Counted from the first letter of the stretch, positions 1-64,000 are shown. The stretch: DNA of 64,000 nucleotides from Ascidiella aspersa (GCA_963924565.1 OZ004607.1:4712001-4776000), one strand, 5' to 3'. Notes: generated by a model not told the origin, from the sequence alone. Made by a program: numbers and translations.

Positions 1-2009
1 ATTTCGACGTGTTTAATAGCTAAACATGCTCGCGTGCGTTTGTATGTATTATGTACCTGTATGTACGTATTTATGCGCGTTTGTGTGTGCCTTAAGCCGC
101 CACCGCCCTTCTGCTACCAAATCGCGCGGGCAAACAAGGAATGCGCCTCTGATTGACGCGATTTATCGGTCCGCGACTAAAAATAGCCGCCCCTAATGTG
201 CTTGTCTACTGCTCGTCGATGGTTCCTCGGAAAATCGCGCAAAAGCGGTCCAGAAGGTCGCGATAACGAGCGCGATATCGTTTCGCAATCGGTTGTCGTT
301 TGTTTGATCGCAAAACACAATAATCGCGACACGGCCAACACCGGGCAGCAATTTGGTACGGGTCCGCAAACAACGCTGAAGGACGCTCGTCGGGGAAAGT
401 GACCGTAATCAATTGTTTTGGTTGCGCGCGACGCGAAACAAGCCAACACGGGAATCCTGCAAATATTTGCCGTCGCCTCCGAAAGCGTTGAAAGCGCCGC
501 GGGCGTTGCGAGCGACGGCGGCGGTGGCGAAATCGCTTGGAATGGCAAAGAAGCGCTCAGCAGCGGCGGTAGCAGTTTGCGGCGACGCAATCGAATTGTC
601 TGACGGGCCCCGACTCCGTGGCGCCATGAGGCCACTCCAGGGACAGAGCTCGGAGGAGTGAGAGCAAAGAGGAGAGAGGGAGCAACTTTGCTCCGGGAAC
701 GCTTCTTCTCGCCGCTCGCCGTTTTACACAGGGGTGATTAGGAGCAAGAGTCTCCGGTAAATGAGGCTATCCACCCGGTAATAATGTTTACATGCCCAAT
801 GTGTTAGATCCTATCGCGCGGCTCGCCGGCCAATCCCTTCACGCCCCGCAACCTGTAACGGCCCATGTGCAGTATTACACGGCCGCTTCGCAAAAACAGC
901 AGGCTTCTTTTTATGGGCCTGATTTCTGACCATTTTTACGCAACTTATATTGAGTGAGAAAACTTGACAAATAAAAAACGGCCTGGAGGTTTGAGTATTA
1001 TTTCTGGGTGGTGCCGGAGGCCATGGAAGTTTGGTAATCACTTTGTTAAAGGGACAAAAGTAGTACTTTTAACTTTTTTATGGGAAACAATGTATTTAAA
1101 GCAAAAAAAGGCACAAAAACATATATAAAGGTGATCTAAGGTGCTTAACGAAAACAAACTAAAGGTGAAATTAAAATATAAGTAGATTGAAAAAAAGGAT
1201 TTACCTGGTATCACGCGTAAAGTAAACTGACCATGAGTCACGAAATAGTTTAAAAAAATGGAAGCCACCAGTCGTTCAAGTCGCATAATTTAAAGACAAT
1301 GGTAATGTAAATAACCTGTTCGCCAATCTTAAGCAGGTTCGGGCAGAAACTGGTACAGATCGGATCAATCGCGCAATTACGTTGAACTATGTGTGACGCC
1401 ACCCTAACAAAATAAAAAATACACATATAAAAAAATTGGTGACACTGCCTTTGAAGCTGTTACGGAAACAGAATAGAAACGGCACTGAAGTGCCTGACCG
1501 CATTCCATAATATGTGGCAGCCAAATATATGTGGTTAGCTTCAAAATAGGACGATATATACACCGAAAACGACCTTTTTGTTTCATTAAACTTATTACGC
1601 CGGCGATATTGTACACCAAATGACGTCATTAGCGTGATTTTGAGCAAGCATTCCACGCCAAGGATCTCTGGCGGGAAGGCACTAGAATGCAATCTGGCTG
1701 AAGTGTGCTTTGAATTAGAATCCCGACGCTTTCCGCAGGAGATCTTGTAAACCTGCTCGATATAGGCGGATTTTTTGCGCGATTAGGACGCCCAAATGGC
1801 GTGGCCGGGTCACTGGGAGGTTTGCAGCAACCTGTCGAGCACCGCAACACGAATTTCGGGCAATCAAACTTATGTTCGCCACACAATCCGGTGCGAATAA
1901 TCGCGAAAATCCCGAATTAGCGCGCGAAAGAGCCGCGAAGCCGCCAATACAGGTCGCTTCCAGCGTCGCTCTGGCTGGCCTGTTGTTTTGAGGTGAAAAA
2001 TCACGACCA

Positions 2010-2405
2010 ACGGGTTATACAACAAGCGTGGCGTTGTTGTAACTTAATCGACATCACATAATAGGATTTTCACTGCCTATAGCTGCTGCATAATTTCATA
2101 TGCAAAGAACTATTTGAGTTCTCAACTAAGAAACAAACCAGTTTTATGAACAATTAAAAGGTAATCTTTATTTCCTTGTGCTTCGATCAGTGGTTGTCAA
2201 CCTTTTTTGCAACATTACACACTTTTACGGGTTATATATGCAACAAGTATGGCGTTATTGAAACTGAATCGACATCTCATAATAGGATTTTTATTGCCTA
2301 TAGCTGCTGCATAATTTGATAAGCAAACAAATGTTTGAGTTCTTAATCAAGAAACAAGCCATTTTTATAAACAGTTGAACAGTAATCTCTATTTACTTGT
2401 GCTTT
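2010..2405. repeat. Local direct duplication (~175 nt twice) split by a MITE end
   Basis: acgggttata...aatcgacatc.cataataggatttt...gcctatagctgctgcataattt...ttgtgctt occurs twice, with a CAGTGGTTGTCAACC fragment at 2188 between the copies. Confidence 0.8.
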
Positions 2406-5400
2406 AGAAAGTTTAAATCTGGGTTAACTTGTGTCATACGGTGCACTCCATGCAACCATATGCAGTAAACGTTCAGGGCCGTGCGTAACTTCGTTCAGGG
2501 CCGTGCGTAACTTGCGTAATTGCGTGGCAACGCTGCGCCGGGTCAAGGGTTAAAACTTTAACGACACGCCGGGATTGATCTTTGCGAGCGACCTCACTCC
2601 TCGGCGGTTCAAAGGTCAAACCATGAACAGAAGCAGGGGTCAGTGGCCAGCAAATCGCAGGCGCTTGTATTAGCGCGAAACGCTTTTAAGCGTATAATGC
2701 CGTCAGTGCTGTATTCGTCGCCAATTCGATTTATACCAACGGCTATATGTGTTAGTGCACAGCTGCGTATACGCGGGATGCGCGATATTGCCCCTCTGGA
2801 CAGCGCACATCAATAACCAGTGGAAACATTAGCCTAGGTTAATAACGCCTTGATGACAGGCAATAATGGATCAGTGCCGGGATGGCGTACACGCATGCGG
2901 TTAACCCCGTGTCAATTTGGTGACATGAACGCCGTTCAAAGGCTGTGAACTGCAGATCTTAATTTGTTATTTTACCGAATCTTTAGTGCCAATAGAAATC
3001 GCTATTCTGGTCTAAACGAAGCCATAAACCGACGTTTCGGCAGCAGAGATTCTTCATGAAATCCAACTTATCCAAGACAATGTCTGATTCTGTTTTCTTT
3101 GGGCTTCTTACGATTTGTCAAAAAGTTGTAAATTAAATCGTTTTTAATTTAGCGAACCCCCGGTTAAGCTACACTTCCCAAACCGGCTCGGCTTGGATCG
3201 ACAATAGTCAAGACTGTAGCAAGGCCACTTCCAAAAAGAAAAATTGACAATAGGTGAAGGCGGTTTATTCAATTTTTTAGTTCGTATGGATCCCCGGGTT
3301 AACGACAGGAAGTGAATATCTTATATAAATTTATCCAATTTACAATGAAAATTCGAGGTCAGCCAAAGTTCGCCCCGAGGCCACCTAATCAACAAAAAGC
3401 AAGATCAGGACGGCGATGAAGCGCCCAAAAATTGAAATTTCGACTTGTCGTAAAGCATCTAGCTCCGCCTACTCGTAATCGCATTAAAACTCCTCGAAAA
3501 ATAAGCGCACGCGAACGAGAGTGTGAAATCGCGTCATCGACGACGGAAAGCGCGCGCGACGGTTCGACCGGCTGTGTTTCGCTGGACGGATAGGGTATGT
3601 AAGGGGAGGAACATCAACGATCGACGCTGAGCTGAACAGTACTCGAGTTGATTAAAAGCGGCGGTGGGAGGCTCGCCATGGCGCCTGTCTGACGCCTGCC
3701 CGGACCACTTAAGGGCCGAGGTGTAAAGGAGTGCTCTCACACGCGGACGCGCCGGGCCCGTCGCTCTGCTCCGCTGTTTATATGCTCATCTATTGCGTTT
3801 GTTGGCATTGTTGTTGTATTTGTTGTTGTGGTGAATCTTCTTCCCCCCTCAATTTTTTCCTGGGCGACAACGGGTTTTATTGGGGGGCAGTGAAATACTA
3901 ATTTTTTTTACTAAAACTATAAAAATCAGACCATATAGACCCTTCCAATATTGACCCACTCGCATATTTTACTTCGCCATTCAAAATAAAAATACCAATA
4001 AACGGGGCAATGATAAGCCCAAACCAAAGGTTGATTAGCAAGTTGCTAACCACACCAACCCTGAGGTACTTGAGACCTTAAAAGAAAAATACTTATATTA
4101 TCATTTACATTTATATTAACACTTACACCATAAACAAAAAGGTCAAGGTGTTAACCTTCTGCCGATGCGCAGTTTAATTCTGGCCATATACCTCCAAATG
4201 GTGGCACCGCCTCCTTATGGGAGATCAGTCGTCCTGAGGACGATCTGAACAATTTCTGACGTTTCAGGCATTACCGACCTACTTTTTCGCAATGGGAAGA
4301 CAAAGCCACAACACACTCACCACTTACTTTACATTACTTTCTCTTAGTTAGTAAAAATAATCATTCCCCCTTGTGCGCCTCCGCGGGTTTTTCCACACGA
4401 TTCAAGTGCTTCTGGATGCTGCTGTTTATATGATTTCCAAGTGTCCGTCGCATTTTAAACATTACTACGATAAGCTACTTTGAATTGTGTTTTGGCTGCC
4501 CCCTTTGACATTTTGAACGGTCGCCAGGATAGTGAACGTTTGCCTTTTTACATGGGTACGTTGGAGCAGAATTGTATCCGGAAATGTTCCCTCTGTGCTT
4601 TGGTAAAAGATAGGAAAATCTAAAGCGTTCTTTAAAACTCGCAGAAGTGTCAAAGTAGTACTAAGATGGAAGCTCCTAATTGCAGAGCAATAATAGCGTA
4701 AAAGCACGGCCCGCAACAAAATCGTTATTTCTGGATAAAAAACCTTAAACTCGTTATTTCTGGATAAAAAACGGCCACGAAAACTGACCATGTCTTGCTA
4801 AACAGAACCCCGCATACAGCGTATATACAGGTCTCCACCGATCACTGGTGGCTAATAACAAAACGCCAGCGGTGACTCTACTGCACGCGGCACAGGAATG
4901 CGTTTACCGCGTGGGATCAAAATGCGGCAGCGGCGGCGCGGTTTCGTAATTGAATTGCCGATATTTCGGCGCTGTATTTTTTTCGCGCGCGCTCATGAAT
5001 TTTTCACACCTCCTAATCCCTTAAACTGGCGACGGCACCCGGATGACGCGAGGTGGGAGACGGCGTTCGACGAAATGCTGCAAATTTCCAGCGCCGCAGA
5101 GAAGCACGCGAGCCGTTAGTTCGCCCTGCCCTCGCCTTTAAGCCGAGGCTTGTAAGCCCTACAAGCCAATGTTTTGTTAGGTTAAGCCCGCTACGGTGCC
5201 CCTGTGACCTGCAAAGCAATAACGCCGTGGGCTTTCAGGGCTCTGCAGACCGCCTATCGTTTGCGCGCGCTTGATATTGAGCGTTTGCCAATTTATGGGA
5301 TGATGGTGCATATTGGCGGGGTAGGTTGCAGACCTGAAGTAATCGATCTGCCAATAATTTTGAATTCAAATACGCAAATGGTGAACAACGTTAAAGAGAC

Positions 5401-6443
5401 AGTTTATGGTCACAGTACCTTCGTCACCACAATTTGAGAAAATGTACCGATAAACAATTTATGCGGTGAAAACTATAAGCTTTTTCTACGGGGCATAGTA
5501 TACCGAAAAGAAGCTCTTCCAGAACTTTTTTATTTTCTCCAATGTTTTGGCGACCTATACACACTATGCCTTCATCGGAAATGCAACAACATCATGCTCT
5601 CAACACTTAATGAAAACGAAAAAAAAAGTCATTTGTCCAACTGATTCGAAAACAAATACTTAAGTGCACTTAAGTCACGTCATTCACTTAAGTCAATACA
5701 ACTCTGGAATGTATCGATGAACCTGAAGGTATAACGCGCCATGTACATATCCACCAAACGCAATGATTATATATACGGTAAACCCAGAAACACAATGAAC
5801 ACAGCAGCAGTGTTGTTGCCACCCCTAGAACCCGCCCCTGGCCCCACGAAACAGAAACCTAGAAATCTTACTTAAAGAGTGGCACCGACTAGAACCAGCG
5901 ATCGCAACACTCAATCTTGTGTCAACAGCTCGCTTTGCTAATACGTTGAGCAAACGTCGACGAACACGACACTAGTGCAGCACAGGGGCGATTTGGGGGT
6001 GATCTTGGGTGACCTGGGGCACTGGTGCTCAAAAATATTTTGGTACCCCGAAGTTAAGGACCAAGGATGCCGCGTCACCGATTCAACGCGGATTAATGAA
6101 CCAAATTCAAGTCGGAGTTTCAAGAATACGTCTCAAGATAAAAAAAAATAAGAAATTAAAAACGTTAGATCTTTTTTTGAAATTCATGTATAAATTGAAA
6201 TAAAAAAATAAATATAGTTTTCGGAACAGAACATTGGATTAAGTCTGACAAAACACAAAATTGATGAAAAATACGTTAAAAAAGTTTTAAAAAAAACAAT
6301 TAATTCGGAATTAAAAATGGATTTTTCCAAAAAAAAACTAAACTAAATAAAATTGTTAGAAGACTTATTTTTGAAAAGTACAATGGACCAGCTTGATAAT
6401 GAATTGCAAAGCTAAAAAGGTCGAGTAGATGGATATCATCTTG

Positions 6444-6485
6444 ATTAAGACGTTTCGATACGAACTTACATCATCTTCAGTTAAT
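6444..6485 (-). ncRNA. Minimal type-I hammerhead motif, second copy of the 43040 family
   Basis: Minus strand reads attaa-CTGAAGA-T-GATGT-aagttc-GTATC-GAAAC-GTC-ttaat. Differences from the other copy preserve pairing. About 85 nt are shared between 6400-6486 and 43040-43128. Confidence 0.7.
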
Positions 6486-6844
6486 GTGACTGAGAAGTAA
6501 ATCAAAGCATCACTTATAAAATGTGTTGGGACGCAATTTTTTAAATTGTAAATTCGCAATAGTGGTTTGGACCACATGACGTCATTGGAATGCAATGGTG
6601 GTTAACAGGATCACGTTTGTCGCTTGACGGGCGTTTAGCTGCGAGGTGGCAAGGCCATCCGCGCTAGATTCGACTATATGGCTGAAGCGCGCCTCGCTAA
6701 CAGGGCGGCACCCGGGTAAGTGCGTTATGTAAGTATGATGAATCGGACAGTCGGATTGATGCGCCGTTTTGTTGTTGTTGTACCGGCCTCTCGCCTGCTG
6801 CGGACGGCGGCGAAACAGAGCACTATGTCTGTCTCCGAATAGCC

Positions 6845-7140
6845 CAGTGGTTCTCAACCGGGGTGCTACTGCTCTCTAGGGTGCCATTTCTAATGCTCGA
6901 GGGTGTCGAGAGATATTTGAGAATCTGATATTTGCTCAACTCTTACAATTTTTTGTAAAGATTAAAGTGGAATAAACCCAATTATAACTCCATACGTTGT
7001 GTAGAGTTGATGTGTGTGGTTTCCAGTTATGAATTTGTGACATTCTAGTAAATTTCCTACGGAAAAATTCTGTAGGGGTGCCGCAATCTATTTGTTAATT
7101 CTGAGAGGAACCGCTAGCCATAAAAGGTTGAGAAACACTG
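6845..7140. mobile_element. hAT-type MITE (GGGTGCC family)
   Basis: TIRs CAGTGGTTCTCAACC...GGTTGAGAAACACTG. Homologous to 48124-48440 and, inverted, to ~11790-12134. Confidence 0.82.
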
Positions 7141-10100
7141 TATAGCCGATGCCGCGAAACTGATGATAGGTTTAATGACGTCGAAACGACAGGACAATTT
7201 GCCCTCGTCTCAGACTCATGATTATCGTTTTGTCTTTGGGCTCTCCGGTATGATGGATGCTCTCCTACTAATCCGCGCCACTACAACAGGGCAAGACAAA
7301 AACATGTCGGTGGTACATTCGCGCTTGTAGTTGACACGAATTTCTAAGGGTGAAACAAGCTGCCAGCCCGTCCGACTGGCTGCGCGCATTTCAAACCGTC
7401 GTTTTGTGGTGGGAATTCATGCTTTTTTCAAGTGGATGTTTGGCCGGTAAACGTATACACGCCAACAGTGAGAAGCTTTCTCAAACATATTGCAAACCAC
7501 CGACACGAAAACAGTTACCATGATATCACAATTGGCGTGTTTACAGGGCGAAGCTTTTTTACAAGCTTTTGTTTGTAATTTTTAGCATCGCTGAGTAGCC
7601 TATATAGCTTACTGTTTGTGATACAATAGTGTAAACCTACAAAAGTATAATTTCTGAATGCTTGTCTGTGATGAAAACCAAACAAACGTGAAATGAAGTA
7701 CCTCCCCTAAAAAATTGCAATATACTATTTTCAATTCCTCGAACAAAATTATAAAGCGTGATTTCGTATTACTAAAAAATACAGACCGATGTGAGTTCGA
7801 ACTGTTCTATTTACCGCGATGTAAATTAACCGGCTTGCGCGCTCCCCCGTGCGGATTTTTGCAGGGATTAAGATGACGGAAAACCTACAACTGCTGGTTA
7901 CCTTTTAAGCGCGCATTTTTGGCCCCAACTGGCCGCGTGTTGGAAAGATCTGGCGGACGTGTTTAGGTATGGCAAGCCTTCGTTTGTCTGGCAAGTGCAA
8001 ATTGCCGGCTGGCGGGTAACAGTTAAACGTCGGTGTTTATACAACTTCAAGCGTCGCTTTCCCACTATTGCCGGGAAAGACGGGCAATTAACGAGGCGGC
8101 CGCGACAAACCGGAGAGTCGCACCTTCGCCCAGCGCCAAGTAGGGAATTTATCAAGGCCCGATAATTGGCGCCGGTGGTATTTTCGTCACTTGGCCCCGC
8201 CCACGAGTTTTTGTGACGTCAGCCAAATCGGCCCGATCCTAGAAGCGATCGCTTAAAAAGGCGTCGAAACGCGACGCCTCAAATCGTTTCGATCCGACGG
8301 TTTCATTGCAAGTGAAGTGGCAAAAAATGAGACACTTGTTAAGCCGAAATCACACTAAGTCGTATTATGCCGTGACAAAAAAATTGGGAATGATAAGATA
8401 AAAGCGAAAGTAACACGATGGTTATCACGAGATGCAACGAGCAGTTTTAAAAATTGTCTAAAGATTTCACGTAGGTCTGACATCCATTATAGAAAGTTTC
8501 ACGATTGCGCTGTCGCGATGAAAATTGACTACTTTTCATACACAAGACACCTTTTGAAGACAATATTTCTGTTTTCTTTTGAATGGAAATCTTACTTTTT
8601 TAACCCCTTTTTTGTTAATCATTCAACGGGTTACTTCAAAGGTTTTTTTTTATACTAACAGAAAGTAAAGTAATTGAGTGTAAAATAAGTGGTAAACGTG
8701 TAGTGTCTGATTATTTCCATTGGCCAAAAAGGAGGTTGGAAATGCCTGAAATTCAGTAATGTTCGGACCCAGTCCTCAAGACAACCATTCTCCAATAGGG
8801 AGACTGTGCCGCCACTTGGAGGTAGGGCCAGATTTAATTTAAGGCGAATATATTGCTTTTTCTATGCGATCTATTTTTCAGAGGAGAGGGGATTAGCCGC
8901 AAACCGGAAGGTAGTTTGCAGTGCGGTGGGAAATATCGCGTTGTAATCAGCGCCGCGCCATCGTCTGGAGTCGCAAGAACAACAAGGATGGCAAGGATCC
9001 GTGGTCTCAGTGTATGTTCCTGTCGGCGACGCGGCCCAACACAAAAATAAACAGCGGAAACGCAGGCATTGTGAAAACACGCGCCTGGCCAAGAACATGG
9101 GGTGCTTTTTGGCAAATGTGGGTTGCAAAGGTCGCGGATTTTCACCGGCGCCTTGACGCTCGCCAGATTACACAACTAATTGGAAACCAGCAGTCGGCCA
9201 GGACAGGTTTTGTGTAGTAGATTTTTTCATGCAATATTCACATTAGCAGTTAACAAAGGCAACCGGGATGTCAATAACGCTGCTATGGGATTACTGTCCT
9301 GCGGCTCTGTATCTGTTTTGATGATATAGCGTAGCTCTGTTGGCGTATAACCTCGTTTAAAACTGCTATGTATAGCTGAGCAATGGAACCTGAGAGACGA
9401 AAATAAGCGCGATGGTGCATGTGTACACAACATAAATCAAGTAAAAACGGAGACGCTCGCATTTTACGTAAACGCGGCTATCGTTCTGTAGCTCTGATGA
9501 CTTTGTCAGCGTAGCCTGTGTTTCTACGATAACTTATATATATCGAAAATAAAATTACGCTTGATAATTTACAAGCTAAAGTAAAAACGTTTAATAAATA
9601 GCTATAGCATATGAGGTGATCAATTCTTCGTCCCAAATATAAAAACAACCCGGTGAAAAAAGGATGATTTTTTTGCGGAAAGTGGCATATTGCTTTGTTT
9701 TTCTTTTATTTTGTTTATAATTCAAAATTACTTAATAGATTGCACTAAACACATATCGGTTTAAAGCTTTATGTTTTTTAATTAAGGTTTCCGTAACTAA
9801 CTGGTAACTTTGTGCCCATGAGGGAATTTCTACTGTATAGATGGAAAACTTGAATCAGATGTTTTGGGTTTATAAAATAAGGCAAAATACATGTAACAAG
9901 TGCATTGTTAAAGTCTCTCCATGTGTCTATTCAACCTGTCAACGAGCAGCGCATTATAGGCGCCAAATCAGCGCCAAAATGCTAAAAAACGGGCTACGAA
10001 AATAAGGGAGCCGGCCGCAAGAACAGCTCGAGTCACAATCGCTCTGGCGCCAGGCAAAAGCACATAATCGCAGTTTTCGGCTTGCAGACGGGCCGCAATT

Positions 10101-11789
10101 GGCCTTAATCGCCCAACGCATTGTCACAGCTCGCGCACTTTTCGCGCTCAAGGTGGGAATGGTTATATAGGGAAGGGAAGGGCGAGATAAAGGGGATTTC
10201 TTGCGTTCCAGAGAAACGGTTTGGCCGCTTTAAATTGAGTCCATCGCCATCGGACCCGTCAAACTGCTTGCTGGCTGTCGTTGAACAACATTACACTTTG
10301 TCTAGTTTTATCAATTAGCTGCGGTATTGTTTTAACAAGTGACGCAGCACTGGAAGTTTAACTCGAGCGGTGCCCCTTTCTTTATCGGCGCTCCCGGTCG
10401 ACTCACTTCCTTTCGCCCAACTTTTCTTCGCAAAAGCGATTTGCGGAGGGAAAGGCTTGGAAAGGAATGTCTTCCCTGATTTGTTGCGCGTCAACGGCTA
10501 AGAGGCCCCGGTGTGAATATGACGATTTGTTATCTTTGAAGATCAAAGTGACTTTCTACTCAACTTATAAATTCCAATCTCATACAACTCTGAACCAGTT
10601 TTGTTCTTTATCTGTACTTGTTAGCCAAACTTGTGGTAATCAGACATCGTTTTGCATTGGCTTCAAGATCTACAACCCATAGTCACAGTACAAAGTTTTG
10701 AAAAAAGAAATGCCATTCACACAACTGCTTTGCAAACACAATAAATCACAAAATTTGTAAGGATTGCGTTGTAGTTTTTTCTGCAGGTTACTTGACATAC
10801 TGTACCTTGTGGTTTCGCAGTTTTTCAAATACCAATCCAAAAACAACGAAAAACAAAATCTAAAAACACCGCTTTTCCCATAATTCGCAATGATGGAGAA
10901 AGATCATCATTATATAACGGCAAGTAAGCAAAATAAAAATAAAACTGCGTCCAAGTGAAATAGAATTGTCAGCAATTTGTCATGTGGAGATGTAACAGTT
11001 TCGGGAACGTGCTGCAATAATCCGCGATTCTGTGGGGCGTTTGGTACAGCAAACAACTAAAATATCGGATTGGAGTGTGGTATCTTTTGCGTCATCGCAA
11101 GCATAAACAACGTACGTCGAGAAACACGGTGAATTGGCGAGTAGCCGCAAGACTCCAAACACAAGCGGTGTGCGGTTAGACTATACGCACGTCGTAACAC
11201 GGCCTCGAGAGCCCACGCAGCTTCGGCGTTTGCAATTAGACAATTGCAACATCTAAACAGTTGCGAGGCGGCTATTTACGAAAGGCCACTGGTCGCGCTT
11301 GTGGCTTGGAACGCTAGGCTGATACTGGCGTGAGCTGTTGTCATGTTTAACGCCATAACAGCAGCACCTACTCGAAGCGCGCGCGCGCCTTTGCGAGCAA
11401 TTACTATTGAGCGACTGCCTTGGCACTAGACCTCGGCGTCGGTGGGCCCAGACGCTGGGCGGACGGGCGAGTTCACGATAGACGGATTCCAGGTATTCGC
11501 TCGGATCTTGGGCGTTGATTATAGCTTGCGAGGTGTACATGCTGCCCAATCGATTTTTTAATGTGACAGGACGTTGGGCAAGTACTTGACGGAAGACGTT
11601 AAGGCTGGAGGTCCGCGAGACTACAGTTAGTTGGTATTTCCCGGTGCCTTTTCGCGTCTCGAGTGCGAGTGTTCGCCGTATGTCGCATCCCAAAACCAAG
11701 TGGCCGAGTTATGCAAACCAACCGGATTCCTTGAACACAGAAAATCATTTACTTTTGATAAACTAAACGTTTTTTTTCACATATAATTT

Positions 11790-12134
11790 TGCCTCATTTA
11801 ACTCGTGCCACTCTTTAATTATTCTCAACATTTTGTGGCTTATGACACCACTAAAAAAATAATGAATATATTTTCGGCACCCCGACTGGAATTTTTGTTG
11901 AGTGTTTTACTGAAATGTTGCTTTAAATGGAACTGGAACAACACAATCAACTTAAAACATGTAGGATTATGTCATTTTATATAATGGTCTCTAATCGTAC
12001 ACAATTAGTTGTATAAAGAAGCTTACCAAATGAGCAAAAATTAGATTCTAAAAAATTCTCAAATATCCTTTGGCACCCTTGAGCATTAGAAATGGCACAT
12101 CAGGGCGCCGCGGCACACCGGCTGGGAACCTCTG
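11790..12134. mobile_element. Inverted, degraded copy of the GGGTGCC MITE family
   Basis: ttgagcattagaaatggcac...gggaacctctg is the reverse complement of the left end of the 6845 copy. Left boundary approximate. Confidence 0.65.
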
Positions 12135-13971
12135 GATTAGAACATTTTAATTTCACATGTAAAATAAAAAACCGGCTACAATTAGGATCGGTGGAAAAGT
12201 AATTAGGTTGACAGAAATGAAAATCTACTGGAATCTACAAATCTGAATTGGCTAAAATGACTTTTATTAGGATCCTGATCAAACCAAACAACAATGACCC
12301 AACCGAATCGAAAGTTTTGCCTTTATTTTCCTAATTACCATTTCCAAAGAAATTTGATGGAGTAACATTGATTGCTTTTACACAATGCATACAAAAGCGT
12401 GTTGGCAGAACAATACAAAACACAGAAAGTATAGGTTTGCACCGTGGAGTGCGTATATGAGCAGGGGAGCTGTCTAAAAAGAAGAAAGAAAATGTGCATT
12501 AGCAGCTGTTCGATATGAACCGAATCGATCCCAACAAGTGCACATAAAGTACACACGCAATGCGACGAGACGCAAATGCACACACAGACGTACCCGGGGA
12601 TTCAACATCAACCCTATATAGACCTGGCAATTAAAAATCGCATTGTGACGTCACCTTGGTCGACGCGGCGACACAATACACGACCAACATCAATTATACA
12701 AACGGCCGGGGATGTGCGATGCGTGCATTGCGGCTGATTGCAGGTTAGCGGGACAATAGAGTGGCAGGGATTAGGCGGTCTTACCTCGGAGCTGAGCCGG
12801 ATAGGAAGCGACGAGCGCCTTTAGACTTGGTAATGAGGACAAACGGACATAAGGTCGCAAGGGCGTTGGGTTGGGGGTAGGTCGTTCGCGGATATACGAA
12901 TGGATAGGGACGGCAATTTATCAGCTTAACACCGGCCGACGGCGAATTTCACTCGACGGTCGCTGCTTTGTCGCCGAGCAATTTAGCGTCTTGTGCTGCT
13001 GAACGCCTTTATCAATATTTATGCCCCGGGAAGGCGCGCGACGCCGTGACGTAACAAAGCCCGTGAACAATGCGCCAAATCACCAAGTACTTTTGACGCG
13101 AATTCTAATTTTGCCTTTGAGCCGGCGAGGGCGTCTTGGTTAGCAACGGATTTTGATGTTCTGTAACTTTCTAAACGATTTGGGCATTGGTCGCATAATG
13201 TTCACGTGAAACGTAACAAATTCGGAATAACAAAAACATAACAAATTTGGAATAACCTTAAATTTTCAGTCGAAATATCGCTTGGCGACTATCGCACATC
13301 AAGGAGCTGTTTTAAACATCTCATATACTAGTTTTTCACAAACAATCTATTTTTGAATTCGACACATCAGGTGATGCACGGACGCCAGAACATTTCGTGC
13401 ACTTCAATGGATCAAATGTTTGAACAAATCCAATATGGCTGGAAACAAGACTCGAGACGTTGACAAAACTCTTACACCAAGCAAAAAGCAGGAGCCTTAA
13501 CTTAAAAAAAAAAGGAAAACCGTTTGGTGTTTAATATTAACGCTCACATCCGTTACAGGCCTCAAAATTGTGTTGCCTTATGTGCAAGGCCAACCAGCAT
13601 ACGCCCGCACATTGCGAGATCTGCACAGAGTAAAAGGCATTCGGCAAGGTTTTATCCAGTCGAGTTATTCGTCGGGCGTTCAAGTTTTTCAGTTTTGGAG
13701 AACGACACTTAAGTGTGTAAGCATAACCAACCGCCGACAATTCCCACAAGCAAGGGATAACATATCGCCTTTTGGCTGGCGATGGCGCACGCTGCAAAAC
13801 TCGCCGCCGTTTCCCACCGTCAGCTCGCTCGGACAGCGCCGACTAATGCGAACACGATTCGTCTAATTGGATTTAATGGCTTCCACGGCCTATAGAGCGC
13901 CCGCGTGTTTTGGCTTTGGCTGATCAAACGACGGGCGCGCGCGGGCCCGAAGGCGTCGCGCCGGAGCCGGC

Positions 13972-13987
13972 CAGACCACGCGGCGCC
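13972..13987 (-). promoter_or_regulatory. Composite BMP-responsive Smad element GGCGCC-N5-GTCTG
   Basis: Plus strand CAGAC-cacgc-GGCGCC: exact 5-nt spacing of the Smad1/5-Smad4(-Schnurri) element, inside a very GC-rich island. Confidence 0.5.
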
Positions 13988-16900
13988 GCGCGGTCCCGAA
14001 CTTCGATTATTGCGTCTCTCCTGGGCCCAGCGCGAGACGCAAAGACACACGCGGCGCTGGATGCTCGCACGTAAACCTAACATCTTGCTGCTGCCTTCCG
14101 CCTTTTTGATGTCGGCGAAAGAGCCGATTCGACCACGTTATAAAGCCAACCCAGGGAAAAGATCTCTCCATTTTCAGAAATTGAACACTGGGCTTAATTC
14201 TTAGATCTTCCCTTTTATTTTTTTTGTTTTTTTGCCCTTGGCGTTATTTTCTTTTTTTCGCTCCTTTACTTCTGTTTTTGTTTACTTGTTGCTTTTCTCA
14301 CCCTTTCCCCCCCGTATTATAAGACCCAGCCCCGCATATATTTCGCCTCCTAGTTACTTATTATTGCTTTTATTTATTGTATTGCTTTTTTCGCACCACA
14401 TTCGCCTCGTTCGTTTAACGCCGCTTTTTGACGCAAATAAAAAACTCACAAGTTACACGGGGAGATATTGGCGGGACGTAGTAGTTACGTTTCCGGATGG
14501 GAACTGGTCCGCAGAGCAAATTACACACTAGCAATTGCACCCGATATTATATTAACATGCAGAGGATTTTTACACTCAGGATTTTAGGGATCTTGGGACT
14601 CCATTTTAACCGAAACTTCTGCTTTAAAGTTTACAAAAAGGCGGAAGCAACGCTTAGGTTATATTCGAACCCAACAAAGTGGAATTATATACTTTCACGT
14701 TAATGATAATAATGGTTAAGGAATCGATTAACAGGTATTTTATTGTGTTATTGCAATCATATTGTCAATTTTAGGTTTAAAGTTCAGCTTTCCTATACTA
14801 TATCATTGTGTCCCTTCTGTGAAGTTTAATAGATATACTGTAAGATTGAACACCCATTTAAGAATAACCTTTCTACAACGTTAAATTTTATAAAGTGATT
14901 GTATAATAGCTGCATGTGATTAACTAATGTTGTCACGTATGGATTAATGCGGCTGCAAAATCGTTGGCAGACAAACCGACAGCAATCGTTAAGAAAATAA
15001 CATAGCCGGTGATGCTTGGCGATGAAGCAAAGCTCTGTCCATAAAATGGCGGACGGCATAATGATTGTGACGAGAAACCGTGCTAAGCGCATAAGCTCAC
15101 GGTTGCATAAACAGTATAGATGAGTGCCAAACAGAGCGGCGCGAAAATTTGCGGTCAACTTATTTATTTTATATTTTATTGCTTGACACCGGCTTTATGA
15201 ATATTAAAGCGGCCCATCTCACCACTTTATTAGCGCGGCGGCGGCTTGGTCATTAAGCGCAAAGTCGCAAATGGTCCGGCGCGAGCGAATTTCGCAAACG
15301 CGGCGGAGAAAATGGCTGAGGCATAACATCGCCTGAATGGAAATTCCGTCGCTTTTATCAAGTCAAACTATTCTGAAGACCAAAAGCTATAGTCAACCTA
15401 CGAAATCTTAATTTCAACAGCAAAATAAACCCCAAAAAATTACCACCCCTATAAACTTGCCTATATTTTATATATTTAAAAAAAAAATTACAAAAACTCT
15501 TATGTTTCAATATTAATATTCGCCATATAAAGCAAGATAAAAACCGTTTCGCACAGTTTTACCTACAAACTGGGGTAGGCCTTGATCACACCTTTCTAAG
15601 GATGCCACTGGTATGAAACATAAGGGTTTAAATTGACGATAATCGATATTAATATTCATAACCGATTGCGATGATTTTAAAACGCCTGTAGCATGCCTAA
15701 TGCTTAGGTCGAGATAGAGCTGAACGAAATTTCTTCCAAAGCGGCGCATTTTGGCAAGTGAGCAAGCTTACTTTGTTTCTTACGCTAGATATTTTCAGTT
15801 CTATCAGTCAACAGCTGACCTACCACTGAATAGAGTGTTGGGCAAGTACCAACTGCGTCCAGCAAAATAACAGCAACGGATTTCGTTACAACTGGCAAAC
15901 ATAGAGAAGCAGCCAAATTTGTATTACCACGTTGCAAGACCTCAACAAACGTGAGCAAATTTCCACCCTAAATAAACACTTTTAAAGGTTGTGCTATGTG
16001 GTTAATTCTGTCCGAAATAATTGAATGTGATTCTGAAACTATTTTTATTTTCAATTTAACAACAATATCGACATTCTTCTAAAATATTGTGGTTTTAGGT
16101 GGGCAAAAAATAATTTAATCTTTCGAATATTCATACTGAATCAATAATATGTGTGTGCATTAACCATTTTTCTAACTCACAAATACCTTACGTTATTTAT
16201 GTAGCTATTTCTATGAGCTATTTTTTTAGTTTGGCTTCAAGGGAAAGGGAAAACGACAAACTATATCAAACCAATAACTTGATTAAAGTTTATAAAGGCC
16301 AGCATAAGGAAAGTGTAGAATACAGATATTTTAGTCTTAGTGCACACAACGATTTAAAAATAATGTTAGCGAAATTCCACAATTTTATACGAAATAAAGT
16401 TTATATGGAATACGAACCCTGAGACAACTCTTAACATGAATTTGGACTTAATTAGTTTTTTGAAAAGCTTTAATTGATTTTTTTGAACTATTAAATACAT
16501 TTCTCATTTAAATGCATTTTTAAGTATTGTGGCAAAAGTATGGCACATATGCAGGTAGCATTTCGAAAAGATGTCGTACAAAGAAGACTTGCATCATAAT
16601 TACAACAACCTGGTAATTATTTTTAAATTACTCTCCGCAACTCCATACTGCCTCCAGTGACAAACTAGTTGGGCAACAGGAGCCCTCAATTTCATTTGAA
16701 AATAAAAATAACTAAAATTTGTCGTAATAATAAATTTTATCCTAATTAAACTTGTTTTTATATGCCAAATAGAGCGCGAAGCTAGGATAGTACTACTACA
16801 GTAATATTTCCATTTTATAAAAATTTTGCAGGACTGTCGCTTTTGTCATATAAATTTCTCAACGTGAAAATCATTTGATTGTTTTCCAAATAACAAAGTA

Positions 16901-17850
16901 ACACAATACCTAATATATCAGCATTGAATTATAGGTAGAAATACATAAGACAAATTTATGCAAACCACTTATGGTATGACAAGTATAAATGCCAATTGAT
17001 ATTTAGAGAAAATTTTTCAATGCGCTATAGCACTTTAAAATATGCTATATCGTTTCGGTTAGTGGTTCCTTTGAACAACTCATCGCATCTAAACAACAAA
17101 CTAACATAAGACCTTCGTCCTACAGAAATTCTGTGTAAGCTGGTATCTGTAAGTTTGTAAAAAGTTTCGGCAATTCGCTCGCTTGCAAGAGTCGCATTTC
17201 GATCACTGTGCAGTGCTTTTCGCCACAAAACTTTAACGCCATTAAAACGCTAAGTACTTTGAAAACAACACCGTGGCCAATCCGTTTAACGTCAAGTTGG
17301 GCTCGCGCAAACTAGAGAGCTCGCAAAACGCAACCTAACACGGCACTGGCCGGGCAGAGTTTATTAAATATAAATCTCATATGCAAAATACCAGAAAGCG
17401 TACAAAAGGTTCATTGTGCCAATACGTCAAATAGAGTAGCGTGACGATATTTTCGCGTAAAGAGCGTAATTTGTTATCTTCGCAGATAGCGCCCGCGGTT
17501 TTACGCCGATCACGAAATATGACAGCTTTCCTACAGGGTCTGTGATTTTATCGCGCTTTTTCACAGTTTTAGGCCAATATTGCAGCAGTCAATCAAAAGG
17601 CGTGTAGTAACTCTGGCAGCAGGGCGATCGGTAAAAAACAACGTAAGGGGCTCAATACCTCCCCTCCTATCATCGCCATACGTTCGGTGGATTGCTTAAA
17701 TTATAGCAAAATACGTATTCTGTGGTGCAATTTAATGCAAAATACGTTGTAAACTGGAATCACAACTTTTCCAATGAAGCCCATACAGAATAGGTACGAT
17801 TTTGGACGTTTCGAATAACTCTTTACATAAATTTTGAACATCCAATAAAC

Positions 17851-18038
17851 TTTGGAGCATAATTGTCGAAGGTTGTAGTCAGACGTAATAAGAATACCAA
17901 AGCCCATACAGAAGTAGGTTGCATCTTTAACGTTTCGAACAACTCTTTATTCGTTCAGAATGCTACTTATCCTTCTGTATGCTGGGCTTTGATATTATTA
18001 CCACATCTTATTACAACCTCCAACCGTTATGCTCCAAA
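17851..18038. repeat. Palindromic fold-back repeat family A
   Basis: Arms tttggagcataa...gtaataagaat.caaagcccatacagaagtagg and its reverse complement. Other copies at 17777-17841, 28052-28238, 29437-29609, 31037-31145 and 43773-43882. Confidence 0.85.
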
Positions 18039-20802
18039 ATATTTTATTTGTATTGTGGAAAACGCGTTTCCAGATATCATCGGCCATCAATCAACGAACA
18101 CCGGGCTAAAATCAAAACAAACAGAGCGGAGAAGCGCAGAAGAAGCGACGACATCTCACAAAACGAGGACACTCGCCGGCCGAAATTGCTCCAGATCGAA
18201 AAAAAATCGCAAGCATTTTGATCCGATAACCTTCCGATAACAAGATTTCGCGTCGCGTCGCCACGAACGCTTGTCCTTGCTGGGGAAATCAAAGTGGGCC
18301 AAGTTTCGTGACAGGCGGTTCGTGACGTCATGAGTAATGGCGGGCGCGATGGCAAGTCGTGATAGCGGATATCGAGGGATTAATCTGGGCGACGCAAAGG
18401 CGCTGCAAGCCATGTTAAAGCAGCCAGGATTCGGCTCTGCTTTGCGCAGACGCGGGCGAATTTTGCAGCAGCAGTGCTGGAACAAGCATCCAACCATCGC
18501 GCGGTTACAGACACCTGTTTGAAGCATCCGGCCGTCTGTGCGAAGTGATTGATAAGCGACGGTTGTTAACGAGCGACACGTTGTTTTTTTGACTTGCTGA
18601 GCTTCGAACTCCGTGTCTGGAAATGCGAAGCGTTTTCCGAACGTATTTTTCACTAAATAATTGAGCTTTTTAAGAAGCAAACGACAAAGCATGGCATTCA
18701 GAACTTTTGGGAAGTTGCTTTTTAACTTCACTTGCGGCTACCATCGCGCACTGCATGTATGTAAAAAAATAAACACGCAGGAATATAGGAAGCGTTTAGC
18801 GTTTGCTTTTACCGAATTAACTTTTGCCCCATATTTTGGATATGTCTTTATTAGCCAGGTTCAACTAATGACCTTAAAATCAGAAAAACGTGCAAAATGA
18901 TTGCTCAGGCAAATAATTGGCATTGAGTGAAGGGACTTGCAATTAGAACTGGTTTCACGCAGTTTACGACTTCACGGGAGTAGCGTTGCGCCAAAGATAA
19001 TGGATCCTCTACCTAAAGGCCTGTCGGATACCTGAACGCTATATAAGGCGCCTAATATTTGCATTAAATGCAGTCAGGATAGTGTAAATAACACATACAA
19101 AACGAATAAAATATCTATGCAACAGTAGTACATATAGTGAAACATTTGCGCCTCGAAATTACACCGGGGCATCACGTTGTATACCATGGTGGTCGCAACA
19201 GACGAAGGGAGGCAACCGGTGGGTGTGAAGGCAAAGCCGCGTGTTGCCAGTCACAATAAAACCTTGACGGCGTCTCGAGCGCGTCTGTTTGGGTGTTTGA
19301 CGCGAAAGAGTCGCCCGCAAGCGCGAAAACCCGGGCGTATAAGGCGCGATGGCGACGCGGCCAGATTTGCCCGGGCGATTAGATTTCCGGCCGGGCGCTT
19401 ATAAAGTCGCGGCGCCGACGCAATCGCGTTGATATATTTACGGTTACTTAACACCGCGATTGGCATCGGCCCGTATCTCGTCCGTCTATCTGTTGCGTCT
19501 ATGTGAGATGCGGGAAGGCAACTGGGGGAGGGGCACGGGATTCGGCCTGTGTATAAGAGGCGCCTGCAATCCCGCTAAAACAACACGAAGGGAATTTGCA
19601 TTTTATTCGTGGCTTTACGCCGACTGGCTTGCACTACTTTGGAAATAACGAAATCCATGAATTGAAAACATGGCGCAGTGGTGTGGCTAAAAAACGTTTC
19701 TCTGTAAAACTGAAAAATGCTGATCGACGTAGAGCGAATATTGGGTTCACTTCACGGCATGACAGATACTGTCTATATTTGCTTATTCCTGATGATTCAA
19801 CATCACAAACCAGAGCTAAACCTCGACGTAGAGCGATTTTTTTGTAAATTACGATTGTTAACATTAGGGATTCTTTTAGTGTGCTTAAAGGTAATAGCAT
19901 GGTCCGCAACATGTCACCTCCAGGAGCCCCAAAATAACTTGATACGTTGCACCGTACAACACCGAGGCGATTATCGATCTAAAAGATTAACGCGTTATAC
20001 GATGGAAACTGTAATAAAAACAGGATAAACGTCGAAGGAGCGAGCGATCAAGTTTACGGGAAACAAAACGCCGCCGACACGAAACGAATTTGTGGAGGAT
20101 CGTGTACATAGAGCTCCTTCCCGCCCAAAGGAGACAGAAGCACAACCGCGCGATCAATTAGAGGTCAAGTTGCCTCGCGAGCTGACAAAGTCCGATAAAA
20201 ATAGCCTCCAAGTGACCGTAATAGCCGCGTCGGGTGTAAACAGCGATACAAACATTTTTTATCGGGCGGGAAAAGCGAGCTCGGGTCTTTGCGAGATTAT
20301 CATCGACAAATCCGACGAGGAATGGCACAGAGGCGCCTCGGTAGCGCTAATGCCCCGACGCGAGAGGTGACACCAACCAGTTGGGATCAAGCTATTGCGT
20401 TGCGCCTTTTGATCGGCTTAAGTTCGCTCGGCCCGATCGTAGACCGAGGCCTGATCGCGGCCAGCAGATATTTCCCGTAAGTCGAAATATGACATTTTGT
20501 TAGCAAGTCGTGAAATCGAGGAGGTTTAAGCTTGGATTTGCCAAGGCTCTTTCGACGCAATGCGATCCGGACAGGGGCGGCCAACAGTGACATGACGTAA
20601 TCATCTTTTATTAAATTAAAAAAAATGACGTGTTTGTTATTAAGCAACATACGGCGAGAATACTAAGTAATGATGTACACTTTTTCATTTTTTCCTCCTT
20701 TTGTGTTTTCCGCCTACTATCGCAAATAAAAAATACCTGGATTCAAAAAAGCAAAATAATGCACAAGGATCAATGGGGTTTTATCTGGTAAAGCTCCTAA
20801 TA

Positions 20803-21312
20803 CAGTGGTTCTCAAAGTATGGGTCGCGACCCAAACATGGGTCGCGCAGGGTCAAAAAATGGGTCGTTCCATGGTGATTCAATCCTGCGCAAACGAACTT
20901 TTTTCATTTTTCACCTATTTTCAATTCAATCATAACTGAGTTATTGCACGATAAGCTTTTTACGTTGCTTCAAATATGTAACCTGGATTATTGCTTAAGT
21001 TGTTTGATGAAAATTTTGTTGGCAGCCAGCTACAGTAGCTGCTAAGAAAGCTTTTAGTCACCACAACAAGCCACGCTGATATTATAAAGGAAAAAATTCA
21101 GTTTCACCAATCACACTAAAATAAATCAATCATTTGTTTGTAATCAATCATTGTTTCATAGAACTGTGTAGGCTTCTATATCTGGTTGTCGTGTCTTTTT
21201 TTATTTCATGCATATCAGAAAAAGAAAATTTTTTGATGTTTGAGGCGTGGGTCGTGAGATGCTCATAAAACTCAGATTCGGGTCGCGCTCAAAAAAGTTT
21301 GGAGAACCACTG
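20803..21312. mobile_element. hAT-type MITE, TSD TCCTAATA
   Basis: TIRs CAGTGGTTCTC...GAGAACCACTG, perfect 8-bp TSD, subterminal GGGTCGCG repeats. Confidence 0.92.
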
Positions 21313-24300
21313 TCCTAATAGATATATACATTTAAAACATGTATCCGCCCCGTGAACCTAATTCGATTAATATTAAGCGTGTATTGAAAACTTATGTGAA
21401 TATTCTCAGACGTTATTACACTTGGAACCTTGTTTTAGACTAACGGTCAAAAGTTGTTTTCATGGCAATACTCAACATGAATAAATTGTATGCATTAAAA
21501 AAACATAAAATGCGTACGAATAATTCCTAAAAGTAATGCTGTGCTTGCTATTAATATTCCAATACTAAAAGCTTGTTTTGTCATATTATGAAGCAATTGT
21601 TTGCTGGTTTTTCTTTCTGGGGTAAAGATGAAGAAATTTAAAGACCAACTGAATTTCGCTACAAACTTTTAAAGATCACATTTTAGTTGGGGGTGCAAAT
21701 TTCCCGCATATATGTGTATTGATGGAAGGTATGAGCAAAGCCATTCAAATTCTAAACAGTGTACCGGTAGGTCTTTCTCGCAAGAGAGAAAAAATGACTA
21801 AACTGCACAGTTCGTTATTTTTACGTTTTATTTACTACCACTGTATATTTTGTTATCAAAATACCAGAATTACTAATAATTATATAGTAATATACAGTAG
21901 CGACAGAAAATCTTGCAGATTTTAAGGGTAATTGAGTTTTGAAATAGCGGTTAAATAGCGAAAATGTTTGCTAACCACAGTCCTAAACTAAATCGACAAG
22001 ATTTAAAAAATAAAATAAAATGGCCGCTTCTGTACCCAAGACCAAGACCCCGGGTTCGAATCGAAATCGCGTACCATGCGCATGATTAAGAGGAGGAAGA
22101 TAAAAACGGGAGGAGAGGGAAAATGGTAAACTGCTATCCACTGATATTTTGCTCCAGTAGCATCAGAGGACGTGCTTTGGCTCGCGGCCTAAACGCGAGC
22201 GTTCGATTTCGCGCTGAATGTTTGTTGCGGCAACTGCTGATCGCGGATGAATTTCAGGTATCCGCGGAGGTACGCGCGACCCTGCCATTGTGGCGTCGCG
22301 CCACGACACAATGGGATTACGGGATCAGACGAGGAAGCAACAGCAACCGAATGTGTCAAGAACATATTAAAACTTCTATTTAAAAGAGCTGAACTTTTAT
22401 CAAAAAATGTATAGTTGAATTTATCTCAAAATTTAAATTCGTAAAACTTTAGTATTTGAAACCTATATTTTCTACTTCTTCATGGACATTAAATTTTTCT
22501 AAAATTTTAATAGCCAATTTTTTTTTTTAATTTACAAAACAATTTTCTTACATTTCAATATAAAATATTTGTGAAGCTTCTGCTAAGTGCTACGACGGCA
22601 AATACTCCACTCCATCCAACGCAAGGCGGAACTGTAAAATAAATATTTCTAAATCAGGTTCGTAACCTTTTTTTGGCTAACGGCACCCTGCAAACGTTTG
22701 GGCATTACCTTATGCCATCAGTATAAACATACGAGTAAAGATAAAAACAGTAACACATACAGAAAAAAAGGAGAAAAATAACAGTAAAAAAGGAGATGAT
22801 TTGCCATTATTTATTTAAAAATGTTATGTCATGGAATTTGAAACTGTGTCTCTGCCTGTCAATCAAAAATACTATGGTGCGTTAGATCCAGGATATTTCA
22901 AATAAACTGAAGTTACCACTCGAAATTTACATTCTTTTCAACAACGACGAATCCTGTAGGCCTACAAAGTTTCCTTTTATTGCCTACCTGCCTCTCAGTC
23001 CATTTACACTTCGTTTGTAAATAATTTACCTTTCAGCGCTTCTTCTATTCCCTTTAGTCATTACAACGATATCCCACCAAAACAGTAGGCTAATCATTTT
23101 TTTGAAATCACAGGCTTTAAAACATTTGCCGCAGCCCATGTCAAATACAACATACTATAATCACATATCTGAATAGTAAAATTAGTAAATAATTAAAATG
23201 CTTGCTCGCAACATTTCAAAGGCCTACCTGATTGTTGTCGTTGCCTAAAATACTCAATAGACAACCTCAACTACAAAGAAAAAATTATCACAAAACCACT
23301 TAGAAAAGCCAATGTATTTAAAAGTTGACTTTTTCGGAGCCCTGATTTACCTAAATTACAGGCGTGAAGCTCGGCAAAATAACACCTCACCACGACACAA
23401 TAGACTATTTACACTTTGCCTGTGCTAAGGCTGAACTTGTATATTGTTACGTCTTTAACGCCCGTACATACATTTATTTTGCCTTATCTCACAAAAGTCT
23501 TTGTGACGCGCGCGTACGTCACTATGCAACCGCGACTTTCGCGTTGTAAGCCCAAGATAACGAGGCAAGATCAAGGCAAAAATCTCCGGGAACTTTGAAA
23601 CTGAATCTGCTCGATCAGCCTGTGAAAATCCGCAAAATAAACGCCGGAAGTAAGGCGTTACTTGCAGGACTATCAAGATATAAATTGTGACGTGACGTTG
23701 TCAGAGGACTAATAGTCGATAGCGTCAATTATGTGTCACGTCTTTAAAAAGAGCGTATACCGGTATTTAAACAATATCCATATGTAAATGCAACGTAAAA
23801 CAGTCTATAAACTTGGATAAACCTATAAGTGAAGTCACATTCTTGTTGTTTTTTTTGGATGGAATTTAAACTATGATTTAAGTTATCGCTCACGACGTTT
23901 AATAAGTGGAAATATAAATTTAGTTACAGCACAAAAAATACATTTCAGTCAATCGTAATCAAACAAACCTGGCCACACCTGTTATATAGGCATTAGTGTT
24001 TAGTAAATTTGGGTTCAACGTAGGGTGAATGAAAAACAGGGGTGAAAGATTTATATTCTTGGTTCAATTTTCACTGATTCTAAATTTTCTGTTAAACGTT
24101 TTTGTGTTTAGATTATGGATCAGATGATTACGTTTATAGCTTTGGTATAGATTTTCTCTAATCTTCTTAACGGTATAGATATGCAAGAGGTGTTTCAATC
24201 GCAACACCTACCTAAAGCAGATATTATACCATGCACAAACATCGTTAAGTGTGGTGGAGATACTACGGTCGCATCGTTTGGGCATTTGGATAAATGGAAT

Positions 24301-25120
24301 GCAGCATTTGGTAGTATAGGGCCGAAACAAAACTGAAAAAAGATTAAATATCACTCTTATATGGTTGTACAGTGCACACAGTCATTTTACTACTTGGTTT
24401 CTCCTTTGTGTTTTTCCGGATGGTGGGTGCAGGTGGATATTACAACAATTCCCATACAAATAAGTTGGATTAGGTTACATTCGTTACAAGTTCCTAACTG
24501 GTGGATGTACCAACGAATGTCTTGGAAACAATATAACACAAGAATGGCTAACATGCCATGAAAAACTTCGAAAAATGGCAGTGTATATGCGTAGAGTTGA
24601 CAGAGGCCCTGTAAATATTTTGGGCGTTGCGGTTTGCATTACAAAGAAACTTCTAGCTTGAATGCTTTACTCTGAATAAACTGTGTATATTGAAGTTTTA
24701 CTAAAGGTGGCGTTTGCTGATTGAAAAAAAAACAAATCCTAAATTAGCCGATATTCTCAAATAGACAAATTTATTTTCCAGTGTTGCTAAATATATTTGA
24801 ATAATATCTCCAAGCTCCACAGTTGATCTGTAAAAATACGCGAAGAAGCGACACACGGGAAATACCTTCTCGCAAAAAAAAATCAAAAGAAGCAGGTCCA
24901 AAATAAACGTAGGACAGAAACCGAAAAACAAAGCCAGCAGACTGAGGAGAGGATTTTCGTCGACTTTCTACCGGCTTATATCACCACCACTTTAAAACGG
25001 GCCAGGTACTCATTTCAAAACAGGCGTTGGTGTCGTTTTGCACCTATTGGTCGACGGGGATGCAAAATGGCGTAAAAATGGGAACAGAAAGCGAAATAAA
25101 ACAACCGCCGTATATTTTCT

Positions 25121-25320
25121 AAGCAGCCATGTAAACTAGCTGTTGTCTTAATGTTTAAACGTCATGTTGGAATTCGATTGGGTAATTCAAAGGATCTATT
25201 TACACTAGCGGTTGTTTAAATTTTTAGTGTCATGTTAGAATTCGATTGGGTAATTCAAAGCAGCCATGTAAACTAGCTGGTGTATAAATTTTTAGTGTCA
25301 TGTTGGAATTTGAATAGGTA
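25121..25320. repeat. Minisatellite, about 3 x 68 nt
   Basis: gcagccatgtaaactagc...gtcatgtt.gaattcgattgggtaattcaaag repeated. Confidence 0.8.
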
Positions 25321-27042
25321 AGTAAGCTGCAGGAAGCGTTAGGCAGCACAAACAGCGCACACGAGTACATTTTTTGTTGCAATTTAGTTGATATAAATTA
25401 GCAAACTTAGGAGGCCGCAACATCGATAGATTGGTCCCCTAACCACGCTATTTTACCACGAAAACCTAAAAAACTGTTAACGCGGTAAAACCAACGTAAA
25501 AACGTCGTTAGGAATAGGAAAAATCACAGAACGGAGTTAAAACATTTTAGAAGACACGCAAAAAAGTTTTTAGCGTTTGTGAAAACAAACAAACATGCTG
25601 GCCAAACATACAATAAGAAATAACCCCGTTTAGTCTTCCTGATTGCGTGTTTTTGTCGAACAGGAATAGGGTAATGGATTTAGACAAGACAAGTTCGGTG
25701 TAGGTGCTGGTTGTAACCACTAAAATAGGTTTACGGGTACAAAACAACAACAACAACAACAACACAGCAAGTACTACAACCAAAACAAAAAAAAATGTGT
25801 CTCAAAAGGGATATTACAGCAAAAAACACGATTGGAAAATTTCATTGACGGATACGCTGAAACAGTTGTAAAAAATAAAAGTTTAAATAAGGCGATTGAA
25901 AAAATAGTTTAGTAGCATCGATTTTTTTTAAAACGTTTACGTATAGAGCTAGGTTACATCTGATTATATGCGTCCGTGAAAACACGTTTGGTGGAATTAA
26001 ACGTAAATGTTGGAACCGGGCACCTAAGAAATTGGTTAATTTTACAAAATTACGCAACCGACGAAATTTAATAAATTAGTTTGTTTAGTTGGTAGTGCAC
26101 GCAGAGAATTTTACTACAGTTTTATTGTTAATTTATCATAAGGAATATATGTCGAAAATATTTTAGGGGTCCGCATTCCAGCCTTACGAGAAATAACACA
26201 GCGACAAAAGTGTGCACCAACATTTTGAAAATTTACAATATTTACACGGATGCTCTTTACACCGGATAATTACAATTTTTCAAGTTAAGACAGATTTATT
26301 TTTATTTTAAAGTTTTCAAAATTGCTTGGTGGAAAGCGCGATTGGCTGTCGGCGAAAATCGTCAAGGAAAGACTAATCAATCCTCAGCTTAATTTAGATA
26401 AAAAACGAGACGCGTTCTCTAACAAGTAGAACAAGCAATGGCAAGGATACGACATCCTTATTCAGCAAACACTCGAAAAGCGAAACACCACAGCACTCCG
26501 AGTTCTTGTTTCAGCTTTTTCAGCCACCCAAACCAAACAAAAGTGGACGCAAGTGTATTCCTGTGCAGTTTCACCCGAAATCCCGTATCTTTGTTTGAGA
26601 TAAAATTGCTGGTGTACAGTGGCGTTTCTGATTTTTCTCGACTGATTCATTTTAATAGCAGAAATAATATTAAAGCGTTTTCGCGCAATTTGCGATGTTT
26701 TAGACAAGGATACCGGTCTTTTCGCCCGCTGTCAACTTAAAAAAAGAAAACGTTTTTGTACAATCACCGAAACACCATGCGCAGCATACACAGGTAAAAT
26801 TTTGCCAGCGATTTAAAAGCGCTATATATATATGGCCTCATCATTTTGAGATATTTTCTAGTTAAAATTTCGCAAGCTTGTCTGGAATATGAAGGTGAAA
26901 GAAAGGTCGAAATTTATTGCACAGTTAAACGCGACGCCGTGAAAAAAGAAAATTTGATTCTAGCCAACAGGAAATAAACGGAATGTAAGTTTGGTACGTC
27001 GAAGTTGCTGCAGGGAGAAGTGGTTTACCGTATCGCGTCGGG

Positions 27043-27107
27043 TCAGTGATTTTCCGTGAATTGGAATTGCTCAGGAACCAGCTTCAAGGATTCAAAGTCG
27101 TTGCCCT
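27043..27107 (-). CDS. BCAS3: Probable BCAS3 terminal coding exon (EGNDFESLKLVPEQFQFTENH*)
   Basis: Strong acceptor ttcatttttcag. Phase 1 fits the 27724 donor, with TGA at 27045-27043. Minus-strand AATAAA signals near 26300 and 26125 could close a 3' UTR. No recognisable homology to the human C-terminus. Confidence 0.55.
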
Positions 27108-27329
27108 CTGAAAAATGAACGGTGATAAAATCATTGCTATTTACAACTTTCGGAGACCAGCGAGTCACGCGCCAAGTGAAACTCCGTCTTCGGACTAATT
27201 TAAAATAAGAACTTGAAAATTAAAACGACAAAGTAACACAAAAAATAATATTTGTGACTCGTATGATAGACAAGAATATTTATAACATCTTTATTAATAA
27301 AATAGAGCAAATTCGAAGCGAGTTTAAGA

Positions 27330-27712
27330 TCATTTGTATTGTCACTTAAAACTGAATACAAAGGTCATAAGACTAATTTGCCACAAATACTAGGTTTTGA
27401 CTTGTCTGAAGTCTTTTAGACAAATGACTTGGGTGAAATGTTTTTCTTTACGAATTTTTAATTATAAAATTTGGTTATGTATTCTACGTTTTGCACATAA
27501 AACAATTTGCTTGCCATATGTTGCGTTTTACCAATTTTAATGGTTTAACGTTAATTTTTTGTGACAAGGACTTGATTTGGTATTAACTTGGTCTAATTAT
27601 GACTTGGCTTGGACTTAAGTTGCTAAAAATGACTTGACTTGGACTTAAGTTCTTCCAAAAATGACTTGATTTGGACTTAAGTCGATTTCAAAATGACTTG
27701 TTTACAACACTG
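27330..27712. mobile_element. GACTT-array element in the last BCAS3 intron
   Basis: Ends in gacttgtttacaacactg like the 50964 copy. Left boundary approximate. Confidence 0.72.
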
Positions 27713-27723
27713 CAAACACCCAC

Positions 27724-27942
27724 CTGACATAGTCCTTACGCGCGTCATACTAGAAGGGGCGTCAAACTCTGGGGCGGCCCCAGGGTGGGCGATCTTGGTT
27801 TTAGGGACTCCCCGGTTAAACTCGACCATAGCGTCGGCGATCCGCTCCTTTAGTTTGTCCTCCACTTGCCTCCCGCCCCTTCGCTCCTCCAGTGAGCCGT
27901 AGGTATTTACCTCGAGCATGTTGGAGACGCGATCGAAGTTGC
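27724..27942 (-). CDS. BCAS3: BCAS3 penultimate exon
   Basis: ctccgcgcag|GC, phase 1. Reads GNFDRVSNMLEVNTYGSLEE...VEDKLKERIADAMVE (human GTFDRSVTLLEVCGSW...EEGLRERLADAMAE). Donor TCAG|GTGGGT (phase 1) preferred; an alternative GTAAG donor would end the exon at 27740. Confidence 0.85.
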
Positions 27943-29115
27943 CTGCGCGGAGACGAACCATTCAAGTGTTAGGAAGGGTTGCAACTATAGACTGACTTGG
28001 TGGACAACTGTATTTATTTCAGCTTTTTTTAAATGAGGTTAGAAATCATAAAAATATTAAAGCTCATACAGAAGTAGGTAGCATTTTGACGTTTCCAATA
28101 TATCTGATGTTGAAACTGAATAAAAAGTTATTCGAAACGTTTAAAATGATACCTACTTCTGTATGGGCTTTAATATTTTTATTACGCAAAGAGAATATAT
28201 TGATTGTTCGAACACTGCCACCTCCAAACATTATGCTTCAGAGATCACAATTAAAATGTGATCATTACAGTTTTTGAAACTAGGTTAGAATTAGAATTAT
28301 CGAAATCTTGAAAATCAGAATTTAAACTAGAACTATATTTTATTATTTATAATCAATATTTATATTTAAATGTAATTATATTTAAATGGCAATTCATTCT
28401 CATAATAATGCGATTTGTAAATATTTGTGTGCTAAGTTTTATATTCTTTAGCATAACCTATGCTTTTCAGACTGTAAGTTTACCTACAAGTCGTTACCGA
28501 AGAATATTAATTCAAATTCTTTGTTTCGAATTTGATCCTAAAAATGCCGTTGGACAAACTATCATCTTTACGAAAATTTGAATTAAATTAGAACTAGAAT
28601 TATAGCAGACAGTAAATTCACAAATTAGATTAGAATTAGTCGAATTTTGTTTTAATTTATTGAATTAGAAAACTAAAATTATCTAGTTGTCAAAGTCTGG
28701 GTGACCGTGTGTTAGACAAACCGCCAGTGCTAACAACAAGTCAAATTGCTGTTAACCCAGAGTCACTCAAGGGCCGCGAGACCTTTTCGGCGTGAAAAGG
28801 GTGACGACTTCAAGGCATACCCGGGCCTCCTACTTTCGATCACCCTTCACCCCTCGCCCCAGAGCCCCATACACTAAGTGACGGCGCGCGTGACGGGCCA
28901 GCTGCGCGCGACGCCCATTGTGACGTGAAACGAAACTGCCGGGTCGTCGCGGTCGCTTGCCGAACGACTTTCAAAACGCGCGCCCGTCAAAATAACACGA
29001 GCAAGGATGTTTAAGGCGTTTCAATCACGACAGCACGTGCAAATACGCCGCACTATAACCACCTCCTCTTTTCCAGCGGTCACTCAAATTCACACTTCGC
29101 CTTCACACGCTATAT

Positions 29116-29419
29116 CAGGGGTTCTTGAACGATGAATACTTTAGGGGGGCGTGAACTAGTTTTAGGGGGTCCATGAAGGCTTAATTGAAATATTAGTGGA
29201 TATTTGGAAAGCAATTAATTTTTTAAGGTTAAAAGTTAAAAATTAAACTTTGCACTAAATGTATTTATACTCTGTTTCACTTTCACATTTTTTAATTTGT
29301 CCTTGTAATTTGACACCAATTTTTGACGCAATCTCTAGAAATTTCTTGCCTAACCTGGTCCATGCAAAGCAAAAACTTTTTTTAAGGTTCCGCGGTAAAA
29401 AAACGTTTAAGAACCACTG
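29116..29419. mobile_element. hAT-type MITE (same family as 57239, inverted)
   Basis: CAGGGGTTCTTGAAC...GTTTAAGAACCACTG, with degenerate TSD cgctatat/tgctctat. Confidence 0.8.
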
Positions 29420-30614
29420 TGCTCTATGCATGGGAGATATAATAAGAGTATCAAAGCCCATAAAGAAGTATAGGATTTTTCATCGTTTCGAATAACTCTT
29501 TATTCATTTTCAACATGAAGAGTTATTCGAAACGTTTAAAATGATAATTTCTTCTGAATGGGCTTTGACATTCTTACTACGTTTTACAACTCCAACCATG
29601 ATGCTTCAAAATAAAGGAGCTGCTTTTACAAGTTGCCTGACAGGGAGGCTGAATAAATGCTATACTCAAAACGCTGGTTATTTATAGAACTTGATTGTTG
29701 TTTCTTGCTTGATTGATACAGAGTCCGGTTGTTTAGAAAAACGACTAATTGTGAAATTGGTGAAGCGGAGTGATTCATCTTCAAGGCGTTCGATATATAC
29801 TTTTAAAAGACTTGACTATATTCGATATATAGTGCACATAATTTTTATATAACTTATGACGGATTCAGTTGACCTCCTGGAGCTGTTTAACCAGAATATG
29901 AATTTCCGTCTTTGTCTGTCTAAATTGAATGGTACAATTTTCAAAAATTGACTTTAAACGTGTCAACCGTTTGTTCACCAACACTTGCAAAATCGGGATA
30001 AATATATAAACTGTAATGCAGCGGTCGAGATGTAATAAAGCTTGGAGGTAGATGTCGCCTGCGGAGCCATTTACCAGATAATATCGCGTCGTATCAAGCC
30101 ATCGCATTTGTTCGTCATCTGCAGATCTTCGGCGTAACATAGTCGCAATGGGGTAGTGACTAATGTTCGGCGCTTTTTCAATCGCGCCAACCACTCAGTG
30201 TTTTGGTAACACGAGTGTTCGCCCACTGCAGCTATTGTACTGCAAACACAACAAAAAGCACACGGGATGAAAGCGTTTTTTATTAGACGGCCAGAACGCG
30301 GAAATGCCTGTTTACCTTTTGCTTTTTGGAACAGTTGTACGACCCTGAGTGAAGAAAAGTGGCCACTCCTCTTGCTTGCATAGGCGATTATTTAATTATA
30401 GCACGGGCCGTGGACGGTTCACGGGCGACAAAAGGGCCGAGGTGAGAGTTGGATCTGTGTTGACGTTTCGCATGCGCGCATGCCGCACAATTAGAGATTG
30501 GCGCTTTGAAGATCTCGCGGCCGGAAACGGGCGACTCAAACCCGGCCAAATTAAACATCTGTCCCCAAAGTGGCGCTGGCCGTGCGCAGACTTGGACAAC
30601 TATAGATAATTCAA

Positions 30615-31022
30615 GTGTTCTAATTCGATGAGTTAGAGCAAAATTCGGCTAATTTTAATTCTAATCTAATGTTTGAATTACTTGTGTGACCCAATTCTAG
30701 TTTTGATCTCATTCGGATTTTACCAAAAATGCTACTTTGTCCAACTGCATTTTTGGTAAAAAAAGAATTTCGAATAAAACTCTTTGGTTGGAACGACTTG
30801 TATGCAATTTTTACAGTCTAAAAAGCATAAAAAATAGCACACACATATTTACCATTCACTTCTTATTAGAATAATTTGCGATTTAATTTAAATTGATTGT
30901 GAATAATTAAATGTAATTCTAGTTCAAATTAGATTTTTTGGAATCGGGTAATTCTAAATCTAATCTAATTTGGAAAAAAATAAAATGCTCAAAATTTAAT
31001 TCTAATCTGAATTTAAAAACTA
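30615..31022 (+). repeat. AT-rich dispersed repeat family C (AATTCTAATCTAA motifs)
   Basis: Shares tttggttggaacgactt...aattttta.ag.ct.aaagcata with 53395-53788 and, inverted, with 28243-28690. Confidence 0.78.
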
Positions 31023-34000
31023 TAATAAATCTATAAGGCATAATGGTTGGAGGTTCTAGTAAGACGTAATAAGAATATCAAAGCCCATACAGAAGTAGGT
31101 AGCATTTTGAACGTTTCGAATAAATCTTTACTTGTTTTCAACATCTAATTGTAAGTCTGGCCGTGCGGGTTCAGTTCCAATAAACGGCTAAAAGCTGCAA
31201 CAGGGTGACGCCCCCTGAAACCCCACGCGCGGTTGACCGAACAAAAACAAGCTTAAAGCGCCCAAACTGACGTAATTTATTTTTCAACGTTCAAGGCCAG
31301 CGGTATGTGGGCGCCGCGACTTGGCGTGAAAAGAATGAGCAGTGTTAGCAGCCGAAGTGGCGGGGTATTTTTAATTTCCTGTTCGTCAAAGCGAGAAGAA
31401 ACTCATTACGCTGCTGTGAGTGTCTTGGCGCATTGTGGCACGGAAACGGGCGTGAAAGCTTTGGGGAAAGTGCAAAAAAAGGTCTGAAATGCAAACAAAG
31501 TGAGCTGACGTAAAGTTACGCCAATGGGCTCCGACCTTGTCCCCTTGTGGAATTTTAAAATGCGTTTATTATTATTGTTTATAAGTGTAATATGTATTAC
31601 TTACGAAGGTTAAAAACATTATACATTATTTCATAATGACGTCGGCCATCAAGGGTGCTAGTGGCGAGCCCATCGCAACTCCGTCTAACTGCTTGTATAT
31701 TCGGTCATCGAACTGAAATGTTGTGGTCTCAGCCACCATTATACATTATGCATTGATAAATTTATAAGAATGAAAATATCGTATGTATATATTAAAATTA
31801 TAGGTACTGAAGTTAAATTATGTGTATAAATTCATATTGCCACCCCGAAACTATAGAGCTTGGTTATTCATATGAAATAGATTTATATATATAATAGACT
31901 ATTTTAATTTAGTTTGATGTTCAAAATGAAAAACAAGGGTAATGAGTGACTATCTTTTTCGGTTCAAAGTTATCACATATATACGTTGTTCGTATCAATA
32001 TTTTATGCAATATTACTAGAGTTATAAACTTGAATCAATTTCTGGTTCCTAGTGCTAACATTGCTACTTGTTTGCATGATAATAAAGCTTGCAGGCCAAA
32101 ACTGTACTGACAGGAAAAAACTACGATAAAAAACAAAAAAAGCAGATTTTTTTCATTTTTTGTAGCTGTGATGAAAATAGCTGCTTTCGTCCTCTCTGCT
32201 TTGGCAATCATAACTGTCAAAAGGCGATGCCAATCAATCTTTCGGGCAATATAACGTTGTTTCTTTTTTACCAAACAGAAGGAAAATTTACCGAAGGAAT
32301 AACAGTGTTCCGCAATAAAATTAGTGCTGCCAGAAGTTTGAATCATAATATTGAAACGTTGTGCCATGTGCCATGAAGAATTGACAGACAGTATAAAAAT
32401 AAGGCCAATTCTTCTTTGTGTATTTAGGTCTATTCGAAATCTTTGTTACCGGTCCGCAGCAGGGTTGCCAGATTAAAATTTTTGATTTAAAACGTACGAA
32501 TAACGCCGGAAAAAACAGAACTAAGTCAAAAATAATTAACTGTAGTTCTTTATTCAAAAAACATTAATTTTCGTTTAAACATACTCCATGGTTAATTGGT
32601 ATGATAAAAAGTATTGAGCCTACGTGAGGTTGAGAACAAACCAGTGTGCTGTGGCCATATGAGCTGCATCGCAAAATGATTTATTATTTTGATGGTCAGG
32701 CAGGAAATTTTTCGAAACAAACGTATACATTTTAATAAGTTCATTGAAAAAAAAATCTAAAACGTCACATCCTCTTGGTAAATAGTGAATTGTTAGAATA
32801 ACAAACGACGCTAAATATAAACGACACTAGTTGGCATAGCTGCATATAGCACAAACTGAATTAAGGTAATGAGTTGTGGTTTTCAAACTTTTTTAGCAAG
32901 ACCCATTTTTGTTTAAAAACATGTTAAACCCGACCTGAACTACTACATGTCATAAGAATATGTTTGCGGTTAAGCAGAACTGATGATGCATTTTGCGTAA
33001 CTATAATATTTTGCTTATTTTGAATAAAGTTATTTTAGATGGTTTTTATACCCTTTGTGGCTCTGTTTGGATCTGTCATAATTCAAGGGTCAAACTTTTA
33101 GTGTTTTATTTAAACACTGCTTTAAACACTGCTCCTAGTGGCGCGCTTTGCCTCGAGCAGAAACGTGTCTCCTGCGTTTACTTCATTTAAGACGTGACTT
33201 TGTTGGTGTTAACATCTACTTTTTTGCGGTGTAAGTTAATTTTTTGTGTTGAATATTATTGTTGGTCACCTTTGTTTATCCAGTCGAATTAAGGAACTAG
33301 ATTGTTGTAACCATTATTGTGTTTATTGACTATTAACTGATTACGACTTCAACTTTAAATAAAAAAAAAAGTTTGGCTCGGTCAACATCAAAACACCCAT
33401 GCACCACCAAAATTTTACCAGGCTTCACCGATGGCGCACAGCCCCACTTTGAAAACCACTGGGCAACCGAACTGTTCCATTAAGTCTCTATTTCAAACTT
33501 CATTTTCTTCGTAAGGAATTCGGAGAATACGAGGTAAAAATCGGTGGGTGAAAAAAAAAACGAAAAGGGATGCGACGGCGAAAGAATAAAATACCGACGA
33601 GCTTGATTTCCTCGTAAAGTTCGGGGTTGGGAGGTGAGAGGAGGGGCAGAAAGAGTGGAAAAGAAAACAATTCGGATTGACGGCAGGCGAGCAAACGACC
33701 GAACATCACAACGATCTCTGTTCGCGTGCGACCCTCGCGTTTCAGTGTCCCGGGTGCATCGCGCCAAGCACAATAAGTGGCAAGCGAGCCGCTAAAACAA
33801 CACCCGGGCCTGTGGGACGCGCGCCCAAGACACCGGCCAATCGCAAATGACGCGTCGAACAATGGGTATTGGCCGGGGGGATGGGGGCGATAGGCCTCGG
33901 TTGGCGCGGAGACGGATTGCGACTGATATGGCTTCGAACCGCGGCAGATTTAATCCAAGACAGGTGCCAGTGGTTTTGGCGTGACGGGATCGCTTTAAAG

Positions 34001-34245
34001 GGTGCCAGGCCAATTTCCCGGCCACGTTTTTGGGGACCTTTACCTCCTTGCCAGGCGTATGTATTGTCATACTTTTAGGGTTTTGCTTCTTTTTTAGATT
34101 CGTCTCGTTTTTTAATTGGAAGAGGGGGCAAAAATATATCGTTTTGAAGAAGACAGCGTTTCGCTTTGGAACACAGTACACTTTTTTTAGTAACTTTTTA
34201 AAAAATACTACGGCCAATATATTCGATAAAATCGACGTTTTGTAG

Positions 34246-34289
34246 TTTACCAACGTTTCGGCAATAACTCATGCCATCATCAGAGTAAA
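34246..34289 (-). ncRNA. Minimal hammerhead motif in the left arm of a fold-back element
   Basis: Minus strand reads tttact-CTGATGA-T-GGCA-tgagttat-TGCC-GAAAC-GTT-ggtaaa, with 6-bp stem I and 4-bp stem II. Confidence 0.7.
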
Positions 34290-34366
34290 AATACAAGTGA
34301 AGATAAAAACCATAAGACAATTCAATAAAACGATAACACGGTATCGTTTTTATCTTTATTTGTATT

Positions 34367-34410
34367 TTTACACTGATGATGGCATGAGGCATTGCTGAAA
34401 CGTTTTTAAA
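34367..34410 (+). ncRNA. Minimal hammerhead motif in the right arm of the fold-back element (weaker stems)
   Basis: tttaca-CTGATGA-T-GGCA-tgaggcat-TGCT-GAAAC-GTT-tttaaa. Confidence 0.58.
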
Positions 34411-35390
34411 CAGTGAAATGTCGATTTTACTGAATATAATGTCTTTTAAAATTTTTATTAAAAGTGATTCACCTTTTAGATAAACACACCTGAACTGTTC
34501 TCGTCTGCACGGCTACTTTACAACTATCACGAGTCCCATTCTTTTACACTGTTTTTTGTTTGGCGATTCTTGCACACAAAACAACAGCCTTAGAGCAAAC
34601 ACGGAAAAAGGGAGCCGTGTACTTTTAAGTGGCCGCTTCAACTGGCCTAAAAATTCAACGGTCTCGGGCCGTCAGGTGCCGCAGTTCGCGTCAATCCAAC
34701 GATGCCAGACAGGTTGAGTGATGGTCTCAGCGCCTTAACGACGACACAACGCACTAACAAGCGGGGCGACGATTTCGGGGCGACACATGAAAAGGATTCG
34801 GGGGCCGATCGGATCCCGTCAGTTATGTCACAATGGGCTCTAGGGGGGAGTAAATGAAATGAAGGGGTATTTGCGAGATGACGGCGTCGCTTTGCGTTGA
34901 GGATATCAAGAAGCAACCGCGATCTTCCGGGTAGAAGCGCAGATCAACGGGAACGTTTCCGTGCCGCGTGCCTCTTGCCAAAACACGGCCTTTTTAAGCG
35001 TTTCTCGCGTTGATGGAAGGTCGTTCGAACTCTTGACGGAAGTTGGACAACGACCAGCGCGAGTCGAAATCGAGTGAGTAAAAAGCGGCAGTTTTTTTGT
35101 CGGTTCGTTGACAAGTCAACGGCGACTGGTGGCGTTGTTTGCATTGCAGAGAGTGCGCGCGACGCCAGGATCGATTTGTAACTTGACAAATTTAGCTAAT
35201 ATAAAGGATGGGGTTGTGGGGGTTGCTACCAAAGAAACGCTAACAAAAACCTTCAACGCTGTTGGCTTGGAATCCTAAAGGCGGAATGCGTTAAGGCAAC
35301 TTGCAAAACAAACGACCGACGTCAAACCCATAAAAGAAAACTGTGGCGGGGAGTTATTTGCTGGGAAAGTAAACTGTTTTGTAAGCTCAC

Positions 35391-35515
35391 CTGATCCGGC
35401 CTCAATCGTTAGTCGCGAGAGGCTGCTGCAGCAACCGGTGGAGGAGGGGTCATCAAGGTTACCACCATAGCGAGGAGCCGGAGTCGGAACCGGTTCAGAG
35501 CGGGTTGAGTGAATT
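35391..35515 (-). CDS. BCAS3: BCAS3 internal exon
   Basis: tcttccag|A...CAG|gtgagc, 125 nt, phase 2 to 1. Reads IHSTRSEPVPTPAPRYGGNLDDPSSTGCCSSLSRLTIEAGS (human IQPVRSDPVSMP...TVIDAAS). Confidence 0.88.
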
Positions 35516-35629
35516 CTGGAAGATGAACGCTGATCGTTACTACGCGCCTTAAATTAGGATAAAACCAGCAGAATGCGCTCTATAGATGGGTGGCGGAAAG
35601 CACATTAGAGGAATGTGAAATTGTTTGTA

Positions 35630-35850
35630 TTAACAGAGTGTAGCAAGCATTTGGCTAGCCTACGATTGTTTCTCGACTCGCTCCTCTATGAGCCTATGTA
35701 GCTCAGTTGGTAGAGCGACGGTGCCGGCTTGACCGGAAGTCGTGAGTTCGAACCTCACCGCAGGCTAGTTGTTTTTTAAACTGCCTTGATTGCATCATTG
35801 ATCGACAGACTCGGTGAGTTTGTGATTGCTTTTCGGTGTAGTAACATTAG
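35630..35850 (+). mobile_element. tRNA-derived (SINE-like) repeat
   Basis: A-box TAGCTCAGTTGG and B-box GAGTTCGAACC inside a cloverleaf-like 35692-35766 with an irregular anticodon arm. Homology to 41218-41440 extends on both sides of the tRNA-like part. Confidence 0.8.
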
Positions 35851-37455
35851 AGGAGCAATAGGAATATTTTATTTTTAAACCAAACTAAATTAGGTAAAAG
35901 TGAAGATGTAATACAGGATATTTTAGGGAACATTTTTGATAAGAAAGTTCAGTAATACCCTGCTTCAAAACGGAGTCGGTTTATTGAATTAAACTTGGCG
36001 CAGAACGATTTAACAAATACTAAAAACAAAAAAATAGTGACAAGGTAAATAATGAGAATAAAATTCAAAAATTTCGAGACTTCAGCGAATCTATTGCCTA
36101 GAAATTTAACTGGTTTGCACGACTTATCATAGTTTGCCAAACTCCATGCATTTTTTCCGGCACCCTGTCTATTGCGAAGTAGATCAATTGCGAAATAAAG
36201 CTCATTAAAATGACCACAGTAACAGTAATTAAAAAAATAAAATGCATGTTGGATTACCTGAACAGTTTGCAAGCCTTGAATGAAGTTAGCGAGATGATGT
36301 TTCACAATACACATGCAAATCTAAAACATGCATTTCGAAGGGGAAATCAAGTTAGGCTCAAGCTGATATATTTGGACTCTCTTTAGAAAAACATCCCTTA
36401 AACTTGTAAATTCGATTAAAGAACAGCATATTAACTCTCATACTGACTGGATTCTTTAGCAACCTAATTTCTGCTATATCAATACATTATATTATTAAGG
36501 GTAAAAGCAATACATTTATATGCTATACATCCTGTACGACTTTATCACCATTTGGTTCTGCTGAAATTGTTTCAGAAACTTGTGCTGATGATCTATCTTG
36601 TATATGTTTTCTCTAAGTAAAACTTCTGCGTAACTTGTCTAAATAATCTGAACTGATACTTTTAAATGGGAAACCTCGAACCAAACTTTAAACTACAAAC
36701 TGAACTAAAACGTTTTGCCATAACCATATAAGCATATTGTATCACACGTTAGCTAGCAGGTCAATATATCTTAGATCAAAATAAAAATTAAAGTTCACCT
36801 ATTTATACACAAACGCTACTTGCATTACTAAATAAGAGCAACCGGTAAAAAACATCAACAGTTCTTGCAGCGTGTAAAAAACAGAGAAATACTGACATCT
36901 CAAAAACATGAGCTTGCCTAACACAATAAGATATTGGCTTAATATGTAAACACTAGTTTTCAAACGAGCATTTAATACCAAACATTGAATCACTAATGAA
37001 GTGTTGTAATTAACTATTCTGAAATAACTTTATTTAGTTGTTTGTTGTCAAAAATGCACCAACAAATGTAAATTCTATAACCTAATAGTTTGTTTCAATT
37101 AATGACCTAAACAGGCTTGATTTGTTTTTTTTTTAAGAATTGCTTTACACTGAAATCAGTAAACTACCTGAAAACAAGACTGTTCTATGAGATGTTTATT
37201 TTCTAAGAGCGATGTCAATTTTTTTTTGATAGCGATATAACACTTTTCTAATAGCGGTGCCATGAGAAAACTGAACTGCTTTGGCTTTATAATTATCAAT
37301 TAAAATATTTTATTAGTAAGCATTCAGCAATTTGTGTTTGAAAAACACCAGAGTTAATCGTTCTGATTTTTAATCATTTCTAAAAAAACAATTGGTCAAG
37401 ACAAGTTAGTGCTACTAACTTTCCACCTATACACCGAGGCATGCATCCTACTCAC

Positions 37456-37572
37456 GGCAAAGAATCGACGTCAATCTCGTCATCCTGGAGATCTCCTGCT
37501 TGAGCGCCCCCTGGCGACGGCCCGTTGTCGTACTGGAAATCCTCTAGGTGCTGCTGGTGCGACAGTAACGCG
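37456..37572 (-). CDS. BCAS3: BCAS3 internal exon
   Basis: ctgcag|C...CC|gtgagt, 117 nt, phase 2 to 2. Reads ALLSHQQHLEDFQYDNGPSPGGAQAGDLQDDEIDVDSLP (human ...DFDTDDLDLNSL). Confidence 0.88.
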
Positions 37573-38190
37573 CTGCAGCGTAACATAAAGCGCCTTAACT
37601 CAGCAGACCCGGGCATTAAATGAAAAATATGGTGTAAGTAGAAAAAAGACACACTGATGCTAGGAAAAAAAACAAGTGGACGTTGGTTTGGAGAAAAAAA
37701 CAACAACTTGAACAGTTGCATTAACACAGTGGTTTCCAACCAGGAGTGAACTCCCAACTAAGAAAACAAATCTTAGTTTACGAAATATTGTGCAAGTCTA
37801 GGTCACTTGATTAAGCTTATTGTGACGTCATTCTGTTTGTGCGATATCATGTGATTTAGATAATTAATGCTAGATTTGCTTATAATCGAGAGGTTAATTT
37901 CTGTTTTAAGAATTACATTAAAAAATATTAACGTAAACAATACTTTAGCAAACTTGAAGGGGTGAATTATATTTGAATATCGAGTAAATGGTTGCACAGG
38001 ACAGAAAAGGCTTGGAAGCACTGTACTAAGTCATGCATACAAAATAAGGCAGAAATTAGCGCTTTGGGATGAATTGGAAACCACAAGCAGATTTAATTTC
38101 GTTTAACAGATGAATCACGAGGTTTAACACAACATGCAAATCGATCCGTTTATTTCTCACTTCAAACCATAGAAGAATATGTTAATTTAC

Positions 38191-38303
38191 CTTGAGAGCG
38201 AGGAGAGGACGTGGGTATTCCCCGTCGACTGGAGGGGTTTGAAGTGGAACTGAGGCCCCATCCACAATCGACGTGCTGGACCCTCATGGGTATTCATCTC
38301 AAT
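38191..38303 (-). CDS. BCAS3: BCAS3 exon with the conserved BCAS3-domain motif
   Basis: ttgttcag|ATT...AAG|gtaaat, 113 nt, phase 0 to 2. Reads [37 protein letters not shown] (human [37 protein letters not shown]). Not in the ORF track. Confidence 0.95.
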
Positions 38304-38332
38304 CTGAACAATGTATGAATGACTAATAATTT

Positions 38333-38507
38333 TAGGGTTCTTAAAAAAACAATTTTTTGTGGAATTTCAGCGGGGATCCCCTTGAATTGTTAGGTTGCGT
38401 CTAAAAAATCTAAGAACGTTTGGTTCAGTATACACAATTCCTAACCAACAAATCCAGGGAGTACCCACTGAAATTCGACAAAAAAGTGTTTTTTTAACAA
38501 CCCTACT
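38333..38507. mobile_element. Small fold-back MITE
   Basis: About 55-nt inverted arms: tagggttcttaaaaaaacaattttttgtggaatttcag...ctgaaattcgacaaaaaagtgtttttttaacaacccta. Confidence 0.75.
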
Positions 38508-39075
38508 AATCATGCTTTTAAATGTTTGACAATGAACAGTTTATTAAGGCGTGGTAGCCATCGAAAATTTACCAAAAATGTTGTATTGTTTACGATCAGT
38601 AAAACACAAAATTAAGAACCACGCCGAAAAAAACAACAAATCAAATTGAATAATCCCTAGATCCGTGGCGGCACCTGTTCCCTAGTGAACACAGGTTGTC
38701 CGAGAAATGGGTCAGACCACAACAGACTTGCTCAGAAATTCCCGGCCTCTTCTTGGCCAATGGGAAGAACCAAGCCACAACCCTTATCCACCTTCTTTAC
38801 TTTTTCTTATTTTCCCTTAGTTAAGTTCACCGTTTATGGACAAAAAAAGAAAGAAACACATGCCACTCTACACAATGTAAAATTAAAAAAGTCGTACGAT
38901 TTATACTTTTTCTATAAAGCTCTGGACGAAAATCGGTCTTACACATACCAAAGCAAAGCAAAAAATGAATAGCGGTAAAAACGAGACATGACCAGAAAAA
39001 AAAAATTCCGGTCCATATATAACAACATAATTGATCCCTTATCAAAAAACTGCCAAAAATAAGGGCGCCACTGAC

Positions 39076-39604
39076 CTGCGATGGCCAGTCGTCCTCAGAA
39101 GCACTCCTGCACAATTCCGTCTTATTGGCGAGATCGGTCACCCCTTTGGGCGGCTCTTTTTCATCGGGAATCTCATCTCCGTTCCGTCGCATTTTTTCCG
39201 CTTTTGGCGCCGGCTGGTCAATGTGGGTCGACCTGGGGTTGCGTGGGGTCACTGGTGGGGCCTTTCTGCCCTTGGAGCTGTTGGCCAGCGGCACGGCGCC
39301 GCCGGGGGCCGAGGGCAGCCTCGATTGTTTGCCGCGCGATTCGCGAGCTTTCGGCTGTTCGCTACGCACCCCTTTGCCGCCACCCAACGGCGTCGGCGAG
39401 ACGGTTTCGTCGCCCGCTAGAGGGATGGACACGAAGCCTTGAGGCGTCGGGGAGCCGTTGTTGAGGAGCGGACAATGCGAGTCGTGATGCGCCGGTTTGT
39501 GACGTAATCGCGTCGCCTCGTGGTGACGTCGACAGCGGTCGTCGGCAGCCAGGACGGCGTTGCGCGGGGTCAGCGAGAGGGGAACCAAGCCCCACGAGGG
39601 GCAC
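39076..39604 (-). CDS. BCAS3: BCAS3 internal exon with a long low-complexity insertion
   Basis: Acceptor cctatcgcag|G, donor CAG|GTCAGT, 529 nt, phase 2 to 0. Reads CPSWGLVPLSLTPRNAVLAADD...SASEDDWPSQ (human TPQWNEL...LLLAAD...EDEEWLSQ). Confidence 0.88.
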
Positions 39605-39627
39605 CTGCGATAGGTGATGATCGAGGT

Positions 39628-39850
39628 GAGCATATTTATCGTGTGTGGCAAGTAAAAGTAAACAAAGTTGTCAAATCGGCTAGATACATAAAGTAAAATT
39701 TTTAGCTATAGTTAAGAAAAGCATATTTAACGCGTTGAGCAAATAAAAGTATACAAAGTCAGCAAATGTGCTTCATACATAAAGTAAGACTTATTTTTAA
39801 TTTTAGGTTGGATAAAAAAGCATATTTATCGTGTTGGGCAAGTAAAAATA
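39628..39850. repeat. Degenerate tandem repeat, about 3 x 95 nt, in a BCAS3 intron
   Basis: agcatattta.cg.gtt...gcaa.taaaa occurs three times. Confidence 0.65.
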
Positions 39851-40872
39851 TAACATTCCGTAAATAGGCTTGATACCTAAAGTAATACTTTTTAAGTGTA
39901 TGGTAATAAAAGCAAACACAATATTTATACTTTGCTACTCCATACAGTTTCACACACTATATTCATCTTTATCCTATCACCTGTTAAAAATCAACCAAGA
40001 CCATTAAATATTTTCGTTATGCGTTCTTATCAAGTTTTGGTCTTACATTGCTATTAGCGTTGCCGACAATGAAAAAGTTTGGAAACCAAAATTGTGTTAC
40101 GCAATGCGTATTACCAAGAAATCGCTGTTACAAGTTTGCGAATGAAGTTTCTCATGAAATTTAATTATAAGAGTTTAATCCGCATTCTTTCCAACATTAC
40201 GACCACAATCTACTTGAGAAAGGTCAGCCTTACCACGGCGAGGGCGCGAACGGCACTGGTCTTAAAATAACCATAACCAAAGTGCAATTAAGCGTTGGAA
40301 CATGTACAATATAAAGCCCTATCAGTGCCGTCCAACGAACAAGCAATTTTCCAGACAATCGCCTGAGCCGGAAGGGTTGCGGAGTTGGTCAGAAATTACC
40401 CCAAGTTCGACTCCCGAGTCCCGGAATCGACTCCGGCCAAATTTTGTAAAGTCCGACTCTATAACAGCCTGTATTTTACCCATTTACGTAACTTAGTTAA
40501 TGTGGATATTAGGCAATCCACTAACAGGGTTTTTCAACCTAACAAACGCAACTGTTTCGCGCTTCACGCGATTAGACTGCTCTTGCAATTTGTAGATGGG
40601 TTGTCTTAGACTAAGACAGCAGTTTTTTTTAAAGATTTATTGTTTTATGGTAAAATAAAAAAGTTAGCGAAGAAATGTCCATAAACCACTTTAAAATTAT
40701 ACATATACCAGTGGTATTTGTCTTGAGTCACGAGATGTTCACAATGCTCAAATTAAAAAGTGACACCGAAAAAAGTTTGGGACCAATGATATTGGGAATA
40801 CAAAAAATCATTAAAACAATTGAAATTTCACCATTGCAACATTCAGTTATAAAACTTCGCAAGTCAATATAC

Positions 40873-41062
40873 CTTTGCAGAGGCCAGCATACGCAAGGCG
40901 TGGCGAGCAGCTCAACCGGCGAATCATCGGACACCTTCTGGAGGGTGTGTTGGGGGCGGGGCTCGAGCAGGTACTCGGTCAGGAATCCGCAAGAACTGGC
41001 GATCAAGAGTCGTTGCCTGCCTCCTCGCTGCTGAGAAGCGGGACCCTTCGCGGACGAACCTG
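40873..41062 (-). CDS. BCAS3: BCAS3 internal exon (most 5' exon visible)
   Basis: Encodes ...RQRLLIASSCGFLTEYLLEPRPQHTLQKVSDDSPVELLATPCVCWPLQR, matching human BCAS3 [47 protein letters not shown] (from memory). Donor AG|GTATAT, phase 2. The acceptor is ambiguous: exon start could be 41059, 41062 or 41075. Confidence 0.88.
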
Positions 41063-41217
41063 CTGGGAATGGAGTCTAGGTTTAGGACGAACGGGGGGAT
41101 TGGTTAATCAAGGGTTCGATACTTGAGGACGGTAATGAAAGACACACACACATATTGTCTATTACCAACTGTGATCTAGCCTCTCGGAAGCTGCTTTTTG
41201 ACCAACGACTAAAGTAT

Positions 41218-41440
41218 CATTAGTACACCGGAAGCCATGGCAGACTCGCACAATCTGTTGATCAATGATGCAAGCACTGCAGGATAGAAAAACAACTATA
41301 GCTTGTGGTGAGGTTCGAACTCACGACCTCCGACCATACTGGGACCGTCGTTTTACCAACTGAGCTACACAGGCTCAGAGAGGAGAGTCGGGAAACAACC
41401 TTACGCCAAAGCGTGCTACATTTTGTTAGTACAAAGGTAA
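41218..41440 (-). mobile_element. Inverted second copy of the tRNA-derived repeat
   Basis: Reverse complement reads GCCTGTGTAGCTCAGTTGGTAAAACGACGG...GTCGTGAGTTCGAACCTCACCACAAGC, with the same flanks. Confidence 0.8.
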
Positions 41441-41469
41441 GGATTCACTTAGAGAACCTTACTATCGAT

Positions 41470-41798
41470 TAGAGATCGACCGATGTCACTTTTCAGACCG
41501 ATACCCGATTTTTTTAGTTTTTGTCAACCGATATCGATGTTTCTACCTGTAATATAGTCAAAATTTGAACCAATTGAAAGGAAATCAAAATATCATTTTA
41601 GTTTATCTACCTATATGTATAAAAATAATGTTTTGCATGATATTAAACAAAACAATGCTTGCCAAAAAATAGGAAATTTGTTTGATGTTAAAGAAAAACT
41701 ATATCATATTTTCATAGTGAAATATCGGCCAACATTTGCCATATCGATATATCGCTAGAAGCAAAATATCGGTGAACCGGTGTATTGTTCTATCTCTA
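41470..41798. mobile_element. MITE with TAGAGAT termini and CCGAT/ATCGG subterminal repeats
   Basis: tagagatcgaccgat...ctatctcta with clustered CCGATA motifs on the left and TATCGG motifs on the right. Confidence 0.6.
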
Positions 41799-43039
41799 CT
41801 AACGACCGCCGTTTATGCATTTTAAATGCTCATTTGCGCCTTGTGTTAACTGTTTGTATCCGTCTTAAAACCCTGGATGTAGAATGCAGTTTTGTTTGAT
41901 ATTAAAAGTAACAGTGAAAGGACCTGGGCTTTGTGGCTATAAAGCATGCTTTTAGAAAACGGAGTAGCAGTATAAATAAATTATACGAAGGGGGCGCGAT
42001 ACGAACAGACGACTGTTATAAAATGGAGATTTGCACTCAAATGTTTAAAACGATGGGAATTGTTGGATAAGTTTGGTTCGAGTGGATAAAAAACTACAAA
42101 ATTAAGTTTTCGATTGATGTGCAGATAGGTAGATGTTGGCTGATTAAGGGGCGTGAAACGCGGAGTAAATGTTCAACTTGGTGGTTGATTGTTTAAAGTT
42201 TATAGAATGCATGTATGTTGCGTTCTGAGGGCAACAGGTAAACGGTATTGCTATAAATCTGTCTTCGTTTCGTTTCGCTACCCCAGGCAGGTTGACATGA
42301 CCAGAAAATCATTTTCCAATCAAGTCATGAATGTATGCTTTTTAATGCTTATAATTAGACTTTCCGCACTCCTAGCAATTTGCAATTGAAAATAAAGCCA
42401 TCACATTCCCATAAATCGCTATGGATAATAATTTTATATATATTAGCAAACCAAAGCTATTAAAATCCTCGTCGCCTATTACGCCAACGCTTAACACACA
42501 AAGCGTTCAAGTTAATTTCCCAAGCCAAGGTAAATTAGCTAGGTATATTTGGTAAGTGTCCTCAATACACAAGGCACCTTTTGTTAACCGACTCTTATGT
42601 GTTTTCCATAGTGTTGTCTAAATACTACATGCACGCCGCGTAGCTGCAATTATACGAAATATTGACACTCGATTATTCTTTCAAGTTCTGCTCCTCCTAA
42701 ACTCAAGAAATAAAAATGGCCGATTGTTGTTAAATAATTTAAGGATATTCACAGCGTGAGGCGACGAAATTGTGTCAAGGTATAACAGTACAAAATAATT
42801 ACAAAAAAGCGACATCATCACGTCATTTCCATTCGTTTCGGATGTTTCAAATACCTAGGTTTTTATGATGCCATTTTTTTCGCAAAAATATCATCGAATG
42901 TACAATGCCGAATGCGACACAGACAATTCGACACCCGTAAAAAATTAGCATTACCAAACGACGCTATCAGTCCACGAAAAGCTTATCGTTCAACTGACAC
43001 GAAGATTTGCCAAGGTGAGACAGATAACTTTTCAGAAAA

Positions 43040-43081
43040 ATTGACTGAAGATGATACAAGCTCGTATCGAAACGTCTTAAT
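43040..43081 (+). ncRNA. Minimal type-I hammerhead ribozyme motif (Penelope-like-element type)
   Basis: attga-CTGAAGA-T-GATAC-aagctc-GTATC-GAAAC-GTC-ttaat: intact core, 5-bp stem II, stem I attga/ttaat, GUC cleavage triplet and palindromic ACGT stem III. Confidence 0.72.
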
Positions 43082-43961
43082 CAAGATGACGTCGATCTAC
43101 TCGACCTTTTTGGCTTTGCAATTTATTACATTTGATTATTATAGGTAACGGTATAACGGGCGCGACCTTTTCAAAATCGACATGTGGACCCGAGCCATCA
43201 CGGAGTCGTGCAATTGCAAGTGTCAAACGTCTAGTGCGTTCACATCAGATGCAGAGCACAAGTCATGATGCCATTTAGCTCTGACAGCTTCTATGGCTGT
43301 CCTATACGACAACGCCCACATTTCAAAGGCAATGGAAGGCAGCACTTTTGGAAAAGGCACCTCTCGGCCATTCTGAATTTTGTACGTGGCTTTTCCACTT
43401 GGTATTGGATATCGGAAGCAGTCCCCAACAAAGTTAGCTCCTATTGATAAATTAGGAACACTCAACTTACAAAGAGCAAAATGTGATTCCAGGGCGGTGA
43501 AGCGCGTCAACAAGAAACGTTTTTATCAGTTTTACATTAAATGTAAATGAGTTTTTTTAAATAACCACTTATTTTTTTTATAATCCAAGCAGATAGATTC
43601 TATACCACTCTATCTTTTTAACATCTGATCACGTGGATGGCCTTATCTGCTATCGGAGACCTACCTTCTAATCGCCGCACACCCGGTTTAGATAGTGTAT
43701 CTCTCCACGTTTCCTTCTTTCTGACGTCTGCCTTAGCATTATATATACACTTACCATCAGTGACTTCTCTCTATGTTGAAAATGAATAAAGAGTTATTCG
43801 AAACGTTCAAAATGATACCTACTTCTGTATGGGCTTTGATATTCTTATTACGTCTTACTACAACCTCCAACCATTATGCTCCCAAGCAGATAAGAGTGTC
43901 AGCAAATTTCACTTGGTTTCCAGGCAAGGAATGACGTAAAAGGCTAGGTGACGCTCTAAGA

Positions 43962-44289
43962 CAGGGATTCTTGAAAAAAAATTTACCGCGGATCCCTTAA
44001 CTTTTTTTTGCTTCGCATGAACCAGGCAAGAATTTTAAGAGATGACGCCGTAATTTACGTCACAATATGAATGGACTTCTGAAATTTACTGTTTCTGGTA
44101 CAAAAAATGTAAAAGTGAAATGGAGCCTATAAATATATTGAGTGCATAAACGTTTGATTTTTTTTTAACTCTTTTATTTAAAAAATGACTACTTCTTTAC
44201 GCTAACATTTCAATTAGGCCCTCATTGACCCCCTGAAACTAGTTCACGTACCCCCAAGGAATTCATGAACCCAAGTTTAAGAACCCATG
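43962..44289. mobile_element. hAT-type MITE (same family as 57239 and 29116)
   Basis: CAGGGATTCTTGAA...TTTAAGAACCCATG; internal ccgcggatcccttaa and aactagttcacg shared with the other copies. Confidence 0.78.
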
Positions 44290-47200
44290 CTCTATAAGAT
44301 AAGACCTTTTCCTCTGTCGATGGGTTCTTGACGTGAAATTTCACGTCGAGTCATTCGGCGTTAAATGCTTGCTTCAAATGCAAATATGAAGGCGGCCGAG
44401 AAAGACATTTCACGTTGAAAGAAACGACTTTTCTTTAACGATTTTATTCATTGGAGTATAGTTCGATTCTTGCAGTGTGCTTAATAGTTAAATTTTTTTG
44501 ACAAAGTAACATAAAAGTACGAGCTTAACCTGACGCCATAATAAACCATCCATGGTGACGTAACTAAACTGCGGCCCGTGGGCCAGCCAGCAGTTTGAAT
44601 GTTATTGTAGACTAATTAAAAATAAATATAACCACGCAAAATTTTACTTAAATTGAAGTTAAACAACAATTCCATATAGCTCGCCACGATTTGTTTGGTT
44701 CCATTTGGGTTTACAAGAAAAAAACGCCTGACCCATCACTGGATTTACTTTTCGCTTTCGCACTTCCAACCACAGGACATACTTTACGTAATTAATCGCT
44801 TCTGGAAGTCGGTAAACGCGACATGAACGTAAAGTGTGATTTGCATTTGGCAGTAGAACAACAACAAAAAAAAACAGTCAAATGTCCATTGCAAACGAAC
44901 AAATTTACATCGCTTTTCATGGCGTTTATGAAAACTGGCCACGGGGTAAAGCAGAAATGCGCGATAATATACTTTAATACAGTGCTTCCCAACATTACGT
45001 TCTGAAATATTAAATGCGACACAACACATTTAAGCATTAAGTACGACATTATTGCATAAATGTTACGTAACAGTAATGCAATAATTTCCCGCTCTAATAG
45101 AAAACTGTAATATTTAGAAATGCTTCGCGACCCACTGGTCAGGAAGCACTGATGCTTTAATAGTTTATCCTGAGCTTTACCATTATATACGACTAGCTTG
45201 TTACAGTAGTTTGCACCACTGTGTTAAAAACGCTATTGGTTGACAAACGCAAAAAAGAACAAGGATTAAAGTTATGCCTATAAAAGAATCATGTTTAAAA
45301 CGTAAAGTAACCGCGATAGCGCAACACGTGATGGTTGGTGTCAGATAAGTTGAATGACGTGGTATTTTTGCAGAAAAAAAGCAACTTCGTCGGATGGCAG
45401 AAAAATCAAAACGAGAAATGCGGTTAGTCACAATCGATGACCTGCCAAGCGCGCACGTCTATTCACTTTTACATAATGCGCACATTATAAACGTGTGCGC
45501 GTGCGTCTGTGCGTGTGTCGGTAGGGGCATTTGCGCGAGAAGTAAAGCGCGCACACCCTTTCACACACACACGTGCCGAACGAAACAAAAGTCGGAGAAA
45601 CAATCGTTTGAAAAAAATTGATCCGACTTTTTTGCCCAAAATCCGGGTATCGGTATTGGAATAAAATGTCAAGCATCGGACATCCCAAAAATACCCAATA
45701 TCAAACCTGTATAACCACTATTTTGGGGTCTTGAAGTAGTGGGCAGCTGACAAGAGAGTATAAGCCAAAACCACAACAAGCAAAAAAGAACAGATTAATT
45801 ATGTGTCGTTGTTTTTTACAGTAAATTTTATTTTCGATTGCATTTTCAGAATAATACTTGTCTTGCATCTCTGCCAAGGCTGTTGAGTCTATGGAGCAAC
45901 AAAAATATCACCAAGGTTGAATCAATGATTTTGGTAAAAACAAACAAAAAAGGTAATAACACAAAAGCGATGGAAAGCGAGTTAACGCGGGGTCTGCTTG
46001 ATGTGCAATCATGGCGTAGTTTACAATACCTCTGCTGATGTATAATTCTGTATTCGTGCGCGCTACGACCGCTGCGTGCATTAATCACTACCAGCCGCGA
46101 TCGCGGATGCGTGCGCAATTAGGTAAGCGATGCAACGATAACGTACAGGTATGGCGCACTATACAAAGCCGTAACTCAGTATGTTTGCTGTTTTTAGCTT
46201 GTGACATACTGAGAAAATGAAACCAAACGACAGCACCCTATCCCTACAAAATGTTCCCCTAAAAAATGTGGAAAACTAATGCCAAGCCACCCTCATTACA
46301 CGACAAGGCAGCAAGTTAAAACCTTAATATCATCCGTTGGCCCTGTATGGTGTACATTCCAGTCTCCCATGTTTGCTCGACGGCCTCTACAAAAAACTCC
46401 AAAAGTGTCGCACAACAGCCTTTTAGATTATTTCTAGGCGGACAGTCTGAGAACCACTGCCATAGCTAGAATAAATGACGATCCAAAGGAAAAGGACAAC
46501 CTCTCGACCAGCCTGATGATTTTCTTTTGACATTACAAGTTCGTGTTGCGCTTAATGGCACGTACAAACTCCTTTGCTTTTTATAAGCGATGCAACAATG
46601 GTTCTCGGCTTTTTGGCACGTTTTCAACCCCAAATAACCTTATCCTTATGCTGTTTTGGCATATCGCGGTTTTTCGAGGCAAGTCAACCGAAAAAACATA
46701 GAACGAGTCGTTCCAACTTGAGAAGACATACGTCTCACAACGAGCAGGTAAAATGACAAATAGGGAGAATTTTTTCCCCTCTCATTGAACCCTATAATGA
46801 TAGGACATTTCTTCAAGCGTTCAAACAATTGGGTAAATATAGTTTGTCAATTCCTTAAGGACGATAAGCTGCGGCTATAGGTACCACGTATGGTGGCCTG
46901 TTTCTTTTCGTATTTCCTCAAGCAAAAGCAGATGGGCCCCGGCATAATTTGTCTTTTTGGTTCAACTGGTGGCACCTCATGGATACCATAGAGAGGGGGA
47001 GTTTGGGGGCGGCGAAACAAAAACATATAATCGTAACAGAATACTGGGTAAAAATTAAAAAAGGGGAATGAATCAGGTGGAAGGGGAAATTTTAGAGTTG
47101 TGTTTTGTGCAACAAGTATTTTTGTGTTCAGGTGTGTGCTTTAATTCTTCAGGGTTATAGGCTTGTGTTTTCTTGGGATTGTTTAGCGGAAGGTTTTGTT

Positions 47201-47819
47201 CTGTCATAAAAAGATGATTTACGCTAGACAAGGTGCAGCTATTCTTAGCAATTGGTGCAGCTGTTTCGATCAGCGTTGTCTCCCTAAACTGGGATGAGTC
47301 GCCGAACTGAAATTTATAAAATTTATATATAGAGTTAAAAAGAATGTCCGGTTCTGCTCGTATCGCCAGGTCTAAGAAAGACCGTATCTGAAGAGAAAAG
47401 TAGCGATAAGCTCTTGTTTCCAAAGCTAAGCGAATGTTCGACATGACACAATATCTTAAATATACTTTTTTTGCAGTTTTTAGTTAGTTCGTCTGGAGTT
47501 CGTAACCTCAAATTTTTTTTTTTTAATTTTAGGGGTCTAAAGGGATGCATTATTACTACCATTTTTTGTCAGTGCTGTTCGGCGAGGAAAATCACTCATG
47601 CGAAGAGGGTGACGGCAACGATTCTAACGCATCAGACAAAAGCGAAGAAGGTCGAATGTTCGCCGTGATTTTTCATAAATTATCGCATTGAAAAACGTTT
47701 CACTCAATATTTTGAGCCAAACTCGCATTAACCATAACACCAATAACGGCTGAAAATAAAGTCGGACTTGACAAACGCGCGTCCTGAATTAAAAGCCTCT
47801 TCGTTCCGCCTCTGACCAA

Positions 47820-48110
47820 AAATAGTCGCGGTGGCGTCGCGTGTCCTGTCGGCGCAAGGTCAAAGCGAAGAGCTGTCGTCACAAAACGTGACGTCACGCG
47901 CGAGCTCGGCCTTTGAGCGTGGGAAAGTGGGACGCGATTGGAATCGGAAACAAGGGATAAAGTCGGGCGGTCGAAGGTCCGCTAACCAATCGCGGGCGCA
48001 TCTCGTTTAATTGCGATTCGATGGCTTTCCAAATGCGACCACATTTGGAGATGCTCTCACGACGCGCTCCATTTCGTCGGATTTGGACTTGCAACGAGGG
48101 CATCCGGCCA
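47820..48110. promoter_or_regulatory. Candidate enhancer with a dense motif cluster
   Basis: Palindromic CGTGACGTCACG (CRE), CGTGGGAA (CSL/Su(H)), CGGAAA (ETS), GATAA, AGGTCA and CCAAT within ~150 nt. Confidence 0.45.
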
Positions 48111-48123
48111 TTAGCCTATAGAT

Positions 48124-48440
48124 CAGTTGCTCTCAATCGGGATGCCGCGGCACTCTAGGAGTCTAGGGTGCCATTTCTAACGCTCAAGAGTGCCGAGAAA
48201 TATTTCAAATTCTTTAGGATTCCACGTTTTTCTCCATTGATGAGCTTCTTAATACAAATTTTTGTGTACGATAAAAATGTCAATAATTAAAAAGATTTGT
48301 TCAACCTTGTTGCGCAGTTAATGTGCTGTTTTAATCTCGCGTATTGTAACGTTACAGTTAACCACTCAACAGCAAGGGTGCCGCGAACTATTTATAATTT
48401 CTGTAGGGTGCCGCAAGCCAAAAAAGGTTGCGAAACACTG
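48124..48440. mobile_element. hAT-type MITE (GGGTGCC family)
   Basis: CAGTTGCTCTCAATC...GGTTGCGAAACACTG, sharing tagggtgccatttctaa.gctc.aga with the 6845 copy. Confidence 0.78.
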
Positions 48441-50963
48441 GCCTAAGCTGAATGAGGCTTTTGCAGGACCATCGGGATTTAAGACCTGCTCAGCCAACGC
48501 TCTCATTCTATAGGATAAAAACAAATGGCCTGAATCGAAATTTCGCAAGAATGTCGTTCTTGAAGGCAAACAGCTAGTACTAACTCAATATGGATACAAC
48601 TTAATTATTAGGTTTTCAAAGCTTTATTTGAGCCAAACAATAACTGTTTTCTTTTTTTTCAGAAAGTGTCGTGTCCCCAAGGCTGTCCGATATTCGATGG
48701 GGACCGCTTGTTTTTCCCCTAAATTAAATTTGCAACAGGAAGTGACGTGGCGGAAGGATAACGCAAAAGGAGGAAGTATTGTAGTCCTGGGAAAAAGAGA
48801 ACATGTGCGTAGCTGTTGAACCGACATAGCGGTTGTGACATAACTTCGGTCAAAAACTACAAGCTCGTTTGATTTTGTAACGGAAACTCGCAATACAAGT
48901 TGTTTGTGACACGGCATTCTCGCTTTGCCTATTAGAGGTTTTAGAGATTGACCCGAACGCTCTTGCTTTATTCCAATTAGAAACTCCTAAAAGATTGTTC
49001 CTTTTCTTGTTTATCTAACTTTAGCGAACTGATAAAATTAACAGGGTACTTCACGCCTAGAGTGACAAATTTTCCCACGTACTGATAAAGGGAAAAACAG
49101 TAGGAGGTGTAAGTTCTGAAAATGAGCGATATATATTATCCGGGTTAACAATCGGTCAATTCTATAGTTACACTTCATTGAAAACGTACCCACTCTTAAC
49201 TTTACATGATTGGTAGTTTTACTCTCGACGATGAATAAAGCGGTGGCAATGTAGCTTTAAAACTATTTTTTGAGTGGCCACTATTAACCGCCGAAAGGTC
49301 CGTTTTAATGAGCGCAAATATGTTCTCTGTTTGTCGATAATTCTGTAATGTCACCGACTGCGTTGTTTTCCTTGTCTAATACTACTTTGTTGAATTACAT
49401 TCTGTTTGGACATCCTGATTTAATTTGGTCTGAATCTCTCATTTTATTTAACGCTGTACATGACTTTTTGTTAGCTTCTCGTAGATTTTGATGCAATTTC
49501 TTTCCAGTGTCCAGCATTAATTTATTACGTGTTGTTCCTTAAAATTGTTTGTTACTCGCTGTAATTGTTGTCGCGACAAAAGGTTTTCTTCAGTCGTAAG
49601 ACTGCCACCTGATTGTCGTTAAATCAATAAAAAAAAAAAAAAACTATTTTTTCAACAGGTGGCCGTGTTAAACGAAAACTCATCAATATACGTAAAGCGC
49701 CATTCACAAATTCGACGGTGGGATGTTGTAGTGCTGCGTGATCGGTATCAGGCAGATTCTATTGCACAAAAGCAAACCTACCAAGAGCAGAAGTCTTGCG
49801 CTGGAAGTGGTTTTAAACCGGTAACAGGAAATCCCGCAAGCTGTTCACGTTTTGACGAAGAGGTAGCATTTTGCTTCAGTCAACAACGAAAATAGATCGA
49901 ACCAACGAAACGAAAAAGCGTGGGGTAGCGGCAAATACACAGATCGTTTCCGGGTTGTTCGGTACAATTCCAGCGGCTGCTAAACGATTCAATTGAACAA
50001 GAAGCGAATCGAAAACAGAAATGACCAACCCCATATTTAGGCAATTTTAAATAAGACAAGGTTTAGCAAGGGAAATGCGACTGCAGCCTAACGTAATTAG
50101 ATGTTGATGCCATAATTAGATGTTGATGCCATTACTTTCTAAAACAAACCAGTGGTTGGTCGTTTTACTTCAAAACTAAATAAGAAATATAGGATAATTC
50201 ACGATTTTAAAGCATTTTGATTCTTATTGGTTACTTCCGCTATTAGGTTGTCTGATTTTCACTAAAGTTTTAATTATACTAACCACCAATTAAACACAAT
50301 TGTCTCATACAAGTCGTTTTTGATATCTGTCGAAATAGATTTTTCCAATTCCGATATAAAACAATTAGATAATGGGAAATACTTCAAACAATTGCCAAAT
50401 TTTTCACAAAGAAGATGTTTAGCAACCGGAATTTTGTTTATCTACAGAAAATGTTATAGGTTTAATGAAGCCCAACTGCAAGCTCTTTTTACACTACAAG
50501 GTTTTATTAAATGGCCTGTGTGCATTGGTGCATACTGAACGTTATCATATAGTGTACGTGCGGGTATTTAAGCAGGTATCAGTCATACCACGCCTTGTGT
50601 TACAATCGTGCGATAACACGGCTTAGCGCTTCCTCATATATGCGGACAAAAAGTAAAAGTGTTTTTCAAGCCTCCTATAAGGAATCGAACTCTATATGAC
50701 GTCCGTATTGTTCATTGCATAAAACTCCAAAAAGGGGCGTGGTGCTTAAAATGCATGTGAAATTTTCGTTTTCAAATTATTCGGTCTCGGACAAACGCCA
50801 TATAAGAATAAAAAGCTACTGACCTATAACCTCACATACTTTTTGTTACAATACCCAAGATGGTATTTCAATATACAATGCTCTGTTTTGTTTACCAGAA
50901 AATATGTACTACGGGCTGTATACAGAGCAGCCCCCGCGTTTTACGTTCCTAGCCATTATAAAG

Positions 50964-51467
50964 CAGTGTTGTAATGACTTAAATCAATCACTCGACTAAA
51001 ATGCATTTAAGTCGCTGTTTTCAAATCACTTGACTTGACTTAAGTCGTTTAGGAAAAATCACTTGACTTGACTTAAGTCGTTTAGGAAAAATCACTTGAC
51101 TTGACTTAAGTTTTTAGCCAAATGACTTAACTTAGACTTAAGTCATTGTGACAAATTTTTTTTTATTACAAAAGTCAACTATTTATTTCAAGTTTTGCAA
51201 TTAAAACGATTAGGTCGCTAAATGTTATTTTTTGTTATTTTTTATTTCAGTTATTGCTCATAATCGGAAGAGTTTACCAATTTAATCGTTTTATTATTAT
51301 ATTAGTAGTTTTAGTTGTACATGACTTGCTATAACAATGACTTGACTTGAGCAACTAATGACTTTGACAGGGACTTGACTTGCTGCTTTTTGCAATTACT
51401 TAAGGATACCTAAGTCATTTTACAAATGGACTTAAGTCATTTCACAAATGGCTTGTTTACAACACTG
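50964..51467. mobile_element. TIR element with internal GACTT/AAGTC arrays
   Basis: TIRs CAGTGTTGTAA...TTACAACACTG and many GACTTGACTT repeats. Relatives at ~27330-27712 and a fragment at ~5655-5697. Confidence 0.82.
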
Positions 51468-54000
51468 CCAAAAAGTTTACAACTAGAAGTGAATTTGGCA
51501 GCACTTAAAGCGCGTTGTGGAATGGCAGACGAAACACGCTGAAGGGCGCTAATGAAATTCGGAAACCGCCGCAATTCAAAGCACGGGCTAATAGCACATT
51601 TCATCGTATTGGCGTCTGAGGAAAAGCAAGCCATCGGGTCAGGCCCTCGTAAATTTGACCGTAAAGCTAGCGTCATCGGACAGAAAAAGGTTAAAACACA
51701 ATCGAGTTACGAGTGATTTTTATACGCTACCCCCCTGTCAGAAGATTTCTGTCAGACGAGCATTTCGCGAGCTTACAGAGTAAGTTGATCAATATGGACT
51801 CCTGTCCAGTGGCCAGCTATTTTCCACACGTTGAATCTGATGTTACGACACTGACCTGAACTGTACGGAATGCGCTTGTGGACTTTTCGCCTCATCGCGG
51901 TAAAAACATTGAAACAGTTCTGGAGAAAAGAAGTCCACGTGCATTTTTTTAAAGAAAAAATAAAAAACTGGAACCATCATGTTGCATCGAAATTAAACGC
52001 CAGACATAACCTTTCACAAATAATGTTATTCTTTTCCGGCAAGTAGGGTCTTTTATTATGACATACCACGTACTATCGTACAAGTTTTCTTGTCGTGCAG
52101 AAAGGCTATCAGTATGTCCAAAATGTCAATTTTTAGAAATTTACCAAATGCCACAAACTACAACAAAACAGAGGCCACAGTGAGATATTAACTTTACTAT
52201 TTTGCAATAAGGGCCTGCTGGTTGTGTTATCAGTTTGGGCCAGTGACAGAAAGTTTTTTTGAGAACACATTTTTAGTTTGTTAGGTAATTCGGATAAACG
52301 TATATTTAAACACTCAGCAAAAAATATATATATAGGTGACTTTTCTGCAAAGGAAATGAAATTATATTACTGTACATGGTTTTCCACAAACAAATACCGA
52401 GCAACTGATTTCTTATCATAAACTGTCAATGTTTATACAAGGTGAAACGGGTTTGATTTTGTTCCTTTTTTCTTTCACGCGAAATTGCAAAACCCCCAAA
52501 GTGTCCCGGTGGATAAACACAAAAGCTGCAAGCCGACAATTTTGTGGCGAGAAAAATTGTGCGACAACGCGCTCTCAGGCAAACACAAACATTTAGGATG
52601 TGTATGTGCGAGGTAAATTCTCTTCACACATATAATGTGCGCTATAGACGCAAATGTAAAGGACACATTTTCTCGATTCAGTGGTTTGTTGTTATGTAGG
52701 GCCACAACGAAAAAACGCACTTCAGTGTTCGCGCTTAATCCGAATAGCACGCATTAACCTTTTTGCCCGACCGTTTGAGAACCGCAAAGGGCGCGAGTAC
52801 AAAAATATGGCGCTTTCTTTGCGGCAAGAAACACGAGAGAAAGCTGCCAGACGAACTTCAAATTTGAACAATAACACCGGGACGCCTCTCGAGATGGTTG
52901 TAGCGTTGCTTGCGCAGTCAAGCGCGACAACCAATGAGTTTTAAATCGCTCTATTCGACATTCGCTGGAAAGCATATAAACTACTGCATTTTTTTGAAAG
53001 CGTTAACCCTTTTTTACATTAAATTTGAAAACCTAATTTTTTTAAACGTTTCTATGATATGTGTTTTTCGAATGTTTCACCACTGTCTTAATAAATCCAA
53101 TTAGGTCGAAAGATGTATCACCTATTAACAATGCATTTGTAACGCTTGAAAAGATTTTTTCGGACATTTTAAAACAAACCGTATACAATTGTAAGCGATC
53201 CGAGTTGAAAATCATTTTCATGTCTTGGAACTGTCCTTCTCAAAACAGGGCCATTTTTGCGTTGAGAAGTTTGTTATTAGTATCACTTGGCAGATTCGAG
53301 CAGAGTTGGTCAACTAGATATTTCTAGTTTTCTAATTCAGTGAGGGCAAAATGCGACTAAATCTACGTCTAATCTACTTTGTGAATTGCTTGGGTGCTCT
53401 AATTCTAGTTCTAAACTAGTCGGTTTTCCCCGAAAATGATGTCCAGCGGAATTGTTAGTCTCTCAGCCAAAACAAAGAATTTAAATTAACCATTTGGTTG
53501 GAACGACTTTTGGGTAATTTTTACAGGCTGAAAGCATAGGCTATGCTAAAAGGCATAACAACAGCACACCTATATATACCATTCAAATTCTGTTAGAATA
53601 ATTTGGATTAAATTGAATTGATTGTGAACATATAAATGCAGCCTAATTGTAATTCAAATTCTAGTTAAAATTCGAATTCGATAGCTCTAATTTGAATTTA
53701 ATTCAAGAAAACTAAAACGATCTAATTCTAATCTAATTTGAAAAAATAAAATGCTCTAATTTTAATTCAAATGTAATTTTTAAAAGCTAAAAAAACTATT
53801 TGTCCTAGTCTGGATTTAAGGTCTGGTGATGAACTCCAACATAAAACTACATGGCGCTCAGCCTATGCTTATCTTACAACTTTAATGAATAAGTTAGAAA
53901 AGTCTGCAACTTAACATCATACGGTACGCTACAACTTATTAAAAAAACAAACAAGTTGAGAGCAAAAACGCACTATGTCGAGTCATCGACAAAACAGCTT

Positions 54001-55064
54001 TTAACCCAAGTAGCAACACATACAATGAAACGTGAAAACGCGCGAAACGGTTTCAAATACTCGACGAACGTTGCCAGTATCCGTAGCGCACAACAAATCA
54101 GCAACGATGTCCATTCGGCTGTCCTGGCTTTTCTGCCCTTCAAACTGTTCACGAACGTATTCCGACGCTTCATTGTACTCGTCCTCTCCTTCGTACTCCG
54201 GGAAGCAGATCTTCAGCGGCGATTTGGTGATCTTCTTTCGGAAGATGTCCTTTTTGTTTAAGAAGAGGACAATCCGTGACGAGCGAAATTGAGGCTCGTT
54301 GCAGATCGTCTCAAAGAGCTTGAGGCTTTCTCGCATCTTGTTCGTCTCTTTGTCCTCGGCAATAAACTGATCATAGCTGGAAAGATCAACGAAAAAGAAT
54401 ATGACCGCTTCCTCAAAGTAATGAATCCACTTCCTTTTCTCGGTTCGCTGTTCTCCGACGTCGATCATTCGGACTTTAACTTGTTTGAAATTGAAGGCGG
54501 TCTCCATAATTCCTGTCGTCTTTACTCTTGTACGGAGCACATCCTGCTCTGTTGGGATGTACGTTGACTTGCACAACCTGTCAAGCTCATCCATGTAATA
54601 TGCGGCGGAGTCGTTAAGCTGATACTCCCGCGAGCGACTGTAGCATTCCTTTACACCTTCGTCAGCCCAAAGTAGCTTCAAAGACGCGCCAATGTCTGTT
54701 GTCAAGTCAATGTCCTCCATTTGCGATGCGGCGGCTATAATTTCCTTAGCGTCCTTTACGAGTGTGGCATCACTGAACGGAATCGAGAGCGATTCCATCG
54801 CTTTCAAGATGGCTACCATCGACTGAAGAGTATTAGAGAACACAACTTTTCTGTATGCCCACCAATCATACCCAGAGAAGCCGCCTTGATGCAGGATTTG
54901 CATCTGCTTGGCAAAAGTGCTCTTTCCCGACTCTTCAGCGCCAAGCAGGAGAAGCTGGACTTCTTGTCTTATTTCAATCTGACGTTCCTTCAGCTGCTGG
55001 TCGATGTTTCTTGACACCACCTTGGCTTTCCTTTTGATTCGAGCTTTTGAGCAAAACATCCCAT
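54001..55064 (-). CDS. Divergent intronless Galpha i/o-like copy 1 (5' frameshift: possible pseudogene or sequencing error)
   Basis: 352-aa ORF 54001..55059 with G1 GAEESGKST, G2 RVKTTG, G3 DVGEQ, G4 NKKD, G5 LCATDT and REYQLNDSA. An upstream ATG GGA TGT at 55064 is one nucleotide out of frame. Confidence 0.9.
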
Positions 55065-55515
55065 TTATGCCGTTTGTTGCTGTATAAATAACTATACAAA
55101 AACCCTTGAGGCCAATTCCTCGTTTAAAGGACTGCTTACTTTTTTAAGGAGCCCTTTCAAACCGAAAACATTACAACCAATTCAAACATATCTTAGAGAA
55201 TAAAGCACTATAAGAGCTCAACTTAACTGTCTTTAAGATAATGACTTCCGCCAAATTAAAATAGAACGAAATCGTGACAAAGGATGTAGAAGACGGAAAA
55301 AATGCGATGATCGTTTCTCGTTGACAAGAAATGCAAAATGGTTGTCACTTTATATCATTTTCGTTTTTAAGTAGTCATTCATTGCGACAGTGACGAGTTA
55401 GCTTCATGTACACTGATTAAATCAAACAAATTTTCTAAAGTTGGCCCCAAAAATCGAACGACGAACAGTGTGACGTCACAGGAGTTACTGTCGTGACGTT
55501 AGTGGGCATGTGTTT

Positions 55516-56652
55516 TTACACGAGTGGTGGCCGACACAGAAGACAGAAAATTAAGATTTCAAGATATCTCCAACTCCTATTTCCACAACAATTACATTTG
55601 AAAAATGTACCACTAATCCAATCATATACGTCTTGAGACGTGTAGCGCACGTTGGCGTCCGTCATGCACGTAAATAGAGATAGAGATAAGAAATCCTCTT
55701 CTTCTCCAGGTCTAAGTTGTTTTTCAAACTGCTCGCGAACGTACATGCGAGCCTGGCTGTACTCGTCCTCTCCTTCGTACTCCGGGAAGCAGTTCTTCAG
55801 CGGCGACTTGGTGATCTTCTCCTCGAAGAGGTCATTCTTGTTCAAGAAGAAGATCTTCAGAGTCTTGGAGAAGAATGGTTTGTTGCAGATCGACTCACAG
55901 AGCTTGAGGCTTTCTCGCATTGGATTTGTCTCTTCGTTATCGGCAAAGACGTGATCGTAAGCTGAAATATCCACAAAAAATATAATGGCAGCCACGTCCT
56001 GGAAATATTGAAGCCACTTCGTTTTATTGGATCGCTGATTTGCGACTTCAATTAGGGTAAATTCGAGGTTTTCGTATTCGAAGGTCGTTTTTATGAAGCC
56101 TGTCGTCTTAACTCTTGTATGTAAAACATCCTGCTCTGTTGGGATGTACGTTGATTCGCACAGCCTGTCAAGCTCGTCAAAGAAATAGGCGGCTGAGGCA
56201 TTTAGCTGGTACTCCCGCGAGCGACTGTAGCATTCTTTTACCCCCTTGTCAGCCCAAAGTAGCTTCAAAGAAGAACCAATGTCTGTTGTAAAGTCAATAT
56301 CGTCAATTCGGGAGGCGATGGCTTTGATTTTCTCGGCGTCATCGACTCGTTCCGCGTCACCGAAAGCGATCGAAAATGATTCCATCGCTATCAAGAGGGA
56401 AAACATAGATTGAACAGTGTTAGCGAACACAACTTGCTTGTAGTCCATTCGCTCTGATTCAGAGAAGCCGTCTTGATACAAAATCTTCATCTGTTTGGCA
56501 AAAGTGCTCTTTCCTGATCTTTCTGCGCCAAGCAGCAGAATCTTGCGTTTCTTTCCTGCCGCTATTTTGTCCAGTTTCAGCTGCTTGTCGATGAGTTTGG
56601 ATACCTTCTTGGCGTTTCTTGCCGCTCGCCATTTCGAGAAGCCACAACCCAT
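55516..56652 (-). CDS. Divergent intronless Galpha i/o-like copy 2
   Basis: 378 aa. MGCGFS N-terminus, G1 GAERSGKST, G2 RVKTTG, degenerate G3 EVANQ, G4 NKND, G5 TCMTDA, extended C-terminus. Confidence 0.93.
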   Translation of the reverse strand: MGCGFSKWRAARNAKKVSKLIDKQLKLDKIAAGKKRKILLLGAERSGKSTFAKQMKILYQDGFSESERMDYKQVVFANTVQSMFSLLIAMESFSIAFGDAERVDDAEKIKAIASRIDDIDFTTDIGSSLKLLWADKGVKECYSRSREYQLNASAAYFFDELDRLCESTYIPTEQDVLHTRVKTTGFIKTTFEYENLEFTLIEVANQRSNKTKWLQYFQDVAAIIFFVDISAYDHVFADNEETNPMRESLKLCESICNKPFFSKTLKIFFLNKNDLFEEKITKSPLKNCFPEYEGEDEYSQARMYVREQFEKQLRPGEEEDFLSLSLFTCMTDANVRYTSQDVYDWISGTFFKCNCCGNRSWRYLEILIFCLLCRPPLV

Positions 56653-57238
56653 GCTATTCGCGCAACAATAATTATTTATTGGTCAACCTGGCGATGTAAA
56701 TGAAGCGATCAAAATAAGCAACTAAAAAGGGAAATTTGAACACATCTGATTCATCTTATCTGCCTTTATTATAATCACTGGCTTCCGTTGCTGCAAAGCC
56801 GCCTCAAATCGTGACTGCGGATGCACCAGCTTTCTTTCATGATACCGTGAGCATGATTCACAACACTTACTAGCATGTAATGGAGCCACCAGTATGCAAT
56901 GCGAAAATTAAAGTTCATTGTTTGGCGACCGTACCAACAAGCATGATGAATTCACAACACTAACGCTCTACGAGTATGCATGACAGGCGTATATTGCACA
57001 CTTTGTACGAATATGTTGCCTTATTGGTAGGCGGAATTAAACCAATAAATAAGCGATTTGACCTCGTAGCAGTGGTGAAACTTTGGTCATTTTTTCGCTG
57101 TTTTTAAAAAAAGAGAAGTACAAGGCAGAAATGTGGGATGAGCGTTTCTCGTAGACCAGAATGCAAAATATCGTTTTCGTTTTTTAACAGACATTTATTG
57201 CGACAGTGTACGAGTTAACTGCATGTAAATATATAAGC

Positions 57239-57620
57239 CAGGCGTTTTTCAACTTTATTTATCGCGGATTCCTAAAGTGTTTTTTTTTTGCTTCGCGTGG
57301 AGTACGATAGTAAAGAAATTTTCAAAACTGACGTCACAAATTAACGTCACAATCAAATAGACTTCAGAAATAAGTATATTTTTTTCAATAAATTTACAAA
57401 ACAATAAAAATACACTTTCAGAAATATGCTAACAATGTAAGTAAAATGGTGTCTAAATACATTCAATGCTAAATCGTTTTATTTTTAATTTAAGACTTTT
57501 CTTTGAAAAATTGACAACTTCTTAAATATGTACTAATATTTCAATGTTACCTTAATGGGCCCCCTAAACTTACTTCGCGGACCCCAAAGGGGCCAATCGA
57601 CCCCAGTTTAAGAACCCCTG
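57239..57620. mobile_element. hAT-type MITE, TSD ATATAAGC
   Basis: Imperfect TIRs CAGGCGTTTTTCAAC...GTTTAAGAACCCCTG, with a perfect 8-bp TSD at 57231-57238 and 57621-57628. Confidence 0.9.
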
Positions 57621-57738
57621 ATATAAGCTGATAGAATTAAACAAATTTTCAAAAGTTGGTCGTAATAATCGTACGAAGAACACTGTGACGTCACAGAAGG
57701 TTTTTGTGGTGACGCTACAGTGGCGATATAATTGATAT

Positions 57739-58815
57739 TCAAGAAACCTCGATACAAACACATCTGGGAAAGTTACCACTAATCAAATCAGACACGATGT
57801 CGGATACGAAGCGCACGTTGCCGGTGTCCGTTGCGCAAGTGAAGTGAGTGTAGATCTCCTTCTGGTCGCCGTGCTTGTTCTGGTTTTCGAACTGCTCGCG
57901 AACGTAATCCGACGCCTGGTTGTACTCGTCATCTCCTTCGTACTCCGGAAAGCAGATCTTCAGCGGCGACTTGGTGATCTTCTCCTCGAAGAGGTCCTTC
58001 TTGTTCAAGAAGAGGATCATCGAGGTCTTGGAGAAGAAGGTATTGTTGCAGATCGACTCGAAGAGCTTGAGACTTTCCCGCATCCTGTTCGTCTCCTCGT
58101 CTTCAGCAAGAACCTGATCGTAAGCAGAAAGACCGACGCAGAATATGATGGCGGTCACATCCTGGAAGCAATGGATCCACTTCTTTTTCTCGGATCGCTG
58201 ACCACCGACGTCGATCAGAGTAAAGTTGTGGTTCTTGTAATCGAAGGTTGTCTCGACAATTCCTGTCGTCTTTACTCTTGTACGTAAAACATCCTGCTCT
58301 GTTGGGATGTACGTTGACTCGCACAGCCTGTCAAGCTCATCCATGTAATAGGCGGCGGAGTCGTTGAGCAGATACTCCCGCGAGCGACTGCAGCACTCTT
58401 TTACGCCTTCGTCAGCCCAGAGTAGCTTCAAAGACGCGCCAATGTCTCTTGTCAAGTCGATATCTTTGATTTGCGATGCGGCGGCTCTGATTTTCTTGCC
58501 ATCGTCAACACGATCCGGTTCACCGAACTGAATCGAGAGCGATTCCATCGCTTTCAAGATAGACAACATAGATTGAACAGTGTTAGCGAACACAACTTGC
58601 TTGTAGTCCATTCGCTCTGACTCTGTGAAGCCGCCTTGATACAAAATCTTCATCTGTTTGGCAAAAGTGCTCTTTCCCGATCCTTCTGAGCCAAGCACAA
58701 TAATCTTGAGTTTCTTTCTCGCCGCTATTTCATCAAGTTTCAGCTGCTTGTCGATAAGTTTGGATACCTTCTTGGCGTTTCTTGCCGCTCGCCGTTTCGA
58801 GAAGCCAGAACCCAT
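57739..58815 (-). CDS. Intronless Galpha i/o-like copy 3
   Basis: 358 aa. G1 GSEGSGKST, RTRVKTTGIVET, DVGGQRSEKKKWIHCF, NKKD, YTHFTCATDT: clear Gi/o-family signatures. Confidence 0.95.
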   Translation of the reverse strand: MGSGFSKRRAARNAKKVSKLIDKQLKLDEIAARKKLKIIVLGSEGSGKSTFAKQMKILYQGGFTESERMDYKQVVFANTVQSMLSILKAMESLSIQFGEPDRVDDGKKIRAAASQIKDIDLTRDIGASLKLLWADEGVKECCSRSREYLLNDSAAYYMDELDRLCESTYIPTEQDVLRTRVKTTGIVETTFDYKNHNFTLIDVGGQRSEKKKWIHCFQDVTAIIFCVGLSAYDQVLAEDEETNRMRESLKLFESICNNTFFSKTSMILFLNKKDLFEEKITKSPLKICFPEYEGDDEYNQASDYVREQFENQNKHGDQKEIYTHFTCATDTGNVRFVSDIVSDLISGNFPRCVCIEVS

Positions 58816-59414
58816 GCTATTCGCGCAACAATAGTTATTTATGGGTCAACTTGACGCTGTAAATGAAGCGATCAAAATGAGCAACTAAAAGGGAAAATTG
58901 CACACATCTGATACATTATCTGCCTTTATGATCACTGGCTTCCTTTGCTGCAAAGCCGCCTGAAATCGTGACTGCGGATGCACCAGCTTTCTTTCATGAC
59001 TCCGTGAGCATGATTTACAACACTTATTAGCAGGTAACGGAGCCACCAGTATGCAATGCGAAAATTAAAGTTCATTGTTTGGCGACCGTACCAACAAGCA
59101 TGATGAATTCACAACACTAACGCTCTACGAGTATGCATGACAGGCGTATATTGCACACTTTGTACGAACATGTTGCCTTATTGGTAGGCGGAATTAAACC
59201 AAGCCAATAAATAAGCGATTTGACCTGGTAGCAGTGGTGAAACTTTGGTCATTTTTTCGCTGTTTTTAAAACAAGAGAGGTACAAGGCAGAAATGTGCGA
59301 TGAGCGTTTCTGTTGACCAGAAATGCAAAATGGTTTACAGTTCATATCGTTTTCGTTTTTTAACAGACATTTATTGCGACAGTGTACGAGTTAACTGCAT
59401 GTAAATATATAAGC

Positions 59415-59794
59415 CAGGCGTTTTTCAACTTTTTTTATCGCGGATTCCTAAAGTGTTTTTTTTGCTTCGCGTGGAGTACGATAGTAAATAAATTTTCAAA
59501 ACTGACGTCATAAATTAACGTCACAATCAAATAGACTTCAGAAATAGATAGATTGTTTTCCATAAATTTACATAACAATACAAATAGACTTTCAGAAATA
59601 TGCTAATAATTTAAGTAAAATGGTGTCTAAATACATTCAATGCTAAACCGTTTTATTTTTAATTTAAGACTTTTCTTTGAAAAATGGACAACTTCTTAAA
59701 TATGTACTAATATTTCAATGTTGCCTTAATGGGCCCCCTAAACTTACTTCGCGGACCCAAAAGGGGCCAATCGACCCCAGTTTAAGAATCCCTG
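59415..59794. mobile_element. Duplicated copy of the same hAT-type MITE insertion
   Basis: Same TIRs and the same TSD ATATAAGC (59407-59414 and 59795-59802). Confidence 0.9.
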
Positions 59795-59940
59795 ATATAA
59801 GCTGATAGAATTAAACAAATTTTCAAAAGTTGGCCGTAACAATCGAACGAAGAACACTGTGACGTCACAAAAGGTTTTTGTGGTGACGCCATAGTGGCGA
59901 TATTATTGATATTCAAGAAACCTAAATCGTTTTTATAAAA

Positions 59941-61014
59941 TCAGAATAAACAACATCCATATCCGCGAAAATTACCAACAATCAAATCAGACACGGCGTC
60001 GAATACGAAGCACACGTTGCCGGTGTCCGTTGCGCAAGTGAAGTGAGTGTAGATCCCCTTCTGGTTGCCGTGCTTGTTCTGGTCCTCGAACTGCTCGCGA
60101 ACGTAAGCCGACGCCTGGTTGTACTCGTCATCTCCTTCGTACTCCGGAAAGCAGATCTTCAGCGGCGACTTTGTGATCTTCTCCTCGAAGAGGTCATTCT
60201 TGTTCAAGAAGAGGATCATCGAGGTCTTGGAGAAGAAGGGATTGTTGCAGATCGACTCGAAGAGCTTGAGACTTTCCCGCATCCTGTTCATCTCCTCGTC
60301 TTCAGCAAGAACCTGATCGTAAGCGGAGAGGCCGACGCAGAATATAATGGCGGTCACATCCTCGAAGCAATGGATCCACTTATTTTGCTCGGATCGCTGA
60401 CCTCCGACGTCAATCAACGTAAAATTGAGGTTCTTGTAATCGAAGGTTGTCTCGATAATTCCTGTCGTCATTACTCTTGCACGTAAAACATCCTGCTCTG
60501 TTGGGATGTACGTTGACTCGCACAACCTGTCAAGCTCATCCATGTAATAGGCGGCGGAGTCGTTGAGCTGATACTCCCGCGAGCGACTGTAGCATTCTTT
60601 TACGCCTTCGTCAGCCCAGAGTAGCTTCAAAGACGCGCCAATGTCTGTTGTCAAGTCGATATCTTTGATTTGCGATGCGGCAGCTCTAATTTTCTTGCCA
60701 TCGTCAACACGATCCGGTTCACCGAACTGAATCGAGAGCGATTCCATCGCTTTCAAGATGGAAAACATAGATTGAATAATGTTAGCGAACACAACTTGCC
60801 TGAAGTCCATTCGCTCTGACTCTGTGAAGCCGCCTTGATACAAAATCTTCATCTGTTTGACAAAAGTGCTCTTTCCTGATCTTTCAGAGCCAAGCAGCAG
60901 AATCTTGCGTTTCTTTCTCTCCGCTATTTCATCCATTTGCAGCTGCTTGTCGATGAGTTTGGATAATATCTTGGCGTTTCTTGCCGCTCGCCGTTTCGAG
61001 AGGGCAGAACCCAT
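59941..61014 (-). CDS. Intronless Galpha i/o-like copy 4
   Basis: 357 aa. G1 GSERSGKST, RARVMTTG, DVGGQRSEQNKWIHCFEDVTAIIFCV, NKND, TCATDT. C-terminus NFRGYGCCLF (compare Galphao NLRGCGLY and Galphai NLKDCGLF). Confidence 0.95.
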   Translation of the reverse strand: MGSALSKRRAARNAKILSKLIDKQLQMDEIAERKKRKILLLGSERSGKSTFVKQMKILYQGGFTESERMDFRQVVFANIIQSMFSILKAMESLSIQFGEPDRVDDGKKIRAAASQIKDIDLTTDIGASLKLLWADEGVKECYSRSREYQLNDSAAYYMDELDRLCESTYIPTEQDVLRARVMTTGIIETTFDYKNLNFTLIDVGGQRSEQNKWIHCFEDVTAIIFCVGLSAYDQVLAEDEEMNRMRESLKLFESICNNPFFSKTSMILFLNKNDLFEEKITKSPLKICFPEYEGDDEYNQASAYVREQFEDQNKHGNQKGIYTHFTCATDTGNVCFVFDAVSDLIVGNFRGYGCCLF

Positions 61015-62855
61015 GCTATTGGCGCAACAATAGTTATTTATGGGTCAACTTGACGCTGTAAACAAAGCAATCAAAATGAGCAACTAAATGGGAAAATTGC
61101 ACACATCTGATACATTATCTGCCTTTATGATCACTGGCTTCTTTTGCTGCGAAACCGCCTGAAATCGTGAGTGCGGATGCACCAGCTTTCTTTTATGATT
61201 CCGTGCGCATGATTTACAACACTTACTAGCATGTAACGGAGCCACCAGTATGCAATGCGAAAATTAAAGTTCATTGTTTGGCGACCGTACCAACAAGTAT
61301 CATGAATTCACAACACTAACGCTCTACGAGTATGCATGACAGGCGTATATTGCACACTTTGTACGAACATGTTGCCTTATTGGTAGGCGGAATTAAACCA
61401 ATAAATAAGCGATTTGACCTGGTAGCAGTGGTGAAACTTTGGCTATTTTTCTGTTTAAAAAAACTAACACGGCGCATTGTTACGGTGACAATGTCCTTAT
61501 TATCATAGTGTGATAAATACCGAATAAAACTCGAAGAACCTCAAGTTTACATGACAGCGTCGAACAGTTTGTAGGATTGGTATATAGTTGGCATACAAAT
61601 TTATGTATAACTTCTATTTGGGAGTTAGGTTAGGTGGAAAACGCCGAAGATATTACTGCAGTGGTAAATTACAGGTGGCTAAGTCTGATGAAACATTGGT
61701 GGGCGCTTAGAAACACAAAACCAAGCTATAAGGCGCTTGAGGTTACGCAACAACGCCCAACAAGGCTTCAAATAGGTAACGGCGTCGTCTATTTCCGATG
61801 GCATGTGGATTAAGTGTAGAGCTTCTTTTGCTCTTTATTTGCATTCTCGAATCGGTTCTAGATGTTGGCCGACGCCTCTTTGACCGTGATTTCGCCCTGG
61901 TATAGCGAAAAGTAGGCCCTTGGTGGCGACTTGGTGCTATTGTCATCAAGACAATTCTCTTGTACGGCAAGAGATGTGGTAAGAACCTGTCCTACTTAAA
62001 AAGACAAGCGCAGAAGAAAATTGCAATATGAAATTCACATTCTGGAAGCAAAGCACCCCCCTATTTTTTACGATCTCGCACCTCGAAACTTGATCAACGC
62101 AAAGTTGAGGTTTTTGTCATCATAAATGCCATCCATAATTGATGTGGTATATTACATTCTTGCACGAAGGGCCTCCCGATCGGTTGGCATCCAGCTCGTC
62201 AAAAAAAAGCAAACGGTGACTAGCTGTATGTCCTGGTATATTTCGTGTATTGATGTACATTTACTCCAAATCGAGCTGACATTAATGCAATCATCAAACA
62301 CTCATACTAACGCGAGTTATACTAAGGCTTTTTCTTTTATAGCGCCACAATAGCTGACTGTAAATAGACAAGTTGATGTTGTCAAGAAAAACTAGAATGT
62401 CGAACAGTTATACAAGGAAATTGTTGTGTAGCGGCCGGACGCGATTTTCACGTGGGCGATGACCACGCTTACACAGTAGCCAGAATGATTGATGTTCAAA
62501 AAATATAGATTCTTTGTAAGGAACGTTAATTAATTCACTGCGTCGATGGGACACACACAATAGGGCCGTCAGTACAGCAATGTACCATGGCTCCATTGTA
62601 TAATCATACAGTAAACAATAAAACTCCAGGCTTAAAAAACAGAGTTAAATCAGGATCAGACATTTTTTTAAAAGGAATGTATATTTCGCCCATACTTGAA
62701 TCGTCAATTTCTTGATTCTAATGAATCCCCATACAACAAAGAGCAACAGATGAACCTCAAAAACGACAATTACAAAAACAAAAAAAGAAGAAAAGTTTTT
62801 TTTCGCGTATGTTATTTAGGAACAAACCTGGTTTTACCAAAGCTACCACTTAAAC

Positions 62856-63971
62856 CAGGGTTACCATCTGCTCAGACCAAAAAATAAGCACGCTACTAAA
62901 GACCAGGGGCAGATCCAGGATTCCGGGGGTGACATCCAAGCTTTCAAGGAATAACGTTATGAAATAAAATAAAAACTTGAAAAACAGCTATTTAGGAATG
63001 CGCAAAACGTGGCTTAATCGCGCGAAGCGCGAAAAAAAGCGTTTATTTGATTGAAATTGGCAAGTTAATCATTCTTATTTAATGCAACCTTTGTCAACTT
63101 TTTTGCGTCGGAGCACACCTGTACAGCGCGCGTACAAGTTTTTAAAACAGGGATCGGCAACCTTTTTCTAGTCGCGGGCCAAACCAAACTCAGTAAGTTC
63201 TCCACTGTCCAGCTTGTAAAACAGGCCGCGGGCCGGATGACTTTCTCTGGCGGACCGGGTCCGGGCTGCCGTAGGTTGCCGAGCCCTGTTTTAAACCGTG
63301 GTGCATGGCAGTAAGAAACGCCTGGAGCTGACCCTGTATGGTAGTTAAGTTTAGTTCACTTGGCGGAGTTTGGCTTGTAATAAAATTGTTTATAGAATAA
63401 TTTACTGTAATGCTTCAAGCAATTTTTTTGTAGTAACATTGTTTTTTCCATAGACACTGGGCTGATTTCACAATCACAATAACAGCAATGATCGTAGCTC
63501 TTTTGCTTTCGCCTTTGTTTGACATTAGCATTGGAAAATGCATTTTCACGTTTATCACAAAAACGTGCTTTATGCAGACTCATTCTCTCAAAAACATTTT
63601 GTCTGTACTGACACAAATGACTGCCGACAGTTTACTTGATTGCTAAAGCAAGCTATCCCACTTATATAGGCTACAATTTACTTTTTAGATTTAGAATAAA
63701 CAATCACAATCCATTGCTATTATGCAAATTAATGCATTGTTGTTATAATCTGAGTTAAAGAACTAGGTAAATATAAATAAATGAAGTCTCTCACTCTGAC
63801 GTCGATGATAAAAGAATTGATAAAGAACGCTTTTAAAAACTAAAATAAGACAAACTAAGCACACAACTCTCAAATAAGCACGTTTCTTAGAAATAAGCAC
63901 ATTTGTGTTATCTAAGACTGAACCCAAAAATAAGCACAAATCTTAAAAATAAGCACGGTATGGTAACCCTA
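62856..63971. mobile_element. Non-autonomous hAT-like element, TSD ACTTAAAC, with a nested MITE
   Basis: TIRs CAGGGTTACCAT...ATGGTAACCCTA, perfect 8-bp TSD at 62848-62855 and 63972-63979, subterminal AATAAGCAC repeats at both ends. Confidence 0.88.
63148..63288. mobile_element. Small hAT-type MITE nested in the 62856-63971 element
   Basis: TIRs CAGGGATCGGCAACCT...AGGTTGCCGAGCCCTG, TSD TTTTAAAA/TTTTAAAC. Confidence 0.85.
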
Positions 63972-64000
63972 ACTTAAACGGACAGTAGTCGGATACGGCG

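What the first reader, a model, noticed from the sequence alone, without database searches (positions are those of the whole stretch)
54001..61014. Tandem family of intronless Galpha i/o genes sharing a P-loop Gly-to-Glu change: candidate atypical G-protein system
Seen: the canonical GAGESGKST motif reads GAEE, GAER, GSEG and GSER in the four copies. All four have Glu (GAA) at the Galphai1 G42 position, and three also lost E43. The catalytic Arg, switch-I Thr and switch-II Gln are kept in every copy, and the ORFs are long and open. Established: G42 corresponds to Ras G12; bulky residues there (G42V, G42R in Galphai1) disturb hydrolysis, the transition state and RGS binding, and E43 forms a salt bridge with R178 over the nucleotide. 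Inference: a retroposed Gi/o copy was fixed with altered switch behaviour (GTPase-slow, RGS-insensitive or self-activating) and then expanded as a lineage-specific signalling module.
Basis: partly seen in the sequence, partly recalled or inferred. Interest (0 to 1): 0.82.

Follow-up and report, generated by a model that had tools for sequence, protein, structure and literature searches.

The report
Divergent G-alpha paralogue array with Glu-42
An ascidian genome carries a tandem array of five fast-evolving, intronless copies of a tunicate-specific Gi-like G-protein alpha gene that all replace the key P-loop glycine with glutamate and have lost the receptor-coupling tail. They have been kept by selection, but are barely transcribed in the one RNA sample available and remain untested biochemically.

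Summary
Four minus-strand ORFs (352-378 aa) are full-length G-alpha proteins with P-loops GAEE/GAER/GSEG/GSER-SGKST, and Glu (GAA) sits at the Galphai1 Gly42 position in each.

- The array continues past the window. There is a fifth Glu42 copy, and then the canonical, equally intronless parent gene (GAGESGKST), an orthologue of the ascidian-specific Gi-like class (Halocynthia Q9NL97, Ciona H2Y1Q1).
- So intronlessness is inherited, not tied to the P-loop change.
- The copies are mosaics made by gene conversion. c3 and c4 have a derived 5' end and tail around a parent-like middle.
- c1, c2 and c5 have also lost the switch II DxxG glycine. All five have replaced the last ~11 residues of helix alpha5, and c1-c4 carry a Cys cluster there.
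- c1 has a 1-nt deletion that puts its ancestral MGC start out of frame.

Pairwise dN/dS is 0.24-0.32, and 0.04-0.15 in one block, with dS up to 1-2, so these are not long-dead pseudogenes.

RNA support is weak. Only c2, plus about 2 reads in a private 3'UTR, has copy-specific reads.

The best reading is nucleotide-binding G-alpha derivatives that do not switch normally and are uncoupled from receptors. This is inferred, not shown. It is a new variant of a known kind, of moderate interest.

The parts
54001..55064 (-). c1: the most diverged copy (352-aa ORF from the internal ATG at 55059). P-loop GAEESGKST, with the Glu42 codon GAA at 54934-54936. Switch II reads DVGEQRTE (Gly203->Glu). The tail is ...FTFHCMCCYLG. 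The ancestral ATG at 55062-55064 (MGC...) is out of frame and ends after 24 codons.
55516..56652 (-). c2: 378 aa, N-terminus MGCGFSK (Gly2 and Cys3 kept). P-loop GAERSGKST (GAA at 56521-56523). Switch II reads EVANQRSN (Asp200Glu, Gly202Ala, Gly203Asn). TCAT has become TCMT. The tail is long and Cys-rich. This is the only copy with clearly copy-specific, strand-consistent RNA reads.
57739..58815 (-). c3: 358 aa, P-loop GSEGSGKST (GAA at 58684-58686). It is a mosaic. Codons 1-75 are c2-like. Codons 76-345 are parent-like, with canonical DVGGQRSE. The tail (...GNFPRCVCIEVS) is again of the derived type.
59941..61014 (-). c4: 357 aa, P-loop GSERSGKST (GAA at 60883-60885). It has the same mosaic structure as c3. 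Switch I has Lys180Met, and NKKD reads NKND in the reference. The tail ends ...GYGCCLF.
63943..64000 (-). 3' end of c5, the fifth derived copy. The full ORF is window-equivalent 63943-65013 = L005:1459-2529(-), 356 aa. P-loop GAEGSGKST. Switch I reads LCVKVKTTGS (Arg178Lys). Switch II reads EIAEQ-SNITKW.
56653..57752 (-). Upstream flank of c2. It belongs to the 2.2-kb tandem unit shared with c3 (58816-59915, 93% identical over 1.1 kb) and c4 (61015-61474, 91-94% identical). It has no similarity to the parent's upstream region. A few sense-orientation RNA reads fall at 56693-56891.

Best explanation
The locus is a tandem array on the minus strand. At its head, outside the window, is the canonical, intronless ascidian-specific Gi-like G-alpha gene ('Gn-type'). 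Five derived paralogues follow it.

The founder duplicate gained a new 5' flank. It also acquired Gly42->Glu and Ile49->Phe in the P-loop/alpha1 element, and replaced the last ~11 residues of helix alpha5 with unrelated sequence, which carries a Cys cluster in c1-c4. The unit was then amplified, and the copies have since exchanged segments with each other and with the parent by gene conversion.

Selection has kept the copies as proteins. They retain the residues that hold guanine nucleotide: GxxxxGKS/T, NKxD, Thr181 and Ser47. They have lost or remodelled the parts that make a G-alpha a receptor-driven, self-terminating switch:
- Gly42 in all five copies;
- Glu43 in four;
- the DxxG glycine and Asp200 in the older copies (Gly203 in c1, c2 and c5; Asp200 in c2 and c5);
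- switch III and Arg208/Lys209;
- the alpha5 tail in all five.

Inferred mechanism: these are membrane-tethered proteins (Gly2 is kept in c2-c5) that bind nucleotide but cannot be activated by GPCRs in the usual way. They either hydrolyse GTP poorly and ignore RGS proteins (as G42V and Gz do) or cannot reach the active conformation at all (as G42R does). They would then act as constitutive or buffering components rather than as canonical transducers. c1 appears recently disabled by a start-proximal frameshift.

Shown here: the anatomy, the descent, the mosaicism and the purifying selection. Inferred only: every biochemical property.
For: Identity and class: Pfam G-alpha E 1e-104 to 1e-131, best PDB match Galphai1. 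In the ML tree the copies sit inside the ascidian Gn clade (100% support) and are monophyletic (96-99%). Their branches are 0.22-0.48 long, against 0.014 for the parent.

Parent and fifth copy.

Shared changes: only G42E and I49F are changed identically in all five copies. E43, R208 and K209 are changed in four or five. The Glu codon is GAA in all, against GGC in the parent.

Motif losses: 39-47 of 167 positions invariant across Gn and Gi are changed in c1, c2 and c5. These include G203, D200, L234, E236, D237 and R242. L234 and E236 are the residues that clash with a long side chain at position 42, and R242 contacts it, in Galphai1(G42R) (PMC3285607).

Mosaicism: c3 and c4 are 84-96% identical to c2 and 64-80% to the parent over codons 1-75. 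The pattern reverses over codons 76-345, and the trees are incongruent accordingly.

Selection: pairwise dN/dS is 0.24-0.32, with bootstrap upper bounds <=0.44. Codons 126-175 give 0.04-0.15 with dS 0.2-0.58. The parent-like tract of c3 and c4 gives 0.00-0.24, against ~0.5 expected if the copy lineage were neutral. A neutral simulation gives P(ORF still open) of 2.5e-4 at 0.2 substitutions per site.

Tails: they are unrelated to the parent's 3' end in any frame. c1-c4 share an F-x-C-x-C(C) pattern.

Fold: an AF2 model of c2 has pLDDT 81.7 with the G-alpha topology. The tail 355-378 is below 50.

RNA: about 4-5 copy-specific reads on c2 and its 5' flank, all in the orientation expected for a minus-strand RNA.

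No closer relative: the best database hits to c2's N-terminal or Ras-domain parts are canonical Gn proteins at <=65% identity.
Against: Expression is barely detectable. About 15 reads fell on coding sequence in 6% of one RNA run of unknown tissue. Those on c3 and c4 lie only in tracts 96-99% identical to the parent and carry parent-state letters, so most are probably parental transcripts.

Constraint is relaxed compared with the parent. Between c3 and c4 the ratio is 0.50 overall, ~1 in the N-terminal 75 codons and ~2 in codons 301-345 (few sites).

c1 has lost its ancestral reading-frame start. A low-depth contig from another sample shows a premature stop in a c3-like copy.

Gene conversion from a functional parent can keep ORFs open and blur age estimates.

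No biochemical property was or could be tested. The consequence of Glu at position 42 cannot be predicted, because the G42V and G42R precedents differ.
Confidence: 0.6

Rival explanations
1. The derived copies are non-functional duplicates in decay. Their open frames are maintained only passively, by youth and by repeated gene conversion from the functional parent. The Glu42 change is a neutral marker that was copied along.
For: - The protein branches are very long and 15-47 of 167 otherwise invariant positions are hit.
- c1 has a frameshifted start.
- A c3-like copy may carry a null allele in another sample.
- Copy-specific RNA is almost absent.
- Between c3 and c4 omega is ~1 at the N-terminus and ~2 in codons 301-345.
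- The c3/c4 split is young enough (dS 0.10) that an open frame is uninformative, with P about 0.13 per copy.
Against: - c1, c2 and c5 differ from each other at dS 0.6-2 in unconverted tracts, yet keep full-length frames. The neutral expectation is below 1e-3 per copy before counting indels.
- dN/dS among purely derived pairs is 0.3, with upper bounds <=0.44.
- Codons 126-175 accumulate synonymous differences (dS up to 0.58) with almost no amino-acid change. Conversion cannot mimic that.
- The nucleotide-holding residues and Gly2 are selectively retained, while the switch residues are not.
Confidence: 0.2
2. They are still receptor-coupled transducers: a Gz-like 'slow' subclass that signals through GPCRs with prolonged GTP-bound lifetimes. 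This would apply especially to c3 and c4, which keep the parent's switch I-III.
For: - Gz naturally has GTSNSGKST at the same two P-loop positions (P0076). By established knowledge it is a very slow GTPase that still couples to receptors.
- c3 and c4 keep Arg178, Thr181, DVGGQ, TCAT and the NKxD core residues Asn269, Lys270 and Asp272; c4's box reads NKND because of K271N.
- Gly2, the myristoylation site, is kept.
Against: - The last ~11 residues of alpha5, the main receptor-selectivity determinant (established knowledge), are replaced in every copy by unrelated Gly/Pro/Cys-containing sequence. In c2 this tail is modelled with pLDDT below 50.
- Ile49, at the alpha1/alpha5 relay, is Phe in all five copies.
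- c1, c2 and c5 lack the DxxG glycine needed for the GTP-driven switch.
Confidence: 0.12
3. The Glu42 copies act chiefly as sinks for Gbetagamma or GoLoco proteins. They would be dominant-negative-like regulators of the parental Gn pathway.
For: [quoted passage not shown]
- By established knowledge, Gly203 or Gly226 mutants fail to release Gbetagamma.
- Trp211 and Phe215 are kept in all copies.
Against: - Several Gbeta-contact residues are changed in c2 and c5: Ile184, Glu186 (c2 only), Lys209, Ile212 and Cys214.
- The N-terminal helix is the most diverged segment.
- No binding test was run.
Confidence: 0.08

Closest known systems
Ascidian-specific Gi-like G-alpha class ('Gn-type'). Members are Halocynthia roretzi Q9NL97, Ciona intestinalis H2Y1Q1, the Phallusia mammillata 'G(I) alpha-like' protein, and the 'Other' group of Prasobh & Manoj 2009 (PMC2752167).
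   Same: The derived copies nest inside this clade with 100% support. They lie next to this genome's orthologue, which is 90.8% identical to the Phallusia protein. All are single-ORF genes in this genome. Tandem duplication of this class is on record in Ciona, as a pair 3.5 kb apart.
   Different: All 16 orthologues aligned have GAGESGKST and DVGGQRSERKKW. Their C-termini end ...VLMRKILDTVFGSG or a close variant. The derived copies have Glu42 and Phe49, altered Glu43, Arg208 and Lys209, and an unrelated tail.
Galpha-z (GNAZ)
   Same: It is a natural Gi-family member whose P-loop is substituted at the same two positions: GTSNSGKST, i.e. Gly42Ser and Glu43Asn (P0076). By established knowledge it is a very slow GTPase.
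   Different: Gz keeps a Gi-type alpha5 C-terminus (...NNLKYIGLC) and canonical switch II, and it couples to GPCRs. It has Ser rather than an acidic residue at position 42. It is an independent vertebrate lineage.
Engineered or pathogenic Gly42 mutants: Galphai1 G42V and G42R, and fungal MagA/MagB G42R (Bosch et al. 2012, PMC3285607)
   Same: They change the same residue. They show that a side chain there disturbs Gln204 positioning (G42V, GTPase-deficient). Alternatively it blocks the active switch conformation and RGS binding while hydrolysis stays normal (G42R).
   Different: Those are single substitutions in an otherwise wild-type protein. Here Glu42 is fixed in a gene family together with changes in switch II/III, Glu43 and the C-terminus. 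No data on a Glu at this position in a G-alpha were found in the paper library.
Divergent Gn paralogues in other ascidian assemblies: P0045 and P0073 (GALESGKST), P0055 and P0065 (P-loop destroyed, Arg178Pro), P0036 and P0040 (EVSGQ)
   Same: These are lineage-specific extra copies of the same class with damaged catalytic motifs. Several sit on the same contig as a canonical copy, judged by matching contig lengths.
   Different: They carry different substitutions (Leu42, or total loss of GKS). P0036, P0040 and P0041 arose independently, each sister to its own species' canonical copy; the others were not put in the tree. None has Glu42 or the Cys-rich tail.
Lineage-specific or atypical G-alpha families: the C. 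elegans gpa genes, plant XLG proteins, and pseudoGTPases in general
   Same: They show the same pattern: a canonical G-alpha plus a clade-restricted expansion of fast-evolving relatives, some with impaired GTPase motifs. PMC2752167 notes 16 nematode-specific genes, and PMC8584482 reviews atypical plant G-alpha. That gpa genes are expressed in a few sensory cells is from established knowledge, not from those papers.
   Different: There is no common descent with these families. The resemblance is one of evolutionary mode only.

Membership tests
G-protein alpha subunit (Pfam PF00503) | Full-length match to the family profile (Ras-like plus helical domain) | tested here: met
   E from 3e-104 to 2e-131 over profile positions 1-333 in all four copies. 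The AF2 model of c2 has G-alpha topology, pLDDT 81.7.
G-protein alpha subunit (functional GTPase switch) | Intact G1 (GAGESGKST), G2 (RxxT), G3 (DVGGQ), G4 (NKxD) and G5 (TCAT) boxes | tested here: not met
   - G1: Gly42Glu in all copies, and Glu43 lost in four.
- G3: intact only in c3 and c4.
- G2: Arg178Lys in c5.
- G5: altered in c1, c2 and c5.
- G4: the core Asn, Lys and Asp are kept in all copies.

Gi/o class | Closest to Gi/o among the classes | tested here: met
   The best PDB hits are all Galphai1, i2 or i3. The tree roots the Gn clade next to canonical Gi.
Gi/o class | C-terminal ...C-G-L-F/Y, with the pertussis-toxin Cys at position -4 | tested here: not met
   The parent ends ...DTVFGSG. 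The derived tails are unrelated to it. Only c4 ends C-C-L-F, which is a resemblance rather than homology.
Ascidian Gn-type class | Membership of the clade containing Halocynthia Q9NL97 and Ciona H2Y1Q1 | tested here: met
   100% bootstrap support for the clade, with the derived copies inside it.
Ascidian Gn-type class | Class-specific C-terminus VLMRKI(L/I)D(T/N)VFGSG | tested here: not met
   It is present in the parent and, with small variations, in the orthologues. It is absent from all five derived copies.
Processed retrogene | Intronless copy of an intron-containing parent, with poly(A) or target-site duplication remnants | tested here: not met
   The immediate parent is itself a single ORF. 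The copies share 0.5-1.1 kb of non-coding flanks as a 2.2-kb tandem unit. Canonical Gi/o genes in this genome match exon by exon, so an ancient retroposition at the origin of the whole class is possible but was not tested.
PseudoGTPase | Loss of nucleotide binding and/or hydrolysis shown biochemically | not testable with these tools
   The sequence predicts impaired switching: Glu42 in all copies, and loss of the DxxG glycine in c1, c2 and c5. No assay was possible.

The most novel reading that the evidence does not exclude
Evolution has fixed, and then compensated for, a 'forbidden' P-loop substitution. The copies would form a G-alpha family permanently held outside the normal GDP/GTP switch cycle. 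Glu42 would sit together with co-evolved switch II/III residues (L234, E236, D237, R242, R208, K209) and an Ile49Phe change in helix alpha1. A new Cys-rich lipid- or metal-binding tail would replace receptor coupling. The family would then be a receptor-independent membrane regulator of the parental Gn pathway, for instance a Gbetagamma or GoLoco buffer or a constitutive effector ligand. It would also be a natural model of disease-type Gly42 mutants.
Probability: 0.25. Interest if true: 0.65.

Novelty: new variant of a known kind. Interest (0 to 1): 0.42.

Why it matters
Gly42, the equivalent of Ras Gly12, is one of the most conserved residues of G-alpha proteins, and changes there are known mainly as oncogenic, pathogenic or engineered mutations. 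This is a gene family in which an acidic residue at that position has been fixed and kept under purifying selection. The switch III residues that a long side chain would clash with have changed alongside it, and the receptor-coupling tail has been lost.

That offers a natural experiment on how a G-alpha can be converted into something other than a receptor-driven timer. It also adds to evidence, from other ascidian assemblies seen here, that the tunicate-specific Gi-like class repeatedly spawns atypical paralogues.

The practical weight is limited. The family is confined to one lineage, its expression is barely detectable so far, and nothing is known of its biochemistry.

Tried and rejected
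- **Retrogene origin of the Glu42 copies:** rejected. The parent is intronless too, and the copies share non-coding flanks in a 2.2-kb unit.
- **New tails as a frameshifted reading of the parent's 3' end:** rejected. There is no match in any frame.
- **RNA evidence for c3 and c4:** I first read it as strand-specific expression. I withdrew that after finding the reads confined to tracts 96-99% identical to the parent and carrying parent-state letters.
- **pN/pS from differences in the DNA-run contigs:** abandoned. Many 'variants' are simply the states of other paralogues, so cross-mapping or conversion alleles cannot be excluded.
- **Tree-based branch models of dN/dS:** not attempted, because the copies are recombinant mosaics. 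Region-wise pairwise estimates were used instead.
- **Orthologues of the derived type in other species:** none found with the N-terminal or Ras-domain parts of c2. That search depends on shared words and on which ascidian genomes are in the database, so absence is provisional.
- **Paper searches:** nothing relevant for 'HrGn' or for 'G42E' in G proteins.
- **Complex prediction:** none was run, because no binding claim is made.

Full report
**1. What is in the sequence**

The four ORFs exist as described, all on the minus strand:

| Copy | Window coordinates | Length |
|---|---|---|
| c1 | 54001-55059 | 352 aa |
| c2 | 55516-56652 | 378 aa |
| c3 | 57739-58815 | 358 aa |
| c4 | 59941-61014 | 357 aa |

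. Each matches Pfam G-alpha end to end, with E from 3e-104 to 2e-131. The best solved relatives are Galphai1, i2 and i3 (E about 1e-131). In that alignment the c3 segment lgsegsgkst lies on lgagesgkst.

The P-loops read GAEESGKST, GAERSGKST, GSEGSGKST and GSERSGKST. The Glu codon is GAA in each, at 54934-6, 56521-3, 58684-6 and 60883-5.

**2. The window shows only part of the locus**

A six-frame search of the whole assembly (308 Mb, 75 contigs) found two more single-ORF copies just beyond the window end and one unlinked copy on contig C8.

- The first, c5, is window-equivalent 63943-65013, so only 58 nt lie inside the window. It reads GAEGSGKST. Its switch I is LCVKVKTTGS, so the catalytic Arg178 is Lys. 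Its switch II is EIAEQ-SNITKW.
- The second lies at window-equivalent 69347-70420. It is fully canonical: MGCAASK..., GAGESGKST, RTRVKTTGI, DVGGQRSERKKW, NKKD and TCAT, ending ...VLMRKILDTVFGSG.

In gene orientation the array therefore runs parent, c5, c4, c3, c2, c1.

**3. What the parent is**

Database searches with c3 returned a set of ascidian proteins at 69-79% identity:

- a Phallusia mammillata 'G(I) subunit alpha-like' protein;
- Ciona intestinalis H2Y1Q1;
- C. savignyi H2ZFG0;
- Halocynthia roretzi Q9NL97 'G protein alpha subunit';
- about 20 unnamed proteins.

All have canonical motifs, and their C-termini are ...MRKILDTVFGSG or close variants with no Cys at -4. The parent is 90.8% identical to the Phallusia protein, so the genome is an ascidian close to Phallusia.

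Prasobh & Manoj 2009 (PMC2752167) described two pairs of Ciona-specific G-alpha proteins basal to Gi/o, about 59% identical to human Galphai1. One of those pairs is a tandem duplicate 3.5 kb apart. The class, and its tendency to duplicate in tandem, are therefore on record.

From memory, the Halocynthia protein was published as a novel embryonic G-alpha ('Gn'). I could not find that paper in the library.

An ML tree puts all five derived copies inside this clade (100% support). They form a monophyletic group (96-99%) with branches of 0.22-0.48, against 0.014 for the parent.

**4. Intronlessness is not linked to the P-loop change**

The parent is a single ORF, and so is the C8 gene. The C8 gene belongs to a second ascidian class whose C-terminus is ...VLGDLGLMTE. 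Canonical Gi/o genes in this genome match exon by exon.

c2, c3 and c4 share 0.46-1.1 kb of upstream sequence and about 1 kb of downstream sequence at 91-94% identity, as a 2.2-kb tandem unit. None of the flanks resembles the parent's. The family grew by segmental duplication, not by retroposition.

**5. Mosaic structure**

Block-wise nucleotide identity shows that c3 and c4 are chimeras:

| Codons | c3 vs c2 | c3 vs parent |
|---|---|---|
| 1-75 | 84-96% | 64-80% |
| 76-345 | 59-95% | 88-99% |

After about codon 346 the tail and the 3' flank are again of the derived type. Trees from the N-terminal part and from the Ras-domain part are incongruent in exactly this way.

The simplest reading is that the parent converted the middle of the c3/c4 ancestor. 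c1 and c5 share a 92-95% identical tract at codons 76-125. Because of this mosaicism, the canonical switch regions of c3 and c4 are borrowed, and the age of the family cannot be read from whole-gene distances.

In the unconverted parts the position of the derived clade relative to Phallusia and Ciona is unresolved, and dS reaches 1-2. The family may therefore be older than the species.

**6. Derived features**

Only two residues are changed identically in all five copies relative to 17 invariant Gn sequences: Gly42Glu and Ile49Phe, both in the P-loop/alpha1 element. Glu43, Arg208 and Lys209 are changed in four or five copies.

c1, c2 and c5 differ from the parent at 39-47 of the 167 positions that are invariant across Gn and Gi. 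c3 and c4 differ at 15-16 of them. The changes in c1, c2 and c5 include:

- Gly203, the DxxG glycine, which becomes Glu, Asn and Glu in c1, c2 and c5;
- Asp200Glu in c2 and c5;
- Cys214Tyr;
- switch III Leu234, Glu236, Asp237, Glu238 and Arg242.

According to Bosch et al. 2012 (PMC3285607), Leu234 and Glu236 clash with a long side chain at position 42 in the active state, and Arg242 contacts it. That makes compensatory co-evolution a reasonable, though untested, idea.

Several residues are retained everywhere: Lys46, Ser47, Thr48, Thr181, Gln204, and Asn269, Lys270 and Asp272. Gly2 is kept in c2-c5, and Cys3 in c2 and c5.

All tails diverge from the parent after ...DAVSD and are not a frameshifted reading of it. 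c1-c4 share a Cys cluster: FHCMCC, FKCNCC, PRCVC and GYGCC. The AF2 model of c2 has the G-alpha fold (pLDDT 81.7, pTM 0.75) but an unconfident tail from residue 355.

**7. c1 is damaged**

Compared with all other copies, c1 lacks one nucleotide in codons 4-5. The ancestral ATG at 55062-55064 now gives MGCFAQK... and stops after 24 codons. The long ORF can start only at an overlapping internal ATG (MFCSK...), without Gly2. I could not check this base in reads, because the reads call had already been used.

**8. Selection**

Nei-Gojobori dN/dS over codons 1-345 is 0.24-0.32 for pairs among c1, c2 and c5 and between them and c3 or c4. Bootstrap upper bounds are at most 0.44. For c3 against c4 the ratio is 0.50 (0.29-0.89).

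By region:

- Codons 126-175 (helical domain and linker 2) give 0.04-0.15 with dS 0.2-0.58. That is real purifying selection, not homogenisation.
- Codons 176-275 give 0.13-0.35 with dS from 0.75 to above 2.
- In the parent-like tract, c3 and c4 against the parent give 0.00-0.24. About 0.5 would be expected if the copy lineage were neutral.
- Between c3 and c4, the N-terminal 75 codons (16 non-synonymous, 4 synonymous) and codons 301-345 (8 and 1) give omega of about 1-2.

A neutral simulation from the parent CDS gives P(frame still open) as follows:

| Substitutions per site | P(ORF still open) |
|---|---|
| 0.05 | 0.13 |
| 0.1 | 0.02 |
| 0.2 | 2.5e-4 |

The old copies cannot have drifted neutrally for most of their history. 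For c3 and c4 taken individually, the open frame since their split is uninformative.

**9. Expression**

Only one RNA run of the species was offered (X4), of which 6% was read, and 30 reads were laid.

- Thirteen or so belong to a repeat in the 3' flanks (57489-57622 and 59479-59798), which is read on both strands.
- About 15 lie on coding sequence. All have the first mate on +, as expected for minus-strand RNA in a dUTP library.

The reads on c3 (57688-58085) and c4 (59877-60672) fall only where these copies are 96-99% identical to the parent. They also carry the parent's letters at 57803, 57886, 60196, 60290, 60565 and 60619. Most are therefore probably parental transcripts.

Copy-specific support is limited to about 4-5 reads on c2 and its 5' flank (56096-56891, at most 90% identical to any other copy) and about 2 reads in the private 3'UTR of c4 or c3 (59890).

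Runs X1-X3 look like DNA, since they cover the intergenic sequence. They show no indel inside c2-c4, while three indels lie between genes. A 4x-deep, c3-like contig in X3 has TAG at codon 94. This may be an error or a null allele.

**10. How it probably works (inference)**

Established knowledge covers several points:

- Gly42 corresponds to Ras Gly12.
- G42V makes Galphai1 GTPase-deficient by displacing Gln204.
- G42R leaves hydrolysis intact but prevents the active conformation and RGS binding, and favours Gbetagamma and GoLoco partners (PMC3285607).
- Gz, with GTSNSGKST, is a very slow GTPase.
- The DxxG glycine senses the gamma-phosphate.
- The alpha5 C-terminus selects receptors.

On that basis the derived proteins should still hold nucleotide but should not behave as receptor-activated, RGS-terminated switches. 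Which abnormal state they adopt cannot be decided from sequence. I put 0.6 on the overall reading (selected, atypical, receptor-uncoupled G-alpha derivatives). I put 0.2 on decay without function, 0.12 on a Gz-like receptor-coupled slow class, and 0.08 on a specific Gbetagamma/GoLoco sink role.

**11. Novelty**

No protein closer than 65% to c2's N-terminal part, or 63% to its Ras-domain part, was found. None of the 150 G-alpha proteins surveyed has Glu at position 42, and none turned up in the 30 added.

Other ascidian assemblies do hold independently derived atypical paralogues of the same class:

- Leu42 in P0045 and P0073;
- a destroyed P-loop and Arg178Pro in P0055 and P0065;
- EVSGQ in P0036 and P0040.

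The phenomenon is therefore a recurring mode of evolution of a known class. This array is a new variant of it, and its interest is moderate.

**Tool note**

Noticed in passing
G000:C8:11045920-11046831 (L007:1453-2454, + strand): This is an unlinked, single-ORF G-alpha of a second ascidian-specific Gi-like class. Its C-terminus ...VLGDLGLMTE is shared with P0044, P0089, P0090 and P0102. The P-loop and switch motifs are canonical. The ORF starts MSQFAKTRALCNKSRFQGAGESGKST, so the N-terminal helix and the lipidation motif are missing or lie elsewhere.
   Followed up: partly
window 57489-57622 and 59479-59798 (3' flanks of c3 and c4): A repeat element has a sharp boundary at 57622 and at 59798. 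RNA reads on both strands and DNA contigs run from it into sequence unlike the window, and an 'opposite strands' joint links 57601 to 59779. It is probably a dispersed mobile element that is transcribed elsewhere in the genome.
   Followed up: no
proteins P0055, P0065, P0032 and P0009 (apparently one contig of 395,714 bases in another ascidian assembly, judged by matching contig length), and P0045 and P0073: Other ascidians carry paralogues of the same class with a destroyed P-loop (FGDKYETNSI, FGDEFERNVF), Arg178Pro and polybasic tails, or with Gly42Leu (GALESGKST). Loss of GTPase motifs in extra copies of this class appears to recur.
   Followed up: partly
window 59941-59955 (last codons of c4): c4 ends in Cys-Cys-Leu-Phe. 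This resembles both a CaaX prenylation box with X = Phe and the Gi terminus Cys-Gly-Leu-Phe, although the tail is not homologous to either. c1-c3 have C-x-C(C) clusters at the matching place.
   Followed up: no
window 60734 (c4 codon 94), seen in run X3 only: A 319-nt contig, 4x deep, carries c3-type residues and TCG>TAG, a premature stop. It may be an assembly error, a null allele, or an extra c3-like pseudogene in another individual.
   Followed up: partly
window 57844-58287 and 60043-60486, + strand: 147-aa antisense ORFs lie inside c3 and c4. They are conserved only because the sense genes are. Nothing suggests that they are genes.
   Followed up: no
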